A DNA stretch of 64,000 bases from Obrimoposthia wandeli. Taxonomy: Eukaryota. Made by a program: the position numbers and the translations under genes. The notes below the pieces were generated by a model. It was given only the letters and a program-made list of their open reading frames with translations. It was not told where the DNA came from and did no database searches. Numbering within the stretch: position 1 is the first letter of the stretch; the number at the start of each line of letters is the position of its first letter. The stretch covers positions 1 through 64,000 of the forward strand of contig CDROCS010000184.1 in assembly GCA_977020255.1 (NCBI GenBank). The letters run 5' to 3'. Shown one piece after another: positions 1 to 64,000 of this stretch.

Positions 1-704
1 CGTGCCATTGCTGTATGTTTGTCTCAAACGCTTAAACAGTTAATTTGTAAAACCGTGCAACTTTTGGAAGATGGTAACCTTTCTTACACCTTTCTAGACC
101 ACTTTTTATCCAAACTGCCACAGAAAATCAAAATGAATTGGTCTTAAGTTACTTACACAGCAATAAATTTCAGAAAAAGCTAAAAATTTTGGTAGTATGA
201 AGTTAAGTATGAATTTAACGATTTTAATTTTCAACTTGCATTTGTATGTACATGAGCAATTTGTAAGACGAAATAAAAGCAAGGTGAAATAATTCATAAA
301 TGTATAAGTGTGTGGGAAAAACTGTCGATAATTATCAAATGCCTATTGAGGAATCATGAAGTATCAAAAAACAGACAATATCTACAGTCGAAAAATCGAA
401 TTTAAATGATTCTACTCATTAGTGAGGACGTATACTGTGTAAAAGCAACTATCAATTAGAAAAAAGTACAGTTTGATTATTCAACTTCAAAGTTTACAAA
501 ATGTAACTTTCCAATTTTGGAATAACATTGCGAATTCATGAAACGCGCAGTCACGCAGGAAATGATTTTCGGCTAAACTATTGAAATTTGGCTTTTACTT
601 TTGAATATAATCTATACACAGTTTTAGTATTTCGTTACTATAAAAGCAAATTCATGATTCAATCACAGCTTCCGTGTAGTTTAGTTGAACTACTAAATAC
701 TTGT

Positions 705-1122
705 TCAAAGCCTACAGATACCGATAGCGACTCTTTGTCTCCTGTTACAGATTTGGAATTCCGACAGGTGGAGTATGTATGTGTGATGTGGGCAGTGCTC
801 AGTAGTTCCATTGGAGAGTGTTGCTGGGTGGGTAGCTGACTGGAGTGAATCGATTGGCAAGAAGCGTGTTGTAGTTGGGCGGAATATTGAGTTCCTAAGT
901 TCCCAGGAAACGCTGTAGAAGGGAGGCAGCAAACTCGGCTTGGGGAGGCTAAATGGTGGTAGGTCGGTGGCAGCTGAACGACAGGGGGTAGACAAACTGG
1001 CCCGCTTGGGAGACAGGGGGTGGCGCGGAGAAGATGTTGGCGAGCTGCAGCAGAGCCTTGCTGTTGCCTGAGTGGTAGTTGCTGGCCAGCAAGGTTCCAC
1101 AATCAGGCTGTTGATGCTGGTT
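705..1122 (-). CDS. Probable terminal coding exon, Pro/Ser/Thr-rich
   Basis: Branch-like CTAAT plus GTGACAG acceptor; the phase-2 frame is open to TGA at 705; the true frame is ambiguous because a second frame is also long. Confidence 0.5.
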
Positions 1123-4100
1123 CTGTCACATACATTAGTATCAAGTGGACTGTCAAGAAAACTATATTCACTGATAATTATAGATTAAAAGGTGTTGGAC
1201 CAAACTTCACCACCCAACTGAACCGGAAGATCTCCAACAGGCATTTTCTTTTGATTATGGCTATGTGAGCTGGTACCCCATCTTGTTGAATATTGGAAGA
1301 CAAGAGTACCCCTTCTCTTCTAAAGAAAGAACACATTTGTTAGGACATATCTCGATACAGCTGTTACAACACCATTCAAGAAAAAATTGGCCGATGAAGT
1401 GTTTTTGTAGACATATCTACTGAAACTATAACTTTTGAAGAATGCCGATGAATCTATTTCTAAAAGTGCAGAATTTCTTTAGACCAAATGACATTTGAAA
1501 GTTGCCCAATCCATCAGTATAAATTGCATATTCATCTGAGAAGAATGGTCTTTCACACTTTTGATCAATATCATATTTTTCTAAAAATCACCTATGGAAT
1601 TCTGCCGTGTCCAATGATCTTCTTTTAATATAAATTGTTTTTTTTGGCTTCAGGATTTAAAAGCCACCCCATTTTTTATGGTGAGATGTAAAGTTGAACG
1701 TGTTTTCTCTATTTTATTAGATCTCCTTCTTATTGACAGTGTAGGATTGTATTCAATTAATCTTATACTTCTTTCATGTTGATCATCTTTTTCATTCAGT
1801 TTGCCACTTCGTTACTGATCAAAAAATCCTCCAGTTATGTGCAGTTTCTCTTTCCAGTCTTGAGTAACACGAGCGTGTGGTGGCTCAACAATAATAAATA
1901 TTTCTGTTAGTGTCTTCCTTAACCGTATAAGTACCGCAATACTTCTGTCACACTCATGATACTACGAGACCGCTAAAATACTTATATAATTACTTTGGTC
2001 AGCCAGATTAATCAATCATTCAAATGCAAATTTCTAATTACAAATTTATATATAGTAACCATACATAGTAGAAGTACATAGAATAACCGTGAAATATATA
2101 GTAACCATAAATATTAATTATAATTATGGGACTATTGGATTATTCTCTATAATCTTTTAAAAAATTATCTATTAGAGCAGTGATGATTATTTACAAATTA
2201 GCTATAAAAGAAAGAGGTCTGAATAACTATACAACCCAACTTTATTGACAGACAATAAATTCTCAAATAGAGTATAAAAATGTTTATTGATTCAAAAATT
2301 TTAATTTCCAAGTCAATTCTTTATTTAATAGACTTCTAGAAATTGAGATTCCACATAATTCAATAAGAGATGGCAATAATAGAAGACTGGCAATTCAAAT
2401 ATAAATAGAAGAAACCTTACACAATAGTTCGTGATTAACAGTAAGAAAACGTAATAACATTGAATAATTCAGAAGATACATCAAGATGTCCTTTATAGAA
2501 AATACTACAGTTAACTACTCAGTTGTTGATTTTGAAAAAAGTCAGGATACAGTTTTGAATAACAATTATTGCTATTATTAAGAAACTAGTGCTATATTAA
2601 ATATATTTTATGTTACGTTATAACCTGAAATATCAAACCCAAATTCAAGCTTTACCTATTAACAAAAAACAAATGAATTCAGATGGAAAATCTAAATTCA
2701 TAAATAGTTAAACTACAAGAGGGAAATTAAATATTGAATGTTTGGATTGCCTAAATAAGAAATAATTAATTTTAAGTGGATCACAGTCTGAATATAGGTT
2801 ATGGAATACTGCCGTAAATGGGGATATATTAGTTCACAAACCGGATCGTTGCGATAAGGCCCTTCCTAAGTAGTGCCGACTGGTGTTGCTGTTGTTGCTG
2901 CTTCAGATAGAAGTGTTGGAAATCTGCAGCCGCCGAGTTATCATAGTAGAGATTGCTGATGAAGTTGAATAGGGCCTGTCAGCCCAGTGAGTGATGGGTG
3001 ACTGGCCGCAGTGGTCTGGGAAGGCTATCGAAGATAAATTGTAGGTTAGATGACGTATTTGCTAGGGTACATGTCTCAAACTCGTTATATCTAGGTATTA
3101 AGATAAATATTGGACAAAATTCTATCTACTTACAAATTATAGAAATTAATACTCTCCATTTAGAAATTATTTGATGGGTTAATGGGGATAGTTTAGTGGT
3201 AAAATGTGACTTTCATAGTGAGACCCGTGAATCAATTCCCGGTTGCGGCATCTAATTTACACTCCAACCTATACATAGGCTCAGAAAGAATGATACGGCA
3301 TAGTGGCCTTTTTGTCAAATACCAGATGGTCTCCTATTGTCGGGGGTACGTCATGCATTTGGTAAGCAGAACTGCCGATGTGAGATGAATCAGAAATCAA
3401 AATTCCAAAAAACCATATACCGTAACAGCTGCATAATTAAACAAAGAGATTTAATGACTGCCCATGACCATTTTGTAAGAAGAAAAGGTGATGAGGGATG
3501 ATAATAAAAAATACCACGAGTAAATGTGTTGAAGAAGTTAAATCATACATCGAGAAATATATAAATGGAGTGATATGATCTTTAATTATGAAAAATGTTT
3601 ACATATGCAACTTACTTTATAAGATAATTAATTTTTTTGTAAGAACAGCTGGTTTGATGATTTTATGCTATTATAATTAACTATTAAATATCAGATGTTT
3701 ATTGATAAGGAGGTGAAAAATATATCCTCATATCGAGATATATGCTTATATATAGAAAAAATAAATAAACCCAAGATAATTTATATACATTTATCTATTA
3801 AAAATACAGTTATTTGTTGTTTCACAGTTATTGTTCCTAACTCACTTTTCAGCTAAGTTTTTGATTTTCGTATAAAAAAATCTGAAAAACTAATATCATA
3901 CATTTGGTTTAGAAAGACAATATTCTGTATCTCTTCGCTACAATTCAATGTTGTTTTACCCGGTACTTTTCCAGAGTAATTCTGCCTCTTCTTCAATTGA
4001 TCATGGTTTTTGATCCTCGGTCAACTTAAATTTCTCTAAAAAATTTTTGAAACTCAAATTAAAAAATCTTTCAGAAATGGAAAATAGCTTTATTAAAACA

Positions 4101-7100
4101 GTCTCGAATAGTTGTTTCTGTAACATTCCCTGAAGATTTAGCTGCAACTATTATAGCTTCCAAAATTGTGAATATATGAAAGATATTGTTTTCAACGCTA
4201 TCAATCTATTTTATTAACAAACTCTTACGATAGAAACTTTGGAAAGACCTAATAATAATCTGGTCTAAAGGCTGCAATATGGTTGTTATAATTTTGGTGA
4301 ATAAAGTATACCAATAAATTGAATTGACCTGTGTCCGGAAGACTGTGTACTGATACATTGTTAATTAATATACGTACATATTCATTCTACTTTGAATTTC
4401 ATTTAATTCGCTAGAATACTTTATTAATAAAAAAGTGAGGCCATCCAAGCAGGTGGATTATTATCATATAAAACTGGTAGTCTATGCATATTTTTACGAC
4501 AACATGGATTTCAACTTTACCAATAACTATTGTTTACAACTTTCGTGTGCCACTCATATTAACTGGAAGCAATTAAGTTATTTGTCTTTTCATATAATTT
4601 AAAATTTCAGTAGAAGATTCCTTAACACTAAACATTTTTTATCTTTTAATATTTATGGATAATCTCTTCAATATTTCATTTTTCCATTGTTCAACAACTT
4701 CCATTCACAAAGGATTATTTTCACGATATCTTATAATTTCTGATATTAGTTTAGAAATACTTTAGAAACGTTGTATAAATCCATTATGCAATCAAACATA
4801 AAATCAAAAGATATAACTTTAGACATTGAAAATTTATTTTATTTCATAAATCATAAGATCAACATAATTCATAAAATTGATAACATCTTCATTTGAATTC
4901 GAATTGTTCATAACCACATCATAAGTTTTCGTGTTCTTTAAAACAAAATCACATTCATTTAGGTTCACAAAATTTCCTTTTTATGGTCAATGGCGGAATA
5001 CCATGTTTGTGGGCTTTTTTACTTTAATTATAATTCAACATATTTAAATCTTTTTACAATATTGTTCGAGGATAAACATTCTGTACCCTTATATAACTTC
5101 CTTTGATATTATCAACGCTTTTCGTGAAATCTCTGCTAAAGAAATATCGTGAGAGTATATAATTAATGAACAGTAGCAGATAATGCTCAAGCTCGGGGTA
5201 CTTAACTGATCTTAATTTAGGTCTTTTAGCAGGTAATGGTGCTCCATCATATAAAATAATATCCATAATATGGAACCTTGATTAACCTTTTAACTTTTTG
5301 CGAGCTGATTTTGTGTCCTCTTTAGTTGATAACCACCTAATACCTTCTTTTGTATTTCAGTGTTAACAATTTTCTCTCGTTTCGTTCTTTTGTTGCAGGA
5401 TTATTTAACGTTAAACGTATTTTATAAATAAATAAACGAAAATAAAATAAAAATATAACAATCAAATTTTTAAACAAATTAAAATTGACAAAATTTGTAT
5501 TTTTAGCCTAAAAGAAATATAATGTTTTTGAGAAATAATTTAAAATATTCTTATGCTAAAAGAAATGCTTATAAGAAAAATATTATAATACTATTTTATG
5601 TTGAAATTCAGATATTTGTCTATAAAATTATTCAAAAAATGCTTATAAGGAGATATGTTATCAATATATATTACTGTAATAATTTTTAATTACTTTTGGA
5701 AAAGTCACGAGACATTATGCCCCACTTTGTATATTATTATTCATCGTGACATACCTTTTCATAAGATAATTGAAATCACCTTTTTAGCATTTGTGATATT
5801 TCTAAGTTTGTAGACTGTAAAATAAAATTGATATTTGGTTGGCTTTATCATTGTATCAAAAATCATGATACTAAATACTTGTGTCACGAATTACTTTGTT
5901 GAATCTAATTTATTCCTTCCAACGCAAAATATCTTACATATACTTGATTGGTGTGTGGTCCAGGGTGAACGGTTGGATTGGGCGAAACCTGCTTAGTCAT
6001 GACGACAGGTTTCAAGGACGAGGACGAGGAGGAGGAGGAATAGTTTTTGTTCTTCTCCGGAAAAGATCTGAGATTGGAGTCGATGGAGGAGAAGATCTTC
6101 CGGTCTGTCTTGAGACCAGTCATCGAGAGAGGCTTTGTAAAAGGCATTTTACTATCCGGCTGAAGTAACGGTTCTTTTAGGGGCTTCCAAATCGAATTGG
6201 AGATCTCATTGAAGAACTCTTTTGGCTTTTCTAAAGAAAAATGTGACAAAACAGCATATTTTGAGAAATCACCTTTTTCTGAGAAGCTTCATTTGATTAT
6301 TTTCAGTCTGAAAATTAGAAAAACAAATGAATCAAATAGCAATATAAATGAAGTCTAAACAATTGAAGATGAATGAAAATAAAACTGAGGCTGTATTATT
6401 TGAATCTAAGATTAATATAAACCGTATTAAAGAATAATCAGTTTCATTCATGTCGGTGAAAATATTATTAATTAAAAAAGTTAAAAATGCATATTCCATG
6501 AAAACATTACAATGAATTGTCGACCTAATAAACTGATCAGAACATGGCACAGTCATATAAAAAATTTATGTAATAAGACTCGCAATATTCTAATCACATT
6601 TTAATGAGATATTTTAGTAAAATAGTGAATCTTACTTCATCGTCTTTTAGCAGATCTTTTGGTAAATCTGTATTTTTATAAATACGCGAGAGAATATATA
6701 GCCACAGAGTTACATACACCAGTAGATTTATGCAGAGTGGTGCAAAAACAAGTTATAATTTTAAGTGTTGTAATTTACTATATTTTCTTTAAATTTCGCA
6801 TTAATTAGTAACCATTTAAAGAAATAATTTAAACTTTTATATATAGTATTGCTTATATATAGGGTGTCTATAAAGTCCCTGTACAGTTTCCTTTGTAAAT
6901 AATTTATAAAATACTTATAAAGTTCTAAATGTAAAGAAAGAAATCAAAACTAGACATTAATAAAATTTATTTTAAATACAATTTATGTTGAAAATGTTTT
7001 CCGCGTTAGGCCATACATATAAAAAGTCCATTTTCGAAATTTTCATGACTTTACGACATAATTCTTCAGAAATCCTGTTGAATTGTTTTCATCAATGGTT

Positions 7101-10100
7101 TCTCAATGACGAGAATAAACATTTTCCTTTAAATGGCCGCAAAGAAAAAAAATCCAAAGGGGTCAGATCTGGACTCCTGGCAGGCCATAAAGTTGTATCA
7201 TTTCTTCCAATCCAACGAGTTGGAAATTGGTCATTTAAATATTTGCGAACACTTAATGCCTAATGAGGCGGTGCTCCGTCTTGTTGATATATGTTATTTT
7301 TAAACATTCGTTTTCTTTTTAAAAGTGGGACAAGATAATTCTCCAACATTATTTTGTAGGAATCTTCAGTGACGGTTGCTTCAAAGAAATATGGACCAAT
7401 TAAACATGAACTAGACATGGCAGCCCATACACAGATCTTAGGTGATTTTAATGGCACCTCTTCATACATATGTGGATTTGTAAATCCCCAAACGCGTACA
7501 TTATAGGTATTTATACACGACCACTTAAACCAAAGGTAGATTCATCAGAAAACATAATGTTGACCATTAAGTGAGATTCATTTTCAATATGATCAATTAT
7601 ATTATAACAAAAAGACATACGAGGTTCATAGTCATCCTCTAATAGTTGATGTACATTTGTAATGTGGTAACATTTTAAACCTATGTAAAACCTATTGTAG
7701 ATTTTGGTAATATTAATTCCATAGATGCTCTAGATAATGATGTTGTTGCTCTTCATTAAATAGGTATGATATTCTTTCAATTGAATCATCATCTATACTA
7801 GGTTGTCCACTGTGCAGTCTATCAAGAACACTACCGAATTCTTTAAACTTCTTAAATATTGCTAAAATGGTAGTTCTTGTTGGTTTTTCAATTTTTTTTC
7901 ATTTTCTTCTCGAAATTGTAGGAAACTGATATTTTTGCTATCAATAGCACTATTTTAATTTTTTAAATAAATCCATAAATCTATAATAAATAATTAACTT
8001 AATCTAGGATATAAAATACTAAAAAAATTAATGATATCCTATTTTAATATTTAAAATATTTTAGCGTGTTTCTTTAACTATGTGATAAATTAAAACGAAA
8101 ACAAGTTGTATAGGGACTTTATAGACATCCTGTATATTAATTATTTAAAAAATTAACGTATATCTTAAAATGTTGATGATGTAAAATAAATAAAAAACGC
8201 ATATAATTATTACATCATGACTTGATTTTCATAATTCTTTACTATTTAATATCCCAGTTTATCAATTAAAATGTTTTCAACATAAAAATGTGTTAGTACA
8301 TGTGAACTTTCAAGGAAGCTCGATTGTCTGCTGATCAATGCAAGAATTGAATTGAAGATCATTCGTATTAACAAAAATGTATTCTTTTACAAAAAGCCCA
8401 AATATCTAATTGATTTTCTCAAGCATGGTGCAGTGAGCATGTAGAGGCATTTTAGGAAAAACGATGATGACTGCAGTTTGGTAAAGAAATTCTCAGATAA
8501 CAAACAGTCTGATGGAATATTTAAAATGTATGATTAGAATCTTTCCAACAATTTACCAATGAATATAAGAATTTAAGAAACAGCTGAAGACTTTACAGTT
8601 GAGAAAATATTACGAGGAATAGTTAAAATTTCATTTAGCCGTTGATCGGCCATCTTCAGTTTCAGTAATTTTTCAACAAAAGAAATCAAAATGGTTAAAC
8701 AATATAATAGATTTCTTCATTCTTTCTTTTACTTTTTTGACACATTTAAAACATAATCTAAAATATGACCATTTCAACTCAATTGAGTACGCTCTTTATT
8801 ACGTTGACAAAAATGATAACTTGTCTAGCAAATTTAGTGGAGTTACGCCCATTACAGTCGATTACACTTATTAATCGTTAAACAAAATTAGTGAGCAAAA
8901 TCAATAGATTATCAATTTCATACTTTGGAAAATCAAGAATTTTTGCTGAATTTAGAACAGTATTGACAGTTACAATTTCCAAATAATAAAAATATATTTA
9001 AAAAATAATTAAAGCCAAAAAAGATGGTACTTTGGAGATGAAATCTGGTTCTCGAAATTTATCCTCCATGTTCTCATGTAGACAATTAATACTAATTTTG
9101 ACAAGGTGGACAAAATTCCCAGGTTACAGGGCATTTAAGAAATTACTGACAAAACTATCCAAGTTAAAGCAAATGAAATATACTTCAATAAATGGATAAA
9201 ATTATGGAAAGAGAAGCTAAAAAGTATAAATACCTTCAGAATGATCACATCTGGAGTATATGTTAACCGTGCCACCTTTTCTTTAGGCTCAATCTGAAAA
9301 TACAAATTTGAAGTTAGAATAAACTAAACGAATGCACTTCTGGCTTATTTGTCGAGATTGTTATTCAGATAATACCAAGAACAATATGCAACAATAGACG
9401 AAATAAAGAGTCACGTTTAAAATTTATATTTTTATTGAAATCAACTAAAGTTCATTTGAAATTGAAATAATTGCGACTTTATAAAGAAAGACACTTTATA
9501 CTAATAAACTTATATTACATGAACATAATAACGTTCTGATTGACCTCGACGAGGCACCGATTTGATAAGCTTGCTAATTGTTTCCTAGAACGAGCATCAC
9601 GATTCCAATAATAAATGACTCTGGATATGAACTGCTGTTTTGTTGTTACATTTTCACACTTCCAATGATTTTCAAGTGAAATAATATGTGGGCTTTTTCT
9701 AGGCCAATCAAAAACTCCTGTCTTTCAGAAAGTTAGTATGATTCCGGCTTTATGATCGAGAAATCAATCACGCATACATATGCCGTTCTTTGACATTGCA
9801 GGTAAAAAAAGTTTGTTTGTAATAATTTTGCAGTATTGATTTTTGATTAAATCATTGAAAATCAATTATTTCACTTCAGATATTTGAACTTTACATATGA
9901 TTTCTAAGAACAACATTTAAATCAACTATAAAATAGAGAAAATAAATTTCTTATTTTTCAGTATCTTTTTTCTTTTCATTTTTTCTAAAAACACAATTTC
10001 TACGAAAAATCGAAAAAATTCATTGTGAAATATTTCGTGTAAATTTGTTTTTGTGAGCTGTAAACGTTCCGTGTTGTTTTTTTCGTGAGTAACTTCTTTT

Positions 10101-13100
10101 ACCTTTTTCTAAAATTGAAATCATTTAATAAATACTGCCTTTTTAAAAAACAAATAATTTTCACACCTAAATAATTTATGCAATGACATTGACAAAAAAC
10201 TTTAATTTATATATAGTAAAGTTATGGTTTATTCAATAATTTATAGATTAATCAACTTTCATTTATTTGGAAATCAATTAATAAATTTTAACTAATATAC
10301 TAATCTTTTGTTTTAAAATTTAAATATAATCTTTTTCTGAACATATTCAATAATTTATTTAATGTTTTTTACTGGAAGTTTAAATGTAAAGAAATATTAA
10401 CACCCATTTTAACTAATTTATTTGTGATTTTAAGTAAGGTTTAAATTTAAATGTATCATTGGAAGAAGTTCAAACTTTTTTAATGCCAAAAGCGCAGTAT
10501 TTAACTGATGATGAAAAAGAGATATTGTGAAACTTTGAAAAGAAGGTTGGAGATTTTGAAACATAACCCAAAAGATCAAAATAAGTTATACAGTTATATC
10601 TACATGTGTCAACAACCCAATTGATTATGAAAAAATACATTTCTCCTGCTCGAAGGAAGTCAAACCTTGACAAAAGAATAAAAAACGGTGTAATATTTAG
10701 TATTTGAGTTTGACATTAATGGATACGAGAAATAGCTAACCCTCGTACGAAGAGTATTTCCCCTGGAGCACTTCACAATAACGCACAAATACTACAAAGT
10801 GAAGACAGCAAAATGTTAGTCAGATAAATAAACAAGAGTGAATAAAAATTTCCAAAAATTGTTAGTAATTGGTTAGCGATAATTAAAATCTCATGTTTAG
10901 CGATGAAAGATGTATTAACCTCGACGATCCACACAGCTATCGTTACTACTGACACAATCGGCAAAACAAACCGGATGTTTTTTCTAAATCAAAATATACA
11001 CCTGGAATAATGGTCTGGAACGTTATATAATGCACAGGTTCGCATTTGCTCAAGAGAGCATTAAGTCCAAAGTGTATACAGATTTATTAAGAGGTGCTTC
11101 GTCGTTCTTTGAAACCAAAATAAATTTCAGCTAGATAATTAATTTGATTTACTCAAAAAGAGATCTAAATAAGAAGTTTATCATATGATCAAAAGAGTTT
11201 CAACGATAAAAATCGGAATAATTCAATTCTTTTAGGGATTTTTTAAGTTAATTTAAAAAAATTAATTTCTAGATGTTTATAAGTATTTTAAAATATTAAA
11301 TATACTTTTTATCGATCACTTTAGAAAAAATGTAAATATATTAAAATCATGGGCAAAATAGTCGAAATAGAAATACAAAAAATGAGAAAAAAATACAATT
11401 TGAAAGTTATAAAAACCGAACAAATACTATCTCTTAAAATGTGATTATTTCTTCAACTATCTATTTCAAAGGGATTGTCTGCTCTCTGTCATTTATTGAA
11501 GCCATTTTCCCTGTTTGGGGAGTGTTAATGAAAATTTTCACTAGAAACTATCTTATATTTACGGACTACTGTGCAATTTCCATATATTCCTAACGATGAT
11601 AATGGTGATTTAAAATATTTCACAATTATCATTTTATCAGTGATTTACTACAATAAATAAAATAAACTATCAATAAAATATTCTCACAAATAGTTGTCGG
11701 GAACAATGATAAAATATTAGCTCCTCAAATACATTACCAGGAATAATAATATTGTTTAAATGATACGCTGCTAAGCATTTCAAGTATTAATATATATTTA
11801 AAAATTAAAGAAATCTGCTTTTGGATTTATGTAAAGTTGATAAGATTTATAAACCTTCAAAAGATTCTAAGGATGAAATAATTAAAAAGAAAATCTTATA
11901 AATAATTAAAAGTTATTAAGTATTTCACTTTAAGGGTTACATTTGTTACAATTTTAACTTAAATAAACAAATACAGTATTGCTCATAAAAAACGCATAAT
12001 TAATTTTAAATAAATAAAATGCATATAATTTTTTAAATCTGTCATTATATTTAGTAAAAAAATATATTATTACTTTAAAATAATTGTTTTATAATATGAA
12101 TCACTATAGTTTATTTGAAAATGTATTTTATATTAAACGAAATTAATTATTAAAAAAATTATTGTGAAATAATATTGGTCAAAAAAATTGCATAATAAAT
12201 ATTTTTCAATATATAACCTTGATAAAGCGTATTTTCTTTAACGAATATTATTAAATATTAATTTATTTGTAAGTTATTAATTTGTCATTTTAAATATATA
12301 TTTTTAAGGTATAATGAGTCAATTGTCAAAGCAACAGAAGGAAATTATTATTAGTATGTTTGAAGAGGGTTATACCCAACAAAAATATATATAAAATTTT
12401 AAAATTTAACCAATCTACCATAAGTAGGCTTATTAAAAAAATGGAAAAGCACAGGTACATTGGTTCGAAAAGTAAGAAGTGGCCGTAAGTCCAAAATAAA
12501 TCGCTTACAAAAGTTAAAAATTAAAAGAAAGATTACCGAAAACCCACAACTTTCAACCTATGAAGTCGTTACCGAATGTGATCTTATTGATAAGGTTTCG
12601 ATATCCACAATATCCCGCTTCATGCGTTTTATAGGATTATATTCACGAGTTGCAGCAAAATCATTAGTAATAAGTCGCATTCACCGAAGGAAAAGACTCT
12701 TCGCTTGTAGATGCAAAATGTTCCATAGTAATATTTGAAATAAAGTTTATTTTTCTGACGAGAGTTCAATAAAAAATGTCATCAAGGTGGCGAATAACTG
12801 TTAGACGGCCTAAAAATAATCGATATAATCAAAGGTATGTATATTCAGAGAAAGGTCTATAATGTTTTGAGGATTTGTCAATGGAAATGGGGACCGATAT
12901 TTGACTTATGTGACAAGAACAATGAACTCAGTTAAATTTATTGAAACACTGAAAACTGCATTCCCAACCTTCCCAAGTGATGGCACATTACAACAAGATA
13001 GGGCTCCATGTCACTATTCTGGCTTATCAATGGATTTATGACTGAGCACAATCTCGAAAATTTACAATTCTCCAGATCTCAATCCTATCAAAAATATTTG

Positions 13101-16100
13101 GAGTATTTTGAAAAGAAAGTTCAAAGGAGTCACATTTAAATCCATTGATGATTAAACTGTAAAGTGCATGCTGCCTTTGATGCTATACCTACAGATTTAA
13201 TAAAAAACATGTCAATCTATGGATAGACGTTTAAATGATTTTATTGTTCACAAAGGAAAATCTACAAAATATTGAATTAAATTTATAAATTCTTAATACC
13301 TGATTTTTTGATTACTAAGGTTATTTCATAATTTACTGATGTATATTTGTAATTAAATACATTAATATAAATTATGCGTTTTTATTGCCTAAGAATTAAT
13401 CCATAAATTATGCAATATACACAATTATAATTCTGTGTATTTACATAAGTTTAATTCATTATTATTAATTACATATATTATTAAATATACATTTTATCTA
13501 TACATATTTACTAAAGTGTTTTAAGAAATTAATAAAGTTAGAAGTAATTTTATTTATTTAAAATAAATTATGTGTTTTTTATGAGAAATACTGTATATAG
13601 ATATATAAAAAAAAGCCTTAAAAATGATCAATACATTTTTTTGTATCATAAATTTTTACAATTTCCCCATAAATTAAATCATTTTTGGTAAGTTCTTTTA
13701 AAAGAAAAGTTCATATATATGATATAGTAATTCTACTTGTTAAAATTTTAGTACATCCTTTTAAAAATATGGAAAATAGCCACAAACGGTAATTTTTAAA
13801 TTATTATTTTTTAAAAATAAATCTCTCTTGATTTTGCTTTTTAATTCACTTCTTTCAATAAATTAATTTCAAAAATATTAAATTAAAATTTTAGAAAATA
13901 TATTTTACGATAAATGTTTAGTTGCTTTTACTACTGTTTTAGCATTAACAGTAAATGTATTGTTACAGTTTCAAGACGCAACTTTTATTTTATATAATAA
14001 AATTAAGAAACTAATATAATTAAACTCGATAGGAGATTTGAAGGAAATATTTACTCAACTATTTCTCTGGAAAATGGACAAACATAATTTAATTATCAAT
14101 AAGATGATATTTTTTTAAAAACGGTTGTAACTTGTCTAAAATTAATTTAAAGGAAAAATGAATTTTTTGTAATGTAAAATAAAATAAAATATTAGATGCA
14201 AATTGCTAATTAGAAAATTTACATCTTCGACTTAGAAAGGCACCACATACATATTTATGAAAAACCTATTTTTGTACACATTGGTTAATATTTAATTTTA
14301 GACAAAAAAGATAAAATTCAAAAAATAATTTAATATATATCATGATAAAAATTTCTGTTATAATGCAATTTAATGATATAAAAATGTTTTAAAAAATACC
14401 CCAGAAAACCCAAGTTGGAAAAAAGGAATGGTACACTGACCCATGATTTCATCAATCCTAAAATATTGGGTGTTTAATATATAATTTATACAGGGTGTTC
14501 ACTAACTAACTTAACAAATTTTAGTTTAAATAATATTTTTATTATTTTGTTTTTCTACATCATTTTTAATTCAAATTTATCTTTTATTACATTTTTACAC
14601 AGATAATGCAAAGGATACAAAAAAACAATGCAAGGCTAAAAATCCTAAAAAACTTCCCACGAACCATTGTGTAAGTAATTAAAAGTGTGATTACATTACT
14701 AAACTTATATTTTTCCCTTAACGAAAGAGAATATTTCTAGTCTAAATTTGTTAACTTATTACAATAGTTTTTTAAAACTCTTCAGAAAACACATTTTTAT
14801 ACGTAAAATAACAACTTAACCATCTGTAAGTAACGAGTAATTTGGATCTGCAGTAAGATGAAAATGGTGTCTTATTCAAATGTTTGACAAAAATGGAAAG
14901 TGTATGGTTGGGTTTGTCTTTTTGTTACACTTTAATTGGTGTAATATTGGAGTTTACAGTGCATGTTAGTGTTGAAAATCGTCATTTTACTCATAAAATC
15001 ATAATTAAATTTTCGTTTGGATAAAATGGGACATTAAAATTCTATACAATTTTTATAATGTTTCGTGGATTTAAAAAAAACAACTGTATGATTGTATTTT
15101 GAGTGAAAAAAAATATTTTAGAGCCTCATTCTTACTTTGGAGACTCATTTTCATTGTTCTGAGGAGATACGATGGACTGGGCGGCCTCAGTTTTGATATC
15201 GACGTTGCTCAGCTTGAAGTTGTTCATGGGATATTTTCTTGGTCGACCTCTTTTGTTCTAAAACATGATAGCTGTACGGTTTATACAATATTTACCAGTA
15301 CTTATTTGGATCGTTTCTACCTTTTATTAACATTTCTATAAACAACATAATATGTTAATAACTTTGAACTTTATACCAAAAACATGGTACATAAGGTAAA
15401 AAAAAGAAAATTAAAGATTAGAAAAACGTACATGTCATTTAACTCTTTGAGGCATGATGGTGTAAATTTCTACAACTTATTCAGAACTATTTTTCTATTA
15501 TGTCTCCATGCACAAAATAAAAGTTTCTAATAAATACATATTTATTGTTGTTTAAACTAACTAAAAATGCGGTTGCATTTTCAAATTCAGTTATAAACGC
15601 TATTTCTAAAAATTTCAAAGTTATGATTTTTTATATTTTACATATTTTAGCATAATTTTAAACTAAAGATTAGAGAAAAATATATTATGAACATCTATTT
15701 TTATAATTCAATACATATACAATGTCATTATCAGTAAATAATAATAAAGTAGATATGTAGACAGCCATTCAAATTTGGTGGTAAACATTTATATCAGCAT
15801 GCCTTTATAGGAATAAAAATTGATAAAAAAATTCACAACTTTTCTAATCTGTGATTGTAGAACATATGAATTATTACCAACAGTTTAAATATCATTATTT
15901 TGTAATGTTTAGAGTACATTATGGAATGTATAATGCTTAAAAAAATAATATCTCTGTTCAGGAATATTCAATCTCAAATGGAAAGAACATTTATTAGGAC
16001 AAGGAGAAGAGAAACTGAAATAGCAACGGGTCTTCTATATTAAGACAATTCGGATGATGAAGTTAGGGAGCTGAATGAAGAAGATGTAGGGTTTATTTTG

Positions 16101-19100
16101 GAGGACTTTGAACAAAGTGTTGATGAAGTTATCATCGAAGATAGTGCTATGGCTGAACTCGAATATGAGATTAGTTAGGAACATATGACATGGATGGATT
16201 TTAGGCTGATAGTAATTCGTATATGCATTGGGAATTTTTGTTCCAGAAATATAGAGTTTTGTGGAAAAGTGCAGAAGAAGCGTAAACTTGTAGCTGTAAA
16301 CTTCTTTTCATTTGCCAGTATACATGACAACCCATAAAAGGTGTTTCGTCTGCTCAACTGCTATTAATGATTGTAGGAGTGAAGTGAAGTGCCAGACTTG
16401 CGACAGACATTTATATTTGAACACAACGCGACACGTTTGTATGCTTATCATTCAAATTTGTGAAATTTGGAATAGCACAATGTATCAAACAAAACCTTCC
16501 CACCCACAAGAACAATTATGTTCTATACGTACTTTGTTTTAAGTTGTTATATGCAATTTTTGTGTTCATTTTGTGTATTACAATTTTAATATATACATAT
16601 GTAGTATGTAATACGTAATATGTGTACACGTGCAATATAATTTTTGTATGGAAACGTTTACCCCCTAAACGCACGATAGTGTAAATTTCTACCATAGCAT
16701 AAACGTCACGTGACCCAACGAAAAACTCCATAATTTTAAATATGATTTAATTTTAATATACGAAAGTAAAATTAGTATGAAAATGAATAATATTATAGCC
16801 CAGTTCCATATCACTCTCAAAGGGTTAAGCCAGTCTAAAGTAGGGAGAGTTTATTGGTTCTTGAAATCTTATTATTTGTTTTTTGAATTGAAAACACGCT
16901 TTAAAACAGGTCCTTGATTTAATCATAAAATATCATCACAATAACCTTCAGCTTCTTATTTTGGTTTTTATTTGTTTAAATAATATTTAAATAAATTTTT
17001 ATAATGCTAGTGCAAATACAATCTTTTTTTACTCAAAGCTACAAAAGAGTAACTGAATTATATATGAAAAAAATCTTACTTTAAATTTCCACTGATTTAA
17101 TTCAGAAATTCAAAATCAATAAAGAATTTAGGAGTTTAACAGTTTTGGTGTAAAAATTGAATTTTTTACATCCACGTCAGATAATTGTTAACAATTTTAC
17201 AATTCTTTGATTGTACATGATTTAATACATAGATATTTTTAAAAAGTATTCATAAATTGTTAGTAGAGAATCTATATAATGTCAGCTTTGCGATCAAATA
17301 TCCAATAAAATAAATTGTTAGTATTATGTTTGTTAACAATGACAATAATGGAATAGGCTGTTAATTTAAGTGTACCAGGCAAAGCAAAGTTTGTTGATAT
17401 CTCAATAAATGGTTAAATGATAAATATTTTATTGTGATTATATATTCTTCAGTCTATTAATGTAGAAATTTAGCAAAAATGATTTCCATCTATTTAGAAT
17501 TAAAAAGTGTTTATTTAAAATTTAAGATAATTTGAGAATACATTTTTTAAATGTAGGTAGATAATTTCCAAACAGATTCATTTTTCAAGTTACACTGTGA
17601 TTTAAAGTAAAAACTAAAAATAATAACCCTTTTGTAATTCTCCATTACAAATTCATTAAAATTGAAAAATAATATTTAAAATAAACTTTTACTGAATTTG
17701 TTATACAAGTTTTCTGTTAATAAAACATTTTTGGAGACAGGTAATCATAGTATCTGTGTGAATTAAATATTCTTATCCTATAAAATCAATATCAGTGAAT
17801 TTAAGCATTATCATTAAAGTACGTTTCCCTGTAATTGTCAATAGTTAGAAATTCGCATCGGTTCACTTGTGTAAAATTTCTAAATTTGCATCAAACAGAT
17901 TTGTAGTTGAAATAAATTTAGATTGTCAGATTATCGCAGCCATTAATAACATTTCTCAATAAAACGTTTTTATTATGTATGCGTCTGTCAAAACAAATTT
18001 CAATTAAATTTGTGATTTTCAGTTGAGAACGCTGTATTGAGACAGTTCCCACCTTCTTGCGCTCAGTGCTGTTTCCGGTGATCAGGAAGGCCGAAGAGCC
18101 AGATAGGGAGGATCCATAGTTGCGCTCGATGGGACTGCTGTTCTTGATTGTCTCTGGTGTGGAGCAAGTGCTTTGTCTGAATGAGTACTTCTCTTCACTG
18201 GTGCTGTCTGTCAGAGACGTCCATGCTGACTCTGTCTGCATAAATTTAGCTAACCTTCAAAACCTTAGTTTTGTCATAAAATAAAACGTCCTTCAGTCTT
18301 AATGTCACATTTTGTAATAAAATAATATCTCTTTATATGCACACTTTGGGGAATAATACATTAAAGAAAAACGAAGCAAAATTACGTATCTATTAAAATT
18401 TCAGTTATTTTTATTTTTTGTTTCGAACTTTGGTGTTAAAATCAGTTTTAGTGATGATGAAGCGAAGCGTTGTTGGGCATATTTTACTTAAATTTCCAAA
18501 TTTATAATAAAAATAAAATTTATATTTTTAACTTGTAAATTATAATTGTAATCCACACGTTTAAAAAATTCAAATAAACTGTACTTCAATTAAATATAAT
18601 TAGCAATAATCAAAGAGTAAACAAAAACTATTTCTATTTAGAAAGAGGAAATGCTCATTTACAAATTCAAAAAAAGATTGAAATTCTCTCTACCTCCAAA
18701 AGCCGCCGAACGAAATGACAGTTGCTTAACTTAGTAGATCCCACACAAATACTCAGAGAAAACACACGCACAAATACTAAGGGATTTCGGAAAATGAGGG
18801 AGCAAGTTACAGCACGGTCCCTTGTAGCTAAACCAATGATAATTAAACTAATCAAATAAGTGTATACATAGTATAAATGAAGACACAACTACAGAGACTC
18901 AAACGTAAAGCAGTTCGCTTATTGACCTACTTTCTCCGGCCAGATGAAGGGGGTAACATTAAATTATTTACTTTTTCAACAGCGTTAGCAGTCAGGCACG
19001 ATAACAATAAAACCTGGAGGCCTTCAAACCGACTTTTGCGATGCTGTTAAATGAAATAGCTAATTCTCAATATTCCACCACACACTCACACACACATACA

Positions 19101-22100
19101 CTAGTGGGAAAATGAACTTAATTTCATTAATTATTAACTTGAAACAAAGATTTATCAAATATTGCTTGACTAGTAACCTAAATAAATGTCATCTGCAATT
19201 AATAATTATTTTTCGTCGATAAACATCGCAGCAGATTTGTTAATTTTCATATTTGTTTTTAAATAGTTATTTGAAAAATTTCTATTATTTACTTTTTATA
19301 CACTAAGCCTAATTTGTTAAATTTAAAAATCAATAAAATAAATCTGAGTACTTTTTAGAATATTATGATAACCTGTATTTTGATGGCGATAATATTTTAT
19401 ATAATTAATTTGCAAATTTTTCTTTTCTTCTACAAATAATGAAATTTTGTAAAACTGTATTTAAAGTATTTTCAACGCGTCCATGTTCATTTACTGTACT
19501 GATTTTGTTAAGACAAGCGATAAATTTGGCCAGCCGTGCTCTCAAACCCAACAAAAGATATTAGCTGTCTAAAATATCGATTAAAATTATACACCAGAAA
19601 ACGCTGTATTTAAAATAAGTTTAAAAAACCAATATTATATATAGATGAATATATAAATTAAAAAAAGAATATAGGAAGATTATAAATCTATCTAATTAAC
19701 ATTATATGCATGAGTATATGATTGAGTAAAATTTCGCTTAGGTTTCGAATTATTTATATAAAAGTTTACTTATTAACGTTATTATTATTAATTTAAAACA
19801 TTTTTGAATGTCGTTGCAGTGTATAAAAACTATTATTATCTAATATGATAAGTTTCACCCTTAAAATGTTGATATAGCATAACTGCTTTTATTGATTTAA
19901 TGATTTAATCGGATTTTTTAAAAAAGCCCTTAAAGGAATTTATAAATTTTATATTCTTACTTTTTGTAATTTCAAATAAAAATTATTTTAATTTAACTGA
20001 AATGTTGAAGAAACAATAACAGTATGTTACTATTTCTGCTTTTTTATGTTTTAACTTTATCAGATCCTTTTGAAAATTTACCAAATATAACGAATAGCCT
20101 TCATATAAATAATTTTAGCAAAACACGATATTTAATACTTTATGAATTATGTCAACCATATATTATAACCTTGATGTGACAGCAGAAAATAGTTTTGAAA
20201 TCAGCACATAAAATGCTTATAGAATATATTTTAAAAAATTTAAAACAAAATCATTATAGTAGATTTATTAAAACAAAATATGAAATGAAATTTAAATCAC
20301 ACATCGCAACGTGAAAATAAGATTATTAGAGATAGGTTAGCGTCCTGATTACAAAAAAATCGATTATGATATTTTGTCAAAAATGCATTTTTAATATTTT
20401 TAACCTTATTTAATTTAATTATCATTGTAATTTGTAAAATCTATACAGTAGAGATGGATATATATCGAATAAATTATTAAGGAAAATGATATAACAGATA
20501 CCGATTATGAATCAATATTTTATGTATAAAAATGGGTTTTCTGACCATGTCAATATATCTTAATCCAGACGAGATGGAAATTTTAAATAAAATTTTCGTA
20601 ATAAGCTAACATATTGAGACTAATAGGCTAATTGGTTAAACGAAAAATAAAAGTCATTATTAGTAAGCAATGTGATTAAAAGTTATTGTATTGTGTAATT
20701 ATTTATTAAAATATATTCATTTATCGATCAAATTTCTTGATATTAATTTCGGCAGGGTACCAGTCATCACTAATGAACCAATCTGAATTATTTATGCAAT
20801 ATACTTGAACTCTTTGCAAGGAAATAATTATGAAAATTATAAAAAAATAGTTGTAAACAAAAATTTTAAATTAAAGTTTAAGTTTATATTGTAATATGTT
20901 TAGGATAATTTTTAACTTTATTTTATGTGTATTTAAAAAATGAATAAATGAATAATGTTAATTATTGATCAATAACAAAATCTATCAAAATGCACAATTG
21001 TGCTATAAAATCAAGTTATATTTGGTTTTGATTTTGCTAATATAATAATTTTAGTATTTAAAATGACTAGTTATTTGTTGTTAGTATAAACAATTACTTT
21101 TTAAAATATATTATAAATATTGAAAATCCACAGTAAAAAACAATTAAAAATGAAAACAAAGAATAAAAAAATATAATTCGACAATTTTGATGATATTTTA
21201 CAACCCAATAATGCAACATATTAATACTTTGTAATTCTTCTTTTGGTTATTATTAAATCGTTGATTATTTTTAGCATACTACTGAAAACATTTGATAAAT
21301 AATTTGCATCTATTTTATTAAATTATTAGTAGAAAATTTGCTTCAGATCTGATATTGTTGTTGGATTACGATCTTTAATGTGTTATGAAGGTCAAAAATC
21401 AAATGTTACAATACTGCGTTGATGCATACAAATTCTCGTTTCTCTCGACTCGTGACTGAACATCGCAGTAGTTTTAGCTATTCATGTTGTTTTCAATATG
21501 CCGTCCCAAAACATGAACCCCATTTGTCGCTATATGTATATTTTTCAACTATCTTTTGTGGAAAGCCCTACCTTTGGGCCTTTTAGCTATTATTATATAG
21601 GAAGAAGACAGTATTATCACACACCATCACAGGAAATGACATATTTCAACTTGACAATGTTCTATTTTGTAAACTTTCGTGCGAAATCTAATCTCTTTAT
21701 TATTTCTATTTTTCCTGACAATTCTATTAAATGTTCCATTATTTTGTAGAATTCTATTCAGAGTTTACTTTGGTATTTCAGATTTAAATCTTTAGTATTT
21801 TTTCGGTTAATCTTTTCAAATGCAAGTATTCGGCGCTATTTCTCGGTATTTTTAAACATGGCCCATAAATTATTATAAGTATCGTGTTTCTGGATTTTTT
21901 AATACATACTACTAGTCACTGTTTTCGACACTAATGTTGATATTTTTATCTTGTTTACATAATAACTGTTTTAATTATTATTTAGTATCAGTTTGTTGAA
22001 GCGCATTGCTAGACAATTTAAAAAGTTTTTAGAACTGTTTAATAAAATTTCTTAATTTAATATATTTTACCTTGTGTAAAGGTAAACATAAGAAAAAACA

Positions 22101-25100
22101 ATAAAACAACTTAATTTATTAACATTTACCTTTTTCTAATACAGTACACAACCCAATGCTTTTGAATGCTTTCTCTTTAATTTCTATTCATATTGTCGAC
22201 CACCATTTTAATTTTATTGACTCATAGATCTCTTTTTATGAATTGTAAACAATCGTAAACTCGATCTGAAATCATTTTCCCGATATCTTCAGCCAACTTG
22301 GAGGGAGGATATAAAGATTGCCACATAAGAGTTTAAACGTTTGATGTTCTGAAAAAATAGTTTACTAAATGAGCAGTGTGGACTGCAGCATTGTCCTGTT
22401 GATAATGGAAATTGTTGTATAAATTTATTTTCATATATGGTACTGCACAGGTCTTGTGAACATTCAATCAGACTTCCCCGAAAAGATTTTAAAATTTATG
22501 AGGCCACTTGGAAGAACCATCGACCAAACCATCACACCACCTGCTCCGGCAACTCGACTTTGTCGACTATAATAAAGAAATTATTTATCGTATGTGCACC
22601 AACTTTCCGGCGCATCTTCTCATCAGTTCTCAACACTAAAACAGTTTCATTTCAAGGATGAGATTCCCTTAAAAAAAATCGTACAAACAAAACCCCATCG
22701 ATTCAGTGAAAGCTTGAAATAAATAAATTTAAAGTACTCTGCCATCTTTAAGAGCTAATTTATTGTCATTTGAAACCCATTAAGAAAACAGTCTCTCAAT
22801 AATTTAGTTGAATTCCCATTTTTCTAGTTTTGAACGTAACTCGTATTTCGATCATTTTATTCTTAAATACAAACTTTTGTCAATTAAAAATTTCCTACAG
22901 CACTTCTTAGAATAAACCTGATAGTCTTTCAATTTGAACGTGTGATTTACATTAATTTTTCCATCCTTTACTAAATTTTCGTTCGGTTCACTTCTCATTA
23001 TCTAAGCTTTTCAGCACAAATAAGTTCATCGATAACAAAACTCTCAGATTTTGCAAATTTGTGAAAAATAGTGATAAATAAATTAATTCAAAAATAATCG
23101 AAAACAGTATATTTTTATATAAATGTTACAATTAAAATCCATTGAATATTGTCTATTATAAAACTATTATGGAGTGGTAAAATTAGTGATGATCACTATA
23201 CATGCCTGAGATACCTTCAAATTCCTGCAATCCTTGCTTATGTGAATCTCTGTTTGTGTAGTTTAGGTCACTTCTCATAATTCTGTTGTCAATATTTTTT
23301 TTATTTAATTTTCAAATATTTTAATTTTACATATAATTAACAAAACTTATTTTTAAAATTTTTGATTTATTTTGTATCATCAACATTTTAAGATATACTC
23401 TAACCTTTTAAATAATTAATATATATATATATATATATAAGTTAAAATTATTTCTTTAAATGGTTATTTATACTATTAATGTGAAATTAATAGAAAGTAT
23501 AGTAAATTATAACACTTAGAATTATACTTGTTATTGCACCACTCTGCATAAATCTACTGGTGTATGTAACTCTGTGGCGATATATTCTCTCGCGTATTTA
23601 TAAAAATACAGATTTATCAAAAGATCTGCTAAAAGACGATGAAGTAAGATTCACTATTTTACTAAAATATCTCATTAAAATGTGATTAGAATATAGCGAG
23701 TTACTGTTGCCTCATATATTTATTATTTATGTGATAGCAATTAGAAAAAACAAATTAGTATTTTCACACCCTATGTTATGAAGATATTCCAAACACATCG
23801 CCGATTTTTTACAGCTAAAACATCATATGCTGGATGCTGGTCAGATGTGGGATGTCTGGGATTGAAAACTATGTAAATGTATGTGGCTATGGGAGTTAAT
23901 TGTAAAAGACAAGACGACGTTTTTCTCGTTTGAATGTTTTGCAATTGATGCAACAGTCAAGAACCGTTTAAAATTTAAAATAGCAACTCCCAAGTATCCC
24001 AAGAATATATTTTTAAAGTTCCTATTTTTAAACATTTCAAAATTCAATGAACATTTTTATTTTTACGAAATATCCCAATAAATCACTTCTATATATTACA
24101 ACTTATCAGAAACAATGTTAACATATTAGCTACTCACAAAAATGAAATAATATCATTTCTATTTTAAAAATTGCTTTATTAAATTATCTTACTAACAAAG
24201 ATGATTTAAAATATATAAGTAAATAATAAAATCTGGTAAATATCTGTGATTTCTATATTTGATAAGTACGGGTTGTATTTTATCTTCTGAATTATGATTA
24301 TTAATCTGAATCAAATAAAAGATGTGGAAAAAGGTTGTAACAGCGAAAAAAGAAGAAATATACGAAATTTTCAAAAAGTAATCTAATAATAGTAATAATA
24401 GTATCATTTTAAAAAGATGATAAAATATTTCATCTATACAAAAATATAAAAAACAAATACAAAAATATAAGTCAGATAAAAGAATAATAAATACATTTAT
24501 GGTTTATTCAACAAAAAGAAAACTAAATTTCCATTAATCTATTTAATTTTTTTTTCATATGTTCTCTAAAAATAATGAAATGAAATTTAATATGCAAACT
24601 TTTCTCACGTTTATTTCGTGAAATATTTCTAATTAAGAGACAATTGTTATGCTAAAATAAAACAGATACGCTTTAAGAGATGTAAACGCTATTCTGTGAC
24701 ATTCTCAATACTTTAAAGAAAATTAGGCAATGAACAATTTTTACCGGAAGATATTATGAACAAAAATAATTAATTAAGTGTAATTAATTCCCAAATTCAT
24801 TAAAATGACAAGAAGATCAACATTTATGTAAACTTCAGAATTAACAAACAGGAAAGGAAATCTTCTCAGCTGATAATCACAGATTGATTTGAAATATATA
24901 CGATATAAAAAGTTTTTTTTGGCACTCTTAAATGAAAGTTCATTTTAAGTTATTGGGTAGATTTTTCCTGCATGTTATTTAAATCAAGTTACAAAAACCT
25001 AGTCTAAACATTTTTTAAATATATAAAAATATTTGTAATTTTTAACATTTTTATAAATTATGATTCTGCAAGAACTATAATGAAATTTAAAATATTCTTG

Positions 25101-28100
25101 ATGTTTCATTTTTTAAGATAGTTATGAAAAACATTTTCAAATATAACTAGTAAAAAAATTCTAATTTATTTTATTGCAATTAAATAAATTTAGTTTGTTA
25201 TCTCAGTTACATCAGGTTTTCAAGTTTTCAAGCTATACATTTATAATTCATCACATTTTAGTGCAATTGTTCAGTTAAAAAGTTGATCGTACTACTGTTC
25301 AAAATGTATTTCAAGCTAAACTACGATCAAAAGGTCAATGTGGAGCAATAGTATCGAGAGTTCTTCCTTATCTTTATTCAGAAAGTATAGAAAGTGTAGG
25401 AAAACATATCTATGCTGACATTTTGACGATAGCTATTGATGAAATTGAAGAGGAGTACTTGGAATGATAAATGTTCCATGAACCAGTTTATGATCAAAAT
25501 TGGGGAATTTCTATATTAAAAAATAAAGCAATAGAAAATGATTTGAGGACGTACTACGAACAGTTCATTTCATTGAATAAAATATATCTAAAGTATGATT
25601 ACAAACAGATAAATTTGCGATGTTCTGTTAAATATGAAAATAATTTTGAAATTAAAGAAACTATGCTACAATGGCCACAATTGAACAAATGTATCTTGCT
25701 ATTGTACAAAATATGACTAATGAATTTGTGAATATATATATATATATATATATATATAGTAATTTATAGAAAAGGGTCTACACAGAGATGTGGAACATTA
25801 GAAAATTTAGCAAATCTCTGTCACATGCCTATAAGATCTCAAATTATATATATAAATAAATGTAATGTCAACATAATTTACTTGACAGACATTTACGACT
25901 TATAATGAACAATTCTTTTCTGATAGATTCTATTTCACCAAATATGAACTCTTCGTTTATAGATGAGCCTATGAGTAATTACAAAAAACTTCAAATAAGT
26001 TATCAGAAATGTAAATGTAAAAAATTGGAGAGATGATATGAAGTTCTTATACATTCTTATAGCCTGCAATTGATTGGAAAAAGCTTCCACCCATTCCTCA
26101 AGTACGGTGGAATTCAAAAGCTATTTTTACAAAGTTTTAATAGAATCCTGGCGATTAAAATTACAACCAATTTGCAGAATAATACGTAGGCCTTGGTAAA
26201 TTAAGGGTTTAATGATAAAAAATTCAACCAGACTCAGATAAAGAATTTATTAATTGTTTAGGGTCTTTTAGAATGAAAAAAACAATATCTAAATAAACGT
26301 TGGCAATCATTAGCTTCTCCTATCGATATTCTCAGAAGTAATCAAATACCAGAAAGGTCAATAAAAGATGTGAAAGAATTCATGTCAAATGATGTCACTG
26401 ACAAATATCTTTCAAATGGATTTTTTACGTCTAAATTGATCTGTATAGTTAATTGCTGGATATATATATTATACATTATATCACAATGTACTGTATTATC
26501 GTTTATATGTTTCTGGATGACGCTTGTTAATTAAATTTGATTATTTTTATAACTTATTAAGAGTTAAATTTCATTTATCTACCAAACAACTATTGTAAAA
26601 TTCGAAAAAAATCCTTCTTAGTCATAAGTCAAAATTGATAACAAAGAAAAACGAAATAGAACTACCACTAAATTAACCATTACTAACAGAAAGTTCTTTA
26701 TGTAAAACCAAGACATTTAAAACGAAGAATTCATGACAAAAAATAATGAATATCACTACTTTATTATGCAAAGATATAACAAAACGTAACATAAATAAAT
26801 AAAGTAAAAATCTAAATATCAACAAACTATATCTTTTATTTGAGTTTTTCTTTTATAAAACATTGGGAATTATTGCTAGTCGAATTATTTTTTGGCAAAT
26901 AATAAAGTTGTTTATTTGACTAACTACTGAGTTAATCTCAAAGTAAATGAGACCATGGATACAATTTTTATAAACATTTGTAAAATATATTACTATTAGA
27001 AGACTATTGAGATCAGTAAAAGTAAGATCTGATGATAATCTTGAGGCTCTTAATTTCTATAGTATTCCAGGTCTTAGTTGGTGTAGTGCAGTTAAATCTT
27101 TAACGCATAAAGTAGAACTAATACATGATCCAGAAATGTATAATCTTTTTGAAGCCGGTATTAGAGGTATAACTTTGGTCAATAAACATTATTGTTAAAC
27201 CGATGATAGTACATCTCTTCTCTAAATAGATGTAAATAATTTATACGGTTGGGCTTTAAGTCAACCTTTACCACATATGGATTTTAAGTGGGTGTATGAT
27301 AATTTTGATGATATTTTAAATTTAGTTGGAAGCAATAAGGATTTGAGTAAAAACTTATGGGGTTGTCTTGTTGAAATAGATTTACATATACCGGATCGTA
27401 TACATAATAAAGTTGATGATTTACCTTTTGGACCACATAAAATGTGTCCACCAAACTTAAAAACTCCTAAATAACAAATAACGACGTTCAGAAATACAAT
27501 CAAAAGATTGCTGGAAGATCGCTGGAAGGATTGACACCATCCAGGACAGTAAAAAAAGTTAGTTTATAGCCATTGAGGGACTAATTAATAATTGTACATG
27601 ACCGTAAGGATTTATTGATCTATCAGTAGCGGTACACCACAATGTGGGATTGTGTGCTGCTGATTGTGAGATAGGTGATATAAAACACATTTTGGATAAA
27701 GTTAATTATAAAAATATTGTGATTATATGTTTTAATTAAATTGAATAAAGGTGTTATTTTCAGAAAAAAGTTATGTTTTGCCAACTACTATCTAGCGATA
27801 AGCACTAAAGAGACTGAAAGGATGAGTTTAATTATTACAAAAGAGTGCCTTTAATTTTATCCATAACATTTTGGCTACTTCGAACCCTGTGTGTTTTGCG
27901 CTATTTGGGTTTCGTTTGACGACAAACCCAGACCCAGGAAAAATTATTTTGTCAACTGGGGTTGGTCGATCTAGTTACAATATAGTAAAAGCATCTGGTT
28001 TAGCTGGGCCCAGTTGACTAATTGAAAGTTGATCTGATGCAGTGACTGAATCGCCAGAATTGGGAAAAGGCAAGTTCAGTATCTGATATGCGTCGATTTC

Positions 28101-31100
28101 TAGAAAATTTCTAAAATATTTTCAAATTTTTATGCTATTAGAAGTCAATTTTAAGATTATGATAATTAGCAGATAAAATTAGATGCCGGAAATAGTAATA
28201 CTATACCAAATATCGTTTATAAGTTAAGGAGTTCCAAAATTACTGCTCGATCGAATACACACACAACATGACCACTCATGCAAATCCTTGATTGTAAGTG
28301 TATTTTACACTATTTTGTGTTTTATATATTTATGTAAAGGATTTATTTAGATTACATCCATGGTTTAGTTCAACTTGAAATACATTTTCAGGTAAAGTAA
28401 ATTTCTATGAAATATAAGCTGAGGGAATCATGAGTCAAATGACGTCTTGTTCAAATTGAGCATATCAGATGACCGGTGTTAAGATTACATTGATATTTAA
28501 AATTATATCTAATAACTAATTTTTGGCGCATTTATCTGTCTTCAACCAATTTGTGATAATGCCTCGGTAAAACTGATTTGATAATGTCGAGTTATTGCAC
28601 TTTTTAGCATTGTACTTGACGTTATTCAATGATTTTTAAGTTAGTTGTGATTTCTGCTTCTAAAACGATAAAATTGAATGACAAATTCTATTACTCAAGA
28701 ATTTGTTTATAAAATCTTTCTCCTAAATCAAAAGATATAAAAATGAGTCTTGCCAGCATCCTTTGATCGAGTCATTCGGTCTGGACGTCGCTGACGTCAC
28801 GGCTCTACTTCTTCACCATCGAGGGCGTGACCAAGACCACTACTCGGTATCGAGTGGCGTGATTTTACTGATCAAACAGGCGTACCGGCATGATGTTGGA
28901 CCACCAACTCCGACGGATCCGCGTCAGAACATGTCGCCACAACGGCTTCTTTCAACAACCATCAGTGCGACAGCAACGACTACTTCATTTCCGCCTTGTT
29001 GAGTGATCAGACGCCGCTCATACGATGTCGACCCAAACTGATGACAAGCTGCCCTCCATCAAGCTCCTCTCGGCTCTCTGCCTCAACAGTCGTCCTTATC
29101 TTTGGAGCGCCAGTTCTGGGAAGAGTTCCAGCGTGAATTCCTACGAACTCCACGACGGCGCAACATGGAACAAGGCGGAAATCTTCCCCGTCAGTTGGTG
29201 GACACCAAGAAATTCGTCCCCGTGTGAAAAGCGTAAGAATCAAAAGGAGCGGAAGCAGAAAATATTGGAAGCAATGCTTGCCGAGAGAGAAAAGAGAGAG
29301 AGCATCAAGAGAAGCAAAAAGCAGAAGTAGCAAACTCCAAGAAGGAGAAGGAGCAGATGAAGAACAAGCTGAAGAAAGAGAGAAGAGATTTACGAAAGAC
29401 GGTGGAGTCAATGAACTTCTTTAGTGTTGTGTTGGCAACTGAAGAGAGTTTGAAATCTGTGGAGTTAAGAAAAGCCGATATTAAGAATGATGTCGAGACG
29501 ATCTGCCAAAAACTGAAGATGGAAGAATTGATGGAACTTAACAAATCTCTCAAGAAGGTGGCCAACGAAGTAGAATGTCTGCAGATTATTCGCAAACAGT
29601 CGTGAAAGTCGTCAAAGAAATTATTTTTGTAGTTTAATATAAACATGTTTTTAAATATTTTACCTTTATTTATTTTTATAATTCAGAATTAACAGAATCT
29701 TTGTATTTGTTATAAACAGTAATATATTAGCTTTATATGTTTAAAGGGACAAACCATCATTCTATTTTGAATAGCCGCTTTGGCACCTCAATATTGAAAT
29801 TCGCGATAGAGAATATAAACTTTAATAAATATTTACAACAATAAAAATATATGGCGCTAACATCAAATAACTGTATTATTCATGACTCAAAACCGCTTCT
29901 TGTTTTTCGTAGATTTTTTACATTTTTCAACAATGTTACAGTTTCTTAATATTTATCAGTGTATTGTTGTAAAGATTCAGAACATAAATTTCAAATATTC
30001 CATCACTCTCATTGTTATTTGCAAAATTCTTGACCAATCTGCTGTCACCAGCGTTGCTGCATTATGAGGCTTCAATAAATGTTCATTTGTACTAGACGTT
30101 TATTAAATTAATTAAAATTCTGGCGGATTTGTAAAAAAAATTAAACGCTTTACTTGCTAACTTAGAATATAAAAAAGTAAATAATTTTTAAATTAAGGAA
30201 ACTATCCTACAATGGTCACAATTGAACAAATGTTTCTTGCTATTGTACAAAATATGACTAAATAATTTGTGAATATATATATATATATATATATAGTAAG
30301 TTATAGAAAAGGCTCTAGACAGAAATGTGGAACATTAGAAAATTTAGAAAATCTCTGTCGCATGCCTATAGGATCTCAAATTATATATATAAATAAATGT
30401 AATGTCAACATAATTTACTTGACAGACTTTTACGACTTATAATGAACAATTCCTTTTCGACTGATTCTATTTCACCGAATACGAACTCTTCGTTTATAGA
30501 TGAGCCTATGAGTAATTACAAAAAACTTCAAATAAGTTATCAGAAATGTAAATGTAAAAAATTGGAGAGATGATATGAAGTTCTTATACATTCTTATAGC
30601 CTGCAATTGATTGGAAAAAGCTTCCACCCATTCCTCAAGTACGGTGGAATTCAAAAGCTATTTTTACAAAGTTTTAATAGAATCCTGGCGATTAAAATTA
30701 CAACCAATTTACAGAATGGGCCAATAATGGTTTAATGATAAAAAAATTCAACCAGACTCAGAAAAAATTTTATTAATTGTTTAGGGTCTTTTAGAATGAA
30801 AAAAACAATATCTAAATAAACGTTGGCAATCATTAGCATCTCCTATCAATATTCCCAGAAGTAATCAAATACCACAAAGGTCAATAAAAGTTGTACAAGA
30901 ATTCATGTCAAATGATGTCACTGACAAATATCTTTCAAATGGATTTTTTACGTCTAAATTGATCTGTATAGTTAATTGCTGGATATATATTATACATTAT
31001 ATCACAATGTACTGTATTATCGTTTATATGTTTCTGGGTGACGCTTGTTAATAAAATTTGATTATTTTTATAACTTATTAAGAGTTAAATTTCATTTATC

Positions 31101-34100
31101 TACCAAACAACTATTGTAAAATTCGAAAAAAAATCCTTCTTAGTCATAAGTCAAAACTTATAACAAAGAAAAACGAAATAGAACTACCACTAAATTAACC
31201 ATTGACTAACAGAAAGTTCTTTATGTAAAACCAATACATTTAAAACGAAAAATTCATGACAAAAAATAATGAATATCACTACTTTATTATGCACAGATAT
31301 AACAAAACGTAACATAAATAATTAAAGTAAAAATCTAAATATCTACAAACTATATCTTATATTTGAGTTTTTCTTTTAAAACATTCTTTTGTTGCTAGAC
31401 ACTTTCAAATTTTCAATTACGTTTAAAGTGTTAAAAAATATTTATCAACATTGTATTTTATCAATGGTGATTCTTCTATTATTTAATCTTTATTGAGTCA
31501 ATGTAAAAAATAATTATAAAGTATCTTATTGCATTTTCTCTAAATATTTTAGATATATTCCTCGTTTGAAATTTAATTCATCATGTGTACTTAGTAATAT
31601 AAATTAATATACACTTATGAAAATTCAATACACGAAGGCTTTCTGAGTGTTTTATTATATATAAATTATAAATATTATACACCGATAATCAAGAGTTAAT
31701 CTAAATGCAAAATTTACACTTTCATTTTTTAAAAAAACTCCTTTGTTATCCTCTTTTTTGGGGTTATGAATTAAAAAGATAATATCAAACTGCGATTTGT
31801 GAATATCTTGCCGTTGTTTATAAAAATGACAGTTTTAATTCATATAAGCTGCAGAACATAATGAAAAAAAACGTTTTCATATTCGTAATTCGTGATTTTA
31901 ACTAAAAATATTATTAGCAGGTCATAATTTCTCTACGCTGACCTTGATAAGGACACCCCCGCTAACCTTGACAACCTTGTTGTCGGCCTTGGATTCACTG
32001 TCCTCATCGTCTTTGGTGTCGGTCTTCTGGTAGTAGCTGTCGTTGATGGCCTTGTAGATATTCTCGATCTCTCGCATCAGTTTCTTGGGGCGTCCTCGCG
32101 GTCTCTTCAGTATGCTGCTGTTGCTGGCCCCGTTAGTTCGCATGAGCCCATTGCTGGCCTTGAGTCGTTGTGCAATAGACTCATCCTCGACTGCTGCTGC
32201 TGCTGCTGTCGCTGCCAGTGCCAGAGTAGGTGCACACGAAGAAGTCCGATCCTCGTGGTCATCTGGCTCGGACCGGGTCTGTTTCAGTCGCACACACGAC
32301 CGGTCGCCTTCTTTCAGCCTCGAGCGCCGCAGCTTTGCTATGACAGACAGAGAGGAATGATTTTTAATGGAAATTTTCTACTTATATTTGACAAGAATAC
32401 AAAAGTATAATTATGACATCAAGGATTGCGATTATTTGACAGCTTGACTAAAGATGAAGCCAATGTTTTCTCTTTTTCTCAGTTCAACGGTGATATTTAC
32501 ATCTGTACTTGACAAATATGAAACATTTTGCTCTTGTTGGTGATTAAAGGTGATCCACATAACCACACGTTTTTAAACAAAAACAGAAATGTTTCACGAA
32601 GTAGCTTTTAAGTCTATTATACTCAAGGATATAATAAGGGAATTAAATAACAAAGTAAGAATAAAGCAACATTCACCTTGAAGTTAGTTTCATCCATTGA
32701 ACTATATTTTTCGCTGATTTAATAAACTGTAATACTGATATCCTAGTTTTAATTATTATATGTAATTGCTAATTCTTCAGATTTTAAATGAATATTGTAA
32801 CAAAGACAAAAGCTTACCAAGCATTATAAAAGCGATTGTCTAGTAAAAAAATCAAATAAAAGCAGTTGTTAATAAAAACCAGAATTTTTTTATTTAATGC
32901 TAGGTTGCATTATTTAATTTTAATCAATCCATAAATATTTTCGCAATTTGTAAGTAATATTTTTTATATATTGTTAAATTATATTGCTAAATATTGTTAT
33001 TTATTAATTAGGTATTGGAAAAAATAGCCATGTCAGCGGGCAAGAACTTATTGTAGAACCAAATCAAATGTTCGAAGGATGGAAATGCAGCTGTATGTAA
33101 CATGTGCCAACAAACCGTAAATTGTGCTGGTGGGAGCACAACTGTCTTGCATTGTCATCTCCAAAGTCGACATAAAATTAATATTTTGAAAAGAGAAACA
33201 GTTGAAATTGAAAATGATGATAATGCAGTAGCTAGTTGTTCGAAAACCATATGCATTACTTACATCACAAATGATATGAAGACTCGTTCACGCATCTCCA
33301 ACTATTTCATTAAAACTATTGACGATTCATTTCCAACAATTTTGGCTCAACTGCCAGCCAGATATTGTTTTATAATTTAAGAAAATTTGTATATCATACG
33401 ATCTCCAGAACTTATTTAGATCAAAAGGATATAAGGATATCCCAAAGTCACCAACCACGATTAATAAAATTGTTTTTCAGATTGGTTTCAAAATACGTCA
33501 GCAAGCAATAATGAGATATGATGTGTTTTTACGAGCTCATTTCAAGAATCTAAAGAGCTAAAACAATAAAATAAAAAGAAGTTTTATTGTTTCATAAAGT
33601 CATTTATTTTGTATTGCTAATTTTTTGTTATACGAAACGTGTATTATGTGTATTTATTATTCATGTTTTGTAATTAAAAATTGAAATATGTATATGTGAT
33701 TTTTTCTTTAAATAAATTAAGTTGGAATTAATGGTTTGCTTTTTTACTTTTTCATATTTTTCACTTTTATACTAGATATTTAAGCTTTACTACAATTTAA
33801 CGGTAAACCGGTTTTAACCAGAAAAGTTACCGAAAACTGGTATTTTCGCATTCCGGTAAATTTGGGACCCCTAATTAGGACGCTTGAAGATAACCTTAAA
33901 ATGAAATGCCCAAAATGGGTGTCAAATATTGTAAAAATCTGTTTAATTTAATGCCAATCGATTGTTAGAAGTAATATTAGGAAGAAAGCCATGAAAAATT
34001 TCTACAAATCAAAAAATCGTGTAGATCCTATTACTGCATTTATATTTATGTTACAGTAAATACAAAGAAATATTGCATTTTTCTGTTTTATTTGCATAAA

Positions 34101-37100
34101 GTTTGTATTTTTTATTATTTATAGTTTTTATTTGTTGGTTAAAATAATGTTGAGGAAAAATCTACAACTTTTAACCATTTAGATAATTGTACTGTAATTT
34201 TTTAGATATTACACACTATCGAAATGTGCAATATTTCTGCACGAGTGTTCCATTTATGAAGAAGAAATTTAGATAAATTTCTTATTCATTTAAAGACATT
34301 GCTAAAATAGTTGAAGTAATCTAAAAAATCTTTATATTATTATAAGCTTAAAATAAATATTTCATTTTGAATTTACAAATACAATTTAAAAATTAAAAAC
34401 TAAAATCTTACAACCGTTTGGTATTTTGAAATGTTGGTATAAAAACTACTTTGAATTGGAATATTATTACAGATTCTAAATAATAAAAAGAGTCAAAAAA
34501 TGCGTCTTAACTATAAGCAGTGTAAAGTGTCCATTCTAGAACAAGTAAATTTAAAATAATAGTTCAGTAAGACAATAAACAAAACTCTGTCAATTAAATA
34601 ACATCCAAAATTCAGTTTTGAGTAGAAAAACCCAAAATACAGTTGTGTAAAATGTGCATTAGAGAACGTCAGTTCAAGAGCAGACCTCGATACGATTTGA
34701 TATAATGTGCCGTTCACATAGAACGATCTGATACCTAACCCTTTCCCTCTTGAGTCAGACAGAGAACTGGCACAAATCCAAAATTGCCTGTTCTACGCCT
34801 GGGGCTTAGAGGGGCGGGGCCGTTATCTTGTTCTCGAATGGGCGCTTTACACTACTACTATATAAGTAAAAACAAATTGCAATATATCCAGAACCGATAA
34901 TTATTACTATGGTATTTAATATAAATATTGGATAGGTTCAAAAATAGGCACATTATGAGATCGCAATTAATGGAGCCCTTCAAGTAAGTACTTCTAGAGA
35001 TCGTCAAAATCAGAATGTTTTTTTTAAACATACTTTAGGTAAAATTTAAAAAAAAAACAATTTATATATTATTCGACAGATAAATAAATTTTACACTTAT
35101 TCATAAAGCAATTTTTCCTTAATCAATCTATTAAGATAGAAATTAAGCAAACAAAAGTTCAATTTATTGTGTTTTAAAAATTGCTTATTAAATTTATTAC
35201 ATTATTTTTAACAAGTTTAAAATTCAAATATAAATTATATATTTTATGTTAAAATTTTTCAAGTAATATAAATTATAAAATATTTTAATCATAATTAATA
35301 TTAATTTACCTTAACTTTTGAAGTTACACAATAATTTAATTTTTTTTTAAATTATTTGAATAAATCATGTGAAACCCTTTTTTAATTCTTAATTTCAAGC
35401 TGCTAATTTTTTAAATCAGGATTTATCAACACTTTATGGTTAATGAAAAAAATGTATCACCCACCAACAAAATTGAAATGTCTTAATACAAAAAACAAAT
35501 GCATTGATTTTGCAAGGTCAAGTATATGTGAGGAAATGCTAGTTATGTTTCGTCGCCAGTCCCCACATTTTTCTTTGTCTATACTTAACTATATAACTCA
35601 TTTCGCAATAAAAATTATTTTATAACTAAAATATAACTAATTGTAAATTAAATTGCGTATAATTTTCAAATCGACATTGTATGATATTGCTTAAAATTAA
35701 CAAGCTTATCAAATTTTAATTACTTTTTGAAAGGGTTTCCAAAGAAACGAGCATTATCAGTCATTTTAAGTTGAAATAAAATAAATCATTTACAATTATA
35801 AGTAAAATGAATCATAAAAAATTTTAAATATACTTTTGAATGATCATTTACATTTTATTAAGTTAAAAAAATACAGTATCAATATTTCTAATATTTTCTA
35901 AACGCCCATCCTGTGTCTACTTTGGCTTTAGCGCAACAAGTATTTTGAATGTTCGCAGGGGAAAAAAATATCCAGGTTGAGAATTTAATTAAATTTGAAA
36001 TAAGTTCAATTTAAAACTAGCTTATAGTGAGTTTAAGATATAAGTTTTCTGCTTTATTAGACACATTGAGGAAAAAATAAACATTGTTTCTTCGAGATAG
36101 AAATATTCTTTAGTTGGAAAACTAATATTAATTAAACTAATCATTATCACTGAAGTATGTCAGTATCTTATCATATTCATATTTTAGCTATTGTAAACCG
36201 GAATATTTTGAAGTCTACACATAGTATTGTTATTAAATTGTATTTATCAACAATGTATTTATTCAATTAACCTTTTTTTCTTTTTGTCTATCATATTTTG
36301 TAATTTAAGAAAAATAATCAACTATTAAATCTAATATATACAAATGTATTATTTATCAATAAAAATAGTATATTATAAAAAAAATTAAACAGATGTTTTT
36401 AATATACTAGCCGAAATATTTCAGAAATATCTCGGCCGGTAAACGGATATTATTCAGAGCGAACATAGAGAAAATGCTAATAAATTATCTCAACATTTAT
36501 CATAAAAAGAGCCTCAATATTTATTATTTTATCGAAAATAGAAATAAAGTTATTTTTCAATCTAACTAAAACTTGAAATTTTGGTGAGAATTTACAAATA
36601 AAATATTTAAACTAATTGACGAATATAAAAATATGACTAAACACATTAATCTTAACCGAAATTGACACAAACAGAGTGACATTTTGTCATCAAATTTGTT
36701 GTGAAACCTATTTACCATAATCTGAATTTAGAAAATACAAAAAGTCAAGGTCAACAAATGGCCTTGACGCTAATCAATCATACATAATGTTTGTTTACAA
36801 TCTCTTTTTTCAAATCGATAAATGCACATTTTAACTTAAATAACTTAAAATTTAGTTGTAATACAAACACAAAACGGCGTTTTACATAATTCATTTATTG
36901 CTACAAAAGTTATACCCAAACTCAGCATCAAACACGGCGTAGACAATAGGTGAACTCCAGTACCGTTTGGTGAAAACTGTCTATGTATTTTTCCAATTTC
37001 TGCCCATTCTTTGTCTATTTGTAATATATTTGTAACTCAACTATAAAATGGTCAAGACATACACAGTACCCGTCAAAGTCTGTCACACCCTTGATAAATA

Positions 37101-40100
37101 CAAAAATTAACTCCAATCAAATAGTGAACACCAGAATTCATTTTCTTTGAAATGTCTGCGGTAAAAGGTGTGGAGGTGCAATTAAAATGACTATCAAAAA
37201 TGGAACGACCAAATAAGAAAATAAAACAAAAAATAAAATTTAATAGAAGTTTTGATAACAATCTGCCAAGCCTTACCAGACAAAAAAGGTATTGAAATAA
37301 TTCCACTGATATCAAAGCTCCATTGACGAATGTTGACAATCGATAGTGTTACAGATAATAATCTCTAACTGGATACTGTTCGTTTCTTATTTAGAATCAT
37401 TTATACAAAAATGAATTTTCAGTTTTGTAGAGGTTTTATTCTTTTAAATTTATCATTTTTGGTCATCATAATAACTTCAGAATTCTTAAATATTTTATTA
37501 TAAAAACGATAAAAAACCATTAAAATCGGAAGTCAATTTTATCTCCGTTATTTTATTTTAGCAGTTTCAATAACATTTTAATTTTAATTCCAACATCAAT
37601 ACACTGTCTCATTTTTTAATTTGAAATGTTGAAAAAGTCAAAGATTTAAACAAATTTAATCCTCAAATTATGGAGCTTTAATGCATAACGAAATCTTAAA
37701 AAATGAAGTAAGATATCATAGTTATAATTTTTTTAGTATTCACATTCACATTAACCAATCTTCATATCATTCAGGTGTTCAAAGGTTTAACTGTCTATAC
37801 CATGTATCCCAGAATAAGAGGCACAGTGATAATGGAAAATTTGAAAATTTGATTAATCCCATATATTTTAATTGATTAGTCCAAATGTCAGGATTTCAAT
37901 ACTTAAATCTTGCTACAATTTATTTGACCTTTTTTTATTTATGGTGTTGAATTAAACGATCGAATACTTTTACGGGAATTTTTCTTTGCGAATAACAAAA
38001 ATGTCGTTGAAACATTTTGCGCCAATCAAAGCAATCAAAATGAAACACACACACAGTTCTGAGCCGGGTAACATTCTGGAGAGATACTGGGAATGTTGAG
38101 GAGAAAGATAGCAGAGATTGTATGCTGCTTCTTCTGGTTCAGGAGAAACTAGATATTGCTGTAGTATTTGTGCTTGATTAATATATATTTAAATTGTAAA
38201 AGAAAATTAAAGATTTAAAAGTCGTCAATTCAGCATATATTAAGAAAAAAACTCAAATCGTGAAAAATTATAAGTTAACTGGATGTATAAAGAATCAGTT
38301 CGGAAGTGGAAGCCCAAACGGTACTATTACAAGGTCGAATGCCTAATTTAAGAATGTCTGTGAAAACTCGATTGTTACCAGCATCAATTAATACAAACAA
38401 AAAACTATTCTTGACAAAGCAACAACACAAGAAAAGAAAAACACGCGCTATCGAATATTTGAAATGGAATAACTTGAAAAGAAATTCTGTAATAATTAGT
38501 ATTGAAGCTTTTTTACAAAATTTAAGCTCCAAAAGATAACGTGTAATAAAGCTAAGAAGGGATGAAGAATATGTCTTTAAGTATTCTACTTTTCATTCGG
38601 CATGGTCTTCAAATTCATGTTTGGAGCTGTTTTTCTTGAAATTGACAAAAGTCAATGCATATATCCTAAAATACCGCCAAAGTTGAAAAATATGAAATTT
38701 CCTTTAAAAGGTTCATTTTCTTGTTATATTTGGCTTAGACATGTCAATATAAATCTGAAAGATGATGGTCACATTTCGAATCAGCTCAATTATGAATTAA
38801 AGGGAAAATATAAATCAAAAGTAACCAAATAGAGTATGCAAAAGATCTCGAGTTGGTAGGCCAAGCGCAACAAGTATACGACATGAAAGTCATTTTGCAA
38901 GATTTTCTTTGAAATAAAGATGGAGGTATTTTTCAATACTTTAAGACATCCAGAAAACCCATAATTTGAAGGAGAAAAAAAAGAAAAAAGGAACTTCCCT
39001 TCAACTTGCAATTGAGCCTGTACCTTATATTTATGTGTGTGGATGTATGAATTTTAATGAAATATAAATTATAAAATTCATTAATGGAACCATAAATGCT
39101 GTAAAATATCAAGAAATATTAGAAGATATTGAAACGATTGGTAAAAGTTTAGTTTTCTCTAACTTCAAATTTATTTTTCAACATATTGTTATTTTTCAAC
39201 CACTTCATAGAACGTCTAGAACTTTGAATATGCTGCTGAATATAATTACAAAGAATTTCGTATATCAGATAATTCTCCGGATCGAAATCCAATTGAAAAC
39301 ATTTAGATATTTATTAAGACTCAAATGGAACTAAATTATTTCGGTATTTGTGAATAAGCTGTGGAAAGAAGTTTGTGAAACTTTGTATTTGATAAATCCT
39401 GAAACTACCAAAATATTGTCTTTGTACCACATAGTTTAGAAATGGTAGTGAAATTAAAAGAATATCTCACAAAATACTAAGTTATATCTGTAATATAAAT
39501 TCAATAAATTGTACTCCTATCTGACTTTTTATATTTCTACACTAAGGCGTGACAAGGCTTCTGTTTTGCACATTTTATAAAATATTATATGAGTGTCTGT
39601 TGGTTTTTCAACACGTCTACAAATTTTAACAATATTTAGTACCGTCACAAGGACCATCCAAAAATAGTTATATGACGGAAATTTAACTATTTTATGCTGT
39701 CCAGGTAATTCATTAAATCTAAATCCTATCGAAAATAAATTTACCACCACAAAAAACGCTAACATTCAAAACTCTGTATTTGTGTTAATTTAAATGAATA
39801 TTAATTATGTTTTTCATTCTGTTTGCTATTTTTTTAGGGAGTGGGTAGACTTTTGATGAAGGCGGAAAAACTCTTCTAAACAGTTATATAGTGGTTTTTC
39901 CCAAGTGAAGTTGGAAAACTTTGAATTTATTTGAAGTTTGTCAACAATCACAATTTTGCATATACACCTGTTTGACAAAAAAAGTACTCGAATTTAGCCG
40001 CATATTTAATGTTCCTTCATTTTTATCTCTTACAAAACAAATTATGCATAGTATAAAGTGACAAATTTCGAGCACCACAACACAACAAAGTACTACCTCA

Positions 40101-43100
40101 AAGGGGTAGTTCTTACCGAAATGTTGTGAAATCATCACTTTATGCTATTTATGAAGATTCTAAGATATTTATTGACAATGTTTCCAATGAGATTATATCA
40201 AGATAAAACGGAAAATAAACAACTTGAATTTTAGACTCAAAAGTGCCTATATTAAATCTTTATTTGCTTACAAATCTGTAGATAATCCCAATTCGAACTA
40301 ATTTTACTAACTTTGCTATTTTCTTTCATTTTGAGTTTTCCTCATCCATGTTTAATTCGTTGTTTGCCCATTCTGCAGTCGCTTCGGTCTTTATTTCAGT
40401 TTTCATTCACGAATTCATCACTTTAGCCAATTATATCCCCTACAAACTGCATCCTTGAGAAAATTTGCATCATTGTCTATTTAAATATATTCACTCTTTT
40501 TCAATCTACACATCGTCTCTTCTGAATCATCCATGATTATACTGATTAAATTACAAAAAACAGTAAAAATTCCAATAAATTCAAGTAACATCCATTTACA
40601 ACAATCCACCGATTAATATAAGAAACTGAAATATAAAAGAAGCAGCTGAAGATTTTGCTATTCAAGAAAGAATACAAATATTAATGAAACACCGCAAGTA
40701 CTTTTGGGTTATAAATCATAGATTTATTAGATGTTAGCGCTATATTAAATATACTATTGGTATTGTTAATAATAAATAACAAATATTCTATGATGAAACT
40801 AATGATTCAAGTGTATATATAGTAGTGGCATGTGATGACTTTAGCATAAGGAAAAATACGAGACTCCCTGCCAGCAGATTCTCCCGGGTAATCGCCATGT
40901 TGGCATGACAACTGTAAGACGATCACCATGGCAACCATGCATATACATAGCCGTTAGCATGGCAACCGAGTACATTTTGCCATGAAAACCGCGGTACGTG
41001 TCGTTATTAAGTCACCACCACATTCCACTACTAGATATATTATATAAAATAAGTTTCACAATGACCATTTAAACAGGATAATATTTTCAGTAGAAGAGTA
41101 TGGATTTTCAAAGAGTTAAGATTATCACCCGGGATTATAAAAACAAACTCACGTCCTGGACTGTTAAGTATTGAGCAACTGAATGTGTCACCGTTGTCAC
41201 TGGATACACGACGAACAAATACCAATCTGGAAGAAGGTGGGAAAAAGTCATCGACTCCGATCCATTTGAGGACATTCTTGATCAACTGGGAATCTGGGGA
41301 ATGTTCACACTGCTCTGCAGAGGTGACTGTGCCGTATTTAGAGCAGGCCACAAATTTCGAGAGTCGACAGTAGAAAGATTCGGTGGCAATGAATACCGGA
41401 GTTCCTGCAACAAAATGAAGATCACTAGCAACTTATTACTTTCTAAGAAAAATAGTAGTGTAATTAGTTAGTATTCCAAGTAAAAAGTAACTTTTCGAAA
41501 AAAGCAGTTTCTTTATCTAATCAAAACTCAGGTAAACAACTCAATGTTTAAACGTCTCAAAGTCATAGTAATATTACTTTCATGGGTCATTGTAAATTAA
41601 AAATTAATACTTAAGTGTGTTATGAATGAATTTTTTTTTAAAATTGCGCATTAATACAGTGGAAATAAATATAAACAAATAGTAAGAATACATACTTTTG
41701 TTGTTAAAACATCGTTACCATGGTTAACATTTTTGGATAAAAATACAATTACATTTGGCTACGTTATGTGAAAATAATCCATTTCAATGCTGTATAAAAG
41801 ATTCATTTTTAAAAAAGTAATTTTAACATATTATTAATTCAAATGTGTCAAATTGATAACTGATTAAATCAAATTGGCTTTTAAAAAGGTAAAAGAATAT
41901 CCAACAATATGTATGAATAATAAAAAGCAACTTTCAACTTCAATAACTTCAACATCGATTTTGAAAAAATGCATGTAGAACAAATGCATCCTGTTGAGAA
42001 ATTTATCGATCAAAATAAAAGTATAAACGCTTCACAAATGGGTTCATGCAAATTTTGAAGCACTTTAAATTTCACGATTTAACAAATTTGTTTAAATTTT
42101 AAAAAGTATTTATCGGATTTCTAATGTATTGAGTAACTTAAAAAGCAACCTTGTAACGTAACATATGTCTTGTTGATGCAATACCTTGTAGCATGACTAA
42201 TTACTAATTGAGATTAATCAGAAATAAAAAATCGAAATTTGAATGTACCAATGAGCATTCAAACTGAGGTGAAGTGCTCCTTTGTGCTTTGTTGGCGATT
42301 ACATACAATGAGTGTGTGTTGCTGTTGGAGCAATTGGCCACGAATGTGGTGGTCTGCATTCGTAGTTCAGACGATTGTTTTAATTGGAAAGGAATTGTTT
42401 AGTTTTATGGATGTGAAAAGGAAAATAAGAATCGATGAATTAAAAAGTGTTGATAATGGATGTTAATAAATGTCTGACAGCGTTGGTGAGTGTATGGTTT
42501 ATGACGACTATTTGAATTGAAATCATTCGATGTGTCGAGAAACTATGTTCAAATTAGTTTAAATGGTAATAAAAATCGATGAATGTGTCATTAAAAAAGT
42601 TGCGTTATTTACAGTAAAAATAAAGTTAAATAAAAATTGTTCTTTGCAACTAGCATTCAGAAATGATCATGGGTGTTAGATGTAAATAGTAACAATTAAT
42701 ATGTAATTGAAAAAGTACTTAAATGTAAACGTTAAAAAAATATTTAAGAAAAATATTTATGTTATAAAAAGTATTAATTCTAAATATTCTTCATCAACGG
42801 TAATTACAATTATATTTGAAATAACTAGGTGCCTCTGAATATTAAAATAATAAGCTAAATACTCTGAACATAGAAATATTGAACTAAAAGATAAAATTAA
42901 TTTTGTTTAATTGGTCAAAATAGTCAAAATTTAAACGAAGAACTTTTTTATAATTATGTATAAAGATTATATTAATAAATAAGTTATAATATTTTTTTCT
43001 ATAAATAAAGCTGAGATCTAGTATTAATAATCTTTGAATTATTTTGAAGTTGTACCAATTATTTTATGCAAATATTAGGCTTAGACTCGTCATCAATGAA

Positions 43101-46100
43101 ATATTATTAACATACAAAATAAAACTGATTAATATTTAAGGATAAAACTTGAAATGTATTCTTTGTAAATAAATTTTCAATAATTTTTTATGATAGTTTT
43201 CTGATTTTCTAGACAGATTAAATGAAAAATTATTATTGCTTCTTGAATTAAATAGTCTTTACTTGTAAAACCAATTTAAATGGAATAAAACATGGTCACA
43301 AAGAATCGAGAAAAACACACCAAAATATGAAGAAATAAAATCAAGACAGATTGGGAATCTGGATTAAAATATAATGAAAATTATGGATTATTTTATATTT
43401 TATTTTAAAGATTTTTTTTCTGAATACTTTCTGCAGTTAGTTTCGAACGTAACCCTTATTTTTCTCACGATAAGCGATACAATGAATAATAAATATTCTC
43501 TATTTTAATGCGGAAAAGTATCGAAAAACTTCTTATTAGTCAGGAATCTTAAATAATGTTAATTAAACCTTTTTTCTAAATCAAACAAATAAAATTATTT
43601 TCTGATATTTTAACAATAAAAATTCCGAACTAAAAAATGACTAAAGTTCAAGGTTAAATTTTCATTTTGAGATTGACCAGACTTACGACATTTTCTTGGT
43701 TTTCCTTAATAATTTAACAAAATGTTGCTTTTGAATGTCTAAAATTCTCCCTCAAAACATGTGTGGATGTCTGTTGCAAATAATATCCCTTTTGAAATAG
43801 GGGAAATAATGTGCTCACACGTTCTGAATTTAACATAACGACCACACAGAAAAGCTACAATATTTATTATTTGAGTAATAGTATCTTTTAATTTTTATAT
43901 AGACTTGTAAGATTTGAAACTCATATTTACAGTATTGACAAAATTAATTGTGATAAATTTGAAATCTCCAATTTTAATGCAATAAACTCAACTATTACAT
44001 TTTTCACCCACTTAAAATTGAAAAAAAGTTAAATTTTGGAAGAAATACATTATATTTACGAAAAATTGCCCTAAAAACCACTTTAATATTATTGTGCTTT
44101 CTTTCTGTGTTTTTTTATTTTTTATTAGCCCTTAGATGGCCTTCTTCGGGATTTGAGCACTCTATGGGTGCACTATAAGATTTTCAGTTTTAAGGGCTCT
44201 AAAATGGGTTTGGAATGTATTTTGTGGTGGTGTTAGAGAAGGCAACCTGTTTTTAAGCTTTTATATAAAAAACATTCATTTTCAGAGTCCTATAAAGTTA
44301 TTTAGTGGCGGAGGTATGGTACAGTATGTAAACGCGAATAATTTCCAATACACATTGGGCATTTCAGAAGCTAACTTAAATGGTAGGCCAATAATCGTAG
44401 GTAGTTGCTCGAACTCGCTCTTGATCGAATTCAAGTATCCTATGCGCCTAATCTTCCTATTTCAGTTCGTAACTTTTACCGCTGTACTATCTGCCTTCAG
44501 TAAACTGCTCTTGGGTATCAGTTTGAAAAATTCTGAACGTGTAGATTTTTACACACAAGCCTGAAATTTCACTCCATACACACCAGCACAGTTTTAAAGG
44601 ACATATGTCCATTTCTATGGGAGATGGGGTGGATTAGACTTGACACATTCACCTACTAAAATAATCAGAGCTTTATTATATAAATAGTTTTTATCAGCTG
44701 TATTCTAGTGCTATACTAAATAATATATGTTTATGAATAGTAATAAAACATAACATAAATTTTAAAATATTCACCTTTATATAATGATAATCGCAAAACG
44801 ACATTTTGTTTTCATTGAACATGCATATGTAAAGCTTTGGCGTGTAAATGTGTGTGGCGATGTTTGCAGTGATTGTAGTGTCATTTGAATGTAAGATGAT
44901 TCAGACAATTGAACATGCAATCACTTGAATTTTGTTAACTAGATGAAATCAGATTCTTCAAAAATAGACGAAAAATTGTCACAATAAAATAGTTTCATAA
45001 GTTTTCTAACTGCAATTTGGAGTTACGATGGTCGAAATATAATTTGCTATCCATTACTTTGAACATCTTGATATGAAAAAGTTATGGTTACAAATGACAC
45101 ATTTTATTGATTTTTTGATAACTATAAATAAATAAGTATATTTCAATATTTACTTTTGTGGCTATAAAAACTTATTTAGACTATTTGGGTACAATTTGAC
45201 GCCATTAAACGAAAATGAACAACAATATATATTTATTATAGCACTAATATGTAATAAATCTTTGATTAAATACTCAAAATAGCTTATTGTTTTCGATTAA
45301 TCTTCGAAATCATTTACGCCAACACCCGTCGAAATAAGTCATACTATAATAATAACAAAGAAACCTAACCGTCAAACGTCTAATGCTTGCGTCGGCCGTA
45401 TGTCCAAAAATGAATGTACTCCGGAGAATATTTCCAAAAATGACAAACGTTGTTCCAATAGACACATATCTCCCTACTTACATAAGTATCCATAAAATTC
45501 ATAATCAACATAATTTATTTACATCAACAATTTCCTTAAGTTAATTTAATTTTGTATGTATACACACTGTACTTTGTGACCTACTAGGATTTGAAGTTGC
45601 AGCTGTTATTTTGAATCACCTATACACCAAGTGTTCAATTATACTCAAATATCATTAAATGATTTTTTATCACAAATAAATGCAGAGACAATTTATACAC
45701 AAACTCAACATAGATATAGTAAAATGTTGTAGTTCTTTATTTATAGTTACAATAAAATAACTTAAATGTGTCATTTGAAACAATTTATTTTCCAACTCAA
45801 GATATTACAAGTAATGAATAGTAAATTATGTTTCGACAACTACAATCCCAAATTGTAGGGAGAAAAAGTTATAAAACCATTTGATTGTAACAATTTTATG
45901 ACCTTATCAGAGTACCCACATTTTAATAATTAAATAAAATTTATGTGATTTCCAAATATTTTCTTAAGGTTATTTGGTATTAAAATGTATATTAAATATC
46001 TAAATATTTAAATATAGCAAACCTAAAATTTAAAAAAATAGCATGTAACTTTTAAATACGCTAACATAAAAAATTCAAATTTTGATTCATTTATAAAAAA

Positions 46101-49100
46101 TTTAATTGAAGTTTGATATAAAATAATTTTTAAATATTTCGTTTGATTGATGATATTTTATTTTGATTAAAAGCGAAAGGGTCAAATTCTGAAGTAGTAC
46201 CACAATTTTTCGTCTATTGTTTGAGAATCTGATTTTATCCAGTTAACAAAATTCAAGTGATTGCATGTTCAATTGTCTGAATCATCTTACATTCAAATGA
46301 CACTACAATAACTGCAAACATCAGCTTTACACACTACAGCTTTACATATACATGTTTAATGAAAACAAATGTATCATCATATGAATCTGAATATATTAAT
46401 ATTGCCTTTTTTAATGAACATTTTAAAAGTATAAAAAAATGAAAAAGTACATTAAAAGTATTTAAAAGTAAAATTTATATTTTTTAACTTTTCCTGTATT
46501 TCTTCAATGTAAAAACAAATGTAAAAATTAACCTAATTATAAATAATAAATTAAAAAAAAAGTGACTGTAATTTTATCGAGGAATTTTAAGTCAAACACG
46601 ATATTACTTAAGCAACCAGACTTTTAAAAAAGGTATGCAACGGGTTATTAATTTTATTATGACACTTAAACATAACGAAAGTATCATTAAGAATTCACAA
46701 AAAAATTGAAAGTAAAACACATACAGCAAATGTAAAATGGCATATTCTCACAGACGTGTCAAAAATGTAAAGAACTGATTTATATTTTTTCATTTCCAGT
46801 GGCACGAAAAGGCTTAATAAATTCTTTAATCATAATACTTCGATTTCTATGCACATATGACTGCTAAACCTGTGAGTTTCTTGTCTACCATAGTACTTCT
46901 CATGGAGGTCTCCAGAAGCCTCCGACTGCTCCACCTTTGTTGCCCGGTAGAATTGGATAAAGTTATCTTTACAATTGAATGGATAACTAGCTCTGACAGC
47001 CGCCGGGAAAGAGGAACTTTATAGCAAACTAATTGCGTTTGAGTGTTTCCAGATTTCATATTAGGCTTCGACATTTCCACATCAAGTCGTCTTGGAACGT
47101 GTGTACCTTTCATATCTTCTGCTGCTTCAATGTACAGCTCATCATTCAAATTTTAACAAATATTTTCAAAGAGAAACTAAATATTTGAGGGGGATGAAAA
47201 ATTTCATTTGTGTATTTCATTTATAATATCATTTTTAATATTATACTGAATAAATAAAAAATGATGACACGCTCAACTATTCAAGAAATCATCAATTATC
47301 AAAAAGCTATTCTTTTATTTATCTGTTAATAATTTGAAATTCATTAATTTATCTTAAAACAATTTTGATTTCTATTTAAACTTAATTTTTTTCAAATTTT
47401 GAATGTTTAAATATTTCAAAAATTAAGTCCAAAATTTTACAGAAAGAAACATAAATGAAGCCAAGAAGACAACTTAAAGCTACAAGTAATCCGAGCAAAA
47501 GTACTGCTTAGTTGAAGTAAGAATTAAATTTAAAAGTGTTCAAGTCAAACAAATGTCTCAAAGTCATCTTCAGAGTAGTTTAGATTTTTGGAAATCGAAT
47601 ATTTGAAAAAATTGATCATACCTGTAATTTACTGGCGAGAAAAATGAAATTTATATAGACCGATGCCCCACAATCATTATTGGCATGCTCTTCGAAAAGA
47701 GCTTTTATTTTGTAGCAGATGACAGTTTGGTAGTGAATTTCTAACGGTTTGGAGTGCCATGTGCGATTAACAAATACATTTTTAAACAAAAGTTAAATAA
47801 ACAAACTTGCTTTATACTCTAGGTGACCTTTACTAAATGAACTATACTGTAGATTACAACGTTCAAATAAAGAAACTATTAAAAGCAAATTAAAATTGCG
47901 TGTTTTTAAATTTATATTTTTGCATGGATATTGCAGAATAGGAATAATGGAAATAAAAAAGAATTTTATAAGAAGATAGAGTGTTCGATAAAAAGTTTTA
48001 GAAGCTGACAGATTTATGAGCATGTTTATATATGTTTACATATTTATGTATGTAAAGTTAAATTTATGAAAACATTCTGTATCAAACAGTACCAATTAAA
48101 GCGGCATGTGGTTCTCTCAGCCAGTGAAACTAAATGTATCGGTCTTTTCAAATTGTACTTTGATACTGAATATGGTTACGATGACTTATAATATTTTGGA
48201 GTTTCCGTAACTTGGCTTCTTAATTTTATAAGAATTAAACAAAAATTTGTATAAAAGTATAATACAAAACGAATTATAAAAACTCTACCAATTCTACTTG
48301 TTTTGATAACTAGCCTCTAGATTCTATTCTATCTATTGCGGAAAGACCAAGATTTGCAGGCCAGCATGTTAGATAAATTTTAATAAAAATTACAGCTCTA
48401 CAAATTCAATCAAATTTTTGAAGATTTGGTGAATGAAAAAAGCTGGGAAATTTCTTCAAAAAATCACATGATATTATTTTATTGAATTAATTTAAATTTG
48501 TAAAAAACAGCATTCGCACTTTATGTGTTTTTGAACATGATTGTATTTTGTCATATGTAATTTAGTATGTAACATTACAATATTAATAATACAAAACCGC
48601 TTCCTCTTAATTTGATTTTGTTTCAATGCTGCTCACAGCTGGATGTTTATTACTTAATGTGGTCCTTAGTTGTAAATGAGTGTGACAAGTCTTTACACGG
48701 CACCATTCAATTTTTGTAATACACCCTATAGTAAAAAATCACAGTCAATCTTTTCCTGTCCTGTGGGTGTGTGACTGTATGCTTTCTAAAGTAAGTAATT
48801 ATTCAGTTTTTACGGCACCCTTCATTTTTGATAGATGCTGTTTTTATCGGTAAGTTTTACTATGTATTATTATTAATCTTATTCTTATACTATAGGATTG
48901 TGTGCCGACTTTTTACAACGGCAATAATCAGTTGGACTAGGTGTATGGATCAATTTATTATGTTGAGAACAGGGCCTGGTCCTGAAGAACTCCTATATAT
49001 CGCTATATTGACCACCCTGTATTTTGGTGCCCCTGCAACTTGAGTTGCATCATAAATATGGTCTCAAGGTTGTAAATATTGTTGGTTTAATTTTATCAAT

Positions 49101-51514
49101 TTCTAACGTCATTCAAAAGCAAAGATTTCTATTCAACATATTCACATAATCCCTAACATCGAATTCAACACTTGAGTATCATTAGATTACAAATGGAAGT
49201 TGATACCATGATTTGGAAATGCATATTATAAATTCCTCGTGTAGATAGTAAACAAAATATTAAGCGTGCTCCTAAATTGAAAGTTGCATTATCCATAAAA
49301 TGTGCAAAATTGATACAGGAAAAATTAATCTAAGATATGACTTTACTTGTTAATTTAATTTTTCAGTTCAAACTCAGGTCGCGTATCGCAATTAGATTAT
49401 GTTATAAATCCTAAGCATAGAAAAAGGAAAAAATTAAATTTGGTGAAAATAGCTAATGTCAAAAACATCACTCGGAAACGTTACACTTTTAAAAACTATT
49501 CTGGATTAATAATTTTACTCGTATAGATGAACACAAGCTTACATATAATTGATTTCTAAACTCACTTTCAGACATTTTTATTTATAAAATAATGACTCAA
49601 AATTCACTTTCTTTCTGCTGATAATTCATCAATTGAGTTTTGATATTCTTGAGATAACAGTTGTAGCATAATATAGTAAGGTTAAAGATTGAAGGTCAAA
49701 TAATTATTTTAAAGTAAAAGAAATTATAAATAACATTTATTTTATTATACTTGAAATGAACTTTATTTTAATGATCTTAAATTTTTTTAGAATAATGTTC
49801 TTTACATAAAATACTTATATTTATTTGAAATTATTAAAAAATATATATTGAACACTTGTATTATTTAAAATAAAAGATACCTCATACACGTTATCAAAAA
49901 AATAGTATTTCAATTAAAAGTTGCTTTAATCAAATATCATTAATCCAGGAGATTAAATTATGAAATTTATGAAAGTGTTTATCATCATAGGAAATTTTAA
50001 TATCTTAGAGGTTAATATTATTTGTCAAATTATACTTAAATTGTATAATCTACTTTTGAATATGACGCTGTGAAAAAGTGTATATAAAAAGTTTTTCATA
50101 TAAAAATTATCAAACAATTCTATTGTTAATTATTTTATTTAAAAAATAATTAAATTACAAAACAAATAAACATATAAACAAACAATAAGCTCAATTAGAA
50201 AATTATGTGAAGAAATATAAACAAAATAATTTATTCAAAGGGAAACTACAATTTTTAGCTATTTAGACAAAAATGATATCAAATTAACAGTCGTTATTAG
50301 AAAATAAAATTTCTTTTTGTTCTCAATTAACTACAAATCCCAACATTTATATTTGTCAGAGCTCACAATGAATATAAATATATTTATATAGCAAAGTTGC
50401 TAGTCAAATATTTCTTGTTTGGTCGTGACATATTATACTGATTTTGTCTTTGAATTTTTATTTATCCAATAATTAAACGGAAAAAAACATGAAAATTTTC
50501 TCAGTATCACATTTTATTAATATATTATTAATAGAGAGTTATTATTATTATTGTTGTATGGATTCTAAAATCGCTAATTTAACACAACTGATTTTATAAG
50601 CGTGTCTACTTTCAGTGGCTGTCTAGTGTTGTTCATTTAGGAAATTCTCTCCTCTACTAATAGATAATACATGCCAGTTTTTTTCTTGCTGCATTGTTAA
50701 ATTGAAATTGACTTTGGTATTTCTACTTAACTAATTTTTCAAATTAAATTCAATTTTTTAATAAAATAATTAAAACACCAAATTAAAATTTTATAAAATA
50801 AATAAAAATCAAATAATTTTTTATTTTAAATTAAAATAAATATTTTTAATTATACCTGATTGACTAGAAGACGAATTCGTAGATGCCAGTATTTTCGGTA
50901 CTGCCATTGTATTGTTGACCTTGAACTTTTCAGAAGATGATTTAGCTCTAAATACAGCCAGAGCCAGATCTTCCAAGGTCAAAGTTAAGAGGGAAGAAAA
51001 TGCGACAAATTCGCCTTCATGCTGCATTTATTAAAGAGAACATTAAACTAAACGCAACCGCAACAGTAAAGTAGACACTTACCGGTGACAGGTGATAGCG
51101 TTTCTTGAAGTCCATTGACACCTTGAGATTGTTGCCGTATTTCATATTGCTTGCCGGAAAATACACCCGGAAACTGGCCAGTCTACAGCTTTCAGTATCG
51201 TATTGCTGCAGCTTGCGTCGAAAGAAATGAACGGGATAACAAATGCAGAGATTTTTTGTGTCCGACAGATCCGCTATAAATGGAACATTCAATAGCAGAG
51301 ATTGTTTGAAAACTTTATTGGACTTTTTTATTCCAAAGGAATTTTTGTTTTTCGATGTCATTCCGGATTGACGAGTGATGTTGACTTTTTCAAAGAACTC
51401 CTGAGACTGGTGTTCGCCCAAATATCCACACAATCGTGTGGAAAACTGAACTTTAGACTTCTTTATCATATTCTGCTGACTGGATTTGATTGAATAAATA
51501 TTACTTTTTTTCAT
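705..51514 (-). CDS. Multi-exon host gene, predicted nuclear/chromatin protein with two AT-hooks (about 995 aa; family not recognised)
   Basis: Exons 51514-51083, 51021-50856, 47740-47622, 47137-46870, 41404-41153, (38357-38280), (38148-38053), 32337-31967, 18235-18053, 15257-15136, 6286-5938, 2975-2842, 1122-705. All are GT-AG, open frame, GC-richer than the flanks, and the phases chain (0,1,0,1,1,1,1,0,0,2,0,2). AT-hooks KRPRGRPKK and KRGRPRKYP. Confidence 0.7.
1270..1720 (-). pseudogene. Highly decayed Ty3/gypsy-like reverse transcriptase relic
   Basis: Remnants EYAIYTDGLGNFQMSFGLKKF (cf. F.T..G.YEF..MPFGL.NAP) and CPNKCVL, with stops and shifts. Confidence 0.35.
2842..2975 (-). CDS. Host gene exon (ALFNFISNLYYDNS...KQQQQQHQ...)
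   Basis: GC-rich open frame with poly-Gln; CTGACAG|GCC acceptor, CG|GTTTGT donor, phase 0 to 2; an alternative upstream acceptor gives exon start 3024. Confidence 0.55.
3181..3250 (+). pseudogene. tRNA pseudogene or head of a tRNA-derived SINE
   Basis: A-box-like TAGTTTAGTGGTA and B-box-like GAATCAATTCC with tRNA spacing and a tRNA-like 3' end CCCGGTTGCGGCA; the acceptor stem does not pair. Confidence 0.45.
4130..5330 (-). mobile_element. pogo/Tigger-family transposase pseudogene
   Basis: CENP-B-type KRPKLRSVKYPELE, NMSGTRKL..VIGK, AWM and TTILQPLDQIIIRSF motifs in order; many stops; no TIRs found. Confidence 0.8.
5938..6286 (-). CDS. Host gene exon (SEKGDFSKY...SSSSSSSSLKP...PHTNQVY)
   Basis: GC-richer open frame with donor TAT|GTAAGA; the frame-preserving acceptor is a weak AAG (exon start 6286), while the strong CAG acceptor (exon start 6307) leads into a stop. 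Confidence 0.6.
6335..6859 (+). mobile_element. L2/CR1-like LINE fragment, interrupted by a mariner; appears to continue at about 8133-8650
   Basis: LKMNENKTEAVLF, TWHSHIKNLCNK, RVVQKQVI; 6575-6760 matches the reverse complement of 23520-23705. Confidence 0.55.
6860..8132 (-). mobile_element. Full-length degenerate Tc1/mariner-superfamily transposon (DDD-type, 1273 bp)
   Basis: About 27-bp TIRs (T/C)AGG(G/A)TGTCTATAAAGTCCCT(G/A)TACA with TA flanks; transposase ..CVWAAMS..IGPYFF..QQDGAPPH..WPARSPDLTPLDFF, broken by stops. Confidence 0.9.
9520..9790 (-). mobile_element. Tc1 transposase C-terminal fragment
   Basis: VFDWPRKSPHIISLENHW (cf. WPSQSPDLNPIENLW) followed by helical C-terminus. Confidence 0.6.
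10483..11100 (+). mobile_element. Tc3-like transposase N-terminal remnant
   Basis: MPKAQYLTDDEK start; MFSDERCINLDDPHSYRYY..GIMVW matches Tc3 FSDEKKFNLDGPDG.RYYW..VMVW. Confidence 0.7.
11974..13593 (+). mobile_element. Full-length degenerate Tc1 transposon with IR/DR-type ends (1620 bp)
   Basis: TA|CAGTATT..CTCATAAAAAAC terminal inverted repeats of at least 48 bp, inner direct-repeat copies near 12185 and 13370; transposase 12313-13275 with GRKS, FSDES, QQDRAPCH, SPDLNPI.NIW. Confidence 0.9.
15136..15257 (-). CDS. Host gene exon with second AT-hook (NKRGRPRKYP...NENESP)
   Basis: Acceptor TGTTTTAG|AAC, donor AA|GTAAGA, 122 nt, phase 0 to 2. Confidence 0.75.
15443..16824 (+). mobile_element. 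Internally deleted piggyBac element
   Basis: TTAA flanks at both ends, C(T/C)CTTTGAG TIRs; acidic N-terminal remnant joined to the C-terminal Cys-rich RCFVC..KCQTCDRHL; catalytic core absent. Confidence 0.85.
18053..18235 (-). CDS. Host gene exon (TESAWTSLTDS...TERKK), Ser/Thr-rich
   Basis: Acceptor TTTATGCAG|ACA, donor AAG|GTGGGA, 183 nt, phase 0 to 0; the other two frames are blocked. Confidence 0.75.
22110..22950 (-). mobile_element. Decayed Tc1-like transposase
   Basis: AGAGGVMVWSMV, YQQDNAAVHTAH, ..IGKMISDRVYD. Confidence 0.7.
23515..23705 (-). mobile_element. L2-like LINE fragment, same family as 6575-6760
   Basis: Near-identical reverse complement over about 185 bp. Confidence 0.6.
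25648..26868 (+). repeat. About 1.2-kb direct repeat, copy 1 (decayed transposase-like, contains (AT)n)
   Basis: High identity to 30190-31386; contains IDWKKLPPIPQVRWNSKAI; coding-like sequence extends upstream only in this copy. Confidence 0.85.
27030..27480 (+). pseudogene. Protein-primed DNA polymerase B fragment (Polinton/Maverick type)
   Basis: FYSIPGLSW..ELIHDPEMY..GIRG..IDVNNLYGWALSQPLP..FKW..G.LVEIDL..P...H....DLPF.P; in-frame stops. Confidence 0.9.
28743..29605 (+). pseudogene. Intronless GC-rich, multiply frameshifted coding island of unknown family; K/E-rich coiled-coil C-terminus
   Basis: Sharp GC step; G/C-ending codon bias moves between frames; clear shift at about 29328 (KQK to ANSKKEKEQMKNK). 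Confidence 0.6.
30190..31386 (+). repeat. About 1.2-kb direct repeat, copy 2
   Basis: Same 60-aa minus-strand ORF appears twice in the ORF track (25935 and 30472); scattered substitutions. Confidence 0.85.
31967..32337 (-). CDS. Host gene exon with AT-hook KRPRGRPKK and poly-Ala
   Basis: Acceptor TCTGTCTGTCATAG|CA, donor AAG|GTTAGC, 371 nt, strongly G/C-ending codons. Confidence 0.8.
33020..33873 (+). mobile_element. Deleted hAT element: BED zinc finger plus 3' terminus
   Basis: AVCNMCQQTVNCAGGSTTVLHCHLQSRH (BED finger); AACCGG-like subterminal motifs ending ..GGGACCCCTA. Confidence 0.65.
34700..34859 (-). mobile_element. Possible solo Polinton-like terminus
   Basis: Reverse complement begins AGTAGTAGTG followed by a GC-rich stretch (AGATAAC, CCCCGCCCC) in AT-rich background. 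Confidence 0.35.
38053..38148 (-). CDS. Possible host gene exon (SPEPEEAAYNLCYLSPQHSQYLSRMLPGSEL)
   Basis: GC-richer open frame, ATCTAG acceptor, donor ambiguous within a (GT)n run; phase 1 to 1 fits. Confidence 0.4.
38280..38357 (-). CDS. Possible host gene exon (ILKLGIRPCNSTVWAS...)
   Basis: Acceptor TTTTCACAG|AC, 78 nt phase 1 to 1; weak donor GTTAAC; skippable without frame change. Confidence 0.3.
38780..39545 (+). mobile_element. Decayed Tc1 transposase
   Basis: VGRPSATS, ..VWGC-like, INAVKYQEIL, SPDRNPIENI. Confidence 0.6.
40821..41032. mobile_element. 212-bp MITE-like element with AGTAGTGG termini carrying four X-box-like motifs
   Basis: Imperfect 21-24-bp TIRs (AGTAGTGGCATGTGATGACTT / AAGTCACCACCACATTCCACTACT); flanks ATATAT/AGATAT resemble a 6-bp TSD with one mismatch. 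Confidence 0.6.
41153..41404 (-). CDS. Host gene exon (GTPVFIATESFYCRL...SILNSPG)
   Basis: Acceptor TTTTGTTGCAG|GA, donor GGAC|GTGAGT, 252 nt, phase 1 to 1. Confidence 0.8.
44540..44657. mobile_element. Diverged copy of the Polinton terminal sequence seen at 60707-60783
   Basis: TGAAATTTCACTCCA..CAC..GCAC.GTTTTAAAGGACA..GTGGATTAGAC..GACACAT.CA.CTACT; similarity stops exactly after CTACT. Confidence 0.75.
44790..46385. repeat. Inverted repeat pair, arms about 44790-44985 and 46200-46385
   Basis: About 190-bp arms are reverse complements, separated by about 1.2 kb. Confidence 0.75.
46870..47137 (-). CDS. Probable host gene exon (LYIEAAEDMK...DKKLT)
   Basis: GC-richer open frame, donor ACAG|GTTTAG, phase 0 to 1 fits both neighbours; the acceptor (GAG) is weak, so the 5' boundary is uncertain. 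Confidence 0.45.
47622..47740 (-). CDS. Host gene exon (IHYQTVICYK...FLASKLQ)
   Basis: Acceptor CGTTAG|AA, strong donor CAG|GTATGA, phase 1 to 0; too short for the ORF track. Confidence 0.55.
49030..49330 (-). mobile_element. L2/CR1-like LINE reverse transcriptase fragment
   Basis: LFTIY..HGINFHL*SNDTQV (cf. LFTIY..HG..FH.YADDTQ). Confidence 0.6.
50856..51021 (-). CDS. Host gene exon (HEGEFVAF...SSSSQS)
   Basis: Acceptor AAATGCAG|CAT, donor TCAG|GTATAA, phase 0 to 1. Confidence 0.75.
51083..51514 (-). CDS. Host gene first coding exon (MKKSNIY...KKRYHLSP)
   Basis: Long open frame ending at a strong donor CCG|GTAAGT, followed by a 61-nt intron (51082-51022). Confidence 0.75.
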
Positions 51515-53099
51515 TCTGATCTCTCAAACTCAGGAAAAATAACAGGAAAAATTCCACAAATAATTCGCTGTTAAATTAGTAGCATGGTAGCATTTTTTTC
51601 TCATAAACAAATTAATTTGAAAACGACTTCTGGAGATAATAAATTTGAATATAATTAGACTAAAATCTATTCTGCAGTTGCAGTAGTATACGATGAAAAA
51701 ACACGCTATGTATTTGTTTGCTTGCATAAAATAAGTAATATCCACATTTATAAAATATACGTATTTAAAAATCAGTCTAACTCTACTTTCTTAAAATGAT
51801 TGCTTTTTACTGTAGCATGCTAGTGTACACACACATGGCGCTACACACACCTACACGGACACAGCAGTTCACAGTAATTAGACTCTTACTCTACTGCACA
51901 CACACAGTCACAACGAAAGTTTAGTTTATTTCGAATAATTACTCCACAGAATACAAAACATGATTTTAAGATTCTATTACAATTTAATCCGAACACTTAG
52001 AAGACAAAATAGATTTATTAAAATAAGAATAATATAATTTCATTAAAGGATTATTTCTGTAATAAGAAAATTGCAATTTCATTATTTATGTAGCTGATAA
52101 TTAAAACGCATGTAAACACAGAAAGGCAACCATACTCTTAGATGTTTTGACACACTGATTTTTCAAAGCTGAATACACACTTGAACATCAACTCTGAATT
52201 TCGATAATCTCAACTTATTTAGTCTGAAATATATCAGTACCGTGTAGGATAAATGAGAATTGAACCAATGTTTTGGTGTATGAAAAATATAAATTTCATA
52301 GATTTCTCTGAAGTAAGAAATAATTAATACTTTTCATTGAAATCTGTGTTTATGTAAATATGTATAATCTAAGCAGTTTGTATTTAATAACTTTCTGTTC
52401 TGGCTAATTATGTCTTGTTGAAAAAGAAAATAGCTCGAGTATTATTGTAATAGAAAAGTTAATATGTGTATAGGAATTTATTTATTTAAAGCAAACAGTG
52501 TAGAAATATTAAAATAACTTTTTGGTTTTGTTTTCAATAATCAATTTGAAATAATATGTCCATTAAACATTTGTTAAATTACAAGTTTGTTGTTACTACT
52601 GCCAATAATTTTTATCTGATAAAAACTGTATGTATATACTATTTCTCACTGAATTAAATTAATGAATAAACTTGTCGTGTTGTGTATTTTAGACATGCAA
52701 AGTAATTATGTATACACTATCGATACATGCTGTTACATTTCAATTTAACTAAGACTGTCAAGGTTTTATAAATAAAATTATCTAACATAATTGAATTTTC
52801 ATGTTTTATTTGATTTAGATTAATTTATTTTAATGGCTAATACTTTCTACGGAATTCTACAAATGTTGTTTAAATTTCGTTTAAAACTTTCATTTAAAAA
52901 TTTTTGTACAACGCATATTAAATTACATTTTTAAAAAAAAACGCTTGTCTGCGTAATTTTCGAAGTTCAAGATTCTTTAATTTTAATTTATTCTATATAT
53001 TTGATATATTGAATTTCAAAATTATTTATTATTTTATATTCCAGCTTATTGATTATTTCAATTAAACAAGAACCTAACTATTATCAAAAATGTATTATC

Positions 53100-53330
53100 T
53101 CATAAACATTCAATACTAATATGATCGTGTATATGCAACGATGAAGACTACAGATTGGTTAAGAAATTCTCAAGCAACAAACAAATTGACGCAATATTTG
53201 AAATTTGAACTCCGAATCCTTATAACAACATACCGATGAATAAAATAAACTTTAACAATGCTGAAATATTCGAGAAGCATCTCAAGACTTTACTATTCAA
53301 AAAATATGAACGAAGAATAATGACATTTTA
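53100..53330 (+). mobile_element. L2-like LINE 3' fragment (related pieces at about 8460-8620 and 40560-40690)
   Basis: FEKHLKTLLFKK terminal motif; visible similarity among the three pieces. Confidence 0.5.
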
Positions 53331-53626
53331 ATATTTTTATAAAACTAATTGTAACATAATTTAGAAATCGAGTTTTCTGAATTTAGAAATTTAACCATTT
53401 TTTTCAAGAAGGACAAGCTTTCATTCCATGTCAATTTTATATGTGTAAAATAGCTATTTCAGTCTGTGTTTGCAAAATATAAATAAAGTGAAAGATGATT
53501 TCGGGTAACAATTGTCGATATAGTCTGAAATATATTTAATCTAAATTTTTAATCTGAAAGGAAAACTCCGAAATTATTTTGAGAAATTTATCTATTTGTG
53601 ATAAAAACTGAAAATCATTAAAATTA

Positions 53627-55690
53627 TGTTTTCTATCGTTTATATTATTCAGTTTAAAATAGTAATACTTAAACAAATAATTGCAAGTGGGATAATTCCG
53701 GTTTCTGATTACATAACTCTCTCCTTCTCTATTCAAATTTGCACTTCTTCAGCCATTCGATTCTTCTAGAGAGTATTCCTCTTAGAAACTTAATTGATAC
53801 TTGTCGTGAACTCAAAAATTATATTATTATATATGGGCCTTCATACAGATCACTATCATTATTTTTTTATTGGATCCTTTTTAATAAGCACCTTTTCATT
53901 TACTTCAAATATCCTTTCTCCTCTTCTTTCATTATCTAACTTCTTTAACTTTTCAGCTGCGATTTGTTGATCCTTTTTTACGTCTTGAATGATATCAACT
54001 TGGTTTTCTAAATGCTTTGGTTGTCGTCTAGGATTTTGACAAATTGGATCAGCAATAGTCTCAATCCTATGATTGAAAATTTTGGTTTTTCTTAGATCAA
54101 ATTTAGAACACATAAATATTTTCCCAAACTCCTAAACATAATGTCCTAGAATTAAGTCTCTATCACATTTTATAGAATTACATATTTTATCTGTTCTTTC
54201 TTTTATCATGCAAGACGAGTCCAAACAACATACTTCCTGAAGCTTTATCCCAAATATTTTTATTGTATCAATTCTACAAATAAAATCTGGTTTAATTTTT
54301 TCTGCAACGAGTATTTCCTAAAACTTTCTACTTTCTATTTCATAACACTTTAGTATTAAACCTACCTAAAGGCTGTTGATGACTATTCGAAAAAATTCCA
54401 CTCAGATATAAATTACTTTCTCATTTTGTGACATCCTACATTTTTCCAACAATCCTTACTCATTACAGTAACTGATGATTCGGAGTCACACAGCATTTTC
54501 TCATCTACATCATTAATCTTCATTATACTCCATTCACGATCATCATTCTTCATATACATCTTTTCATTCAGCTTTGGTTCTATATGCTCGATCCCACCGA
54601 CGGAATGTGAGCAATGTGATCGCTCACGTTTCCCTGATGAACATCATGTATTATCATGTCTTTATTATAACAACCTTCTACATCTTCATTATTTTCTCCC
54701 ACTTCTTCTGTTATACAAAGTACCTTTGAAGTTTTTTGTGGGGTTTTTAAAAAATAGCAGCTGTTGAAATTGTGACCTTCTTTTCGCAAATCAAAAATTT
54801 GTGATTGAGAGGACATTGATTTCGGAAATTACCTTTTTCACCACAACACAAAAATGCTCCTTTTTGTGACAGGCAGTCCCTTGGCTAAGTTATATATTTT
54901 TTTAGCTATTTGTTTTAATGAAAACCTTGGCATTGATCTTCTATTATTTTGATTTTGGGCATTTCTATTTATGTATATATTTTTTTCTTCATTAACATAT
55001 CTTCTTTCTTACTGAAGTACTAGTACTGATACTGGGTGTTTCTTTCTATTATTTGAGAAATGACAGTTGTCAGGATGGTTGTATTATATTTTTTACTGTA
55101 TTTGCATATGTATTCTGAACTTATGCACGCTCGTTTTTCTTTTTCTCAATTTCGCTATAAACCTTTGCCAACGCCTCTATTTCTTCTTTTGGCATTTGCG
55201 ATTTTAATTAGAACTGCTCATGAAGTTTTTCACTTCTTACTCTTTAGTTAATAAAGCTCATCTTTGCTAACATTATTTTATATCATGGTCTCAACGAGTT
55301 TTTTTAACTCTAATGCTGAGCGCTGAGAAACATTCGCCTTCTACTTGCTTCACTTTTTCGAGTTCGCAAATTTTGTCACCTATGGATATTTTTTCTAGGA
55401 AAGTTTCTTCAAACCATTTTTGACTTCGATTTCTGAATTTACCCTTTTACTGCCATTCTTCCATAATCAAATCAAATACATTTCAATTATTAGTTTCATT
55501 TGAGTCGACCCATTCTCATATATTTTAACCATTTTTCACCTTCCTTTGAACTCATTCCATTGTATCTTCTTATTTTGTACTGAAACATCATTCTTTGCTC
55601 TTTTGGCATAGTCTCGAGAATATTCTTCTTTGATTGACTTCTAGTCACTACATTTATTTCGGCGTGGTCGCCATTTATGTTTTCTATCGT
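53627..55690 (-). mobile_element. Internally deleted Ty3/gypsy LTR retrotransposon
   Basis: PBS-like TGGCGACCAC (55673 down), decayed gag with CCHC knuckles (CCGEKGNFRNQC), protease MLCDSESSVTV, short RT start, integrase tail YEGPYII, PPT 53717-53730, then TG-starting 3' LTR 53713-53627. Confidence 0.85.
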
Positions 55691-56250
55691 ACTATCACTA
55701 CACTATCTATTTTATAATCTTTTGAAAACATTTTCAGTTCCACTACAGTCTTTGGTCTCGTTTCAAGTAACAACACTTTTGCTACTCTACCAGGAACATT
55801 TCTAACCGAATTAGATGAGATAATATCCCGTTTATTACGAGCTACTATTTGTAGACTATCAAAACTGAATTGAAGAGCTTCTTTTTTAGATTCAAAATTA
55901 ATTTTAATAACTTGAAGAAATTTTAATCGATTTTTAAATCTGACTTTGTTATTTTCATATATTACTTTCACTTCTTTATCTATACAATTGTAATAGAATT
56001 TTCCTTTACTATCAAACCCGATCACAACTTTAGTTGTTTTTTCATGATCAACTTCTTTTGTAAACGAAATATGTGAGTTTTTTCTGATAGTAATTGGAGA
56101 ATAATAAAAAGAAAATTCTGTTAAAGCCGCTTCCCATTCTCCTTGGAGATTTATAGAATTTTCCCAATCGATAATAAAGCTACTAGCGTAATTATCTGGT
56201 TGAGTCTTCGGACATCCGTTACTTGGTAAAACCATATACATAGAATTCAT
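55691..56250 (-). CDS. Minor capsid (penton-like) protein, C-terminally truncated
   Basis: MYMVLPSN..P.N..SSF......I.L.GEWE.AL.EF N-terminus typical of Polinton minor capsid ORFs; the stop is supplied by LTR sequence. Confidence 0.7.
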
Positions 56251-57274
56251 ATTATATTAGATGCTGATATCCAAGTTGGGTCTGAATAACCATGCCATTT
56301 AACAAAGTATTGTTTATGTTTACCTGTACCCTTAGATTTTAATATTTTTTGAATACGGAAAACGCTAGGTTTATTTGATATTACTTGTAGTTCTTGCTCG
56401 TAAAATTTACTGTGAACGATATTATTGTCAGCATCTTTAATAGTATACATTATTGGATTACTCTTTTGATCAATTTTACTTATACAAAATATTTCATCGC
56501 TCCAATTCTGATCAAAGTTTTTAATAAATGGAGTAGAGCTAATTTTCGAAATTCGAACATATTCGTTTTTCTTATATTTAGCTTTTTAATTTTATCTTTT
56601 TTATTCCTGTTCATCCAAATGTCCATAGAGTTTTTATTAGTAACATCAACAGGTCTCATTCCCTTGAGACCTCTATGTTCAGAGTGATTATATGCATGTA
56701 TTATTTTAGGTAAAACTTGGATCCATTTTTTATTTCCTTCTTTTGTGAAATACTTTTTTATTCGATCTCTTAGAGTACGATTAAATCTTTCTACTACTGC
56801 TGCTTTGTATTGTGAAAACACAGAGTAATGATTTATATTATTTTGTTTAAATAATGATTGAACTTGCTTATTATAAAATTCTTTTCCTAAATCAGTTTGC
56901 ACATTTTGTGGAATGTCCTCTTTTAATATTTCTTTAATGGCTTCAAGCATAGCTATTGAAGACTTTGCTTTAACTGGAATTGCACGAGCAAACCTGCTAA
57001 ATACATCAATACATGTTAAAATATATCGATATCCCTTATTAATGGAAGAATATGGGATCATCTCCATCAAATCCATTTGCCATAAATTATTAGGACCGAT
57101 GGTTTTGTAATCTCTAGTTGGAAACCTTCTTCTCATCGGCTTGTTCAGACTGTAGGCTAACTGATCGCTCAGCCATTTCTGCATTTTCTTGTAATTTTGT
57201 TTTGTTCTTTTTGCTAATTTTGAAACTCCTGTGTAGCTAATTGGATCTTTTGGATTGAACCATATCTTCTCCAT
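56247..57274 (-). pseudogene. RVE integrase with C-terminal chromodomain, one frameshift at A5 run 56583-56587
   Basis: WQMDL..YILTCIDVFSRF..QTDLGKEF..VERFNRTL (D-D-E); continues FKxGxxVRIS-like KNEYVRISK..NWSDEIF..FYEQELQ..YFVKWHGY..TWI; ATGA overlap with the capsid ORF. Confidence 0.92.
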
Positions 57275-57360
57275 TAAAACAATTTGAATAGAAAGAAAAT
57301 TTAAGTTTAGGTAAAGAAGGCCTAGCACCCATATCTTTAGCTGATTTTAGAAATAATTGT

Positions 57361-57691
57361 TTATGAACGTGTCGCAGCTATAATACTACTGATAATTGAA
57401 GCAACAACTGGAATAACAGCCCCTATGAAACCACCATTCTGTTTAAGAATAATATTTCGTTTCCTTTTTTTTACTTTTTACATTAGCAATATCTAGAAGA
57501 GTTTTTCTATATTTCTTTAATATATTTTTCCGATTTCCAACTTTTACTCGACCCAAAACTATATTATACAAAACTTCCAATAAATCATCTACAACAAAAG
57601 ATGGAAATGCTTTAAGAATAATCATTCTCTTATGAGAAGAGGCTTTGACTAAAGCTTTAAAATAGGGTATGCTTCATTGTATTTTCTTCAT
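57361..57691 (-). pseudogene. Small basic virion protein with KQNGGFIGAVIP amphipathic tail
   Basis: Basic helical ORF ending QxGGF plus hydrophobic helix, as commonly seen in Polinton small ORFs; one TGA at codon 6 and one shift in A8 run 57465-57472. Confidence 0.6.
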
Positions 57692-57737
57692 TTTAATAAA
57701 AAAGGTTCAATTTGAATATTGCTTATATTCAAAGCCA

Positions 57738-57863
57738 TTAAAGTTTTTTTTTATTTCTAACTACAGATTTGATTAATTTTTTCACTTCTTTTTTCTTAAT
57801 GATTCTTTTTTTTGATTTCTTAGATTTTACTTTACGTTTTACTATCAACTTTGTAAAAGGCAT
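57738..57863 (-). CDS. 41-aa Lys-rich putative DNA-condensing protein
   Basis: MPFTKLIVKRKVKSKKSKKRIIKKKEVKKLIKSVVRNKKKL (20 of 41 residues K/R); ATG 7 nt after the ATPase stop. Confidence 0.45.
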   Translation of the reverse strand: MPFTKLIVKRKVKSKKSKKRIIKKKEVKKLIKSVVRNKKKL

Positions 57864-57870
57864 TGCGAAT

Positions 57871-58517
57871 TTATTTTTTATAATTGTTCTCTATTTGTTT
57901 ATAAACAGTTACTCCCTTAGAATTAAATATGTCTGTTAAAACACGTAAATCATCTGGGCAAGCTTGTGTAAAGTCAATAAATATATACCCATGTGCTTGT
58001 TTAGCAGCATCGTGGAATGAATCAACTAGAAAGTTCTTATTTTGAGGCAATGCCTGTCTGGCCACAAAATCAACAACTGTTTGATCTCTAGGATTTTTAA
58101 ATAAAACTAAGTAATGTACATTAAGATTTCTTGTTCTATGGTGACCTCCTTGGTGAAACAGATTTTGAGTGATAAATATAACTGTAACTTCACGATGTCT
58201 TGCAATCTTTGTAAATAAATTATTAAAGTCCGATTCCTTGTTAGCCTCCTCATACAAATCATCATTATTATTACATCTTCTTTTTTCAATCTTTCACACC
58301 AATTTGCATCAAATCCTTCAATAAATTTTATACCCTTCAACTTGCAAACTTCTGTTTTGGTTAACCCGCTTTCCCCTCCTCCACCATGATGCCAATAAAT
58401 ATTTTTGAAACTAGATTTGAAAAGAGATTCATTTTGCAACAATTTACAGACGAAATGTGTCTTTCCACTTCCACTTGGGCCAACTATTTGAAATACAGCA
58501 TTATTATTTAGCTCCAT
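57871..58517 (-). pseudogene. FtsK/A32-like genome packaging ATPase, frameshift at about 58265
   Basis: Walker A GPSGSGKT, Walker B VII.DDL split by a 1-nt loss, LFTKIARH..ITQNLF..RT..LN.HY..LFKNPRD..YIFIDF. Confidence 0.92.
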
Positions 58518-58554
58518 TGCATATACTCTTTCATTTTTAATATTGTTTATATTA

Positions 58555-58797
58555 TCATAGAAGTTTCCTTATTGAAATGTACAATGTTAGAGCTATTGTA
58601 GATGAAATACAAAAATTAATTAATGAATATTTGGCTATAATTTTATTTATTTGTGTACGATTTCTAAATTCTTGAATAACGTGTGATCTAACCAATATTT
58701 CAATGTTCTCTCTTGTTATATCATTATTTTTTAATTCTGATAAAATTTCTTTACCCCTAATGTTTCCAGAAAATATTTCATCGGCAAGCCGATCCAC
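58555..58797 (-). CDS. 80-aa hypothetical protein with C-terminal hydrophobic helix
   Basis: Fills the gap between TBP-like gene and ATPase; GTG start uncertain. Confidence 0.45.
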   Translation of the reverse strand: MDRLADEIFSGNIRGKEILSELKNNDITRENIEILVRSHVIQEFRNRTQINKIIAKYSLINFCISSTIALTLYISIRKLL

Positions 58798-58807
58798 TTC
58801 ATTGTCT

Positions 58808-59349
58808 CTATTTATTCATTTGAAACAATAAGTTTAAACGGGTTTGTTTATAGAAAAAAGATAACAAGATGTAATAAGATATATTTTCTAAAATCAAATC
58901 AACTATGTCTGGATAATCAAAGTTTTTCAATCCCAATATCATAACTTTACCACTGGAAAATATATTTACACATAGCGGTTTAAACTTCAAATAACTGAGA
59001 GCAGGAAAAATTTCTGGTTTAAACATGCATTCTTCTTTCATTTTCTCTGCAGTTTTAAAAAGATTTATCTGTTTCCCGAGATTAGCCGAAATCGTGATTG
59101 ATTGTATTGCAGTGATTTGAATTCCAAATGGTAAATTGAACCCAAGCATTGGTATTTTGCATCCCATAACACGACAATTTCCTAAAGAATTCAATATGAA
59201 AATAAAATAAAAAACTAACCTGTAGGAAAAATAACAACTGTGAAATTGTCAAACTTTTCTACATATTGTCTCGGCTTCCATTCATTGAATGGTAAGTACG
59301 AAACATCATCTTCTGTTCTACCTTTATAATTTATATTTACGAGTTTCAT
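58808..59349 (-). CDS. TATA-binding-protein (TBP)-like protein, 167 aa, join(59349-59220, 59181-58808)
   Basis: Repeat 1: KLVNINY..VVIFPT|GNCRVMGCK. Repeat 2: IQSITISANLGKQINL..FKPEIFPALSY..VNIFSSGKVMILGLK. A 38-nt GTTAGT..CTTTAG intron removes a stop and restores the IFxxG motif. Confidence 0.85.
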
Positions 59350-59352
59350 TAG

Positions 59353-59387
59353 ACTGAAATTGTATTCTGTAAAATCTTCTTTATATA
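59353..59387 (-). promoter_or_regulatory. TATA box plus Inr of the TBP-like gene
   Basis: TATATAAAG (59387-59379) with TCAGT (59357-59353) 30 nt downstream, ATG at 59349. Confidence 0.6.
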
Positions 59388-59527
59388 TGTCTGAACCTGC
59401 TTTTTTATTGCACGTTTCTTGTAATTATCTTGCAAACCTATTATAATTGGATGATATATTTAGTCCAATCAAATTCAATGCTTTTGTTATATTAACCAAT
59501 GAGATTCATGTTTTTGTTAGAAATTAG

Positions 59528-59563
59528 TATAAAAGAATGCGCCATTGGAGGACAAATCACAGT
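59528..59563 (+). promoter_or_regulatory. TATA box plus Inr-like site of the divergent plus-strand gene
   Basis: TATAAAAG at 59528-59535, TCACAGT about 30 nt downstream, in-frame ATGs at 59566 and 59596. Confidence 0.55.
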
Positions 59564-59595
59564 AAATGCATTCATATCAAAGACAATTATCAACG

Positions 59596-60047
59596 ATGGA
59601 CGATAGCCAACGGGTATTAGGCGATGACGAAGAAATGTTTGAAGAATCGGATAAGGATATGTATGAAGAAGTGAAGAAGTAAACATTGTTTTTAATCAGT
59701 TTCCTTATTTTAGAATGGATAAAATATGTGTAGCAAATTTTTATTATCCAGAAAGAATTTCAAAAGGAAAACTGTGTAATATATTAAAGAGGCATCAAAT
59801 TATACGAGTTATGAATCCTGTGAAAATATCAAAAGTGGAGAAAAAATATCTCATCGAAATTTTAACAACAACTGATTTTGATCAACTGAAAAATATTTTG
59901 GGATTTTACATTCCTGATTATGTATATGAAGGAAATTGTTTCGAGCTTGAAACTGATCCCAGTCTGGATTTTAAAGATGATCTAGGATATTTGATTGCTC
60001 CAAGAACTATGGAATATCTCAATACGTCTGAATGGATATTTTGCTGA
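59596..60047 (+). CDS. Spliced hypothetical protein, 138 aa, join(59596-59678, 59714-60047), acidic N-terminus
   Basis: MDDSQRVLGDDEEMFEESDKDMYEEVK joins in frame to the MDKICVANF ORF across a 35-nt GTAAAC..TTTTAG intron. Confidence 0.7.
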
Positions 60048-60233
60048 TGACGGGACAATTCAGCCTCTCTGGACTTTGAGTGAAGCCAATATGTTGTTTT
60101 ATGTTTAATAAATATTTTGAAAAATAATTTTGTCTCGTATTTTGTTTTTGCTCCTCTAAATTATATAGATCTGACCGATGTTTTTCGTGCCTGTAGATCA
60201 AGAATGAAGCCCGCCCCGAAGGGGCGGTCGGAG

Positions 60234-60504
60234 NNNNNNNNNNNNNNNNNNNNNNNNNNNNNNNNNNNNNNNNNNNNNNNNNNNNNNNNNNNNNNNNNNN
60301 NNNNNNNNNNNNNNNNNNNNNNNNNNNNNNNNNNNNNNNNNNNNNNNNNNNNNNNNNNNNNNNNNNNNNNNNNNNNNNNNNNNNNNNNNNNNNNNNNNNN
60401 NNNNNNNNNNNNNNNNNNNNNNNNNNNNNNNNNNNNNNNNNNNNNNNNNNNNNNNNNNNNNNNNNNNNNNNNNNNNNNNNNNNNNNNNNNNNNNNNNNNN
60501 NNNN
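60234..60504. other. Assembly gap (271 N)
   Basis: N run flanked by a hairpin and a tandem repeat. Confidence 1.
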
Positions 60505-60610
60505 GTACATCGCCAAGCTAGTCTGTGACCTATATGAGAACGAGATATCCGTACATCGTCAAGCTAGTCTGTGACCTATATGAGAACGAGATATCCGTAC
60601 ATCTGTGACC
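60505..60610. repeat. 46-bp tandem repeat, two copies plus a partial third
   Basis: GTACATCG(C/T)CAAGCTAGTCTGTGACCTATATGAGAACGAGATATCC at 60505 and 60551. Confidence 0.95.
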
Positions 60611-60668
60611 AATGTCGGTCCCGAGCCCTTCGCGCCGATAGGCGCTAAAAAGTTTTAGGGGGGGGGGT

Positions 60669-60754
60669 ACCCCCCTTGTCCTTTAAAACCGTGCATGTGT
60701 GTGGAGTGAAATTTCACTCCACACACATGCACGGTTTTAAAGGACAAGGGGGGT
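60669..60754. repeat. Perfect 86-bp palindrome without a loop
   Basis: 43-bp arm ACCCCCCTTGTCC..GGAGTGAAA followed by its exact reverse complement; centre 60711/60712. Confidence 0.97.
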
Positions 60755-61339
60755 GTGGATTAGACCGGACACATCCATCTACTCTAGTGATTTACAATTT
60801 CTCAAATATTATCAAACACAAGCGTAATCAACACAATTTTTTAAACAAAGTTGAAGATATTACAATGATTTGAATACAACTATTATCCCATTACGGAAAA
60901 ATAATAAATAAACAAATTTATCGAAGAAAATTGCATTATTAACAGACACACAATTACTTTATTTTTTTAAAGATGCTATCGCCTGACATAAGTATTTGAT
61001 CTAGAAACGTTTTTTAATGTATGCAATAAATTTGTTGTTGCTGTTACTGTTTAAATTTATTGAATGTTCGTCTTATATTAATCATATGTATTCAACAAAC
61101 CAAAATAATTAAAGCAGCAGCTTCCAAAATTTTTGGAAGGTGCCCCAGTAAAAAAAGAAAACTTTTGCGTCCCCCCTTAAAAAAATTAGTAACACAATTA
61201 TATTTATTAATTCCAAAGCATTTTTTAATAAACAAATTTCTAACGCAATAAATAGCTTCGTAAAATTATTACTCTTTCAATAATGTTCAATAATTTTATT
61301 TGGAGTTTCAAATTATTTTTTTAACGTGATCCTTTTGAA

Positions 61340-61389
61340 AAATTAATCGCCTCTTTTTGGGGTCGTGTCTCACACTTTGGAAACCGCTG
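61340..61389. mobile_element. hAT (Charlie-like) terminal fragment
   Basis: GGGGTCGTGTCTCACACTTTGGAAACCGCTG resembles hAT 3' ends; partner end not found. Confidence 0.35.
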
Positions 61390-64000
61390 AATTAGAGGTG
61401 TATTTTGTGAATAATAATTATCTTTATCATACCGAATAACTTCCTCAATTACATTCTCACTCATACTCTTTAACTCTAATTCGTTTGTATATACATTCGA
61501 TCGTGCTTAATTGATTTTACTTTCTCTTGCTATCATTTAGCATCATTTTCTTCCATACTTTCTAACTCTTATTTTCATTTATTTACCGATTTACATCTTC
61601 ATTAATTTATATTTTCCCTTACTATTAACATACTTGCCCTTAGCATTTAGTATTATTTGCATTCATAATATCAACATTACTGTTACTTGCACTAAGTCTT
61701 AATATAATTCAGTATTACCATCCCCCTTACTATCGATCTTATAGTTGCTAAATTGTTATTTGTTTTACTGTTATTTAGTATAACTTTCATTTATACTCTC
61801 TAACTCTAATTTTAATTTACTTTACAATATTATTTTAATTTACTTAAACTCATACTTATACTGTCAGTCTCATTCAGATTTTCAGTTTGACGTTCACTTG
61901 CCGCCCCTCTTATTTTTATTCACATTCACTTGCATTCATTTATATACTCGAAACTCTTAATTTTACACATCCTTACAAGATATTTTGAATAATATTAGAA
62001 AGTTGAATTATATATTAAAATATTAAATTGATATTCGAATGTACGAATGAATGTTATGGAACGAGTAAAGAGTTTTATTATTATTTAAATGTATGTATGA
62101 ACTTTGTTAATTGGGTTCAGTGCAAGTATGAGATAATAAAAATATGTGAAAAGTACTTCTTAATTAATATAATTGATTTCAGATTACCAATGTTTTTCAT
62201 TGATTATAGGTATTATTTGTATAATTCGCTGACAAGCATATAATTTGTGCTTATTCTTTTAAAATTTGCTTTGTAATTGTTGATTTTAAAATATTTTGTC
62301 ATTGTTGGTAGACAAAAATTACTAGCATTAAAAGGCACATTTTTAAATTAAATATATGTATAACATGTTTAACTTAGAGTTAAAATAATTGATATTAGTG
62401 TTTGAATATACATTTATATAAATACATCAATAGTGAAAAAAGAAAACGAGTTGTAATTTAAAAATATGTTTAAGAACTTTTTTTCAAAATTTTAGTTTTA
62501 AAACAAAACGAACATGAACATTTAACACCAAATTTGTAAAAATATACAGTTAACTGTAAATGTAAAAATATAATACAAGTTAGTTAATATCTTATGTTGT
62601 ATTATTCTTTATTCTTAACTAAAGTGTGTAATTTAGATTTTCTTTAAACCTGAGTATTTTTTAAATTATTTATCAATATTACACATCATTTTATTTTTTT
62701 AAATAAATTAAACGATAATGAATATTAAAGGATATGTTTCAGAAATTAAATATAATATGTTTTATTTTTAAAAATATTTTATTTTATGTTTAACTCCAAT
62801 TTTGAGTTTACAATACATTATATTTGTATTTTAAAACAATAAAAACCATGCAAAACCAGCGAAAATTTAAATATTTTAAAAAATAGTTGATTTTTGAATT
62901 TCTAATCCAAAATTTGCTTTATTTAATAAGCTGAACTTTCATATTATTTTAATTATATTTTGTTGTAAATTAAAATTTGTTCAACTCTAAAAAATATCAG
63001 TAAAATAATTTAACATAAATTTTAGTTTTAAAAAAATTATAAAAATTTATTGCTAAAATTTATTAAATCTAAACAATTAAATCATTGCGGTGATTTAAAT
63101 ATTTATTTTAGAAAAGTATATGTAATTACCATAAAGGTAAAGTTAAGCTCATCTTTAATAGACGAACTCATCATGAAATAAAAAAGCTTGTTTGTTCTGA
63201 TTATTATCTTTATCTTGTAGATGTCAATAAATAAATGGTTGAACCCAAAGTATCTAAACAAATATCTACTTGAATCTTTTAATTCTAACCTTTTTTGATG
63301 TTTTCATCTATGGTTGACCATACCATTATTGTTGAACTTGCCTTCTAAAGATGAACCCTATCAGATACTCAAGCCTTGAAATAAAAAAGGCATTTATGTC
63401 AACACTTTCATCTATGGTTGACTACAATCCTTTAACTGTGTTACCCAACCGTAGACGGTCACAACCAGGCCCTGTAAGAGCCACTTGGAGGCCCATGTCA
63501 GGTTATATATGTTTTCCTTTATACTGAAAAATTAAAATTTGTACGTATTTATTGATCCGAAATAAAATAAAAATCAGATTCAAAATTTCAAAACACTAAA
63601 ACTAAATGTTTAAAAAAATAAACCGACCTTGTTTATTTTTTAATATTTATTATCAATAGTAAAAGATAAAATAAAACAATTACCTGTATTTTAAATTTTT
63701 TGGATTTTAAAAAATACAATTATAGAGTTGGATTCAGTGTTTAAACAAAATACTTCAATAGCACTATTTTTAAAATTTTTACAAACTAAATTTGTTAATA
63801 TTTATTAACACTATTTATTACTTACTTTTTAGTAGCTAACTAACAACTGTTACATACATTTTTATACGCAAAAAAGATTGGAATCATGATTGCATACTAT
63901 TGTTTTAAATTTTTCTTTAAAATTTTGAATTCATAAAATGATAAAACATATAACGTACCGCAAAATTTTCTAAGTCTGAAAGTTTTGCAGATTTTGAGTT

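What the first reader, a model, noticed from the sequence alone, without database searches (positions are those of the whole stretch)
59182..59713. Two ultra-short spliceosomal introns (38 and 35 nt) in neighbouring viral genes
Seen: GTTAGT..TTCTTTAG (59219-59182, minus) and GTAAAC..TTATTTTAG (59679-59713, plus). Each contains a stop and a T-rich tract, and its removal yields an in-frame join; the first rebuilds a conserved TBP motif exactly. The ORF track misses both 5' exons. The shortest host intron I found here is 61 nt. Inference: intron-containing genes confined to the putative early/regulatory end of a Polinton, while structural genes are unspliced with ATGA overlap; the size could record a previous host or a host class of tiny introns.
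Basis: partly seen in the sequence, partly recalled or inferred. Interest (0 to 1): 0.75.

Follow-up and report, generated by a model that had tools for sequence, protein, structure and literature searches.

The report
Tiny introns in Polinton virus genes
A decayed virus-like jumping element in an animal-like genome has two neighbouring small genes each interrupted by a very short (38 and 35 base) segment that is likely an intron cut out by the host's splicing machinery, and its relatives carry similar tiny segments in the same set of genes, although such elements are usually described as having intron-free genes of their own.

Summary
Both segments are at the stated coordinates.

Segment 1 (38 nt) is almost certainly a spliceosomal intron. 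It splits a Polinton TBP-like gene exactly between profile positions 43 and 45. A related element (L036) has a 40-nt GT-AG segment at the same codon and phase with an unrelated interior; 71 of 72 loci covering the site lack it.

Segment 2 (35 nt) is probable. A TATA/initiator pair precedes its 5' exon, and chance gave as good a join in 1 of 3000 shuffles. Its gene weakly resembles a predicted single-strand-DNA-binding family whose members carry 41-46-nt introns (16 of 20), at another site. Its 3' ORF has its own ATG.

Tiny introns are a trait of this Polinton clade. They cluster in the accessory end, but one candidate sits in a relative's protease gene. No RNA run was listed, the host intron size could not be checked, and this copy is broken.

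Intron-bearing cargo genes at this position are published for nematode Mavericks, and this scan noted introns in Polintons on other DNA. What is new is introns in virus-lineage genes, present in some relatives and absent in others.

The parts
59220..59349 (-). TBP-like gene, 5' exon (ATG at 59349; 43 codons plus 1 base)
   Evidence: Profile positions 1-43, E 6.6e-15; 40% identity to P0002 1-41
59182..59219 (-). 38-nt GT-AG intron, phase 1 (splicing inferred)
   Evidence: Exact insertion in the family profile; 40-nt segment at the same site and phase in L036 376-415; rank 1 of 414
58808..59181 (-). TBP-like gene, 3' exon
   Evidence: Pfam TBP E 1.4e-11; profile positions 45-157; the family profile hits solved TBPs
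59353..59387 (-). TATA box and TCAGT initiator-like pair ahead of the TBP-like gene (promoter inferred)
   Evidence: expected 0.006 per 216-nt strand from host DNA
59528..59563 (+). TATA box and ACAGT initiator-like pair ahead of gene 2's 5' exon (promoter inferred)
   Evidence: same layout before the 5' exon in 9 of 16 family-A relatives and before the 3' exon in 0 of 16
59566..59678 (+). Gene 2, predicted acidic 5' exon (37 codons plus 2 bases)
   Evidence: no homologue among the loci
59679..59713 (+). 35-nt GT-AG probable intron, phase 2
   Evidence: Rank 3 of 414, 11.5 bits; 1 of 3000 shuffles as good
59714..60047 (+). Gene 2, 3' exon (own ATG at 59715); weak relative of family A, a predicted gp2.5-type OB-fold single-strand-DNA-binding protein
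   Evidence: 17.7 bits, 0 of 999 shuffles; hhalign probability 40%, E 3e-4; alignment; fold of family A
60107..60112 (+). AATAAA, candidate poly(A) signal of gene 2
58555..58815 (-). Open frame without a start codon, weakly matching a frame in L037; probably a decayed accessory gene
57871..58517 (-). A32-type packaging ATPase, broken by a frameshift
   Evidence: 68% and 82% identity in two frames to the L036 ATPase, which hits Pox_A32
56247..57328 (-). Retroviral-like integrase with chromodomain, broken by a frameshift
   Evidence: Pfam rve and Chromo; two frames against L036
55684..56250 (-). First part of a minor-capsid-like gene (name inferred from gene order); ATGA overlap with the integrase stop; the element is cut off after it
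60170..60783 (.). Probable element end: GC-rich hairpin, assembly gap 60234-60504, 46-nt tandem pair, 86-nt palindrome, and an AGT start on the minus strand (Polinton terminus motif recalled)
   Evidence: the partner repeat is not in the window

Best explanation
Two divergent small genes at the end of a Polinton/Maverick element are each interrupted by a 35-38-nt GT-AG segment that the host spliceosome likely removes, which would give a TBP-like protein and a probable single-strand-DNA-binding protein. Shown: the segments, the exact fit of the first in the TBP family, its twin in L036, and 40-46-nt GT-AG segments at fixed sites in three further accessory gene families of related elements. Inferred: a back-to-back pair of host RNA polymerase II promoters (TATA plus initiator) drives both genes as early genes, and unspliced RNA would stop inside the intron. 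The TBP-like product would help transcribe later genes, and the SSB-like product would serve strand-displacement replication. The introns were probably gained by this virus clade in genes of viral descent, since most relatives lack them, and were kept because the proteins are needed. Their small size is a clade trait, set by the short-intron class of its hosts and perhaps by limited genome space. This particular copy is decayed and need not be expressed.
For: Exon 1 = profile 1-43, exon 2 = 45-157, and 120 of 120 relatives have no insert. Of 75 loci found by 3'-exon motifs, 72 cover the site: 71 are continuous and L036 is split at the same codon and phase by 40 nt with GT/AG ends. Its interior identity to the window's is 0.57 against 0.58 shuffled, and the 3' exon 0.68. 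Family A: 16 of 20 copies with 5' flank have a 41-46-nt GTA..AG segment in phase 0 right before the domain, and 4 read through; family B 7 of 7; family C 2 of 2. A matrix from those loci ranks the window's segments 1st and 3rd of 414. In 53.4 kb of host DNA 42 segments reach 10 bits, none reaches 17, and none joins an ATG exon to a 60-codon frame. Shuffling gene 2's upstream region gave any in-frame join in 92 of 3000 and one as good in 1 of 3000. TATA/initiator pairs lie before both 5' exons and not before ATG 59715. The family A model has pLDDT 91, and its top four folds are all gp2.5/Enc34/CP312R-type, three of them described as SSBs, at Z 7.0-7.6 with the next at 5.6.
Against: There is no transcript evidence. 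Segment 2 scores at the low end of the training range (11.0-27.7 bits), its 3' ORF has its own ATG one base after the AG, and its site is about 14 codons upstream of, and in another phase than, the family-A intron. Gene 2's family link is weak (hhalign 40%), and large searches found no relative. A segment at 59421-59463 scores higher than segment 2 yet joins no frame. For families A and B, exon DNA identity is no higher than intron-interior identity (0.61 vs 0.63; 0.71 vs 0.70), so that contrast is uninformative. Many loci are near-copies (23 of 26 non-redundant). Trees do not group the window with L036 (8%, 2% and 0% of bootstrap trees), so single gain, parallel gain or repeated loss are unresolved. 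A fold Z under 8 is only moderate.
Confidence: 0.8

Rival explanations
1. Only segment 1 is an intron. Gene 2 is the 110-codon ORF starting at ATG 59715, and the 35-nt segment is AT-rich leader sequence that happens to have GT and AG ends.
For: ATG directly after the AG; low splice score, no homologue of the 5' exon, and a site that differs from family A; 92 of 3000 shuffles give some in-frame join.
Against: A TATA/initiator pair lies just before ATG 59566 and none before 59715; the upstream frame starts at that ATG and runs exactly to the GT; 1 of 3000 shuffles is as good; several family-A members with a clear intron also have ATG directly after the AG (L007, L013, L001, L020).
Confidence: 0.22
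2. The segments are genomic insertions that broke the genes after integration and are never spliced.
For: The copy is decayed, with two frameshifted core genes; 71 of 72 loci lack the TBP segment.
Against: L036, whose core genes are unbroken as far as its contig goes, has a segment at the same codon and phase with a different length and interior but the same ends. The runs that hold this high-copy family cover both segments. Fixed-site GT-AG segments recur in three other gene families.
Confidence: 0.04
3. The genes are host cargo captured with their host introns, as proposed for nematode Mavericks.
For: Same position between terminus and integrase as nematode cargo (Widen et al.); relatives do carry host-like genes here, such as a dual-specificity phosphatase with a 45-nt candidate intron in L005 and a ubiquitin-conjugating enzyme in L028.
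Against: The TBP-like gene belongs to a family of about 150-aa proteins (1210 hits, cellular TBPs possibly among them) that travels with Polinton ATPase and integrase and is mostly continuous. Family A resembles proteins of large DNA viruses and phage SSBs by fold and has intronless members.
Confidence: 0.08
4. The introns are real, but their length is a relic of a former host with shorter introns, and the present host splices them poorly.
Against: The family reached very high copy number in this host (124,000-153,000 contigs laid per run), which suggests that it worked here; no host intron distribution is available.
Confidence: 0.2

Closest known systems
Nematode Mavericks with intron-bearing cargo (Widen et al., bioRxiv 10.1101/2022.07.12.499685; passages and section 11 read)
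   Same: Intron-bearing genes in a 2-5 kb region between the terminal repeat and the integrase; core genes intronless.
   Different: There the genes are high-GC cargo thought to come from the host (proteases, kinases). Here they are AT-rich genes of viral descent (TBP-like, SSB-like) whose relatives mostly or partly lack the intron, and the introns are 35-46 nt.
Vertebrate Mavericks (Barreat and Katzourakis 2021, PMC8097293; passages read)
   Same: Integrase, ATPase, capsid and protease gene set; mostly decayed genomic copies.
   Different: They report no introns in intact elements and do not list a TBP-like gene in the passages read.
Introners in dinoflagellate Polinton-like elements (PMC12166617; passages read)
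   Same: Spliceosomal introns inside Polinton-type viral elements.
   Different: Those are repeated, young intron-generating transposons in protists. The segments here share no interior sequence beyond composition and sit at conserved sites.
Adintoviruses / MELD viruses with a TBP-like gene (Starrett et al., PMC8502044 and bioRxiv 10.1101/697771; passages read)
   Same: TBP-like genes are labelled in genome maps of related viruses.
   Different: Only figure-legend mentions; no spliceosomal introns are mentioned in the main text.

Membership tests
Major-class (U2) spliceosomal intron | GT at the 5' end, YAG at the 3' end, pyrimidine-rich interior | tested here: met
Major-class (U2) spliceosomal intron | Removal keeps a conserved protein frame without gap or overlap | tested here: met
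   Segment 1. For segment 2 only frame arithmetic.
Major-class (U2) spliceosomal intron | Ends conserved and interior free across diverged homologues | tested here: met
   Segment 1 against L036; no homologous site found for segment 2
Major-class (U2) spliceosomal intron | Branch point | not tested
   TTCAT (segment 1, L036) and TTAAT (segment 2) are visible in the sequence but are common in AT-rich DNA
Major-class (U2) spliceosomal intron | Excised from RNA | not testable with these tools
   No RNA holder listed
Polinton/Maverick | Retroviral-like integrase | tested here: met
   Pfam rve and Chromo
Polinton/Maverick | A32-type packaging ATPase | tested here: met
Polinton/Maverick | Capsid genes and adenovirus-type protease | tested here: inconclusive
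   Only the first part of a minor-capsid-like gene is in the window; major-capsid-like frames (no Pfam hit) and Peptidase_C5 occur in relatives
Polinton/Maverick | Protein-primed DNA polymerase B | tested here: inconclusive
   Not in this truncated copy; not sought in relatives
Polinton/Maverick | [quoted passage not shown] | tested here: inconclusive
   One probable end near 60783, with a gap; no partner repeat among the 25 longest inverted pairs shown
TBP family | TBP repeat(s) | tested here: met
   Pfam PF00352; two stretches against solved TBPs for the family profile
TBP family | Binds TATA DNA | not testable with these tools
   No assay
T7 gp2.5-type SSB | gp2.5-type OB fold | tested here: inconclusive
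   Family A model Z 7.0-7.6, rmsd 2.8-3.6, 100-111 aligned; gene 2 itself was not folded and is only weakly linked
Introner | Repeated, similar intron sequences at unrelated sites | tested here: not met
   Interiors are about as alike as shuffles; only within-family pairs of the loci in hand were compared

The most novel reading that the evidence does not exclude
One Polinton virus clade has repeatedly gained 35-46-nt spliceosomal introns near the 5' ends of its own early genes (TBP-like factor, SSB-like protein and others) and uses host splicing as an early/late switch. The intron length is set by the virus, below the normal minimum of its present host, which makes these natural probes of the smallest intron an animal spliceosome can remove.
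Probability: 0.25. Interest if true: 0.75.

Novelty: new variant of a known kind. Interest (0 to 1): 0.5.

Why it matters
Polinton genes are annotated with intron-blind ORF finders and their own genes are treated as intronless. This clade shows that the accessory end is being mis-annotated: short 5' exons are missed and intact genes look broken. It gives direct sequence evidence that these elements depend on nuclear RNA polymerase II and the host spliceosome. Presence and absence at fixed sites across related elements offers a compact system for studying intron gain and loss, and a conserved TBP-like plus SSB-like early module gives handles on how animal Polintons transcribe and replicate.

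Tried and rejected
- No RNA holder listed. Runs X1-X4 are contigs of one sample and look like genomic DNA. None of the 15 joints shown (529 more hidden) matches either segment, and none of the 40 substitutions shown (77 hidden) hits their GT/AG; neither blank is used as evidence.
- No whole genome is held.
- Gene 2's 3' ORF found nothing in the word-indexed search, the Atlas or the 1.84-billion search.
- Two scans of viral contigs gave no relatives of the TBP-like gene.
- Host genes could not be annotated: 0 of 110 frames hit Pfam, and 3 of 34 (RAC head, BED finger, Tc3 transposase). A scan for short host introns gave no convincing case.
- My first strict filter missed both window segments, which are weaker than the best in relatives.
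- In one search the training set used a 33-nt alternative for L021 instead of 42 nt; one search corrected this with the same ranking.
- A strict TATA..CAGT pattern matched 0 of 22 relatives. I then widened it to allow TCATT, which gave 9 of 16; that pattern was chosen after seeing the sequences.
- Trees on the TBP 3' exon (44 rows), ATPase (23) and integrase (14) did not resolve gain versus loss.
- Among 16 listed family variants in the two genes, 7 are synonymous (4 of 6 in TBP, 3 of 10 in gene 2); too few to use.
- Segment 59421-59463 was rejected: it joins no frame, and its AG differs in about 40% of depth.
- Foldseek against PDB gave no hit at E 0.001, and family A has no shared Pfam family.
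- Paper searches listed no report of tiny introns in TBP-like or SSB-like Polinton genes. Subscription journals, Repbase entries and supplements were not searched or read and could hold such a note.

Full report
Observation. Both segments are present as described: 59219-59182 on the minus strand (38 nt) and 59679-59713 on the plus strand (35 nt). Each starts GT, ends TAG, is T-rich, is 3n+2 long and holds a stop. They lie in two genes that point away from each other across a 216-nt spacer, at one end of a roughly 4.6-kb Polinton-like fragment. The fragment also holds an A32-type ATPase and an integrase with chromodomain, both broken by frameshifts, and the first part of a minor-capsid-like gene that overlaps the integrase stop by ATGA. 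A probable element end lies near 60783 beyond an assembly gap. Public runs of one sample lay 124,000-153,000 contigs each on 57900-60230, so this is a very high-copy family in its host. No listed run is on record as RNA. The host is probably an animal, perhaps an arthropod; this is inferred from composition, transposon remains and promoter motifs, not shown.

Segment 1. The downstream frame is TBP-like (Pfam E 1.4e-11). A profile search returned 1210 proteins, the best 120 mostly about 150 aa. Against a profile of those 120, the upstream frame from ATG 59349 matches positions 1-43 and the downstream frame 45-157. The codon split by the segment is position 44, and 120 of 120 relatives have no insert across this motif. 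Those proteins come from intron-blind gene calls, so I also fetched DNA by motifs of the 3' exon: 75 loci, of which 3 do not cover the site, 71 read through it and 1 is split. The split one, L036, has a 40-nt GT..AG segment at the same codon and in the same phase. Its interior is no more like the window's than a shuffle (0.57 vs 0.58), while the following exon is 0.68 identical. L036's ATPase, integrase and capsid-like frames are unbroken as far as the contig goes. Kept ends with changed length and interior in two elements with clearly diverged proteins (ATPase 68-82%, integrase about 60%) is what a functional intron gives and a random insertion does not.

Tiny introns across the clade. A scan of all 75 loci (252 kb) for short T-rich GT..AG segments that join an ATG exon to a long frame gave 21 candidates, 20 of them in L003-L036 and most 40-49 nt. 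Their 3' frames form families. In family A, 21 copies were found, 1 lacking its 5' part. Of the other 20, 16 have a 41-46-nt GTA..AG segment in phase 0 directly before the domain, with an ATG-led open frame running up to it. Four read straight through, and L028 shows there the same short motif that ends the 5' exon in L026 and L015. Family B has it in 7 of 7 (40-45 nt) and family C in 2 of 2 (45, 46 nt). Some of these are near-copies (23 of 26 non-redundant). L017 and L018, which lack the family-A intron, have a 42-43-nt candidate in another gene. The window's element falls in a fully supported clade with several of these loci by ATPase and integrase, but the branching inside is open. The window and L036 group in only 8%, 2% and 0% of bootstrap trees, so gain versus loss is unresolved. 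Family A folds with pLDDT 91. Its best solved matches are four gp2.5/Enc34/CP312R-type proteins, three described as single-strand-DNA-binding, at Z 7.0-7.6 with the next at 5.6. It has 27 matches at E 0.001 in the viral library, the named ones proteins of large DNA viruses. This is a moderate fold match, not a shown function.

Segment 2. Large searches found no relative of the 110-codon 3' frame. It does match a profile of families A and C at 17.7 bits (0 of 999 shuffles), with hhalign probability 40%, and it sits head to head with the TBP-like gene as family A does in L016, L017, L018, L022, L026 and L028. It reads through the family-A intron site; its own segment is about 14 codons upstream and in phase 2, so it is not the same intron. 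A matrix trained only on other loci ranks segment 1 first (18.8 bits) and segment 2 third (11.5) of 414 candidates in the element. The second-ranked candidate joins no frame. In 53.4 kb of host DNA, 42 segments reach 10 bits and none of them joins frames. Shuffling the upstream region gave any in-frame join with a 25-codon ATG exon in 92 of 3000 trials and one as good in 1. A TATA box with an initiator-like motif about 30 nt later lies directly before each 5' exon, and none lies before ATG 59715. A widened pattern, chosen after viewing the data, finds the same before the 5' exon in 9 of 16 family-A relatives and before the 3' exon in 0 of 16. Against it: the 3' frame has its own ATG, the score is low, and the 5' exon has no homologue. 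I put segment 2 at about 75%.

Confinement and size. One exception: in L007 a 37-nt segment scoring 22.5 bits follows ATG plus two bases just after the major-capsid-like stop. The 27 codons after it resemble the start of adenovirus-type proteases of relatives (E 3e-4 to L039). The contig ends there, so this is a candidate only. The 61-nt host intron could not be verified because no host gene was annotatable, so the previous-host idea is untested. The window's 35 and 38 nt are shorter than the 40-46 nt of the family introns in relatives.

Mechanism. Most likely the host's RNA polymerase II starts at two back-to-back TATA/initiator promoters and the host spliceosome removes one tiny intron from each RNA (inferred). 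Without splicing both frames stop inside the intron (shown by sequence). The products would be a viral TBP-like factor and an SSB-like replication protein (inferred). The introns are best read as gains in viral genes, because 71 of 72 loci lack the TBP one, though repeated loss is not excluded.

What is known. Widen et al. (bioRxiv 10.1101/2022.07.12.499685; passages and section 11 read) describe intron-bearing, probably host-derived cargo between the terminal repeat and the integrase of nematode Mavericks, with intronless core genes. Barreat and Katzourakis (PMC8097293; passages) saw no introns in intact vertebrate elements. PMC12166617 (passages) reports introners in dinoflagellate Polinton-like elements. 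Starrett et al. (passages) label TBP-like genes in figure legends. Term look-ups in PMC11296320, PMC10748475, PMC12220804 and bioRxiv 10.1101/2024.03.25.586562 showed no spliceosomal introns in these elements. Nine searches listed no report of this clade's tiny introns; supplements, Repbase and subscription papers were not seen. This scan's own earlier notes describe introns in Polinton core genes on other DNA; they are unchecked AI notes and gave me the Widen and Barreat leads.

Verdict. A real feature and a new variant of a known kind: tiny spliceosomal introns in the virus-derived accessory genes of one Polinton clade, well supported by comparison but not by RNA. Interest 0.5.

Noticed in passing
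L001, L003-L005, L007, L008, L010-L013, L015-L018, L020-L022, L026, L028 (gene next to the TBP-like gene): A conserved 115-aa domain with no Pfam family, predicted to have a T7 gp2.5-type OB fold; a candidate single-strand-DNA-binding protein of animal Polintons (two copies in L020).
   Followed up: partly
L007 8484-8520: 37-nt GT-AG candidate right after the start codon of a protease-like gene that follows the major-capsid-like gene.
   Followed up: partly
L036 830-869 and 1303-1342; L003, L004, L005, L012, L020, L026: Family B, an unnamed cysteine/tyrosine-rich protein of about 112 aa with a short 5' exon and a 40-45-nt intron in 7 of 7 copies; L036 has three tiny intron candidates within 1 kb.
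   Followed up: partly
L005 3930-4316; L028 225-722 (minus); L036 1665-2168: Host-like genes in the accessory end of relatives: dual-specificity phosphatase (45-nt candidate intron), ubiquitin-conjugating enzyme, RING finger.
   Followed up: no
window 25279-28100 and 30170-31381: A second, more decayed region with peptides that recall a protein-primed polymerase (recalled motif, no Pfam hit); about 1.2 kb of it is repeated 4.5 kb away at 90-99% identity.
   Followed up: no
window 60505-60783: Two tandem 46-nt units and a perfect 86-nt palindrome (60669-60754) beside an assembly gap at the probable element end; a real hairpin or an assembly artefact.
   Followed up: no
window 53540-55700: Broken frames that recall an LTR retroelement replace the rest of the Polinton (recalled resemblance, no convincing Pfam hit).
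   Followed up: no
window 57900-60230: Copies in the host fall into subfamilies; many contigs leave the window's sequence after 59675, just before segment 2, and differ near 60003. G>A and C>T are the commonest differences.
   Followed up: no
window 29237-29602: Fragment with a ribosome-associated complex head domain (Pfam E 2e-10), apparently without introns and broken; possibly a processed pseudogene.
   Followed up: no
L028 5610-7684: Two minor-capsid-like genes in tandem.
   Followed up: no

What the first reader, a model, noticed from the sequence alone, without database searches (positions are those of the whole stretch)
58808..59349. A Polinton-like virus encoding its own two-repeat TBP homologue
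Seen: between the packaging ATPase and the terminus lies a 167-aa ORF with both TBP pseudo-repeats. Equivalents of three of the four DNA-intercalating Phe are kept (VIFPTG, PEIFPAL, NIFSSGK), as is the first-strand Asn (LVNI); the repeat-1 PKRF Phe and second Asn are altered. Known: the Polinton core set is pPolB, RVE integrase, ATPase, protease and two capsids; TBP-like factors are known from large nucleocytoviruses, and I do not recall them as Polinton cargo (not checked against literature). Inference: a small nuclear DNA virus carrying a basal transcription factor that redirects host Pol II/III to its promoters, or acts as a decoy for TBP partners (TFIIB, TFIIA, NC2, Mot1).
Basis: partly seen in the sequence, partly recalled or inferred. 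Interest (0 to 1): 0.9.

Follow-up and report, generated by a model that had tools for sequence, protein, structure and literature searches.

The report
Polinton relic carrying a short TBP gene
A decayed fragment of a Polinton (Maverick) virus-like element carries an intact two-exon gene for a shortened TATA-binding-protein homologue, which belongs to a large family found almost only next to Polinton genes and is probably the element's own promoter-recognition factor.

Summary
On the minus strand, 59349-58808 encodes a 167-aa protein in two exons. They are split by a 38-nt GT..AG phase-1 intron, and a 51%-identical relative has an intron in the same codon. Exon 2 alone passes Pfam TBP (44.5 bits, cut-off 22.9).

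It is not a host TBP copy. It belongs to a family of at least 86 short (median 164 aa) TBP-like proteins that form their own clade. Thirty of 62 related contigs also carry Polinton hallmark genes. Four of four long contigs chosen by their capsid gene carry the TBP-like gene.

A high-confidence model of the closest uninterrupted relative (pLDDT 96.7) matches only TBPs in the PDB. Its first repeat has strands but no helices. Three of the four DNA-wedging Phe are 99-100% conserved.

In relatives, a TATAAAC box about 37 nt before the ATG marks ATPase and capsid genes, but not the TBP-like gene. This suggests a private promoter code, which is inference.

The window copy is a 3.7-kb relic. The ATPase and integrase are frameshifted, and the capsid, protease and polymerase genes are missing.

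A 'TBP' gene in such viruses was already noted in one figure legend (Starrett et al. 2021), so novelty is moderate.

The parts
59220..59349 (-). TBP-like gene, exon 1. It is 130 nt, encodes aa 1-43 and supplies the first base of the Gly-44 codon. It holds strand S1 (LVNINYKG) and the VIFPTG strand of the shortened repeat 1.
   Evidence: ORF. The family HMM aligns it to positions 1-46, 37.1 bits. tblastn to relatives.
59182..59219 (-). A 38-nt GT..AG phase-1 intron in the Gly codon of ..FPTG|NCRVMGCK..
   Evidence: Sequence. Relative L053 has a 40-nt GT..AG phase-1 intron in the same codon. 59 other loci are uninterrupted here.
58808..59181 (-). TBP-like gene, exon 2, stop codon included. It holds the end of repeat 1 (NCRVMGCK) and the complete repeat 2, with PEIFPAL and VNIFSSGK.
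   Evidence: Pfam PF00352 at E=1.4e-11, 44.5 bits. Family HMM positions 48-151, 122.4 bits.
59379..59385 (-). TATAAAG box (within TATATAAAG) starting 36 nt upstream of the TBP-like ATG. It is an ordinary TATA-like box, not the TATAAAC type.
   Evidence: Read from the sequence. Relatives: TATAAA in 19 of 53 TBP-like upstream regions, TATAAAC in 1 of 53.
58846..58852 (-). TATAAAC box inside the last codons of the TBP-like ORF, 55 nt before the first (GTG) codon of the 80-aa ORF 58555-58797.
   Evidence: ORF. It is uncertain whether the 80-aa ORF is a gene: no homologue was found.
58545..58551 (-). TATAAAC box starting 34 nt upstream of the ATPase ATG (58517). This is the family's promoter-like motif at its usual spacing.
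   Evidence: In relatives, TATAAAC lies 25-60 nt upstream of 16 of 20 ATPase genes, median 35.5 nt.
57871..58517 (-). Packaging ATPase gene (A32/FtsK-type P-loop), broken by one frameshift.
   Evidence: 65-68% identity to the ATPases of L006 and L007. One frame change and no stops. Pfam gives weak P-loop hits only, Pox_A32 14.7 bits. The L050 orthologue scores Pox_A32 26.7 bits against a cut-off of 22.8.
57897..57903 (-). TATAAAC box starting 40 nt upstream of the ATG (57863) of a 41-aa Lys-rich ORF.
57738..57863 (-). 41-aa Lys-rich ORF between the ATPase and integrase genes. It may be a small basic protein gene. Relatives have 41-64-aa genes at this place.
   Evidence: L063 has a 41-aa gene and L008 a 64-aa gene in the same position. 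Homology was not tested.
57403..57691 (-). Small conserved gene (about 104-115 aa in relatives), broken by one frameshift and one stop.
   Evidence: tblastn to the L006 and L007 small proteins, 38% identity. Break counts.
56247..57328 (-). Integrase gene (rve core plus C-terminal chromodomain), broken by one frameshift.
   Evidence: Pfam rve 49.8 bits and Chromo 27 bits. 52-56% identity to relatives. Break count.
55684..56250 (-). N-terminal part of the gene that follows the integrase in relatives (346-407 aa there). Only about 148 residues are homologous, and the element ends here.
   Evidence: tblastn of L007 aa 1-148 to 56250-55798. Nothing further matches.
27016..27471 (+). Isolated fragment of a protein-primed DNA polymerase B, 28 kb from the relic. 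It could come from the same copy or from another one.
   Evidence: 50% identity to L050 pPolB aa 409-561, E=2e-39.

Best explanation
The gene is a member of a Polinton-borne family of shortened TATA-binding proteins, called TBPL here.

**Shown**
- It belongs to the TBP family and has the TBP fold.
- It keeps the full C-terminal repeat. That includes the stirrup motif, which is nearly invariant in the family and aligns with the stirrup of cellular TBPs.
- The N-terminal repeat is reduced to its beta-strands.
- The proteins are basic.
- The gene is a near-constant component of one clade of 16-17-kb, TIR-bounded Polinton elements. These encode pPolB, rve integrase, an A32-like ATPase, an adenain-like protease and a double jelly-roll capsid protein.
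- Short spliceosomal-type introns in three members indicate expression through the host nucleus.

**Inferred**
- TBPL is made from an ordinary host-type promoter.
- It then sits on the element's own TATAAAC(A/G) boxes, about 37 nt before the ATG of the packaging-ATPase, capsid and several small genes.
- Through its retained C-terminal half it recruits host TFIIB and Pol II.
- It would be blind to host regulators that need the missing helices of repeat 1.
- The altered repeat 1 would contact the 3' half of the box. It has lost one Phe wedge, and the second Asn at the pseudo-dyad is changed. That is where the box departs from the cellular consensus (C at position 7).

**This copy.** The window copy is a relic. 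The TBPL reading frame is intact, but the element around it is dead.

**Confidence.** About 0.9 for the identity and about 0.45-0.5 for the mechanism; the single figure given is for the whole statement.
For: **Family and fold**
- Pfam TBP is passed by the window exon and by 42 of 42 relatives.
- The AlphaFold2 model of P0002 has pLDDT 96.7. Repeat 1 has strands only and repeat 2 is complete.
- Foldseek against the PDB: the top 44 hits are all TBPs, TM 0.64-0.75.
- Conservation: F41 99%, F106 and F122 100%, E104 98%, N120 100%. Median pI is 9.3.

**Linkage to Polinton genes**
- 30 of 62 contigs carry hallmark genes.
- pPolB is present in L050 and L058, and a protease in L002.
- The 400-aa protein is a double jelly-roll capsid protein.
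- TIRs are present in L064 and L066.
- Four of four capsid-anchored long contigs carry TBPL.
- The window's gene order, TBPL then ATPase then small gene then integrase, recurs in 17 loci.

**Introns**
- The window and L053 share an intron position and phase.
- L064 has a 40-nt GT..AG intron elsewhere in the gene.

**Promoter motif**
- ATAAAC occurs 90 times against 14.5 expected in 154 upstream regions, at a median of about 37-40 nt upstream of the ATG.
- TATAAAC by gene class: ATPase 16/20, capsid 6/10 (10/10 for ATAAAC within 100 nt), TBPL 1/53, integrase 0/14.
- The window's ATPase has the box 34 nt upstream of its ATG.

**Own clade.** The 87 short-family tips exclude all 30 canonical repeat segments.
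Against: - No binding, expression or TSS data exist, so the link between TBPL and the TATAAAC box is correlative.
- Related contigs are not independent samples.
- TATAAAC contains TATAAA, so host TBP could read it unaided.
- One Phe wedge and one Asn of the canonical DNA-contact set are lost, and repeat 1 lacks helices. DNA bending may therefore differ or fail.
- In the window, the motif is not enriched overall (31 found against 28.6 expected).
- The structure was modelled for a 52%-identical relative, not for the window protein.
- The host organism is unknown.
- The NJ tree has no support values.
Confidence: 0.55

Rival explanations
1. Decoy or repressor. TBPL does not activate the element's promoters. 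Either it soaks up TFIIB or another TBP partner through its intact C-terminal half, or it occupies host TATA boxes unproductively. Either way it would damp host transcription or the element's own.
For: - The C-terminal stirrup motif is nearly invariant (E104 98%, F106 100%).
- Repeat 1 has lost its helices. It has also lost one Phe wedge, and the second Asn at the pseudo-dyad is changed. A full pre-initiation complex may therefore not assemble.
Against: - Three wedge Phe, the strand residues and a strongly basic charge are conserved. A pure protein decoy would not need them.
- A position-locked box on ATPase and capsid genes, absent from the TBPL gene itself, fits an activator cascade better.
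Confidence: 0.2
2. A DNA-binding role outside transcription. TBPL would bend or mark the element's DNA for replication, integration or packaging, for example at the termini or for the neighbouring ATPase.
For: - In 17 loci TBPL lies just upstream of the packaging ATPase and 2-3.5 kb from a TIR.
- The proteins are basic.
Against: - In 13 loci TBPL lies at the other end of the morphogenesis block, after the protease. In 3 loci it is divergent from the ATPase. Adjacency to the ATPase is therefore not conserved.
- No TBP-family member with such a role came back from any search.
Confidence: 0.1
3. Host-domesticated copy. The window's TBPL would be kept by the host for its own use after the element died.
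For: TBPL is the only gene of the relic without a break and keeps every family-invariant residue. It also has a spliceable intron and a TATA-like box.
Against: - The break density in the neighbours is about 4 in 2.4 kb. From the counts I estimate that an intact 501-nt frame has a chance of about 0.4 without any selection.
- No orthologous copy in another genome was available to test for purifying selection.
Confidence: 0.05
4. A recent retrocopy or pseudogene of the host's own TBP that landed inside the element.
For: None beyond the shared fold.
Against: - Identity to any solved cellular TBP is 20-26%.
- The protein nests in the short-family clade, away from canonical repeats.
- The family is syntenic with Polinton genes in many contigs.
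- The gene has an intron, which retrocopies lack.
Confidence: 0.01

Closest known systems
Cellular TATA-binding protein (Pfam PF00352; eukaryotic TBP and archaeal TBP)
   Same: - The sequence family is the same: it passes the Pfam cut-off.
- The saddle fold is the same, with Foldseek TM 0.64-0.75 to 44 TBP chains.
- The C-terminal repeat is complete.
- The stirrup motif and both Phe of repeat 2 are conserved, as is one Phe of repeat 1.
   Different: - The core is about 150-165 aa instead of about 180.
- Repeat 1 has no helices.
- One Phe wedge and the second pseudo-dyad Asn are lost.
- It is encoded by a mobile virus-like element.
- It forms a separate clade.
'TBP' gene drawn in MELD viruses with adintovirus-like PolB (Starrett et al. 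2021, Virus Evol, PMC8502044, Fig. 5 legend)
   Same: - It is a TBP-like gene in a mid-size Polinton-type virus genome.
- The same legend lists TRAF and UCH genes, and relative L064 carries a TRAF/MATH gene next to TBPL.
   Different: - That paper gives only a label in a legend, with no sequence analysis, structure, family survey or promoter analysis.
- I could not check whether it is the same family, because figures and accessions are not held.
TBP-like proteins of Nucleocytoviricota (giant viruses, phycodnaviruses, asfarviruses)
   Same: They are virus-encoded members of the TBP fold. They are the best BFVD matches, at E 2e-8 to 1e-3.
   Different: - Identity is only 9-17%.
- They are larger (186-500 aa).
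- By established knowledge they serve a virus-encoded RNA polymerase in cytoplasmic factories. No RNA polymerase gene was seen in the related Polinton contigs examined here.
Herpesvirus late-gene TBP mimic (KSHV ORF24, HCMV UL87, EBV BcRF1). This comparison rests on my own knowledge.
   Same: This is a comparison of how it works. A nuclear DNA virus makes its own TATA-type box reader, which brings host Pol II to a variant box on late structural genes.
   Different: - No sequence relation was found.
- There are only weak fold hits to two herpesvirus proteins, E 5e-3 and 1e-2.
- Those proteins are much larger and work within a six-protein viral complex.
TBP-related factor 2 / TBP-like factor (TRF2/TLF) of animals. 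This comparison rests on my own knowledge.
   Same: It is a diverged TBP paralogue with changed DNA-contact residues that serves a subset of promoters.
   Different: - TRF2 keeps both full repeats, has lost the Phe wedges, and is a host gene.
- No TRF2 chain came back as a named hit.

Membership tests
TBP family (PF00352) | Sequence match above Pfam's gathering score | tested here: met
   Window exon 2 scores 44.5 bits against 22.9. 42 of 42 family members match.
TBP family (PF00352) | Two tandem repeats forming one saddle-shaped beta-sheet | tested here: met
   This was tested on the relative P0002, not on the window protein. The model has pLDDT 96.7 and aligns over 165-181 columns to whole TBP cores, TM 0.64-0.75. 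The window's pieces align colinearly to that relative.
TBP family (PF00352) | Each repeat has the full S1-H1-S2-S3-S4-S5-H2 topology | tested here: not met
   Repeat 1 of the model has four strands and no helix. Repeat 2 is complete.
TBP family (PF00352) | Two pairs of DNA-wedging Phe (four in all) | tested here: not met
   Three are conserved at 99-100%. The position that would hold the fourth is variable, with Phe in only 13% of members.
TBP family (PF00352) | Asn on strand S1 of both repeats at the pseudo-dyad | tested here: not met
   The repeat-1 Asn is 94% conserved. The repeat-2 position is Ser 85% or Thr 15%, and it aligns to Asn of an archaeal TBP.
TBP family (PF00352) | Binds and bends a TATA box; recruits TFIIB/TFB through the C-terminal stirrup | not testable with these tools
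   Only indirect evidence exists: a conserved stirrup motif, basic charge, and a position-locked TATAAAC box in relatives.
Polinton/Maverick element (the window's relic) | Protein-primed family-B DNA polymerase | tested here: not met
   It is absent from the 55.7-59.4 kb relic, and only a 456-nt fragment lies at 27016-27471. Relatives L050 and L058 have it, PF03175 at 97.8 and 76.8 bits.
Polinton/Maverick element (the window's relic) | Retrovirus-type (rve) integrase | tested here: met
   rve 49.8 bits and Chromo 27 bits. The gene has one frameshift.
Polinton/Maverick element (the window's relic) | A32/FtsK-type packaging ATPase | tested here: met
   65-68% identical to the relatives' ATPases. 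The L050 orthologue passes Pox_A32. The window pieces alone are below the cut-off. The gene has one frameshift.
Polinton/Maverick element (the window's relic) | Adenain-like cysteine protease and double jelly-roll major capsid protein | tested here: not met
   There is no match anywhere in the window. In relatives, Peptidase_C5 scores 28 bits, and the capsid model matches Sputnik, mavirus, PBCV-1 and iridovirus capsid proteins.
Polinton/Maverick element (the window's relic) | Terminal inverted repeats | tested here: not met
   None were found within 30-64 kb. An N gap at 60234-60504 may hide one end. Relatives L064 and L066 have them.
Herpesvirus viral TBP-like late factor | Homology to the ORF24/UL87/BcRF1 family | tested here: not met
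   There was no sequence hit. The only fold hits are weak, to Ranid herpesvirus 2 ORF75 and an elephant herpesvirus U58, E 5e-3 to 1e-2. The likeness is functional only.

The most novel reading that the evidence does not exclude
One clade of Polintons would run a two-step transcription programme with a basal factor of its own. A host-type promoter makes a minimal TBP (one and a half repeats). That protein alone reads a private TATAAAC box on the packaging and capsid genes and brings in host Pol II, while escaping host TBP regulators. At 16-17 kb these would be among the smallest virus-like genomes known to me (from memory, not checked) to encode their own core-promoter recognition factor. It would be an independent parallel to the herpesvirus late-gene TBP mimic.
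Probability: 0.35. Interest if true: 0.8.

Novelty: new variant of a known kind. Interest (0 to 1): 0.6.

Why it matters
How Polintons and Mavericks control their genes in the host nucleus is essentially unknown. If this reading is right, a self-encoded, stripped-down TBP would be paired with a position-locked variant TATA box on the virion genes. That would give the question a concrete handle that can be tested by sequence and by expression data.

It would also give structural biology a natural 'minimal TBP'. This protein shows which parts of the saddle can be lost.

For genome annotation, the family is a useful marker of this Polinton clade. It also warns that 'TBP' calls in metagenomes may be viral.

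Tried and rejected
- **Viral contigs.** An IMG/VR scan with the family profile found no relative.
- **First protein search.** The word-indexed search with exon 2 gave only 3 hits. The exhaustive profile search was needed to find the family.
- **Host identity.** This was not resolved. Rfam found nothing in the window. An exact look-up of the 188-aa ORF found no record.
- **TIRs.** None were found in the window.
- **Capsid protein by sequence.** Neither the PDB profile search nor Pfam gave a hit. Only the structure model identified it.
- **Literature.** Searches for Polinton or Maverick together with TBP or TATA found only the Starrett legend. Three recent surveys do not mention TBP.
- **Frame changes as introns.** I rejected the idea that the ATPase and integrase frame changes are introns too. 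The matched pieces abut without extra DNA.
- **Selection on the window copy.** I rejected the idea that the intact TBPL frame shows selection. The chance of it staying intact without selection is about 0.4.
- I did not fold the window's own joined protein. The closest natural relative was folded instead.

Full report
**1. What is in the sequence**

- On the minus strand, an ATG at 59349 opens a 44-codon frame that ends just after ..VIFPTG. A second frame (ORF 59194-58808) carries NCRVMGCK...PEIFPAL...VNIFSSGKVMILGLK.
- Between them lies a 38-nt stretch, 59219-59182. It begins with GT, ends with AG, and sits in phase 1 inside a Gly codon.
- Joined as they stand, the two exons give 167 aa without a stop.
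- Exon 2 alone passes Pfam TBP: E=1.4e-11, 44.5 bits, cut-off 22.9. Exon 1 alone does not.

**2. Is the 38-nt stretch an intron?**

- Most relatives are uninterrupted across this point: 59 of 62 loci. They align colinearly with the two pieces, with no residue missing or added.
- One relative, L053, is 51% identical in protein. It has a 40-nt GT..AG phase-1 intron in the same Gly codon (..FQTG|NCRIMGCK).
- A third member, L064, has a 40-nt GT..AG intron at a different place.
- Because a relative shares the intron, I joined the exons inside a script, but only to test the splice model. A family HMM built without the window scores the joined protein as one domain covering positions 1-151, at 172.9 bits. 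The pieces score 37.1 and 122.4 bits and abut at positions 46 and 48.
- Short spliceosomal-type introns imply expression through the host nucleus. This is inference.

**3. The family**

- The word-indexed protein search found only three relatives. The exhaustive profile search found 1812 proteins at E<=1e-3 and 45 at E<=1e-30.
- Of the 165 sequences I held, 86 match the whole profile in one stretch. Their median length is 164 aa.
- All 42 aligned members pass Pfam TBP.
- Conservation, in P0002 numbering: F41 99%, M49 100%, E104 98%, F106 100%, N120 100%, F122 100%, N5 94%. The window protein keeps all of these residues.
- The repeat-2 position that aligns with the strand-S1 Asn of an archaeal TBP is Ser 85% or Thr 15%.
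- The position in repeat 1 that would hold the fourth Phe is variable, with Phe in only 13% of members. In the window the candidate residue there is Gln or Tyr, depending on register.
- The proteins are basic: median pI 9.3 for the family and 9.1 for the window protein.

**4. Structure**

- I modelled P0002, the closest uninterrupted relative (52% identical over exon 2), with the 42-member alignment. The model has pLDDT 96.7 and pTM 0.87.
- Repeat 1 (about residues 1-60) has four strands and no helix. Repeat 2 has the full strand-helix-four strands-helix order.
- Foldseek against the PDB returns TBPs for the best 44 hits. These are human, yeast, plant, microsporidian and archaeal TBPs, at E about 1e-8, TM 0.64-0.75 and 20-26% identity. 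The next hit is at E=0.03.
- Against predicted viral structures, the best matches are giant-virus TBPs at 9-17% identity.
- The profile search against the PDB aligns only the family's second half, and it aligns that half to both repeats of TBP.
- The protein is therefore a TBP with 'one and a half' repeats.

**5. Not a host copy**

- I built a neighbour-joining tree of the repeat-2 region. The 86 short proteins plus the window protein form a clade. It holds none of the 30 repeat segments from 14 ordinary two-repeat TBPs in the hit list.
- The tree has no support values.
- The window protein is at most 41.6% identical to any canonical repeat, and up to 52.8% identical to family members.

**6. 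Linkage to Polinton genes**

- Of 62 contigs with a family member, 30 also carry at least one Polinton gene. Most of the rest are under 3 kb.
- *Arrangement A* is the window's own order: TBPL, then ATPase, small gene, integrase, a 350-aa gene, a 400-aa gene and protease, with pPolB on the other strand. It occurs in 17 loci, including L050 and L058, which have pPolB (PF03175 at 97.8 and 76.8 bits).
- *Arrangement B* places TBPL after the protease. It occurs in 13 loci, including L063 from an NCBI assembly.
- *Arrangement C* has TBPL divergent from the ATPase. It occurs in 3 loci.
- The protease passes Pfam Peptidase_C5 at 28 bits.
- The 400-aa protein has no sequence hit. Its model (pLDDT 90.3) matches double jelly-roll capsid proteins of an iridovirus, Sputnik, PBCV-1 and mavirus, at E 1e-17 to 1e-14.
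- Four long contigs were picked by the capsid gene alone, and all four carry TBPL.
- Two of these are TIR-bounded elements of about 16.2 and 17.3 kb. In them TBPL lies 2-3.5 kb from one end.

**7. The window copy is a relic**

- Only five genes match: TBPL, the ATPase, the small gene, the integrase, and the first 148 or so residues of the next gene.
- Breaks:
  - ATPase: one frameshift.
  - Small gene: one frameshift and one stop.
  - Integrase: one frameshift.
  - Next gene: truncated.
  - TBPL: none apart from the intron.
- There is no capsid gene, no protease and no TIR.
- An isolated 456-nt pPolB fragment lies at 27016-27471.
- With about four breaks in 2.4 kb of neighbouring genes, an intact 501-nt frame is not evidence of selection. 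My estimate of the chance is about 0.4.

**8. A promoter-like box**

- I examined 154 upstream regions of ORFs of at least 100 aa in 19 related contigs. ATAAAC occurs 90 times against 14.5 expected, in 86 regions, in the sense orientation. It starts a median of 37 nt before the ATG, with an interquartile range of 33-48.
- The flanking positions give T (74%) before the motif and A/G (82/18%) after it. The box is therefore TATAAAC(A/G).
- By gene class:

| Gene class | TATAAAC 25-60 nt upstream | Other counts |
|---|---|---|
| ATPase | 16 of 20 | ATAAAC in 20 of 20 |
| Capsid | 6 of 10 | ATAAAC within 100 nt in 10 of 10 |
| TBPL | 1 of 53 | plain TATAAA in 19 of 53 |
| Integrase | 0 of 14 | |
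| Protease | 1 of 10 | |

- The integrase and protease genes overlap or abut the gene before them.
- In the window, TATAAAC on the minus strand starts 34 nt before the ATPase ATG. It also starts 40 nt before a 41-aa Lys-rich ORF, and 55 nt before the 80-aa ORF. TBPL itself has TATATAAAG, with its TATAAAG core starting 36 nt before the ATG.
- The motif is not enriched in the window as a whole: 31 found against 28.6 expected.
- Contigs in the survey are related to each other, so these counts are not independent.

**9. Mechanism**

- *Shown:* a TBP-fold, basic protein with a conserved concave-face core. It is a fixture of one Polinton clade, and those elements have two promoter classes.
- *From established knowledge of TBP complexes:* the C-terminal repeat binds the 5' half of the box, and its stirrup binds TFIIB or TFB. 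The N-terminal repeat binds the 3' half, and its helices help dock regulators.
- *Inferred:* TBPL reads the TATAAAC box. Its altered repeat 1 meets the unusual C at position 7. It recruits TFIIB and Pol II and escapes regulators that need the missing helices. The nearest working parallel is the herpesvirus late-gene TBP mimic.
- Confidence is about 0.9 for the identity and about 0.45-0.5 for the mechanism.

**10. Novelty**

- Virus-encoded TBPs are known from giant viruses.
- A 'TBP' gene in mid-size Polinton-type viruses is listed in a figure legend of Starrett et al. 2021 (PMC8502044). IMG's automatic annotation already names some members TBP.
- I found no paper that analyses the family, its shortened architecture or the promoter box.
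- I rate it a new variant of a known kind.

- In my own reasoning I recalled short motif fragments of canonical TBP from memory. The residue comparisons rest on tool alignments.
- My scripts printed the bounds of matched pieces. For the broken genes (in the window; in related contigs) these show roughly where frames change, and I read them that way in my reasoning. I do not repeat those places here, and later scripts printed counts only.
- The joined-exon protein of the window, and that of L053, are kept in /scratch. They were made only after the shared intron had been seen.

Noticed in passing
window 27016-27471 (+): An isolated fragment of a protein-primed DNA polymerase B. It is 50% identical to aa 409-561 of the L050 polymerase and lies 28 kb from the relic, on the opposite strand, as in complete relatives. 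It could belong to the same broken-up copy or to another copy.
   Followed up: partly
related loci L005-L067; window 58545-58551, 57897-57903, 58846-58852 (-): A position-locked TATAAAC(A/G) box lies about 37 nt before the ATG of ATPase, capsid and many small genes of these elements. It is absent before the TBP-like, integrase and protease genes. I found no paper that describes it.
   Followed up: yes
L064:5229-5268 and L053:376-415: These are 40-nt GT..AG introns in the TBP-like genes of two relatives, one at the window's position and one elsewhere. The hosts of this clade seem to have introns of about 40 nt. The general statement that endogenous viruses lack introns (PMC10120064) does not hold here.
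   Followed up: partly
L064:3952-4941; L050:222-719 (-); L058:7142-8002; L001:1104-1568: Accessory genes sit beside the TBP-like gene in relatives: a TRAF/MATH-domain protein, a ubiquitin-conjugating E2 enzyme, a KilA-N protein and a C2H2 zinc-finger protein. TRAF is also listed in the Starrett et al. legend.
   Followed up: no
window 57738-57863 (-): A 41-aa ORF very rich in Lys, with a TATAAAC box 40 nt before its ATG. Relatives have 41-64-aa genes at the same place. It may be a small DNA-condensing core protein.
   Followed up: no
window 60234-60754: An N gap (60234-60504) is followed at once by a 46-nt tandem repeat (60505-60603, 2.2 copies, 98%). After that comes a perfect 86-nt palindrome (60669-60754). 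Part of one arm recurs at 44578-44603. This may be another repeat element. It could also hide the relic's upstream end.
   Followed up: no
window 44805-46369: Inverted repeats of 121 nt (95%) and 44 nt (89%) flank about 1.2-1.5 kb, with a second nested pair (137 nt, 77%). This looks like a foldback or MITE-like element.
   Followed up: no
window 53750-55750: There is strong strand asymmetry (GC skew -0.23, AT skew -0.21) right after the relic's truncated end. Short minus-strand ORFs there have no Pfam hit. This may be another degraded mobile element that cut the Polinton.
   Followed up: partly
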